From IMG/VR virus record IMGVR_UViG_3300021165_000369, positions 1-32,349 of that record: a stretch of 32,349 nt of DNA. The stretch is one strand, 5' to 3'. Shown one piece after another: positions 1 through 32,349 of this stretch. The position numbers and the translations under genes were made by a program. Each line of letters opens with the position of its first letter. Position 1 is the first letter of the stretch. The stretch comes from a virus (Duplodnaviria; Caudoviricetes). Under the pieces are notes generated by a model, which was given only the letters and a program-made list of their open reading frames with translations, ran no database searches and was not told where the DNA came from.

Positions 1-173
1 ACAGATGGGTTAAACATCATTTTTTACAAGTATTTTTAAGAGCTTGGGGTACATATGATCATGATAAGTCTTTAGAAAATCTTAATAAAAACATTAATGT
101 TATCAAAGCAATGAGTGATACTGGTGCTGCAGAGGCTTTTATAAGCAAGAACATATTTAATTTAACAAAATGA
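1..173 (+). CDS. 3' end of a hypothetical protein (truncated by window edge)
   Basis: Frame open from base 3 (RWVKHHFLQVF...IFNLTK) to TGA at 171-173, which overlaps the helicase ATG (ATGA). Confidence 0.7.
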   Translation, partial: RWVKHHFLQVFLRAWGTYDHDKSLENLNKNINVIKAMSDTGAAEAFISKNIFNLTK

Positions 174-1264
174 CAAAAGATGAAATTCAATTAGAAGCTC
201 TAAAGGCTACTGAAGGAAGACAAAAATCTAGTGTTGTTCTTGGAACTGGTGTGGGTAAGACTTTAGTAGGTCTTACCCATATACAGCAGAACAGTACACC
301 ACTGATGAAATGTCTTGTAGTAGCTCCTAAGAAAGCAATCTTCCAGTCTTGGAAAGATGATGCTGTGAAATTTGGTATGGAAGAGTTACTAGACAGAATT
401 GTATTTACTACCTATCTTAGTTTAAATAAGCACAAGCCTGGGGACTATAATATAGTCTATTTAGATGAGATGCATAGTTTACTAGATAGTCACCGGGGAT
501 TCTTGCAGTTATACAAAGGCAAGATACTTGGTCTTACTGGTACTCCACCTAAAAGAAGCTTTTCAGAGAAAGGTAAACTAGTACAAGAGTTCTGTCCTGT
601 AGTATTTACATTCAAAGCAGATGATGCTATAGAGAATGGAATACTAAATGACTATCAGATTGTAGTACATCAGTTAAGTTTAAGCAATGAAAAAGTATAT
701 GAGGCCAAGATGTTTAATAAACCTTATTTAACCTCTGAGACAGCTAATTATACCTATTGGACAAGAAGACTTGATGTAGGAGGTGGAAACATGCATATGA
801 TGAGGATTATGAGAATGAAAGCTTTGATGGAGTATCCAAGTAAAGAACTATATACTAGAAGACTAATGGAAAGCATTAGTACTAAGTGTATTATATTTGC
901 TAATACTCAAATACAAGCTGATATGCTCTGTCCACATAGTTATCATTCTAATAATCCAGAGTCAGAGACTAATCTACAACAGTTTAAAGATGGAAGCATT
1001 GATAAGCTATCTACTGTAATGCAACTTAATGAGGGTGTGAACATACCTAACCTTAAACAAGGTATCATTATGCATGCCTACGGTAATGAGAGAAAAGCTG
1101 CACAGAGAATTGGTAGGTTGCTCCGGTTAAACCCAGATGATAAGGCTATTGTCCATATACTATGTTATATGGATACAGTAGATGAAAAATGGGTTAAGGA
1201 AGCTCTAGAGGGATTTGATCAGACTAAAATTATTTGGAAAGATTTTAATATTTTATTATATTAA
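170..1264 (+). CDS. Superfamily 2 DExH helicase (UvsW/ResIII-like)
   Basis: Walker A GTGVGKT, DEMH, motif III TGT, motif V EGVNIP, motif VI QRIGRLLR. Confidence 0.9.
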   Translation: MTKDEIQLEALKATEGRQKSSVVLGTGVGKTLVGLTHIQQNSTPLMKCLVVAPKKAIFQSWKDDAVKFGMEELLDRIVFTTYLSLNKHKPGDYNIVYLDEMHSLLDSHRGFLQLYKGKILGLTGTPPKRSFSEKGKLVQEFCPVVFTFKADDAIENGILNDYQIVVHQLSLSNEKVYEAKMFNKPYLTSETANYTYWTRRLDVGGGNMHMMRIMRMKALMEYPSKELYTRRLMESISTKCIIFANTQIQADMLCPHSYHSNNPESETNLQQFKDGSIDKLSTVMQLNEGVNIPNLKQGIIMHAYGNERKAAQRIGRLLRLNPDDKAIVHILCYMDTVDEKWVKEALEGFDQTKIIWKDFNILLY

Positions 1265-1268
1265 TAGT

Positions 1269-1523
1269 ATGGAAGATAATAAAACACACAAAGTAGTAAT
1301 TTACAATGATGATGTAAATTCTTATGATTATGTTACAGCTTGTCTTATTAGAATGTGTAAACATGAAGTTACTCAAGCAGAACAATGTGCTATTGTAGCA
1401 CATAATGTAGGAAAATGTGCAGTTAAATCAGGTGCTTTTTTGGATATGTTTGAATTAAAAGCTACATTTGATCAACTAGAAATTAAATCTGAAATAGAAG
1501 AATATGCAAGTGATTTGTATTAA
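1269..1523 (+). CDS. clpS: ClpS-like N-degron adaptor protein
   Basis: KVVIYNDDVNSYDYV...QAEQCAIVAHNVGKCAVKSG matches the ClpS signature (NDD..., H..G.A.V). Start moved to ATG 1269 to avoid overlap with the helicase. Confidence 0.85.
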   Translation: MEDNKTHKVVIYNDDVNSYDYVTACLIRMCKHEVTQAEQCAIVAHNVGKCAVKSGAFLDMFELKATFDQLEIKSEIEEYASDLY

Positions 1524-1779
1524 TGATGAGAACAAACCAAAAAGGGTCTCTCCATATGAGTGGGTCAAAGAAGGTGAAATCTATACTGTTATAGAAATAA
1601 GTAAAATGGGTCTGCAAGCTGGTAGATTTGGTTATAAACTTAAAGAAATACAGTTATCAGAACAATCATTTCCTTATGAGTACTACAATTCAGACAGATT
1701 TGTACCTGTTATATCATTACAACAAGTACTTAAAGAAGAACAGCCAGAAGAACTAGTAGCAGATTTAGATTTAGTTTAA
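1504..1779 (+). CDS. Hypothetical phage protein (small beta-rich, SH3-like)
   Basis: 91-aa ORF, VICIND...GEIYTV...YNSDRFVP pattern common in phage small proteins; overlaps clpS end. Confidence 0.7.
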   Translation: MQVICINDENKPKRVSPYEWVKEGEIYTVIEISKMGLQAGRFGYKLKEIQLSEQSFPYEYYNSDRFVPVISLQQVLKEEQPEELVADLDLV

Positions 1780-1795
1780 ACTTAAAAAATTTATT

Positions 1796-1975
1796 ATGAA
1801 AGAGAACTTAAGCATCATTGGTGTAGCTATTTTCTATGTATACTTTTTTGTAGCACATATTTTTACATTTTACTTCTGGTATCAATGGGCTCAGGATCAT
1901 AGCTTTTTAAATAGCTTGTTTCTTGGACCATTTGTAGCTGAGATACAAGGATTATTATTTCCTTTTTTCTTATAG
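1796..1975 (+). CDS. Small membrane protein (59 aa; absent from ORF track)
   Basis: MKENLSIIGVAIFYVYFFVAHIFTFYFWYQW...GLLFPFFL*; fills the gap exactly, A-rich leader, hydrophobic segments. Confidence 0.7.
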   Translation: MKENLSIIGVAIFYVYFFVAHIFTFYFWYQWAQDHSFLNSLFLGPFVAEIQGLLFPFFL

Positions 1976-1977
1976 TC

Positions 1978-2424
1978 ATGGATTATACTTATGAAGAGGT
2001 TCTTGAAGCTTGTAATGAGGTGATGGAACTGGTGAACAGGAAAAAGTGTAGACCTCATATGGATATGAGAAACTATCTTGTTGCACTACGGTACTACAAA
2101 TACTATGAGACTGAGGATTATATATCTAAAGACTTTGGCATTAAAAGATGCTCTATAAACCATAGTAAAAAACAACCGGCAATGTTGATTGGTGTTAAAG
2201 ACCCAACATTTCTTAGTAGTGTAGCTGATTTGATGGCCAGGTTTCCATATAAGTTTCCTGAAAATAGAGATCCGTCAGTTAAAAGAAGTTGTGCTATAAT
2301 TGTTTATCTTGAGTATGACTTACTTAGTAAGTTTGATGGCTATATGGAAGAGAAAAGCATAAGAAGAAGAGATGTTGCAGCAAAACAGTTAATTAAAAAA
2401 GCACTGAAAATATGGGGAGGATAA
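1978..2424 (+). CDS. Putative DNA-binding regulator (HTH-like middle, ribbon-helix-helix-like C-terminus)
   Basis: EDYISKDFGIKRCSINH resembles an HTH; IIVYLEYDLLSKFDGYMEEKSIRRRDVAAKQLIKKAL resembles a CopG/RHH pattern. Function inferred. Confidence 0.5.
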   Translation: MDYTYEEVLEACNEVMELVNRKKCRPHMDMRNYLVALRYYKYYETEDYISKDFGIKRCSINHSKKQPAMLIGVKDPTFLSSVADLMARFPYKFPENRDPSVKRSCAIIVYLEYDLLSKFDGYMEEKSIRRRDVAAKQLIKKALKIWGG

Positions 2425-2660
2425 AAGAATTATGTATTGATTTAATGAATACCAATAATGGTATTCTACCAGAGGAAGCTACTATAGCTGACATAACAAG
2501 AATGAAAGAACTAGAAATTAGTAATTGGCAGGAGTATGAAAGATACCAGGAAAACAGTAGATCACTCAGAAGAGAATCTGAAAATTCAGCAGAGGCTGAA
2601 AAGATACAGGCAGCGGGAAAAATCTTTGAAGAATCCCTCAGAGAAAGTAATAAACAATAA
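2412..2660 (+). CDS. Hypothetical protein
   Basis: 82-aa ORF co-oriented with and overlapping the previous gene. Confidence 0.7.
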   Translation: MGRIKELCIDLMNTNNGILPEEATIADITRMKELEISNWQEYERYQENSRSLRRESENSAEAEKIQAAGKIFEESLRESNKQ

Positions 2661-2671
2661 AACAATAAACA

Positions 2672-3124
2672 ATGAAGAAGGTGATTAATTTGGTATTAGC
2701 GGTATTAACAGTAGGAACTCTTAATGCTCAATGGACTTATAAAACAGCAAATAATGGATTTGATACTCCTTATAAAATAGCATATACACCAACAAGTAAT
2801 GGTGCAGAAGCATATATGTTTGTTATAGACAGTGCTGTAATACTTGAAGTAAGTGGTGGTTATTATTGTGATGATAAACCATCAATTGATGTAGTACTTG
2901 TAGTAAATGGAGTAGATAAGAAATTTGAATTTGAAGGTTATAAAGGAGGTACATCTGATGTAGTTTACATAACCTGGGATATGGCTTTAGAACCAGAATT
3001 TCTTAGTGCATTTAAACTAGCAAGTACTATGAAAATTAGGATTAATGAAAGTTACTGTAGTACTGAAGTATATACATACAAAATGACTAATAGTAAGGCA
3101 GCTTATGATTATATGATCAAGTAA
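2672..3124 (+). CDS. Secreted/periplasmic protein with Sec signal peptide
   Basis: MKKVINLVLAVLTVGTLNA|QW: basic n-region, hydrophobic core, LNA cleavage site followed by Gln. Confidence 0.8.
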   Translation: MKKVINLVLAVLTVGTLNAQWTYKTANNGFDTPYKIAYTPTSNGAEAYMFVIDSAVILEVSGGYYCDDKPSIDVVLVVNGVDKKFEFEGYKGGTSDVVYITWDMALEPEFLSAFKLASTMKIRINESYCSTEVYTYKMTNSKAAYDYMIK

Positions 3125-3144
3125 TAATTTAAAACAAAAAAACC

Positions 3145-3693
3145 ATGTTTAGTTTACCAAACCCAAAGAAAACAATTACAATTGACTTTTCAATTGAACA
3201 AGTAATGAGTTCTATACCAAGAATTCACATTGCATCTGATACTAAGTATAAAGTATCAGAAATAAATGCAATATTTAACCAAGTAACATTAGAATGCTTT
3301 GAGTTCTTATCTCTTGGTGTGTATATTGATTTTAACCTAGTGAAGAAATCAGAGACTTCAACAGAAGTAACAATTGAGATCCGCAGAAAGATGGGTTCAT
3401 TTGATACTGAAGTAGAAGTATCAAAAGCAAATTACCATTTTAAAGACTTAGTAAATCATCTATCTGAAGTTATTGTATTATCTGAAGCTGATTTTAATAA
3501 AAATTACAGCAAGATTATACAAGATGTAGCTAAAGCAGAAGTAGAACAATCAAAACCTTGGTATACAGGTAAAAATGTTCCACTTTTAATGATGATTTTG
3601 GGCGTTGTAACCTTACCTTTCCTTATTGGCTTTCTTATATTACCTCTTGGTATATATGCAAGAATAAAAAACAAAGAGTACTTAAACCAATAA
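3145..3693 (+). CDS. Membrane-anchored protein (C-terminal TM hairpin)
   Basis: C-terminal VPLLMMILGVVTLPFLIGFLILPLGIYA followed by a basic tail. Confidence 0.75.
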   Translation: MFSLPNPKKTITIDFSIEQVMSSIPRIHIASDTKYKVSEINAIFNQVTLECFEFLSLGVYIDFNLVKKSETSTEVTIEIRRKMGSFDTEVEVSKANYHFKDLVNHLSEVIVLSEADFNKNYSKIIQDVAKAEVEQSKPWYTGKNVPLLMMILGVVTLPFLIGFLILPLGIYARIKNKEYLNQ

Positions 3694-3694
3694 G

Positions 3695-3889
3695 GTGAAA
3701 CACTTTATTAAATATCTAGTGGTATGGATAAGCCAAAACTTATCTGTACCATTCTGGATGGTAGGTCATGTACATCTAATGTCTTCAGTATATGAGGATA
3801 TTCATGAAATAATAGCATCTTGTGGTATGAATATACTAGTTGCTATTGGTTTTATTATAGATTATTTAGAACAAAAAAAGAAGTTATGA
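3695..3889 (+). CDS. Small membrane protein
   Basis: 64-aa GTG-start ORF with two hydrophobic segments, tightly packed between neighbours. Confidence 0.7.
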   Translation: MKHFIKYLVVWISQNLSVPFWMVGHVHLMSSVYEDIHEIIASCGMNILVAIGFIIDYLEQKKKL

Positions 3890-4137
3890 AACAAGAAAAA
3901 TGGAATAAACTTCATGAAGAACTTGATAGTGCTTTAAATACAATAAAAAAAAATAAAATGAAAGTAGAAAAGAAAAAAGCAGGAAGACCTAGAAAAGAAA
4001 AAGAACCTGTTATTACAGTGTATAATCCAATGGAACGGGATCTTAAAAAAGCTGAGATTGTAAACAAACTAAAAGATGAGACTATTGCAGACTTAGAAAC
4101 TAAGTTAGATGGGCTTACAAGGAGCAGGAAGATATGA
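3886..4137 (+). CDS. Basic coiled-coil protein with AT-hook-like motif
   Basis: Start at ATG 3886 (ATGA overlap with the upstream stop); KKKAGRPRKEK. Confidence 0.6.
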   Translation: MKQEKWNKLHEELDSALNTIKKNKMKVEKKKAGRPRKEKEPVITVYNPMERDLKKAEIVNKLKDETIADLETKLDGLTRSRKI

Positions 4138-4295
4138 TTGCTGAAGTAAATAAATGGGTATTCCAAGTAATACACCATTGTGCTGAGGTAGAATCTAAAA
4201 CAGGTAAAATTACACTACATGATGTAGATTACTGTGCAGATCTGATTAAAAGAATTCTGAAACATAAATTTGTAAATAACCTTGAAAACTATTAA
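4134..4295 (+). CDS. Hypothetical protein (53 aa; absent from ORF track)
   Basis: MIAEVNKWVFQVIHHC...FVNNLENY*; ATGA overlap upstream and 2-bp gap downstream. Confidence 0.6.
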   Translation: MIAEVNKWVFQVIHHCAEVESKTGKITLHDVDYCADLIKRILKHKFVNNLENY

Positions 4296-4297
4296 TT

Positions 4298-4699
4298 ATG
4301 AAAGATATTATTTTAGCACTTATGATAGGTGCAGCCTTTATGTATGAAATGTGGGTGTTTCTTAAAACAAGAGCATTTGTAAAAGTAATTTACATGTTGC
4401 CAAATGATGATGAAGATAAAAAATCAATGAAACTTGTAACTGGTTGTTTTTCAGCAATCTATCTTGTATGGTTAATCTTAGGTATGGCAATTAGTGGACT
4501 ATGGTATGCTTACTTAGCTATTTTTGTATTATCTCTTTTACAAGCTCCTGTGGCCAAATATTTTAAGAAAAATAAACACTGGGAAAGTTTGATACTATTT
4601 AAGAAGATAGATGGTGTAATATCTATGGCTATTCTTATATGGTTATTTGTAGCTCATTTTCATCCTGAATTACTAGGATCTTGGAAAATTAATTTTTAA
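4298..4699 (+). CDS. Multi-pass membrane protein
   Basis: About four hydrophobic helices in 133 aa. Confidence 0.75.
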   Translation: MKDIILALMIGAAFMYEMWVFLKTRAFVKVIYMLPNDDEDKKSMKLVTGCFSAIYLVWLILGMAISGLWYAYLAIFVLSLLQAPVAKYFKKNKHWESLILFKKIDGVISMAILIWLFVAHFHPELLGSWKINF

Positions 4700-4709
4700 A
4701 AAAAGTAAC

Positions 4710-4934
4710 ATGAAAACAGAAGAATTAGTAAAAAAATGTCAGGACAGAATGAAGTCCATAAGAGATAAAATTGAAACTAAAAGAAAATCTAAAAAAGTAT
4801 ACAGTGAAGAAGAAGTAGTTACATTACTGGAGTATGTAAGAGGAAACTTTTATGACACCGGATTAAAATGGCACTCACAACCAGATACAGATTATACTTC
4901 AAGAGAATTACTTGAACAATTTAAAAAGAAATAA
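4710..4934 (+). CDS. Hypothetical protein
   Basis: 74-aa ORF; YSEEEV...EQFKKK pattern recalled from Bacteroidota phage small proteins. Confidence 0.7.
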   Translation: MKTEELVKKCQDRMKSIRDKIETKRKSKKVYSEEEVVTLLEYVRGNFYDTGLKWHSQPDTDYTSRELLEQFKKK

Positions 4935-4935
4935 T

Positions 4936-5172
4936 ATGAAAACAGCAGTAGAATGGTATAACTCAAAAGTAATTGAGTTGATGACACAAAGAGAACAAGG
5001 AAATATTGATGTACTTGAATTTAGAAATCAACTTGATTTATTATTAGCACAAGCCAAAGAAATGGAGAAAGAGCAGATAATGGAGGCTTATTTACAAGGT
5101 CAGTATGATGGAGATATCATAAGAGATACTGATGCAGAACAATACTACAACGAAACCTTTAAATCAGAATAG
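4936..5172 (+). CDS. Hypothetical phage protein (KTAVEW...AKEMEKEQI...EQYYNETF family)
   Basis: ATG 4936 is 1 bp after the upstream stop; motif set recalled from aquatic Bacteroidota phages. Confidence 0.75.
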   Translation: MKTAVEWYNSKVIELMTQREQGNIDVLEFRNQLDLLLAQAKEMEKEQIMEAYLQGQYDGDIIRDTDAEQYYNETFKSE

Positions 5173-5173
5173 A

Positions 5174-5395
5174 ATGAAAGTAATAATTGAATTTACAGAT
5201 GAAGATGCTGCATCTGATGCTCAGGTAGCATTAGATGGGTGGAAGTATAGAGTTGCTATATGGGAAATAGATCAATATCTTAGGAATGAAGTTAAGTATA
5301 ATGAGAGTCTTCCTGGTGAAGTAGGAGAGGCTTATGAAAAGTTAAGAGATGAGATCCGGGAGATTCTATCCAATAGTAACCTAACAATGGAATAG
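5174..5395 (+). CDS. Hypothetical phage protein
   Basis: ATG 5174 (MKVIIEF...IDQYLRNEVKY) is 1 bp after the upstream stop. Confidence 0.7.
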   Translation: MKVIIEFTDEDAASDAQVALDGWKYRVAIWEIDQYLRNEVKYNESLPGEVGEAYEKLRDEIREILSNSNLTME

Positions 5396-5464
5396 CTATG
5401 AAAACTATACTTGAATTGTTAACTCTACTTATTGTTAGTTGTGTATATAAAGACCTAGATTAGT

Positions 5465-5881
5465 ATGATAAAATACTTTAAAGACTCAAAAATTAGAAAT
5501 CTAATAGAACACATATGCCATGAGCATCATAGTGTATGCAAGGTAGAAGATAGTAATATGGGTTACTTGTGGTATATGTATACCTACGGTAATAAAAAAG
5601 GAGAATTTAAACCCTTTATTTTTCTATCTGAGTTAAACTTATTAGTAAGGACAAGTTATATTACAGAAGATGAGAAACAGAACATGCTAGGTATGTTACT
5701 TAGTACTGATGATGACAATGCTCATCTTACTGGATATTCTATACTTACATTAAGAGCTAAGAGGATGGAAGAAATGGGGTTATGGACCCTTGAGAATGAA
5801 AAATATAAGGATGTTAACTACACTAGGGATATAATTAGTCCGGAAGTGTTTTTAAATCCTACAACAATTTATAAATTATGA
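5465..5881 (+). CDS. Hypothetical protein carrying the ML.S.D.DN helical module
   Basis: 138-aa ORF; ITEDEKQNMLGMLLSTDDDNAHL. Confidence 0.75.
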   Translation: MIKYFKDSKIRNLIEHICHEHHSVCKVEDSNMGYLWYMYTYGNKKGEFKPFIFLSELNLLVRTSYITEDEKQNMLGMLLSTDDDNAHLTGYSILTLRAKRMEEMGLWTLENEKYKDVNYTRDIISPEVFLNPTTIYKL

Positions 5882-6141
5882 CAGAAGCAGAATTAATTGA
5901 ACTAGACTTTGAAATATCTATTATAGAGAATAAAGAAAGTCAAAATGGATATGATTACTACTTTTACCACAAAGAAATTTGTGATGACCTAGTATTATTC
6001 AGTACAGATAGTACTGATGTTAAAGATAACAACTGGACACTTAAGTGTTATGAGCTTCCCTCAGTAAGAATTAGGACTATGGAACATTATTTACAGTTTG
6101 TTGAAGTATTAAAGAATGTAATATGTATAGCGGAAAATTAA
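5878..6141 (+). CDS. Hypothetical protein
   Basis: 87-aa ORF, ATGA-coupled; MTEAELIELDF start typical of phage small proteins. Confidence 0.7.
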   Translation: MTEAELIELDFEISIIENKESQNGYDYYFYHKEICDDLVLFSTDSTDVKDNNWTLKCYELPSVRIRTMEHYLQFVEVLKNVICIAEN

Positions 6142-6476
6142 TTAAGAAAGATGGCAAACTGATCTATCATGAACCAACAGACAAATTAGGCTATGCTGTA
6201 TTTGTCTCTAAAATAAAAGATGGTCAGGTAGTAGATATGTATTTAGATCTTGCAGATGCAGATCATAGTAAAGCACAACTTGCAAAAGTACATGCTTGTA
6301 TTAGAGAACTGGCAGCAGAGTCCGGATATAGTTTTGATGACATGAAGTTACTGATCAAAAGTGCTTCTGGTCTAGAAGATAAATCCTTTGCAGATTGTAG
6401 TAAAAGTGAACTGATGTTAGCTATTGAAGCTTGTATACAGATTGGTGGAGAGAACTTTAATATTAATCTACATTAG
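6123..6476 (+). CDS. NinB/Orf-like recombination accessory protein (putative)
   Basis: SKAQLAKVHACIRELA..SG....MK...KSFADCSKSELMLAIE follows the NinB-like S..Q...H..I..A / S...s..E....IE pattern. Confidence 0.55.
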   Translation: MYSGKLIKKDGKLIYHEPTDKLGYAVFVSKIKDGQVVDMYLDLADADHSKAQLAKVHACIRELAAESGYSFDDMKLLIKSASGLEDKSFADCSKSELMLAIEACIQIGGENFNINLH

Positions 6477-6777
6477 GAGGAACAAATCCTTCATCACCAG
6501 GTACTAAAACTTCTTTTTCAGTATAGCTATTATTATTCTTAGCTTGAGTTTCAATTTCAGCAAGTAATAGTGCTATAGTATAAAAAGCTCTTTGTAAATC
6601 ATCCAAGTCTTCATACTTTTTTGATAAAGCATCTTTTAAGTATTCATCATCTGGATTTTTTTCATGCATTTGATTGAACAAGTAAAAAGATACTGCTTTA
6701 GTCATCATATAAAAGTTCTTGTTTACTTTAATTTCAAGTATAGCATCATCTTTCATTTCCTTAACTTTAACTGGCAT
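6463..6777 (-). CDS. Hypothetical protein, lone reverse-strand gene in the replication arm
   Basis: MPVKVKEMKDDAILEIKVNK... (104 aa) fills an otherwise empty ~330-bp gap; + strand here is T-rich, as expected for antisense of a coding region. Confidence 0.75.
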   Translation of the reverse strand: MPVKVKEMKDDAILEIKVNKNFYMMTKAVSFYLFNQMHEKNPDDEYLKDALSKKYEDLDDLQRAFYTIALLLAEIETQAKNNNSYTEKEVLVPGDEGFVPPNVD

Positions 6778-6808
6778 AGTAATAATTTTAAACAAAAATA
6801 AACAAAAA

Positions 6809-7492
6809 ATGGACTTAGAAGAAATTAAACAAAAAATGTTTGCTAAACTTGAACCTAGTGGTTGGGGTAAAGTTCTTAAATCTTTTATATTTAGCAGTGA
6901 CTTTGATGATATACTTACTAAGTTATATACATTAAGTCAAGCTGATAAAAGATTTACTCCACCACTTAAACAAGTATTTAGAGCATTTGAAGAATGTCCC
7001 TATGATAAACTACAAATAGTAATTATTGGACAAGACCCATATCCTCAGCTTGATGTTGCGGATGGTATATCATTTAGCTGTAGTAATACAGGTAAATTAC
7101 AACCTAGTCTTAGATACATACTAGATGAGATCAACAGAAGTGTTTATGGAGGTCATCCAGGCAGTTTAGATGTAGATCTTAAAAGATGGTCTAACCAAGG
7201 TGTACTTATGCTTAATACAGCTCTTACAGTTGAAGTAGGTAAGATTGGTAGCCATTATGATATATGGAAGACTTTTACTGCATATCTGCTAGATTGGTTA
7301 AATACACATGACTCAGGTTTAGTGTATTTATACATGGGTAAAAAAGCTGAAGAGTGGTCAGATCTAACTGATGATAACACTAATATTAAATACTTTGTAA
7401 AACATCCAGCTAGTGCAGCTTATAGTGGTGGTAAATGGGATTCAGAAGGTGTATTTATGAAAATACAAATACAAAAAATAATAACTTGGTAG
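6809..7492 (+). CDS. ung: Uracil-DNA glycosylase, family 1
   Basis: VFRAF, GQDPY, GISFS, PSL, W..QGVLMLN.ALTV, HPA motifs. Start reassigned to ATG 6809. Confidence 0.92.
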   Translation: MDLEEIKQKMFAKLEPSGWGKVLKSFIFSSDFDDILTKLYTLSQADKRFTPPLKQVFRAFEECPYDKLQIVIIGQDPYPQLDVADGISFSCSNTGKLQPSLRYILDEINRSVYGGHPGSLDVDLKRWSNQGVLMLNTALTVEVGKIGSHYDIWKTFTAYLLDWLNTHDSGLVYLYMGKKAEEWSDLTDDNTNIKYFVKHPASAAYSGGKWDSEGVFMKIQIQKIITW

Positions 7493-7493
7493 T

Positions 7494-8081
7494 ATGACAG
7501 ATATATTTACAAGGTTAATCCAAGAGGACTTAACTCCAAATACATACTATGTTTTACACTGTATAAGAGAGAAGATTGTACCGCATAAGTTTGTCAACAA
7601 AGAATTGGAATGCAAAAGGCTGCAAAGCAACCTTTGGCTTACAGAAAACTTGCAGCTTACAAGTAAAAGCCTTATCTTTATGGAAGAAATCAACGGTTAT
7701 TTCAAAAGAACTAAGAAGAAAACTTCACAAGATTTAATGGGCAAAGACTTTATTGCAAATATAGAGGGATATGTAGAAATATTTCCTAATATAAAACTAT
7801 CCTCTGGAAAATATGCAAGAGTTAATGCTAAGAATCTAGAAGCTCCTTTTAAATGGTTCTTTGAGACCTATGATTATGATTGGGAAACCATTCTAAAAGC
7901 AACAGAAAGATATGTAGATGAATTTAGTATCAGAAGATATGAGTATATGAGGACTGCCCAATATTTTGTAAGAAAGCAGAACATAGACAAATCTTTTGAA
8001 TCTGATTTAGCTACATATTGTGAGATATTAAAAACCAATCCTGATGATCAACAGATCTATTTTAGTGAAACAGTAGTATGA
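7494..8081 (+). CDS. Conserved hypothetical protein, possible replication initiator/helicase loader
   Basis: 195 aa directly upstream of DnaB; wHTH-like N-terminus and FP...K/ILKATERY/YF C-terminus recall phage replisome organisers (inference). Confidence 0.5.
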   Translation: MTDIFTRLIQEDLTPNTYYVLHCIREKIVPHKFVNKELECKRLQSNLWLTENLQLTSKSLIFMEEINGYFKRTKKKTSQDLMGKDFIANIEGYVEIFPNIKLSSGKYARVNAKNLEAPFKWFFETYDYDWETILKATERYVDEFSIRRYEYMRTAQYFVRKQNIDKSFESDLATYCEILKTNPDDQQIYFSETVV

Positions 8082-8254
8082 CAAATTTCAAAATGTTAAT
8101 GGTAGCCATTGTGGGAAGTTTGTTTTGTTTTACTGTTATAGACTTTTTTATAGTTGATATAAATCCAGCAGAGTATTTACTAATAGAGTTTTTATTATCA
8201 ATTACTCATAGCTTCTATAACTATGTAAAAAACAAACAAATAACTAATATATAA
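8078..8254 (+). CDS. Small membrane protein (58 aa; absent from ORF track)
   Basis: MTNFKMLMVAIVGSLFCFTVIDFFIV...ITNI*; ATGA overlap, ends 3 bp before dnaB. Confidence 0.65.
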   Translation: MTNFKMLMVAIVGSLFCFTVIDFFIVDINPAEYLLIEFLLSITHSFYNYVKNKQITNI

Positions 8255-8257
8255 CAA

Positions 8258-9259
8258 ATGGCAGAATTATTTAATGGTGCACAAGCACTACAACCAGTAA
8301 GTGAAAGAGATGCTTTAAGGAAAGCATTGGAAAAAATTGCAGCAAGGAGTAGAGGAGAAATCAAATCTCTAAAAAGTGCTTGGCCAAAATTTAATGATGC
8401 ATTTTGTGATGGATTAGAGTGGAGAACTATCACCGTAGTTGGTGCTAGACCTGGTACAGGAAAAACTTTGTTTATGGAACAACTGATTAGTGATATTATA
8501 GAAAATAACACTGACCAAGAATTCCGGATACTAAAGTTTCAAATGGAAATGGTTGATGAGACCAGTGGAATAAGAAAACTAAGTCTGAATACAGGTGCTG
8601 ATTACAATACATTAATGAGTAGGGGTCAGAAAATTGACAAAGCTTTATTTAATAGATGTTTGCATTATTATGATGCCACAGAAACTGCAGATATTATAGA
8701 TGTAGTTTATGATGCATGTACCGTGGATGAAATGTGTGCTACAATCCGTTATCAAATGGAGAAACACAGGAAACCTGATGGTACTTTGACAAACATGTTA
8801 GTAGCTATAGATCACTCAGCTTTATTTAAAAATGGTAAGGGACAAAAAGATAAATTTGAAATGTTAGGAGCTCTAGGTGAAGCACTCACTATGATGAAAA
8901 AGAGATATCCAGTAGCTTTTGTAGTCCTCAGCCAGTTGAATAGAAACATAGATGATCCTAAAAGAGCAATTGACGGTGACTACGGTAATTATGTATTAGA
9001 TTCTGATATATATGGTTCTGATGCTTTGTTACAACATGCTGATGTAGTATTGGGTATAAACAAACCTTCTATAAGAAAAATAAGACAGTATGGACCAGAC
9101 AGATATATTATAGCAGATGAAGACATACTAGTCTTTCACTTCTTAAAATCTAGAAATGGTACCACAAGAATAAGTTTCTTTAAACTTGATAGGGGAGTAA
9201 TGAGAATTATTGAGATACCAACACCACCATGTGCAATGAAAAAATTGCCAACAACTTAA
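8258..9259 (+). CDS. dnaB: DnaB-like (SF4) replicative helicase, C-terminal ATPase domain only
   Basis: GARPGTGKT, FQMEM, IDH, LSQLNR, GSDALLQHADVVL, KSRNG. Confidence 0.92.
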   Translation: MAELFNGAQALQPVSERDALRKALEKIAARSRGEIKSLKSAWPKFNDAFCDGLEWRTITVVGARPGTGKTLFMEQLISDIIENNTDQEFRILKFQMEMVDETSGIRKLSLNTGADYNTLMSRGQKIDKALFNRCLHYYDATETADIIDVVYDACTVDEMCATIRYQMEKHRKPDGTLTNMLVAIDHSALFKNGKGQKDKFEMLGALGEALTMMKKRYPVAFVVLSQLNRNIDDPKRAIDGDYGNYVLDSDIYGSDALLQHADVVLGINKPSIRKIRQYGPDRYIIADEDILVFHFLKSRNGTTRISFFKLDRGVMRIIEIPTPPCAMKKLPTT

Positions 9260-9268
9260 AATTTAATT

Positions 9269-9937
9269 ATGAACATTAGAAAAGAAAAAGAGAAAGAGTT
9301 CTTTGTGAATCACATGAACACTTTTACTAAACTAGGGTTATCCGACCCGTTTTTTATTATTAAAACTGCATTTTTCCAGAAAGGTAAGTATGGAAGACAA
9401 GTGCAATTATTTGAATCTGAGATCAGTAAAGAAGAGGACATCTACATGGAGTTCTATGACAATGTTACTGATGATAAGGGTAATATTACAGATATAGTTC
9501 CTTTTAGTGAGGATAGACAGCTTTTTAAATACAAAGCTAATCCATTCTATGCTGAGGAGTATGATACTAAAGAAGGTAGTAACTTTAAAGGTGAGCCTTA
9601 TACATTGTATACTGTTCCTTTGTCAGAGTTAGTAGCTGTACTAAATGATGGTACTGAAATAACCTATGCTCTGTATGAGAAGAGAAAGGATGAGCCTAAG
9701 AAAGAGGATACATTACCTAAACTGCAGAACAGTCTAGCATTGTTTCCAAACTTTGAAGAGGAGTTTCCAGCAAAACCAACTAACATGTCACTTGATGAGG
9801 TTTACAATACAGAAATTGCAGATGCACCTTTATCTGAAATAACTATCAGAGATCTTGCAGCAATCATGTTGATAAAACCAGTTAGTGCCAGACCATGGTT
9901 AAATGAACTAATCAAACAAACAAAAAGTGAGATATGA
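9269..9937 (+). CDS. Hypothetical replication-module protein
   Basis: 222-aa ORF between DnaB and the AAA_24 ATPase. Confidence 0.75.
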   Translation: MNIRKEKEKEFFVNHMNTFTKLGLSDPFFIIKTAFFQKGKYGRQVQLFESEISKEEDIYMEFYDNVTDDKGNITDIVPFSEDRQLFKYKANPFYAEEYDTKEGSNFKGEPYTLYTVPLSELVAVLNDGTEITYALYEKRKDEPKKEDTLPKLQNSLALFPNFEEEFPAKPTNMSLDEVYNTEIADAPLSEITIRDLAAIMLIKPVSARPWLNELIKQTKSEI

Positions 9938-10251
9938 GTATAGTACTTCCTACAAGTAAAGTAAAAGCTGAGAGACAGAATCCTAAGAGAATGATTATTT
10001 ATTCTAAACCAAAAACTGGTAAGACAACAGCTTATGCTGGTCTTGAGGGTAATTTGATCTTAGATTTAGAGAATGGTTCTGATTATGTTGAAGCATTAAA
10101 AGTAAAGATCAATAGTTTACAAGAATTATTGGATACTGGTAAAGCAATTAAGGCTGCCGGTAATCCATATAGAATTGTTACTATAGATACTGTAACTGCA
10201 TTAGAAGAGATGATAATGCCTTTGGCTGTTAAACTTTACCGGGCAACGCCT
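9934..10251 (+). CDS. AAA_24/Sak4-like ATPase, exon 1
   Basis: YSKPKTGKTT Walker A, LDLENG, IDTVT; exon ends at ...KLYRATP (CCT, U at 10251). Confidence 0.88.
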
Positions 10252-10314
10252 AAACCAAATGGGCCTATTAGTAGTAATATTAATAGCAAATCTCTCTAAT
10301 TGCTGGAAAACCCA

Positions 10315-10344
10315 TTGCATATTAAAATATATTTTATACCTTTG
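10315..10344 (+). promoter_or_regulatory. Bacteroidota primary-sigma promoter inside the intron, upstream of the endonuclease
   Basis: TTG (10315-17), 19-nt spacer, TACCTTTG (10337-44) = -33/-7 consensus; 18 nt before ATG 10363. Confidence 0.65.
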
Positions 10345-10362
10345 TGGGTAAATATAAATAAT

Positions 10363-11016
10363 ATGAGTGGACAATCAGCAGCAAAGGCTTATAAACCAAG
10401 GAATGTGATCAAAGCAGGTACAATATTTAATAAAGTGAAAGTAATAGATTTTGCTTATTCAGCTAAGTCTAGAGCTTATTATTTTACTGAATGTATAACT
10501 TGTGGAGCAGGATCAATTAGAAGAATGGATCATATAAAAACTAATCCTGAATATTGTAATAACTGTAAAGAAAAAATGACAGCAAAACCAAAAGTTGAAT
10601 CTGTTATTAATACAATATATTCAGGATACAGAACTAATGCAAATAGTAGAAATATATCTTTTGAACTTACTAAAAGTGTATTTACTAAAATTACTAGTCA
10701 AAATTGTTTTTATTGTGGACAAGAACCTATTGAATCTGATTTTTCTAAAGGTAGGAACAGAACTAGTACTAAATTTATGCATAATGGTGTGGATAGATTA
10801 GATAGTAAAGTTGCTTATACAATTGAAAATTGTGTTCCTTGTTGTAGTATGTGTAATCTTATGAAAAATAAATTTTCAGCTGAGAGTTTTTTAAATAAGA
10901 TTAAACAAATCTATGTTTATAAGCAATGTTCAACGACTATGCCGGAAGGCAGTACACTACAAGCTAATGGTAGTGGAAATGGGAGAAATCCAGAAATGGA
11001 TTGTGATATAGTCTGA
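10363..11016 (+). CDS. Intron-encoded HNH-type homing endonuclease (217 aa)
   Basis: CFYCG...NGVDRLDS..AYTIENCVPCCSMCNLMK beta-beta-alpha-metal motif plus N-terminal CxxC pairs; ATG 10363 has an A-rich leader. Confidence 0.88.
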   Translation: MSGQSAAKAYKPRNVIKAGTIFNKVKVIDFAYSAKSRAYYFTECITCGAGSIRRMDHIKTNPEYCNNCKEKMTAKPKVESVINTIYSGYRTNANSRNISFELTKSVFTKITSQNCFYCGQEPIESDFSKGRNRTSTKFMHNGVDRLDSKVAYTIENCVPCCSMCNLMKNKFSAESFLNKIKQIYVYKQCSTTMPEGSTLQANGSGNGRNPEMDCDIV

Positions 11017-11087
11017 TCTATATGGTAACATATAGCAGTTCATTGGAGAACGCAGTAAACTGTTGCGGGTTTATTGGAACATTAATG

Positions 11088-11492
11088 ATGGGTAAGAACT
11101 ATGATGGAGACACTGTAGTTACATTACCAAATGGTGCAGGATATTTATATATCCGTCAAGCATTCTTTCAAGTATTAGATTTTATTGATACCTTAGCTCC
11201 CCATATTATTTTATCAGGTCACATTAAGGACAAGGTAGTTGATGATAAGGGTGAGATGGTTATGTCTGCTAACATAGATTTAACTGGTAAAATCAAATCT
11301 CTAATATGTGCTAATGCTGATGCTATTGGCTACATGTTTAGAAAAGGTAATAAGACTATTTTAAGTTTTAAAACTAATGAAGAAACAACATGTGGTGCTA
11401 GACCAGAACATCTCCGTAATGAAGAGATAGTAGTGACAGAGATGCAAGAGAATGGTGAACTAGAGTTTCACTGGGACAAGATTTATGTATAA
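11088..11492 (+). CDS. AAA_24/Sak4-like ATPase, exon 2
   Basis: MGKNYDGD...GAGY...IILSGH...ADAIGY...CGARPEHL; joined to exon 1 it gives a 240-aa ATPase. Confidence 0.88.
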   Translation: MGKNYDGDTVVTLPNGAGYLYIRQAFFQVLDFIDTLAPHIILSGHIKDKVVDDKGEMVMSANIDLTGKIKSLICANADAIGYMFRKGNKTILSFKTNEETTCGARPEHLRNEEIVVTEMQENGELEFHWDKIYV

Positions 11493-11506
11493 TTAAACAA
11501 TAACAA

Positions 11507-11650
11507 ATGGAAACAAGAACACAAATAGTCACTCAGTTAGTGGCTGCACTGCTATCAGCTCCTCAATGGAAGGAGTATGACTACTCACACATTGTTGAAA
11601 TAGCATGTGATGTAGCAGATATGATTTTAAAACAAACTAAAGTAAATTAA
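11507..11650 (+). CDS. Small hypothetical protein (47 aa; absent from ORF track)
   Basis: METRTQIVTQLVAALLS...ACDVADMILKQ; A-rich leader, fills the gap. Confidence 0.6.
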   Translation: METRTQIVTQLVAALLSAPQWKEYDYSHIVEIACDVADMILKQTKVN

Positions 11651-11664
11651 CTAAAACAAATAAA

Positions 11665-12351
11665 ATGGGATTAAGTACAACAGACTTAGGAACAGGTGGC
11701 GGAAGTGGACTACCTAAAACAATTTCTCCAGGGAATCATGTGTTAAAGATTAACTATCTGGATCTGGAAGATTTTAAATTTATTGATGGTGCAAAACATT
11801 TGATGTTGCATGTAGAAACAGAACCTATTGAGGGTTTTGAAGGTTTCATGTTGGACAAAGATGATGCAAGCAAGGGTCATTATGCAGGTCAAATTGGTAG
11901 AGTAAAAGCTAGTCAATATGCATTTGCTGATGGTGAAACTAAATCTGGTATTAAGATTCAAAGAGATAGATCTATCTTAATCTTCTTACAGAACTTATGT
12001 AAGACTTTTGAGATCTATGACTGGTTTGTAGAACAAGATGGTAAACATAATACTGTTGATGATTTTATTGATGCATTCAATAAAACTGCACCTATCAAGG
12101 ATAAGTTTCTTGAGTACTGTATTGCAGGTAAAGAATATGAAGGTAAAACAGGTTATACCAACTATGATATGTGGTTGCCAAAAGCAGAAAATAAGAAATA
12201 TGCTTATGGAGAATTAGAAGCTGGTAAAGTCATGATATATGATGAAGCTAAGCATCTTAAGAAACTAGAAACTAAAGAAGTAAAAAGCTTTGGTGAGGAT
12301 GATGGTTTTGATACACCAAGTAAAAGCTCTTCTGACTTCAACCTAGACTAA
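11665..12351 (+). CDS. Putative single-stranded DNA-binding protein
   Basis: PG.H.L.I N-terminal strand, G.EY..K.GY, acidic tail ...DDGFD...DFNLD; lies between a Sak4-like ATPase and primase. Confidence 0.6.
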   Translation: MGLSTTDLGTGGGSGLPKTISPGNHVLKINYLDLEDFKFIDGAKHLMLHVETEPIEGFEGFMLDKDDASKGHYAGQIGRVKASQYAFADGETKSGIKIQRDRSILIFLQNLCKTFEIYDWFVEQDGKHNTVDDFIDAFNKTAPIKDKFLEYCIAGKEYEGKTGYTNYDMWLPKAENKKYAYGELEAGKVMIYDEAKHLKKLETKEVKSFGEDDGFDTPSKSSSDFNLD

Positions 12352-12357
12352 ATAGTC

Positions 12358-12395
12358 TTAAGGGGAGGTTAGTTAAGTGGCTTCCCCTTAATTTT
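12358..12395 (+). terminator. Intrinsic terminator-like hairpin
   Basis: ttaaggggaggtta-gttaag-tggcttccccttaa followed by tttt. Confidence 0.7.
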
Positions 12396-12407
12396 AAAAT
12401 AGGTAGT

Positions 12408-13388
12408 ATGATTTCTACAAAAAACTTAATAACTGATTTGAGTCAAGTACCTAGAGAATGGGTATTTGAGTATTATTTGAACTTAAAGGAAAAGCTATCT
12501 GGCCAAGATGTAAAAATTCTATCTATATTTAATGCAAGGGATAAAGTTCCCAGCATGTTTATTTACTATGATGTAGTCTCAAAATTTTACAAGTTTAAGG
12601 ACTTCTCATCTGGTAATCAGGGAGATAGCATTGAATTGGTAAAGGCTTTGTTTAACATGTCCACAAGAGGACATGCAGCATATAAGATACTTGAGGACTA
12701 TCAGATCTATATAAAAAACAATACTATAGCTGTAGTAGATATTCTTTATCATGATAAGTATAAAGTGGTTGATTATGAAATGAGACACTGGACAAACTTT
12801 GATCAGACATACTGGATGGGATATAAAATTGGTTCAGCAATGCTTAACAGATATAATGTTGTGCCACTAGCATTCTTTACTATGAGTAAGAATGATCTTG
12901 ATGGTGCTGAGATATCTTATACATTTAAAAAGAACTATATTTATGGTTATTTTAGAGATGATGGTAGCTTGTACAAGATTTATATGCCTAAGAATACTGA
13001 CAAAAAGTTTATTAAGGTAGAGAATTATATTCAGGGTACGGATCAGTTAAGACATGATTGTAAGTATTTGCTTATTACTTCTTCACTCAAAGACCTAATG
13101 GCTTTTAATAAACTTGGTATAAGTAATATTGAAGCTATTGCTCCTGACAGTGAGAATACAATGATAGGTGAAAGAGCAATTGGAGAACTGAAACCACACT
13201 ATGAAAAGATAGTTGTTCTATTTGACAATGATGAGCCCGGCATCAAAGCTGCTCAGAGATATAAGGACAAGTATGGTTTTAATACTATACTACTCCCTAT
13301 GGAAAAAGATTTGTCAGATTCAGTAAAGAAACATGGTGTAGATAAAGTTAAAGAAATATTATTTCCATTATTAAAACAAGTATTATGA
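12408..13388 (+). CDS. DNA primase (Toprim domain)
   Basis: FKDFSSG..GD.I.LV N-terminal domain, ITSSLKD, APDSE, FDNDEPG, KDLSD. Confidence 0.88.
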   Translation: MISTKNLITDLSQVPREWVFEYYLNLKEKLSGQDVKILSIFNARDKVPSMFIYYDVVSKFYKFKDFSSGNQGDSIELVKALFNMSTRGHAAYKILEDYQIYIKNNTIAVVDILYHDKYKVVDYEMRHWTNFDQTYWMGYKIGSAMLNRYNVVPLAFFTMSKNDLDGAEISYTFKKNYIYGYFRDDGSLYKIYMPKNTDKKFIKVENYIQGTDQLRHDCKYLLITSSLKDLMAFNKLGISNIEAIAPDSENTMIGERAIGELKPHYEKIVVLFDNDEPGIKAAQRYKDKYGFNTILLPMEKDLSDSVKKHGVDKVKEILFPLLKQVL

Positions 13389-13810
13389 GCTGGCTATATG
13401 AAGGTAAAGACTTTAAAGAGAACATGATTCCAGAAGGAGCTGTTGGATTTGTGTATGAGATGGAAGCAATGATTGATGGTAAGTCTGTAAGGTATGTTGG
13501 TAAGAAGAACTTTTACTCAGTAACTAAAAAGAAGTTTGGTAAAAAAGCACTTGAAAGCATAACTGACAAAAGAACTAAGAAATATACAACTATTACTAAA
13601 CCTAGTTATCAAAACTATTATAGTAGTAATGTTGATCTTAAAGAAGCTCACAAAAAGGGAATACTAATAAAAAGATTTATGGTTAAGATATGTTTTTCTA
13701 AAATGGAACTTACATATTGTGAAACTAAATATCAATTTCTAAGAGAAGTTCTTGAAAAGGAAGAATATCTGAATGGCAACATTCTTGGAAGATTTTTTAA
13801 AATAAAATAA
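13385..13810 (+). CDS. GIY-YIG-like nuclease (T4 DenA/EndoII-like)
   Basis: GFVY...YVGKKNF...Y.SS...E...Q....VL....YLN.NI. Confidence 0.7.
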   Translation: MSWLYEGKDFKENMIPEGAVGFVYEMEAMIDGKSVRYVGKKNFYSVTKKKFGKKALESITDKRTKKYTTITKPSYQNYYSSNVDLKEAHKKGILIKRFMVKICFSKMELTYCETKYQFLREVLEKEEYLNGNILGRFFKIK

Positions 13811-13812
13811 TT

Positions 13813-14220
13813 ATGACAGAAAATGAAATGACAGGCCTTCTATTTAAGTTGGCTGATCTTGGTATTACAGGTATTAAAGTACATTATGATGGTGGAGGAG
13901 ACTCCGGTGCTGTAGAACAAATTGCTTATACTAAAGTAAAGTGTGCTACTCCAGGAGATGTAGATGATGAGATTGATGTGTGGGATAATGATATAAGTTT
14001 AGCTGATTTAGATTCGGAATTATATGCATTAGTTGAAGAATTTGGTGAACATAGAATACTTAATGATATAGAAGACTGGTGGAATAATGAAGGTGGTTTT
14101 GGAGATTTATGTATATGTATTCCTTCAGGAAAATATATTATTAATAACTCCATAAGAATCACTGAAACTGAAGATTTTTTACATGAAGGATCTTTACTAG
14201 AAAAAGCAGAAGATGAGTGA
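13813..14220 (+). CDS. Acidic protein, DUF6878-like
   Basis: V.YDGGGDSGAVE and WWNNEGGFG motifs; family name from recall. Confidence 0.7.
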   Translation: MTENEMTGLLFKLADLGITGIKVHYDGGGDSGAVEQIAYTKVKCATPGDVDDEIDVWDNDISLADLDSELYALVEEFGEHRILNDIEDWWNNEGGFGDLCICIPSGKYIINNSIRITETEDFLHEGSLLEKAEDE

Positions 14221-14398
14221 AAAAGAAAAAGCTGATGAAATGTATGCTTATGCTATTAAGTTACATGGTATTGATGAAGCTAAAGAAGAAGCATTAAAAT
14301 CTGCCATAGCAACTCATTCATTAGCACCATATCAAGATGGTAGAATGAAAGCTAGAAGTTATTGGGAAAGAGTTATTGAACATTTAAAGAAAAAGTAA
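14213..14398 (+). CDS. Small hypothetical protein
   Basis: 61 aa, KEKA.E...AK..A...YW..V pattern; overlaps both neighbours. Confidence 0.7.
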   Translation: MSEKEKADEMYAYAIKLHGIDEAKEEALKSAIATHSLAPYQDGRMKARSYWERVIEHLKKK

Positions 14399-14745
14399 TG
14401 GCACATCCTTGGCAACATGCAAGATCCTCAGCTAAGAAGTTTGGAGGTTATCCAACAGATTACATAGAAATCCATAACTGGTTTGATGAAACTAAAGCTT
14501 GGATTGGAAATAGTATGCATAGAATGTTCAGACACCACAGTGAAGGAATATTTGAATGTGAGAAAAAGTTTGGACCAAGTTTTGAAAATTCAGATGGTAA
14601 AACTGTATATACAAGATATGTTGCAGAACAACATGTAAAAGAGGATTGCAACAACTACATCCCTACTGCAAAAGAATGGGTAGACATGATTGAATCTGGT
14701 AAACCTGAGAAATGGGCAATTAAAACATTAAAAATAGAAGACTGA
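14398..14745 (+). CDS. His-rich putative metal-binding protein, DUF6915-like
   Basis: HP..HA.SS..KFGG, IH.WFD.TK, HR..RHH..GI, AEQHV.ED; family name from recall. Confidence 0.75.
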   Translation: MAHPWQHARSSAKKFGGYPTDYIEIHNWFDETKAWIGNSMHRMFRHHSEGIFECEKKFGPSFENSDGKTVYTRYVAEQHVKEDCNNYIPTAKEWVDMIESGKPEKWAIKTLKIED

Positions 14746-15134
14746 TGATTTTTAACAAAGAAGAAACAAAGAACTTGCTGGGCATGCTTAAGTCTGAGGA
14801 CCAAGAGAATCATGTTATAGCATTTGAGGCATTAAAGAATGTAGATTTAAAAGAATACACTGGAGAACTATTAGTACTACTTAAGTATGGTTCTGCTAGT
14901 ATGAGTGAATGGAAGGACTTATGTCCTAAAGTATATAAGAAGTTTGGGGCTCTTGGTATGGATGATAAGAAACTTACCGGTCCTAAAACTCTTAGTCTAA
15001 TGACAGCTAACAAAGCTAGTAAAGAATCTGTAGAATTATTTATGGAATCTTTTGTAGTTGATATGGTTAGTTTTCTAGATCAGGTGGGGTATCCTACTGA
15101 TAAATTTGAGATAAATATTAAAATAAAAGACTAA
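14745..15134 (+). CDS. Hypothetical protein beginning with the ML.S.D.EN helical module
   Basis: FNKEETKNLLGMLKSEDQENHVIAFEAL; TGATG/TAATG coupling on both sides. Confidence 0.75.
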   Translation: MIFNKEETKNLLGMLKSEDQENHVIAFEALKNVDLKEYTGELLVLLKYGSASMSEWKDLCPKVYKKFGALGMDDKKLTGPKTLSLMTANKASKESVELFMESFVVDMVSFLDQVGYPTDKFEINIKIKD

Positions 15135-16438
15135 TGGATAAAGTACAAAGTCTAAGTAAAGCTGCTAAAGACTTAATGTTGAAAGAGCCCTATTATGGGT
15201 TTTTTCTCATTATGTTAAATAAAGTCTGGGACAAGAGAAGAGTTCCAACTGCAGGTGTTAGTAAGAATGGTATTAATTATCAGCTTACTATCAATGATGA
15301 TTTCTGGGAAAGTCTTACTGAAAACCATAGATTAGGTTTGCTTAAGCATGAGCTATTGCATATTGCATTTGGACATCTTACTACTTTCTTTAAGTTTAGT
15401 GATAAGAGACTAGCTAATGTAGCTATGGACATGGAGATCAATCAGTATATTGATAAAAACTGGCTTCCGGGTGGTGAATATACCAAAGAAGAAATAGATG
15501 CTATCAGAGATGAAGTTAAAATTGAGATAGCTGCTGCAAGAGAAAGAGATGCTCCTATAGAAGAAATAAGAGAACTAGCAAACAAGGTTCCAGCTAGAGG
15601 TATTATGATTGAGGATTATCCTGATATGAATCTTGATAGGAAAGCTGGTTGTAGATATTACTATGATAAACTGAAAGAAGCAAAGGATAAGAAAGATCAG
15701 AATGGTACTTGTGGTGACAGTAATATGGATAGTCTTCTAGATGACATAGAGAATGGTGATACACCTGATCATAGTACGTGGGAAGACTTTGAGAATCTTA
15801 CAGAGGCTGAAAAGAAACTAATTGAGAAACAGTTACAGAAAGTCCTAAATGATGCTAAGGAACAAACTGAGAAGAAAAGAGGTACTGTTCCAGGTGAGAT
15901 AGAAGGAGTTATTGTTATAGAAGAGATAGTTGCTGCTAAGTTTGACTGGAGAGGTTATCTCAGAAGATTTACTGGTATAAGTACTCATGTATTCACTAAG
16001 AAAATTAGGAGAAAAGAAAACAGAAGATTTGATGCTAATCCTGGTCTTAAGATTAAGATGAAACAACACATGTTGTTGGGTATTGATACTTCTGGTTCTG
16101 TTAGTGATTCAGAGCTTATGGAGTTCATGAATGAGATACACCATATCTACAAAGCTGGCGTAGAGATAACTATTATCCAATGTGATACAACTATAAAATC
16201 TATAGAGTCTTACAAAGGTAAGAATGAGATAGAAGTTAAAGGTAGGGGAGGAACTCAGTTTGACCCTGTCCTAGAGTATTACAATGTAAATACTAAGAAA
16301 TATACAAGTTTAGTGTATTTTACAGATGGTGAATGTGATACAGATGTTAAACCTAGAGGAAATGTCCTATGGGTTTTATCAGAGAGATCTAGTATGAATA
16401 CAGATTTACCAGGAAAAGTTATTAAATTAGAATTATAA
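15134..16438 (+). CDS. Zincin metallopeptidase + vWA domain protein (DUF2201-like)
   Basis: HELLH zincin motif, N.AMD.EIN, MIDAS DTSGS, GRGGT, FTDG. Confidence 0.88.
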   Translation: MDKVQSLSKAAKDLMLKEPYYGFFLIMLNKVWDKRRVPTAGVSKNGINYQLTINDDFWESLTENHRLGLLKHELLHIAFGHLTTFFKFSDKRLANVAMDMEINQYIDKNWLPGGEYTKEEIDAIRDEVKIEIAAARERDAPIEEIRELANKVPARGIMIEDYPDMNLDRKAGCRYYYDKLKEAKDKKDQNGTCGDSNMDSLLDDIENGDTPDHSTWEDFENLTEAEKKLIEKQLQKVLNDAKEQTEKKRGTVPGEIEGVIVIEEIVAAKFDWRGYLRRFTGISTHVFTKKIRRKENRRFDANPGLKIKMKQHMLLGIDTSGSVSDSELMEFMNEIHHIYKAGVEITIIQCDTTIKSIESYKGKNEIEVKGRGGTQFDPVLEYYNVNTKKYTSLVYFTDGECDTDVKPRGNVLWVLSERSSMNTDLPGKVIKLEL

Positions 16439-16449
16439 AACAAAAAAAG

Positions 16450-17619
16450 ATGAGTCAAGTTCAGTTAAATGTAGAAGAGTTAAAGAATTTTATTAAGCAC
16501 ATGGTTAATAATAACCAGATAATCCAGAAGGACGGTAAAGTTCCTGTAGCTATTAATATAGAAGGTGATGCTGGTTTGGGTAAAACTTCTGCTATCATGC
16601 AGTTGGGTAAAGAGATGAATATGCAAGTTGTAAAGCTTAATTTATCTCAGTTAGAAGAATTAGGTGACTTAGTAGGTTTTCCTGTAAAAGAATTTGAAAT
16701 ACAAAATGCTGAGGGTAAGACTACATGGATTAATGAGTCTCAGATATCTGCAGCTAGTGCAAAAGGATACAAAGTTATTGGTAAGAGAATGTCACATGCT
16801 GCTCCTGAATGGATTCAGGGTAAAGGTGAAGGTGGTTTCTTAGTCTTGGATGATTATACCAGAGCTGACCATAGATTTATGCAAGCTACTATGGAAATCT
16901 TAGACAGACAAGAATATGTTTCTTGGAAGTTACCTAAGAACTGGCATGTATTGCTTACTACTAATCCAGACAATGGTGACTATAATGTTACTAGTCTAGA
17001 TGTAGCTCAGAAGACTAGATTTATTTCTGTTGAGTTAAAATATGAAGTGAGCATATGGGCTAAGTGGGCAGAGACAACTAACATAGATGGTAGATGTATT
17101 AACTTTATGTTGATGCATCCAGAATTGGTAACTCAAAGAGTTAATCCAAGATCTGTTACTACTTTCTTCAATGCTATTAGTTCTATTCCTAAGTTTGAAG
17201 ATAACTTACCTATGATACAAATGATCGGTGAGGGTTCTGTAGGTGTAGATTTCTCTAGCATGTTTACTATGTTTATCAATAATAAACTAGACAGGATTAT
17301 TACTCCGGAAGATATCTTTGAGAAAGATGAGGCTTATGTTATTGGTTCTTTAACCTCTGCTGTAGGTAAAGATGATGACTTTAGAGCTGATATTTCTAGT
17401 GTAATTGCAACTAGGGTTATAAATTATTCATTAGTTAAAGCTGAGAAAGGTAGCATTCCTGCAACTATGATTGCAAGGATAGCCAAACTTACTACTGACT
17501 GTGATGCATTTACAGATGACCTTAGATATTATATGATTAAGGAAATAGTAAATGGCAACAAGGTTAAGTTTAGTTCATTGATGATGAATCAAAACGTGGT
17601 GAAGATGGCTGTAAAATAA
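16450..17619 (+). CDS. MoxR-like AAA+ ATPase
   Basis: GDAGLGKT Walker A, GDLVGFP, LVLDDYTR Walker B variant, TTNP sensor 1, AQKTRF arginine finger, NPRS sensor 2. Confidence 0.88.
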   Translation: MSQVQLNVEELKNFIKHMVNNNQIIQKDGKVPVAINIEGDAGLGKTSAIMQLGKEMNMQVVKLNLSQLEELGDLVGFPVKEFEIQNAEGKTTWINESQISAASAKGYKVIGKRMSHAAPEWIQGKGEGGFLVLDDYTRADHRFMQATMEILDRQEYVSWKLPKNWHVLLTTNPDNGDYNVTSLDVAQKTRFISVELKYEVSIWAKWAETTNIDGRCINFMLMHPELVTQRVNPRSVTTFFNAISSIPKFEDNLPMIQMIGEGSVGVDFSSMFTMFINNKLDRIITPEDIFEKDEAYVIGSLTSAVGKDDDFRADISSVIATRVINYSLVKAEKGSIPATMIARIAKLTTDCDAFTDDLRYYMIKEIVNGNKVKFSSLMMNQNVVKMAVK

Positions 17620-17675
17620 GCCAACATAGAACTGTTCCCCACAAAAGGAAGCTTTTACTAAAATAATACAAACTT

Positions 17676-17699
17676 AAGGGGAGGTAATTCTCCCCTTTT
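17676..17699 (+). terminator. Intrinsic terminator-like hairpin
   Basis: aaggggag-gtaatt-ctcccctt followed by a short T run. Confidence 0.6.
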
Positions 17700-17710
17700 A
17701 AAATTTAATT

Positions 17711-19054
17711 ATGGATTTATATTTAGTTATAAACATTGATGTCAGTAATGATGATTTTCAGATATACATAGATACTAAGGTAGCTAGTAAAGATGAGCCA
17801 AGTTTTACATTTAAAACTGATGCATATACTCCTGCAAAAGGAGACAAATATTATTTCTTACCTGGAGTTAATATCCCAAGGATAAAACTAAAAGATGTTG
17901 CACTAAAACATGGAGTAAGAAATGTAAGAAGTATTGATGATGCTACACATGTATTTGGTAGTAATTCATCACTTTTTAAAATGACAAATAGAAGCTATGA
18001 GTACTTTGTTAAAACTGCAGACTTTCTTGAGTTTATAGAAATTATCAAAGATAATGTAGATGAGTATTACATGGAAAAAGTAACTCAAGCATTTGAATTC
18101 TATACAGGAGATGATATTATTCTTAAAAGAAATATATATACCATAGCTTCGTATAGTGTAAATGATGCTGATTTAAAAGCTGAAATTCTACATTGTAATG
18201 CTTGTACTGATTATGAGAATACTTATTGTTATTCTGCAGATTCTGATTATGTAGATCTTTTCAAAAATCTTCTTACAAAGGAACTATGGAGTGAGGATGC
18301 TTTACTGGTACATGTTAATGGCGACAATGCAGTAACTATTGATGCTGAGATGTATGATCAACTGGCTGATATGTTTAAGAGTTCAGACTCTGATAATCAT
18401 ATTCTGGCTATGGAGATTATGGCTAACTCAAACTATAAGGATAGCTTGTTATATTTAGAGATTCTCTTTAAAGAATTTGAAGGTCAAATGTATAATTCTA
18501 ATACTAGAAAGCATGTAAACTTTAAAAGTTTGCTAGGTTATCTTGGTAAAGAGAACAGCATGAATACTAATTTAAATAATGTAATGGACTCTCTTACTGG
18601 AAAGGGTGTATTAACAATTGATATGCTTAATATTTTAATGGATAGATATAAAGATGAGATTGAGAGATCTGGTGATAATAAATATTTTAAGATTAAAACT
18701 GTTACTGTTAATGAAGCCACTCTAGCTTTATTAAAGACTAACTATACTTACAATCTGCTGGAAGATTATCAACCGGTACCTGTTGATATCTCAGAAGAGG
18801 AAGTAGAAGAATTCCCTGAAATTCACGGAGACCTTGATGATTTAGTAGGTGTCCTTCCGGGGGTTGCTTTAGAGCTTCCTGTTGAGGAAGAAGACCTTGA
18901 AATCACTGATGAAGATATAGAAGATGCATTTACTAATATTGTTAGAGATGAACTCAAGTCAGAGTTAATAGCATTAGAAGAGGAAAGTCCTGAACCTGAA
19001 GAAGAACCAAATAATAATCAAAAAGATGCTACAGACAATTTTGAATGGTTCTGA
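17711..19054 (+). CDS. Protein with BRCT-like N-terminal region, M..S.D.DN module and long acidic tail
   Basis: GDKYYFLPG..IPR.KL......GV..VR....ATHVF resembles BRCT; IDAEMYDQLADMFKSSDSDNHILAMEIM; last ~90 aa very D/E-rich. Confidence 0.7.
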   Translation: MDLYLVINIDVSNDDFQIYIDTKVASKDEPSFTFKTDAYTPAKGDKYYFLPGVNIPRIKLKDVALKHGVRNVRSIDDATHVFGSNSSLFKMTNRSYEYFVKTADFLEFIEIIKDNVDEYYMEKVTQAFEFYTGDDIILKRNIYTIASYSVNDADLKAEILHCNACTDYENTYCYSADSDYVDLFKNLLTKELWSEDALLVHVNGDNAVTIDAEMYDQLADMFKSSDSDNHILAMEIMANSNYKDSLLYLEILFKEFEGQMYNSNTRKHVNFKSLLGYLGKENSMNTNLNNVMDSLTGKGVLTIDMLNILMDRYKDEIERSGDNKYFKIKTVTVNEATLALLKTNYTYNLLEDYQPVPVDISEEEVEEFPEIHGDLDDLVGVLPGVALELPVEEEDLEITDEDIEDAFTNIVRDELKSELIALEEESPEPEEEPNNNQKDATDNFEWF

Positions 19055-20030
19055 TGAACTAGAGAGATTTTATAAGGACAAGTTTTATTTTAGCTACAGT
19101 AGTATAAATAAATTATTGTTCTCACCAAGAATGTTTTACAGTCATTATGTTCTGCAGCAAAGGGAAGATAGTACAGACGCGCACCTGGTAGCAGGACGTG
19201 TTCTGCACTGTCTATTACTTGAGCCAGATAACTTTGACAAGCAGTTTTTGTTACTAAATGGTAAGTTACCAAGTGGTAACAATAAAATAATTATTGATTT
19301 AATTTTTAAATATCACTTGTCAATTGGAAATGATTCATTAACTTTGTCTGATTACTCTCCAGAGATACTCTCACACCTACTTACAATTAACTTACACCAA
19401 GCACTTAAAACAGATCAACAAAGATTGGATAAAATTCTTGTTGATGAGAATAAGCTTTACTTTGAGTTTCTAAAAGAGAGCTCAGGTAAAACAGTTGTGG
19501 ACCAAGAAACCCTAGATGGCTGTAAGTCAGGGCTTGAAGTACTAAAACTAAACTCATCTGTAAGAGCATTATTGCAACTTGACAAAACTGATGAAGATGA
19601 CCATGTTGAGGTCTACAATGAGTTGCAACTACAAGTAGATATAGCAGGTCTCCCATTTGGATTCAAAGGTTTTGTTGACAATCTAGTTATTGATCATGAC
19701 TCAAAAAACATCTTTATTAATGACTTAAAGACTCTTGGTAAGTCCATACAAGACTTTCCTGATTCTGTAGAGTATTATAGATACTGGATACAAGCAGTAA
19801 TCTATATGAATATGGTTAAAGAAAAGTATAATTTGGAAGGTTATGCATATCATATTACTTTTATAGTGATAGATAAGTATAATCAAGTTTATCCTTACCA
19901 AGTGTCTTCAGAAACACTAGTTCAATGGAGTGAAAAGTTTGAAGAAGTAGTGACCAAAGTAAAATGGCACTATGAAAACAAACAGTATGACCTACCATAT
20001 GAGCTAGCTTTAGGTAATGTAAAACTGTAG
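19026..20030 (+). CDS. PD-(D/E)XK exonuclease (RecE/ExoVIII-like)
   Basis: SYSSI, G...HC.LLEP, E...KG.VD...INDLKT, Y.Y..QA..Y. Confidence 0.85.
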   Translation: MLQTILNGSDELERFYKDKFYFSYSSINKLLFSPRMFYSHYVLQQREDSTDAHLVAGRVLHCLLLEPDNFDKQFLLLNGKLPSGNNKIIIDLIFKYHLSIGNDSLTLSDYSPEILSHLLTINLHQALKTDQQRLDKILVDENKLYFEFLKESSGKTVVDQETLDGCKSGLEVLKLNSSVRALLQLDKTDEDDHVEVYNELQLQVDIAGLPFGFKGFVDNLVIDHDSKNIFINDLKTLGKSIQDFPDSVEYYRYWIQAVIYMNMVKEKYNLEGYAYHITFIVIDKYNQVYPYQVSSETLVQWSEKFEEVVTKVKWHYENKQYDLPYELALGNVKL

Positions 20031-20034
20031 CAAC

Positions 20035-20604
20035 ATGATAATTAATGCGCTTTATAAGAAGTACTTTCAGAAGTCCAAGATATTTTTATATCCGCTCTTG
20101 GACATTAAAAGGGGGACCAGTGTAGTACCAGAAGAAACCTATTTAGGTTGGGACACACATGTAACTCCCGAGGATATGAAATTAGTATGTGTTTATCACA
20201 CTAGAACTGATGTAGAATATGTTAACTTTGAGAAGAATGTTTTACTTAAACATACAAGGCTATCTGACTATGTAGTATTTGGTGACAAAACAGTATTCAC
20301 ATTTGATTTTTCTGATTTAGAGAAGGACTGGTTCCATATAGCATATGGTAGATACAGTAAAGTGAGTAATAATATAAAGCGTAAAATATTAGGATTCTTT
20401 GACCCAAAAACAGGTAACTATGTTTATGTTACTAGCTATCTCTATCCTGAGAAACACTTTCAAACTTATGCTGATTTACTTGGCGTGAATGTAGAAATGC
20501 TAAAATCAGTAGGAGAATTATGTGATAAACCTAACCTTGACAAAGAAAATTTAGTACTAGAAGTAGCAAATTTGGAAAATATAGAAAAAACAGTAAATTT
20601 GTAA
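20035..20604 (+). CDS. Hypothetical protein
   Basis: 189-aa ORF in the operon. Confidence 0.75.
   Translation: MIINALYKKYFQKSKIFLYPLLDIKRGTSVVPEETYLGWDTHVTPEDMKLVCVYHTRTDVEYVNFEKNVLLKHTRLSDYVVFGDKTVFTFDFSDLEKDWFHIAYGRYSKVSNNIKRKILGFFDPKTGNYVYVTSYLYPEKHFQTYADLLGVNVEMLKSVGELCDKPNLDKENLVLEVANLENIEKTVNL
20571..20601 (+). promoter_or_regulatory. Bacteroidota primary-sigma promoter
   Basis: TTTG (20571-74), 19 nt, TAAATTTG (20594-601); 21 nt before ATG 20623. Confidence 0.65.
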
Positions 20605-20622
20605 AAAATTAAACCAACAACA

Positions 20623-20985
20623 ATGAGTGAAAACACAATGATGCTTGTTCAGGCCACATGGAATGAAAAGCAGACCTTTAGAATGATTCCAATTTCCGAA
20701 TCTTGCCCTTATGTAGAATGTATCATGGATCCAGATACAAAAGTATTTGTAGTTATTTCTAAGATTAGAAAAACTGCATTACATATGTTACCAAAACTGG
20801 ATGAATATGGTCAACCTTCTATGGGTGCTAAAGGCCGTAAGGAAGAGAGACATCAAATTGAAGTATTCCAAGAATTCTATGTAGAAGATAAGGAAGCAGT
20901 TGATGAATTAATTAAACTTTTTGCAGTTAATGCTAAGAAGTTTGATTACAAGAAATTTATGACTGAAGCTACAACTGAAGCATAA
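20623..20985 (+). CDS. Hypothetical protein
   Basis: 120-aa ORF with its own predicted promoter and terminator. Confidence 0.8.
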   Translation: MSENTMMLVQATWNEKQTFRMIPISESCPYVECIMDPDTKVFVVISKIRKTALHMLPKLDEYGQPSMGAKGRKEERHQIEVFQEFYVEDKEAVDELIKLFAVNAKKFDYKKFMTEATTEA

Positions 20986-21000
20986 ATGATTGGCGCCTGA

Positions 21001-21037
21001 AGGAGAAGAGGGTGGTTTGGACACACCCTCTTTTTTT
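21001..21037 (+). terminator. Intrinsic terminator
   Basis: agagggtg-gtttggaca-caccctct followed by a T run. Confidence 0.75.
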
Positions 21038-21076
21038 ATTTACTTAAACGGGGGAACAGCTTAACTGAACTAGCTT

Positions 21077-23014
21077 ATGAGAACACATTGGGTAATGGAT
21101 TTAGAAACAATGACAAATCTTTTTGTTGCTGTATTTCAGGATTATAAAACAAGTACTACTAAAACTTTTATTATTCATCCTCCAACTAAGAGAAATGACA
21201 TTAAAGAGTTAATTGATTTTCTAAAAAGAAATATTGATTTATCTGAATGGCATGTTAGCTTTAATGGTTTAAGTTTTGATTCACAAATTATTCAAGATAT
21301 TATAAAGAATAGAAAAACTTTTTTAAAATATACAAATGAAGAATTAGTTAGTGCTCTATATGAGGTTGCTCAAGATACTATTTCTAAAAGTAAAAGTCAA
21401 GAATTTTCTAAATATCCTGAGTGGAAATTAAGTATTCAACAACTTGATGTATTTAAGATAAATCATTGGGATAATTCTAATAAAAGAACTTCTTTAAAAT
21501 GGTCTCAGTTTAGTATGGATTGGTCAAAGTTGCAAGACATGCCAATTCATCATACTACTAATGTATATACCCAGGAAGATGTTGATCAGGTAGTTAACTA
21601 TTGTATTAATGATGTTGAGTCAACTAAAAAAATAATGGTACTATCTAAACCTTTAATTGATGTAAGAATCAAAATCAAAAGTAAATATGGTTTAAATTGT
21701 TATAACTATTCTAATACTAGATTAGGTAGTGAATTATTATTAAAACTATATTGTGAAGCTACAGGTAAAGATAAAAAGGATGTTAGGGATAGTAGAACTT
21801 ACAGAGATGGTGTAAAAATATCTGATATATTATTTTCTTATATAAAGTTTGAGACAGCACCTTTTGAGATATTTTTAGATAAAATAAGAACTAAAGTTAT
21901 TTATGATACTAAAAATGATTTTAAATATCAGTTAAGATTTAAAGGTTATGAATTCTTCTATGGTGCTGGTGGTATTCATCAGTGTATTAGTCCTGGAATT
22001 TATTTAGCAGATGATGAGTATATTATTAAAGACTTAGATGTAGCCTCACTATATCCAAGTATAGCATGTGTTAATGAGATGTTTCCGGCACATTTAGGAA
22101 AAGAGTTTTTTCAAGTCTACAAAGAAGATATTGTAGATGTAAGATTAGGTGAAAAAGCTAAACCTAAAGACCAAAGAGACATGGCTATTATTGAAGGATT
22201 TAAGGAAGCGGCTAATGCAAGCTATGGTAATAGTAATTCAGAGTACTCATGGTTGTATGATACTTCTTATACTATGCAAACTACAATTAATGGTCAACTT
22301 CTATTAAGCATGCTTGTTGAAAAGTTACTGATTAAAATTCCAGATGCGGTATTATTACAAACAAATACAGATGGTGCTACTTTTAAGTTTAAAAAAGAAT
22401 ACTTGCCTACTTATGAAGAAATTTGTAAAGAATGGGAAGAACTTACTAAATTAACTTTAGAGTATGCTGATTATAAAGCTATGTATATCTGGGATGTTAA
22501 TAATTATATTAGTGTATATACAGATGGTAAAGCTAAGTGTAAAGGTAGATTTGAATGGGAAGATTTGGAAAAACATAAATATTCCCATTTACATAAAAAC
22601 AAGAGTAATTTAATTGTAGCTAAAGCTATTTTTAACTATTTTGTTAATGGTATTGATCCAGAAACATATTTAAAATCTAGTACTAATATCTTTGACTACT
22701 GTAGTGGTGTAAAAATTAAAGGTGATTGGCATTTTGTAGAACATGTTGTTACTAATGGAAACTATTGTACTAAAAATTTACAACACACTTTAAGATATTA
22801 TATTTCTAAATCAGGTAGTAAAATAATTAAAGTAAATAAAAATGATAGTAGACAAATTCAAATTGAGGCTGGACCTTGGCTTCAAACTTTGTATATAAAT
22901 CATGAAGAAAAAGATATTTCTGAATATAATATTAATTATGATTATTATTTACAAAATATAAAAAAAGAGATAGAAGGTTTAGAACCTAAATTACAACAAT
23001 TAAAATTATTTTAA
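21077..23014 (+). CDS. polB: Family B DNA polymerase with 3'-5' exonuclease
   Basis: ExoI DLE, ExoII FNG..FD, ExoIII YC.ND, motif A DVASLYP, motif B K...N.SYG, motif C NTDG; ends QLKLF. Confidence 0.93.
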   Translation: MRTHWVMDLETMTNLFVAVFQDYKTSTTKTFIIHPPTKRNDIKELIDFLKRNIDLSEWHVSFNGLSFDSQIIQDIIKNRKTFLKYTNEELVSALYEVAQDTISKSKSQEFSKYPEWKLSIQQLDVFKINHWDNSNKRTSLKWSQFSMDWSKLQDMPIHHTTNVYTQEDVDQVVNYCINDVESTKKIMVLSKPLIDVRIKIKSKYGLNCYNYSNTRLGSELLLKLYCEATGKDKKDVRDSRTYRDGVKISDILFSYIKFETAPFEIFLDKIRTKVIYDTKNDFKYQLRFKGYEFFYGAGGIHQCISPGIYLADDEYIIKDLDVASLYPSIACVNEMFPAHLGKEFFQVYKEDIVDVRLGEKAKPKDQRDMAIIEGFKEAANASYGNSNSEYSWLYDTSYTMQTTINGQLLLSMLVEKLLIKIPDAVLLQTNTDGATFKFKKEYLPTYEEICKEWEELTKLTLEYADYKAMYIWDVNNYISVYTDGKAKCKGRFEWEDLEKHKYSHLHKNKSNLIVAKAIFNYFVNGIDPETYLKSSTNIFDYCSGVKIKGDWHFVEHVVTNGNYCTKNLQHTLRYYISKSGSKIIKVNKNDSRQIQIEAGPWLQTLYINHEEKDISEYNINYDYYLQNIKKEIEGLEPKLQQLKLF

Positions 23015-24132
23015 TGCCAAAGAAAATTCAAGAGTATGGAAAAGCACACTTAATAAGTGTAGCTCTTCCAGCTCATGGGGAAACTTATACAGTTATCTCT
23101 CATGAGTCAGTAATTAATATGTCAAGCACTGCTTTAACAAATGCAGGGTTTGCCATTATAGAAGAAGAATACAGAGCTACTGCAGATGGTCAGGTTGCTC
23201 AGGGTATTTATAAATTGAATTATATGGGAGACCCAGAGCTCTCAATGATGTTTGCATGGACAAACAGTTATAACAAACAAGTAAGATTTAAATGTGGTGT
23301 TGGTGCTTATGTAAATAAAACCGGAACTGTAATGGTTTGCGGTGATATAGGAAGCTGGTCTAGAAAGCATACTGGAACTGCAGACACGGAGACACAGGAG
23401 ACAATAGATGAACAAGTAGCTAATGCTCACATGTATTATGATCAGTTGTGTGCTGATAAAACTGCTATGGAATCAATTACTATGAATAAAAGAAAACAAG
23501 CTCAGATGCTTGGTATCTTATTTGCAGAGTATCAGATTCTTACTACAGAACAAGCTAGTATAATCAGAGACCAGATGAAGAGACCTAGTCATGTATATAG
23601 TGATAGTAATAGCTTATGGGCTTTTTATAACTATGTAACTATAGCATTACAGCAATCTCATCCAAAAACTTGGATGGAAGACCAAAGGATTCTTCATATG
23701 TTTATCTCTGAAGTAAATAGATTTGCTCCTGTAAATGCACCAGCTCCATTATATGTTGCAACACCAATTGTAACTGAGTCAGAGTTTGTTGATCCTAATC
23801 AGATAAATCTATTAGATCAGATTGCAGACTTGGAAGCAGATCAAATGGATGAAGATGTTAGATATGCTGAAGCGGAACTAGCTGATAATCAAGTGGTGCA
23901 AGAAGAGGTAGAAATAGAACCCGTTGTGCACCAGTCTGAGGAAATCATTCTAAGTGCTATTGAAGCTGAGGAAGTTCCATTAGAATTAGATGAGATTGTA
24001 CAGTATACTGACCCAGCAGGTAATACATTTATAGCTCCAATAGTTATAGATGACTTTGCTGAGGAAGATAATTTTGATTTGGATTTTACCGAAACTGAAA
24101 AAGAAACTGGAGAAGCTCCAGACTTTTTCTAA
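23014..24132 (+). CDS. DUF932-like protein with long acidic C-terminal extension
   Basis: Y..ISH, NSYNK...F..G.G, H.G, LW.FYN.VT motifs; family name from recall. Confidence 0.7.
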   Translation: MPKKIQEYGKAHLISVALPAHGETYTVISHESVINMSSTALTNAGFAIIEEEYRATADGQVAQGIYKLNYMGDPELSMMFAWTNSYNKQVRFKCGVGAYVNKTGTVMVCGDIGSWSRKHTGTADTETQETIDEQVANAHMYYDQLCADKTAMESITMNKRKQAQMLGILFAEYQILTTEQASIIRDQMKRPSHVYSDSNSLWAFYNYVTIALQQSHPKTWMEDQRILHMFISEVNRFAPVNAPAPLYVATPIVTESEFVDPNQINLLDQIADLEADQMDEDVRYAEAELADNQVVQEEVEIEPVVHQSEEIILSAIEAEEVPLELDEIVQYTDPAGNTFIAPIVIDDFAEEDNFDLDFTETEKETGEAPDFF

Positions 24133-24165
24133 GAACCTGTTTTCAGGATTAATAAGTTAACAATT

Positions 24166-24197
24166 AAGGGAGTACAGAAATGTATTCCCTTTTTTTT
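24166..24197 (+). terminator. Intrinsic terminator
   Basis: aagggagtaca-gaaa-tgtattccctt followed by a T run. Confidence 0.8.
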
Positions 24198-24204
24198 ATC
24201 TTTG
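24197..24204 (+). promoter_or_regulatory. Possible -7 element (TAnnTTTG)
   Basis: TATCTTTG directly after the terminator and upstream of ATG 24232; no clear -33 TTG. Confidence 0.35.
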
Positions 24205-24231
24205 AATATAAAACAACTTAAACTTATACAA

Positions 24232-24411
24232 ATGCATCCAATAACATTTAGAAAAAAGATGATTGAAGCTTACATGGCAGGAGCTGAAGCTATGGAAAGT
24301 GGAGATATTGATGTTCCTAGTAAAAAAGAAGCCAAGGATTGGTTTGATAATGAATATGGTATTCAAGAATCAGAAAAATGTGACTGTTGTGAAGATGAAT
24401 TCCACTCTTAA
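24232..24411 (+). CDS. Small hypothetical protein (59 aa)
   Basis: MHPITFRKKMIEAYMAG...CDCC; ATG 24232 with an A-rich leader preferred to TTG 24202. Confidence 0.65.
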   Translation: MHPITFRKKMIEAYMAGAEAMESGDIDVPSKKEAKDWFDNEYGIQESEKCDCCEDEFHS

Positions 24412-24649
24412 ATGCTTTCAATGTAGTGTGGATAAACCACTAGAGAAATATAAAGATAATACTAGACATTATCAGATAAAGAGTTATAAGGGTAAATGCA
24501 TGGTTTGTAAAGCATGTTCTTTCCATAATGCTCTTGATAAACTTTCTATAGTTAGATTTGATTTTGAAGAGAATAAGTTTAAACTAATAAAGTTTAATAA
24601 CAAATATGAAGTCTTAGACTTCTTTGATAATGAAGGGGGAGAGCTGTAA
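24395..24649 (+). CDS. Small zinc-finger protein
   Basis: MNSTLKCFQC..DKPL..Y...CKAC; two CxxC pairs. Confidence 0.7.
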   Translation: MNSTLKCFQCSVDKPLEKYKDNTRHYQIKSYKGKCMVCKACSFHNALDKLSIVRFDFEENKFKLIKFNNKYEVLDFFDNEGGEL

Positions 24650-24669
24650 TGGCTTTCCCCTTTTTTTTT
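24632..24669. terminator. Terminator at the convergence of the two transcription arms
   Basis: gaagggggagagct-gtaat-ggctttcccc followed by T9; lies between convergent genes. T tail is clear on + only. Confidence 0.8.
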
Positions 24670-24679
24670 CTTACCTGAT

Positions 24680-27600
24680 TTATTGTCCCCCTATTCTAGA
24701 ACCACTTTGTGCTTGGTTCTTTATACTTGTAACAGGATCACCTGATCCTCCTGTAAATCCAACTGCTTTAAATATTTTATTCCAGATTTTTAATTCATCT
24801 TTTTGATCCCACCAGTAGGGTCCAGTATCTTTTTCATATCTAGGCATATCATCAAATGTAACAAATGAAGCTACATCACCTAACATTTGAATATATAATA
24901 TTACTGTATTATACCATGATGTTGATGTTGATGTTACCATTTTAGCATAGTCATCAGCTCCTAGATTCATTCCAAATACACTTGGTAATGGTATGAATGC
25001 ACTTGTCTCAGCTTGAACACCTAACATTAAGTTTAACATGTGATTTGACATAAAACCATATGTATTAAAGTTATCCTGATTTATAGCACCAGATTTATCT
25101 TTTAGTTTTTCCCACTTGTCATCATCATCTGGATCAAAGCCAAAGATCATTGATGCTAATACTGAAAACATAATAGTTGTCAGACCTTCAGTAGCAAATC
25201 TTCTAAAGTCTGATTTCTCTTCAGGAGTTAAATATTGATAGTCTCTAAATTTAGATTTTAATACTTTAGTAATTACTTGAAATGCTGTTATGTAATATCC
25301 TTTAGTGTACTTACCTAATGCCCAGTCATATCTTTCACCACCTCTTGTCATTTCTAATGTTTTGGTATCCATACCAAATCTGTTTACAAACATAGGTGTA
25401 AACCATTTTCTCATAAAAAAGAACATACGGTAGATAAGTAATTTATTACCTTCTGGTTGGCCCATTCTATCATATACACCAAATAGTCTTCTTGAAGTAC
25501 CCTGCAGTCTATTTTTAAATGCCTTAAATTTTTCAGATTTAGCAATAACTATTTCTTGACCATCTTCCAATTGGATCTCAGATTTAATTCTGTTTTTAGC
25601 TTTTAACTCAACTACATCAATATAATACTTGGCAGCTATTTCTTCTAAAGTTTCACCTTTACTATATATATGAAAGACTGATGTATTATTCCATCCTGGA
25701 TGTACTCCTTCTTTTAATTTAAGAATACCATTTGCATCTTTTTCCCATGCATCTACATACCTAATACTTTTTATTGTGCCATTTTTTAATTTTTGATCAA
25801 CTTTTTGACCATGTAGAAATGCTCCAAATAGTTTCATAGCTACAGACATCTCACCAAACTTTCTATGCATGTATAACCATTCAGCATTTACTAAGTCTTT
25901 TAGCATAGATCTTGTTACTTCTCTACCAAACTCATCAGTTGTTTTAAAGTTAGGATCAAACATTTGTATCAACTGACCAGACTCAGAACCAGGACCTACA
26001 GCATAGATATCTTTTGTAGTCCAGTCTAGCATTGCTTTTGTTGCCCATGGTGTAGATAGTGCTATGTCTTTTAGTGTAATAAATTCAGCTCCGGCAGCTT
26101 CAATAATTTCTTGAATATAACCTGAGAACTGATTCTTTAATGCTGAAGGTATATTAACAGCAAGAGAACTTACAGTAGAAAATCCTTGTATATTACTTAA
26201 GAATTTAGCAACTCTTGGATTTGTTTCATCAATACCCTCTACATTTTTACCAGAATACTCTCTTTGTATAAGAGATCTTACTTGACCAAGTCTATTATTA
26301 CTAGCTCCCGGTTTGTTTGCTTTTTGCAAGATACCTCTTATACTAAACATACCTTTAGAAAATGCTTCTAGTTCTTTAGGTTGATTAGCTGGATCTTCAA
26401 GTGTAGATAATACACTTTCTACAAGTGGTAAACTTTCTAATAATTTACCTTGTGTCTGAATAGATAAAGCATACTTAAACATTCCTTGTAGAACATCTGC
26501 ATCTGTGATAGAGTCATCTAAGTTATAAATACCTGTTACTGGTATATAAGATACTTGATTACCGTCAAGGTCAGTATTTACAAGGTTGTTTTTAGGATCA
26601 TAATTTAAATCATTTTGTTCATAATCAGCAACTGACTTATTCCATGTTTGAGACCACCATGCTTTAATATTAGTAGATAGTTCTTTGTATCTTTCACCAT
26701 ATGCTCCTCTTTGAAATGCTTGGTAAATATCTAATTTTTTAGTTGCATATCTTGGTAAGTCTAAATAAAGTTTACCATAACCACTCATACCTTCTTGATT
26801 ACTCAAATGATATGCTTTCATAGCCTCAAGTAATTTAAACTGAGCTGAGTTAGGGTTTGAACTTATTTGAGCATATTTTTTACTCATAAACTTTCCATCT
26901 CTAGCACTGTGTCTTTCTTTAGGACCAAACTTTCTTGGCAACCAGTTACCCTTATTGTCTTTGTATTGACCAATATAATCTGTCCAAGCCTCTCCTAATG
27001 GTATAGTTCTGTATTCATTTTTAACATCATACCTTGAGTGTCTTACATTTGGTACACCCATTATAGAAATAGTTTCACCAGTTTCTGTATCAATGATTTT
27101 TGTGGTTTCAATATACTCAGAATCACTTGGTACTATAAATGAATTGGCAGAAGTTCTTTGATATATAGTAACTTTTTTCTTTAATTCTCTATCATAAACT
27201 TCTCTTTGAACATGGTTTAATTCAAACCAGTTTTTGAAATTGTCATCTTGATCTAGTAACTGTTGAAAGTCTGCTTCATTTATATAGTCATCTACTCTTT
27301 CTTCAGTAACTTCACCAATATTTTGTTTTGATAAGTTAAAGTTTAAAGTCTCTAAGTAATATTCAGTTGGTCTTCTATTTGATAAATCACTTAATTCAGA
27401 GATAAGTTGTTTTATTCTGTTTGAATCTTCTGGATTTATACCTTGGTCTTTCTGTAGTTTTAATAAATAAAGATATCTAGCTGCTTCAGGTGAACCAGTT
27501 TGTATTTGACCTTTTTTAGCTTTGTCAATTAGTAAATCTAGTTCTTGTGAATCTTCAAGTGATAAACCAGTTCTCTTATCAAACTTAGCTCTAAAGTTTA

Positions 27601-30600
27601 TTAAAGCTTGTTCAATATCTTTTATCTTTTGTAATCTGTCAACACCTAATGCATTACTATCAGGTTGACCAAATTCATCTCTGTAGCTATAAATTAAATC
27701 ACTTATCATTCTTTGTGCACCAGCTGCATCAAAGTCTGAATTAGTAAGCTCATTCATTTTACCTTGTAGTAAGGCTAGCTCTTCAAATCTTTTATTTCTT
27801 TCTTTATAGAAATCATCACTGTATTTTATTCTTAAATTTTGTTTTTCCCATTCTCTCATTTTTTTCTTAAACTCACCAGAACCTCTGGTAATACCATTAG
27901 CTTCTAGTAAACTTACAGTTTCATTATAAGATGTCTGAAGGGAGCCCTCAATAGGAACAAAGTGACTAAAGTCTTTTGTTGCTTCTCTATGTTTAATCAA
28001 TACCTCAGCAACACTTCTGTCATAGATACCTTTTTCAGCATCATCTACTTTTTCTGTACCATCTTCATAGTATAGTGAAGCTAGTTGCTGATACTCTCTC
28101 CATAAAGCTTGTGCTGATGAATAACCTTCAAGTCTTTCTAGCTCATTGTCAAATTGATTAACTGCATTGTTATACTCTGCAAGCTTTTGTTTTCTCAAAC
28201 TGTATGCTAATTCACCTATCTCAGATTCTTTAAAGATATTATCTTTTTCATAGTACTCAGGAACAAATTCCTGCCACATATAATCAGCATTAAACTGCCT
28301 TAACTCATTTGTTGCTGCAGCAATCTTATTTCTGTCTCCTGTTTTTTTAGCTTCTTCAACTTTATATTCCAACATATCTTGTTGGTATCTCCAGCCATTA
28401 CCAAATTCATTTAGAAATGTCCATATTTCTTTTTCCATTGGTTCTCCGGTCTCTTTATTAAAGAACATGATAGTATCTTTCTCAGATATCATATCCCGGA
28501 TCTGCATAGTATTCATTTTACTAAATCCAACTTTTGGTAAAAGATCAGATAAAACTTTTCTAAACTCCATAGATTTTTTCCAAACCTCATTCTCTACTTC
28601 TGTTCTTTGATCTTGGATAAATATTGCTAATGGTCCTACTATAATATCATTACTAGAGCTATAGCTTTCTAACCATCTATTAAACCAAGATACATCATGA
28701 GCATTACCAGTTAAAGCATTTCTAATTTTATCTTCATTAACTACAAAGTCTTGATATTCTTTTACAAAACCTCTAAGAATACTTTCTGGTACTCCTTTCT
28801 TAACAAGTTCTGCTATATCATCATTAGATAAGTTTTGATTAGTTACTTTGTTATATATACCTAATACTGCTTCTTCAAGTTCACTTTTAGGAAAAGCATT
28901 TTTTAATGCAATACCTAAATTAGAGTTAAGCTTTTGAGTAACAAACTCATTCATATATGATGTTATCTCAACAAAAAACTGAACATTGTTATCTTTTAAT
29001 ATATCAGCAATGTTTTTTTGAATTCTGGTAATATTGGTAACAATCTCATTTATAGTTTGATAGAAAGGATTGTTACTATCTACAAAAGATTCTTGTGTAA
29101 GCAACTTATCTATATCACTTATCATACTTAAGTAAGACCTTGCACTTTCTTTATAGAGTCTTAGTAGACCAATTATATGTCTGCTGTTTATATTCTCTTT
29201 GCTGATCTTGCTTATATCCTTAAGCATGTTTTGAGTAACAGAATTTATAGAGTCAACACTATTAACTAAAGCCGTAGCTTTATTCTTCATGTCCTGAAGT
29301 CTCATCTCTTCTGCATCAAGAACTTTATCAAATATTTCTGCTGGTGTATTATCTTGAATTCCAGAGAAATCCATATAACCTTTTAAACTTTCTCTAATTT
29401 GCTCAATAAACTCTGTAGAACCTTTTTTAAATAAAGCTTCTTGCATCATTTTATAAGTTACCTTATCACCATAGAATTTTTTAGCTTCAGATAATACTAA
29501 TCTGTTTGTGTTGTAGGTTTGTTCTACCATCTTCTGCATAGTCTCAGGATTTGAAAGTTTAACAAGCTCATCTGCCCGCTCCTTTACAAATCTACCATAC
29601 ATTACAAGATCTTCTTCAGTAACCATGTCTGTCTCAAACACAAAGTCTTTTTCTAAAAGCATCTCTGCTAGTTCATTTAGAGTTGTATTCTCATTTAACT
29701 TAGATACAGTAACTTTATTTCCAAATATACCTCTCAGCATATTTTTAATAGCAGCTAAAAGTTTATTTATAAAACCTTCAAAACCTTCAGTTTCAATTTG
29801 ACCCACAACTTTGTTTACAGCTTTTAACTGTAATCCAAAGGCTAAGCTTTCTTCCATAAATAAAGGACTATCCACTTCTAATTCAGGATAATTCTTTATT
29901 ACATATGACTTAACACCTTGTCCTTCATCTGTAGCCATCAATTGATCATACAGATTCTTAAATAGTTTAGGGTTAGTTTTACGGATACCTTGTAGTAATG
30001 GATGTGAAAATTCATGTAGTACTGTATTCACACTTACATTATCACCTACTATATAAACAGTTCCTGCAAAATAAAATGCAGGTTCTCCACGGTATTGCAC
30101 TGGTCTATTTCTTAATAGTTTTTGTGCTTGTTCTACAGATATTTTTTGAAAGTCTGTTTTTAAACCTTTTGCAAGTCTGAGAGCTAATACTTCTGCAACT
30201 TCTTTTGCTCTTGCATCTTGTAAAACCTTGATATCCATATCTACTAATGGTATGGGCTCTTTAATTTCTAAATTGTTTAATTGATCATTATTCCCACTAA
30301 CATATTCATACTGATTGGGTGCAATTTCTTTAGCTAAACCTTTTTGTACAAGACTTTTCCATAGTGGTGTGCTGTTATCATTTAATTCACCGCTTCTTAA
30401 AACTACATTATTTTTATTAAAACTTTTTGCAAGTTGGTCATATATCTCTGAAGCAATACCTTGATTTCTATACTCAGGTTCTATTTCAACTGCATCAACA
30501 ACAGCAACTCCATTATTTAATGCATAATTAACACCACCTATTCTGATACCATCTTGAAGTATATCTAAATTATAACTATTGTTACCATAGCCACTATTAA

Positions 30601-30955
30601 ATTTTAAAGTAAGTCCTGTAGTTTCTGGTATAATTACATTTTCAGACTCAAGATTTTCTACTTGTGTCTTAAGTTTTTGTAGCTGATCAAATAACAAATC
30701 ATTAGGTATAGCTCTATAGATATTAAATGTAGTGTCTCTTCTAGGTGTAGATCCTTTTAAGTCTATCCCTGTTGATGTTTCTGTACTGAATAAAAGATCA
30801 CCATTTGTTTCTAAGCCAAACTTTTTTATAGCATAATTTGTAACTGATCTGTTTAGTAGATCAAACTTATCTCTATCAATTATTCTTCTTACATCATCTG
30901 TTGCACCGTTGTTTTCAAGATACTTGATAGTATTAACTTTTACTTCACAAACCAT
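24680..30955 (-). CDS. Giant (2091 aa) polyvalent, probably virion-ejected protein: GNAT-like, zincin metallopeptidase, helical body, LysM, C-terminal TM segment
   Basis: VEIEPEYRNQGIASEIY (GNAT motif A); HEFSH...EE (zincin); KGETLEEIAAKYYIDVVELKAKN...GQEIVI (LysM); GLTTIMFSVLASMIFG hydrophobic helix; single Cys. Confidence 0.8.
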   Translation of the reverse strand: MVCEVKVNTIKYLENNGATDDVRRIIDRDKFDLLNRSVTNYAIKKFGLETNGDLLFSTETSTGIDLKGSTPRRDTTFNIYRAIPNDLLFDQLQKLKTQVENLESENVIIPETTGLTLKFNSGYGNNSYNLDILQDGIRIGGVNYALNNGVAVVDAVEIEPEYRNQGIASEIYDQLAKSFNKNNVVLRSGELNDNSTPLWKSLVQKGLAKEIAPNQYEYVSGNNDQLNNLEIKEPIPLVDMDIKVLQDARAKEVAEVLALRLAKGLKTDFQKISVEQAQKLLRNRPVQYRGEPAFYFAGTVYIVGDNVSVNTVLHEFSHPLLQGIRKTNPKLFKNLYDQLMATDEGQGVKSYVIKNYPELEVDSPLFMEESLAFGLQLKAVNKVVGQIETEGFEGFINKLLAAIKNMLRGIFGNKVTVSKLNENTTLNELAEMLLEKDFVFETDMVTEEDLVMYGRFVKERADELVKLSNPETMQKMVEQTYNTNRLVLSEAKKFYGDKVTYKMMQEALFKKGSTEFIEQIRESLKGYMDFSGIQDNTPAEIFDKVLDAEEMRLQDMKNKATALVNSVDSINSVTQNMLKDISKISKENINSRHIIGLLRLYKESARSYLSMISDIDKLLTQESFVDSNNPFYQTINEIVTNITRIQKNIADILKDNNVQFFVEITSYMNEFVTQKLNSNLGIALKNAFPKSELEEAVLGIYNKVTNQNLSNDDIAELVKKGVPESILRGFVKEYQDFVVNEDKIRNALTGNAHDVSWFNRWLESYSSSNDIIVGPLAIFIQDQRTEVENEVWKKSMEFRKVLSDLLPKVGFSKMNTMQIRDMISEKDTIMFFNKETGEPMEKEIWTFLNEFGNGWRYQQDMLEYKVEEAKKTGDRNKIAAATNELRQFNADYMWQEFVPEYYEKDNIFKESEIGELAYSLRKQKLAEYNNAVNQFDNELERLEGYSSAQALWREYQQLASLYYEDGTEKVDDAEKGIYDRSVAEVLIKHREATKDFSHFVPIEGSLQTSYNETVSLLEANGITRGSGEFKKKMREWEKQNLRIKYSDDFYKERNKRFEELALLQGKMNELTNSDFDAAGAQRMISDLIYSYRDEFGQPDSNALGVDRLQKIKDIEQALINFRAKFDKRTGLSLEDSQELDLLIDKAKKGQIQTGSPEAARYLYLLKLQKDQGINPEDSNRIKQLISELSDLSNRRPTEYYLETLNFNLSKQNIGEVTEERVDDYINEADFQQLLDQDDNFKNWFELNHVQREVYDRELKKKVTIYQRTSANSFIVPSDSEYIETTKIIDTETGETISIMGVPNVRHSRYDVKNEYRTIPLGEAWTDYIGQYKDNKGNWLPRKFGPKERHSARDGKFMSKKYAQISSNPNSAQFKLLEAMKAYHLSNQEGMSGYGKLYLDLPRYATKKLDIYQAFQRGAYGERYKELSTNIKAWWSQTWNKSVADYEQNDLNYDPKNNLVNTDLDGNQVSYIPVTGIYNLDDSITDADVLQGMFKYALSIQTQGKLLESLPLVESVLSTLEDPANQPKELEAFSKGMFSIRGILQKANKPGASNNRLGQVRSLIQREYSGKNVEGIDETNPRVAKFLSNIQGFSTVSSLAVNIPSALKNQFSGYIQEIIEAAGAEFITLKDIALSTPWATKAMLDWTTKDIYAVGPGSESGQLIQMFDPNFKTTDEFGREVTRSMLKDLVNAEWLYMHRKFGEMSVAMKLFGAFLHGQKVDQKLKNGTIKSIRYVDAWEKDANGILKLKEGVHPGWNNTSVFHIYSKGETLEEIAAKYYIDVVELKAKNRIKSEIQLEDGQEIVIAKSEKFKAFKNRLQGTSRRLFGVYDRMGQPEGNKLLIYRMFFFMRKWFTPMFVNRFGMDTKTLEMTRGGERYDWALGKYTKGYYITAFQVITKVLKSKFRDYQYLTPEEKSDFRRFATEGLTTIMFSVLASMIFGFDPDDDDKWEKLKDKSGAINQDNFNTYGFMSNHMLNLMLGVQAETSAFIPLPSVFGMNLGADDYAKMVTSTSTSWYNTVILYIQMLGDVASFVTFDDMPRYEKDTGPYWWDQKDELKIWNKIFKAVGFTGGSGDPVTSIKNQAQSGSRIGGQ

Positions 30956-30956
30956 T

Positions 30957-32349
30957 TTATCTACATTTAAACGGATCTTCCTCTAGACCAAACTGTTGAA
31001 GTATTTCTTCATCACTTATGCCTTGATTTCTTCCAATTATATTTTTCATATCAGCATACATACTAGAGCCCGGATTTAAGTAACCAAATTCTTCATATAG
31101 CCTCTTACTTAAATATACAAATAATTCTTGAGGCATACTATTAATATTACCAAAACCTGTCTCAGGAAAGGCAACTGGCACACCACCAACTATTAGTGAT
31201 TTGATAGATGCTATTCTTCTTTCCCAAAGAGTTTTTAAAGAATTATACTTTGCGGGATCTAATTTACTAAATCCATCTGTAGGATTATCTAAACCAATTA
31301 AAAAATCAATAGACATGTCAGAAACTTTTTTACCAAAGTAACTCTGATTACTAAACTTCACAGTGTAGTTTGAGTCAAGTTCTTTTTTAGAAGTACCAAA
31401 TATAAATACTGTATTTGGGTTATTCATACTCATGTTAGTATAGTAAAGCTCATTAGTAGCTTTAGAATCATTGTAAGTAAAAATGCCTTCTCTATTTGTT
31501 TCTGTTAAACCAGCTCTAGATTTAACTTCAGTATCATCAGAAGTGTCTTCACTAGTAGATGGTTGAGTAGTAAACTTCTTAAATCCTTCTATATCTTGTT
31601 TACTTCCTAATATGTGTGTTTGAGAAAATGATTTTACAACTACTTCACCTAATTCATTTGGATTATAGTCTACTGGTTCTTTTCCATTTAGCTCAGGATT
31701 ATTCCAAGCACCCACAGTTACTAAAGCACCATCATAATTTTTAATTACATCAGTTCCCCAATTTTTATTTGCCTGATTAGCATCAGTATTTAAAGGATTT
31801 TGCAAATTAACTATAACAGCATATAATTGTCCTGCTTTATCAATTGCTTGATTAGCATATCCTTGTGCATATTTAGCATCAGGAGAAAAATAAATACCTC
31901 TTCCAAAAAAACCTGTATCTAATTCTCCAATTAAAGTGTCATCAAAATTATCAAATCTATCAGCATTTCTTGAACCATGATAAAGTACATCTTTTAATTT
32001 GCTATTAGGAAATATAGTATCTAAGTATTGAGAATATTGTTGAATTGTACCTACAGCTACTAACTCAGGATTAGATTCAAATAGTTCTGACACACCTTCT
32101 TTAACACTAGTAGATGGTTGAGTAATAACTTTAGAAGCTCTTCTTGTAGTAGGGGTGGCTGCTTTCTTAATTGTAGCAGGATTATTATAATCTATTGTAG
32201 ATAGATAATCTTTGTACCTCTGTCTTGTATTCATGTCAGAGTTTTCAGTAATGAAAAGCTCATAAAAATTATCAAGAAGTGCAAATTCATTTTTCTCTAA
32301 TGCATTTATAAATTTATCTGACTCAGATTCAACAATGTTTAAAAATGCA
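30957..32349 (-). CDS. C-terminal part of another large polyvalent protein (5'-truncated): ADP-ribosyltransferase-like domain plus degenerate macro-like domain
   Basis: Frame stays open upstream of ATG 32234 to the window edge (AFLNIVESESDKF...). LYHGS, GRGIYFS...YA..YA, VNLQNPL, YDG, GEVVV match ART-PolyVal-type ARTs. Confidence 0.8.
   Translation of the reverse strand, partial: AFLNIVESESDKFINALEKNEFALLDNFYELFITENSDMNTRQRYKDYLSTIDYNNPATIKKAATPTTRRASKVITQPSTSVKEGVSELFESNPELVAVGTIQQYSQYLDTIFPNSKLKDVLYHGSRNADRFDNFDDTLIGELDTGFFGRGIYFSPDAKYAQGYANQAIDKAGQLYAVIVNLQNPLNTDANQANKNWGTDVIKNYDGALVTVGAWNNPELNGKEPVDYNPNELGEVVVKSFSQTHILGSKQDIEGFKKFTTQPSTSEDTSDDTEVKSRAGLTETNREGIFTYNDSKATNELYYTNMSMNNPNTVFIFGTSKKELDSNYTVKFSNQSYFGKKVSDMSIDFLIGLDNPTDGFSKLDPAKYNSLKTLWERRIASIKSLIVGGVPVAFPETGFGNINSMPQELFVYLSKRLYEEFGYLNPGSSMYADMKNIIGRNQGISDEEILQQFGLEEDPFKCR
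31550..31569. repeat. 20-bp direct repeat, copy 1 (encodes TQPSTS on - strand)
   Basis: cactagtagatggttgagta, identical to 32105-32124. Confidence 0.95.
32105..32124. repeat. 20-bp direct repeat, copy 2 (encodes TQPSTS on - strand)
   Basis: cactagtagatggttgagta; offset from copy 1 is 555 bp = 185 codons. Confidence 0.95.

Follow-up and report, generated by a model that had tools for sequence, protein, structure and literature searches.

A short coding joint, conserved as DNA, flanks swappable in-frame domain cassettes in giant genes of crAss-like phages

Integrons are arrays of attC cassettes, each with one site, that depend on the tyrosine recombinase IntI. Polymorphic toxins (CDI, Rhs and MafB) exchange effector domains by recombination at a conserved coding junction, a single C-terminal tip being replaced from silent orphan cassettes that come with immunity genes. 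The polyvalent proteins of phages (PMC5512222) are giant virion-associated proteins that combine ART-PolyVal with unrelated enzyme domains, and an ART domain fused to an N4-type virion RNA polymerase has been reported; the main text of that study describes no linker or DNA joint (its supplement may list such architectures) and raises cassette recombination only as a possibility for one Verrucomicrobium locus. In the PeSL system of T4-type phages (PMC2839356), a short repeated motif consisting of an intergenic promoter and a stem–loop terminator flanks units that are dispensable. Such units, which are whole genes, are lost, gained or replaced through recombination between the copies, one of which stays in place; mini-circles were shown, and the main account identifies no integrase.

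Here we characterize a segment encoding an ART-like domain that is a swappable in-frame cassette, part of a widespread domain-cassette system with a standard DNA joint. It lies near the end of the window (the whole stretch of phage DNA analysed, 32,349 nt, which is also all of the stored genome sequence). The exact, in-frame 20-bp pair coding for TQPSTS that the initial annotation had reported was recovered at 31550–31569 and 32105–32124, 555 bases apart, with no third copy in the window at up to four mismatches. This 20-mer is the longest exact direct repeat of the window (runner-up, 16 nt; absent from the 20 largest families of a general repeat finder) and exceeds chance, given that 100 codon-wise shuffles yielded no repeat longer than 18 nt. 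In the minus-strand ORF 30957–32348, each copy is in frame and reads TQPSTS. Comparison with orthologous sites revealed that the conserved joint extends beyond the 20 nt of the repeat: the upstream joint (32100–32124, minus strand) is the full consensus, TQPSTSVK, with no mismatch to the 21-nt consensus, and the downstream joint (31550–31569, minus strand), located by repeat search and consensus comparison, leaves the consensus after TQPSTS and continues into scaffold sequence. The unit of module plus one joint (31550–32104, 555 bp) is missing from run contigs of near-identical strains.

The ORF list gives ORF 30957–32348 as the 3′ end of a giant gene (463 codons, 5′-open at the window edge), and this is likely the C-terminal part of a crAss-type virion RNA polymerase. 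Both of its flanks match giant ORFs in L069, L082 and L066, in each of which the sequence GGDFDIDK precedes the same slot by approximately 830 aa. The virion RNA polymerases of crAss-like phages have DFDID as their catalytic motif; one of them, gp66 of phi14:2, was shown to be delivered with the DNA (10.1101/2020.03.07.982082), and the motif is common to gp66 and the orthologues of the window ORF. Because the motif lies beyond the window edge, we infer the identity of the polymerase tail, and its injection, through these orthologues; packaging and injection of a protein of this type are suggested by homology to gp66. As far as sequence was fetched, 43 of 58 site-bearing ORFs contain DFDxD. Polymerases of this kind span 2,300–4,700 aa with variable accessory domains (L066 had no PDB sequence match), two complete carrier genomes encode crAss capsid and tail-ring proteins, and several unrelated enzyme domains per large polypeptide, the hallmark of polyvalent proteins, were found across the window ORF and its relatives. 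A search of 50,697 phage records for cultured phages gave no match to P0001, and a 44-base joint query in phage records gave only matches with E values of at least 0.06.

The slot is framed by two scaffold regions on the minus strand. The upstream one (32125–32348) is 52% identical over 71 aa to L069. The C-terminal scaffold domain (30960–31544) is conserved in empty and filled orthologues, has no significant Pfam or NCBIfam family and bears only a weak resemblance to a DUF7831 module (22%, E = 0.035). The single cysteine of ORF 30957–32348 adjoins its C terminus, and many relatives likewise end in cysteine; the next giant ORF (24680–30955, minus strand; 2,091 aa) has its single cysteine at position 3, facing that of the polymerase-tail ORF. 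This neighbour contains a GNAT domain (aa 129–199), an HEFSH zincin-like motif and LysM, and the joint is absent from it. Run contigs diverge within it at approximately 30030–30250, which suggests other variable boundaries.

The module between the joints (31569–32102, minus strand; 178 aa) comprises an N-arm, a catalytic-type core and a C-arm, as delimited by Pfam and homologue alignment, and is predicted to be an ADP-ribosyltransferase domain. The stretch at approximately 31746–31988 matches ART-PolyVal (PF18760; E = 2.8e-12, 48 bits against a cut-off of 31.2), the nearest ESM Atlas clusters are ART-PolyVal (0.91–0.92), and the complete domain with YHGS, GIYFS and GEVVV motifs and two arms is present as originally described; the ART profile had no PDB sequence match. 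Among 57 aligned ART sequences, the His is conserved in 56, the Tyr in 38, a separate Asp in 55 and the Glu of GEVVV in 21, and the active site given for ART-PolyVal in the main text of PMC5512222 has an H-Y-D configuration. The armed domain is found elsewhere too, both free-standing and in different settings, and only 1 of 75 ART homologues of 97–312 aa contains a Q(P/S)ST(S/T) motif. Because ART mostly occurs without the joint, and slots also fill without it, the joint appears to be a lineage-level device laid over an already mobile domain rather than a property of the domain family. Free-standing versions of 180–195 aa (P0016, P0027, P0039 and P0041; one annotated as coming from a Patescibacteria genome) are a possible source pool for cassettes. 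The ART arms (window 31990–32100; also L092, L104, L169 and L215) are far more conserved than the core. Several copies carry unrelated inserts between N-arm and core, one of them a P-loop kinase, pointing to a second, nested level of exchange.

The initial annotation had proposed searching related contigs for the 20-mer, and the joint proved to be widespread. It spans 21–26 nt and encodes TQ(P/S)STSV; the 20-mer itself was matched in 44 viral stretches and an 18-nt pattern in 83, metagenomes added 101 stretches with a 23-nt pattern, and the hosts are giant genes of crAss-like phages, mostly virion RNA polymerase genes. Two exact patterns were absent from 185,579 GTDB genomes. From 80 flanked loci, we dropped 11 duplicates or overlaps and, ahead of module clustering, a further 11 (10 chance-like matches in short or unrelated ORFs and 1 duplicate). 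The retained set contains 107 sites in 59 ORFs, all on the coding strand and in one frame, and arrays reach seven joints (L101). Joint spacings are multiples of three throughout the viral set and in 67 of 68 cases in the metagenome set, the latter count covering 80 of the 101 stretches (the other 21 were examined separately). Segments after the joint form 18 multi-member classes and 27 singletons; 14 of 43 scanned segments passed a Pfam cut-off or gave a sub-cut-off ART-PolyVal match, and most others have no family. The named cargo comprises 2OG-Fe(II) oxygenase, NADAR, cpYpsA SLOG, DUF7831, AAA_33 and ART-PolyVal, and phage NADAR, SLOG, Macro and ART domains have been proposed, in PMC9503650, to act early against NAD+/ADP-ribose defences. 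A stop within about ten codons of the module start was seen around position 308 of L237 (a broken cassette or a contig error), and L168 and L169 carry a variant linker ending in QGSV(K/T) that connects ART to SLOG-like modules and may be a second type of joint. No reservoir or guide copy was found outside the cassette regions of the carriers within three mismatches (20 records), apart from one further joint-like match with three mismatches in G032, and no orphan joint-bearing cassette was found among the viral loci, 80 metagenome stretches and 20 records.

The joint is conserved as DNA and not only as peptide, as had been claimed. We scanned for the TQPSTSVK peptide with its two serine codon families fixed and all synonymous positions free, which gave 29 matches, 26 in long ORFs and 3 in short unrelated frames (some phages being counted twice). 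Of the 26 long-ORF matches, 23 are codon-for-codon identical to the consensus, when approximately 2% would be expected from local codon usage, and the three matches in short frames have different codons; synonymous positions are thus conserved far beyond codon usage, the outcome foreseen for a synonymous-site comparison. Copies outside the selection pattern agree (TCT 14/14, AGT 11/11, GTT 9/9), and third codon positions are almost invariant in 192 distinct site contexts, which are partly pattern-selected. The lone common variant, at position 7 (C in 108 and T in 82 of 192), is non-synonymous and changes Pro to Ser. This position follows neither flank (the same base in 4/15 and 14/31 close pairs, even at 100% flank identity), yet within a single module both joints have the same base there in 59 of 83 cases (odds ratio 6, p = 1.7e-4). 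Of the codons adjoining the joint, the left ones travel with the upstream sequence and the right ones with the downstream sequence; exchange therefore happens inside the joint.

Strains 95–99% identical to the locus lack a net 555 nt and keep one joint; these are empty sites of the kind that the initial annotation had proposed to look for. Among contigs of public runs, one X1 contig (302 nt, two differences, 99% alike, depth 3.8) skips exactly 555 nt, with 20 letters that fit both sides; the loose ends of two X3 contigs (the same study as X1, another sample) give the same empty junction; and an X4 contig from another study, 95–96% alike on both sides, skips 568 nt with 13 letters between, again a net 555. 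The X1/X3 empty form retains one exact 20-base copy. As in PeSL-type cassettes, the repeat lies at the breakpoints and one copy is left in the empty allele. The filled form at the window locus is supported by the assembly and by ART-filled orthologues; among the contigs listed (70 further records aside), none bridges either filled junction. A further X1 contig goes back 555 nt, with 15 other letters between and only 33 on its short side, and fits two tandem ART modules equally well; no precise circle junction was seen among the contigs.

Orthologues show the same alternation of empty and filled slots, as well as the different domains between repeats that had been anticipated. A site-blind search with scaffold sequence only, based on an alignment of three orthologues (the window C-terminal domain alone found none in viral contigs), identified 20 orthologous loci, of which 8 are empty and 12 are filled with different domains. 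The 5.2 kb leading to the slot are 98% identical between the empty L159 and the filled L158, and two further unrelated modules (L157, L161) and an ART-armed module (L167) occupy slots of the L159 type; L281, empty with one full joint, and L282, with an ART module, are 99% identical up to the joint. The proposal of a standard recombination junction gains support from these empty alleles and from the differing domains in one slot. Of the 12 filled orthologues, 8 have eroded or different junctions (the variant linker in the case of L168 and L169), and in 6 of the 8 empty loci no joint is recognizable; domains can therefore also occupy the slot without a joint. The first entry into the L159-type slot involved only approximately 10 matching bases.

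Comparisons between phages place the breakpoints in the joint. L066 and L082 are 96.7% identical to the joint end, then unrelated, then alike again, and the L066 module is 96% identical, joint to joint, to one in L101. L068 and L116 share a 503-nt module at 99.2%, joint to joint, and their polymerase cores are approximately 33% identical over only 64 alignable aa. Within the set of 192 contexts, we compared pairs sharing at least 90% identity on one side of the site. Where the upstream side was shared (26 pairs), the downstream side was unrelated in every pair; where the downstream side was shared (44 pairs), the upstream side was unrelated in 43. The pairs are not independent; contexts identical on both sides were merged beforehand, and 56 of the 192 recurred at two or more loci. 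At a control position offset by 450 nt, similarity carried on past the position in all 4 pairs. The first copies of arrays leave the consensus in the left half in 11 of 32 cases (right half, 4) and the last copies in the right half in 12 of 32 (left half, 4). Downstream junctions leave the consensus after TQP, TQPS, TQPST or later, in a tabulation that includes rows shifted by one codon and whose column totals are indicative only. The two patterns that the initial annotation had set against its own reading—a fixed domain with unconserved boundaries, and randomized codons away from indel breakpoints—were both absent.

Profile searches of the carriers gave no known integrase. Tyrosine recombinase (PF00589) was found in 0 of 28 records and 0 of 13 near-complete ones (control detected in 14 of 14); resolvase (PF00239), IS110 (PF01548) and reverse transcriptase (PF00078) were each found in 0 of 20 records, including 0 of 19 near-complete ones; and no recombinase, transposase or reverse transcriptase family was present among 135 ORFs of two complete genomes (the Pfam ORF scan left out G005). 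No attC-like hairpin was detected in an analysis of 60 of the 133 sites (mean z −0.08 sense, −0.05 antisense; the 26-mer alone is unfolded), and a sigma-70-type scan found no promoter-like or terminator-like site at either window copy. Likeness to attC (RYYYAAC and GTTRRR words) was rejected given that the words stand 11 nt apart with no fold and no tyrosine recombinase, and likeness to dif (a XerD arm, judged by eye) was rejected on spacing and on the same two absences.

Candidate annealing functions are encoded instead. The AAA_24 ATPase gene of the window (9934–11492, plus strand; Pfam and RF00028), presumably Sak4-like, is a candidate annealing enzyme, and a PD-(D/E)XK/DUF3799 nuclease gene (19026–20030, plus strand; profile match) is a candidate partner exonuclease; these two of the helper genes named in the initial annotation held up, and the proposed SSB at 11665–12351 had no Pfam or NCBIfam match. 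Both the ATPase and the nuclease may take part in swapping. AAA_24 is present in the window and in 12 of 13 near-complete carrier records; the complete carrier genome G010 gave no AAA_24, ERF, RecT or Rad52 match. Sak4 is described in PMC5499656 as an annealing recombinase working with its SSB, and PMC2327257 notes that modules are exchanged by way of conserved flanks of short length and that RecET recombines at 5–13 bp. The AAA_24 gene is interrupted from approximately 10248 to 11088, probably by a group I intron (RF00028 at 10834–11035, 35.3 bits against a gathering threshold of 50, E = 7e-7), which holds a 238-aa ORF (10300–11016), HNH-like by eye, with no Pfam or NCBIfam match. Elsewhere, the window encodes a ClpS adaptor (1215–1523) and a DUF2201 metallopeptidase/vWA gene beside an ATPase-like ORF (15134–17619).

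We consider it reasonably probable, if well short of secure, that a standard joint in the gene of a likely injected polymerase undergoes exchanges likely to proceed by short-homology recombination. Short homology is the likeliest engine, slightly more probable than not and well ahead of a dedicated integrase: no integrase family and no hairpin were found in the records and sites searched, and crossover points vary; PeSL shuffling proceeds without an identified integrase in the main account (PMC2839356), providing a precedent. Co-infecting phages would supply donor DNA as joint–module–joint, and crossovers at variable points of the joint would be the work of an annealing-type recombinase, for which the phage Sak4-like ATPase with the nuclease is the most plausible candidate and host RecA the alternative. 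Recombination between two joints would pop a module out and leave one joint as a landing site, and the reading frame would be kept by virtue of every joint sitting in one codon phase. Uniformity of the joint would follow if modules and slots matching the common sequence are those that keep exchanging. The position-7 pattern may reflect double crossovers whose positions vary and a turnover that outpaces point mutation; as this position is linked to neither flank, a single fixed cut would not be expected to produce it. For the cargo we predict an early role in infection, countering NAD+/ADP-ribose and nucleic-acid defences of the host. Counting against short homology, near-invariance over 21 nt across distant phages is more than homology needs and could mean that a protein or RNA reads the site, and we also weigh against it the lack of known annealing proteins in G010 and the first entry at approximately 10 bases.

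Those same observations—weak 10-base entry and a carrier without known annealing proteins—together with the almost invariant third positions and the agreement of position 7 within a module but with neither flank, are what a dedicated, unrecognized machine would explain. Such a machine, of phage or host and possibly RNA- or primer-guided, would read or write the joint in integron-like or templated in-frame capture. We regard it as unlikely yet a serious contender, given the empty profile searches, the mean z of approximately 0 on both strands, staggered junctions and the absence of the joint from GTDB genomes; a single fixed cut with a circle also predicts linkage of position 7 to one flank, which was not seen. 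A more far-reaching proposal, which we hold to be unlikely and offer as speculation, is that a phage machine captures free-standing enzyme genes as in-frame cassettes, amounting to an integrase-free intragenic ‘protein integron’ across crAss-like families in which neither joint would come from donor or recipient, both being set by the capture event itself.

The joint might instead be kept for a job at the protein level, as a flexible linker or a protease cut site that frees the domains, with identical codons reflecting recent copying of modules. It does lie in Thr/Gln/Pro/Ser-rich interdomain linkers, and the HEFSH motif of the neighbouring giant ORF is of a zincin-like kind; but the common variant is a Pro-to-Ser replacement that leaves the synonymous positions fixed, and the same codons flank unrelated domains, with breakpoints inside the motif. 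As the sole explanation this is improbable, being contradicted by codon identity and the breakpoint data, and an added protein-level role is possible. Target-site duplication by a transposition-like insertion, the alternative named in the initial annotation, would account for the single exact copy in the X1/X3 empty form and for the agreement of the two joints at position 7; it is disfavoured, and if anything still less probable, since the L159/L158 pair shows a match to the empty site for the downstream copy alone, the upstream one being the common consensus rather than target sequence. Neither the 135 ORFs nor the IS110 search yielded a transposase family, and the modules inspected gave no sign of terminal inverted repeats. 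Assembly chimeras formed at the short repeat deserve mention given that the evidence comes entirely from assemblies and unitigs and that no listed contig bridges the filled junctions of the window. We judge them very improbable: the window copies share only 20 nt and the L158 downstream junction approximately 10 with the consensus, both short of usual assembly k-mer sizes, architectures recur in separate records (L163/L164/L176, L173/L174 and L168/L169), modules with eroded ends occupy the same slot, and spacings stay in frame.

The system is a new form of repeat-mediated modular shuffling. It resembles integrons in its tandem arrays of interchangeable cassettes and in the RYYYAAC- and GTTRRR-like words of the joint, but it differs in the 11-nt spacing of the words, in the lack of a folded site and of a tyrosine recombinase in the carriers (a host enzyme is possible), in having no fixed crossover and in cassettes fused in frame. 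In contrast to polymorphic toxins, the joint stands on both sides of a module, modules stack internally and no orphan cassette was found. Like PeSL, a short repeated motif flanks dispensable units; unlike PeSL, the joint is coding and in frame, has no promoter, terminator or hairpin signal and moves domains within one polypeptide. Relative to the polyvalent architectures in the main text of PMC5512222, the junction here is defined to the base, empty and filled alleles are at hand, and the polymerase is of the crAss type. In the literature covered (subscription papers thinly, supplements aside), we found no description of the joint.

How polyvalent phage proteins gain and lose domains was an open question; with the junction defined to the base in near-identical strains, and with empty and filled alleles, it therefore becomes directly testable. 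The window contributes a precise empty allele from near-identical strains, together with the linkage test at position 7. Domain exchange occurs between phages whose polymerases share only approximately 30% identity, and the joint serves as a search tag that marks dozens of probable counter-defence domains, many of them without a Pfam family.
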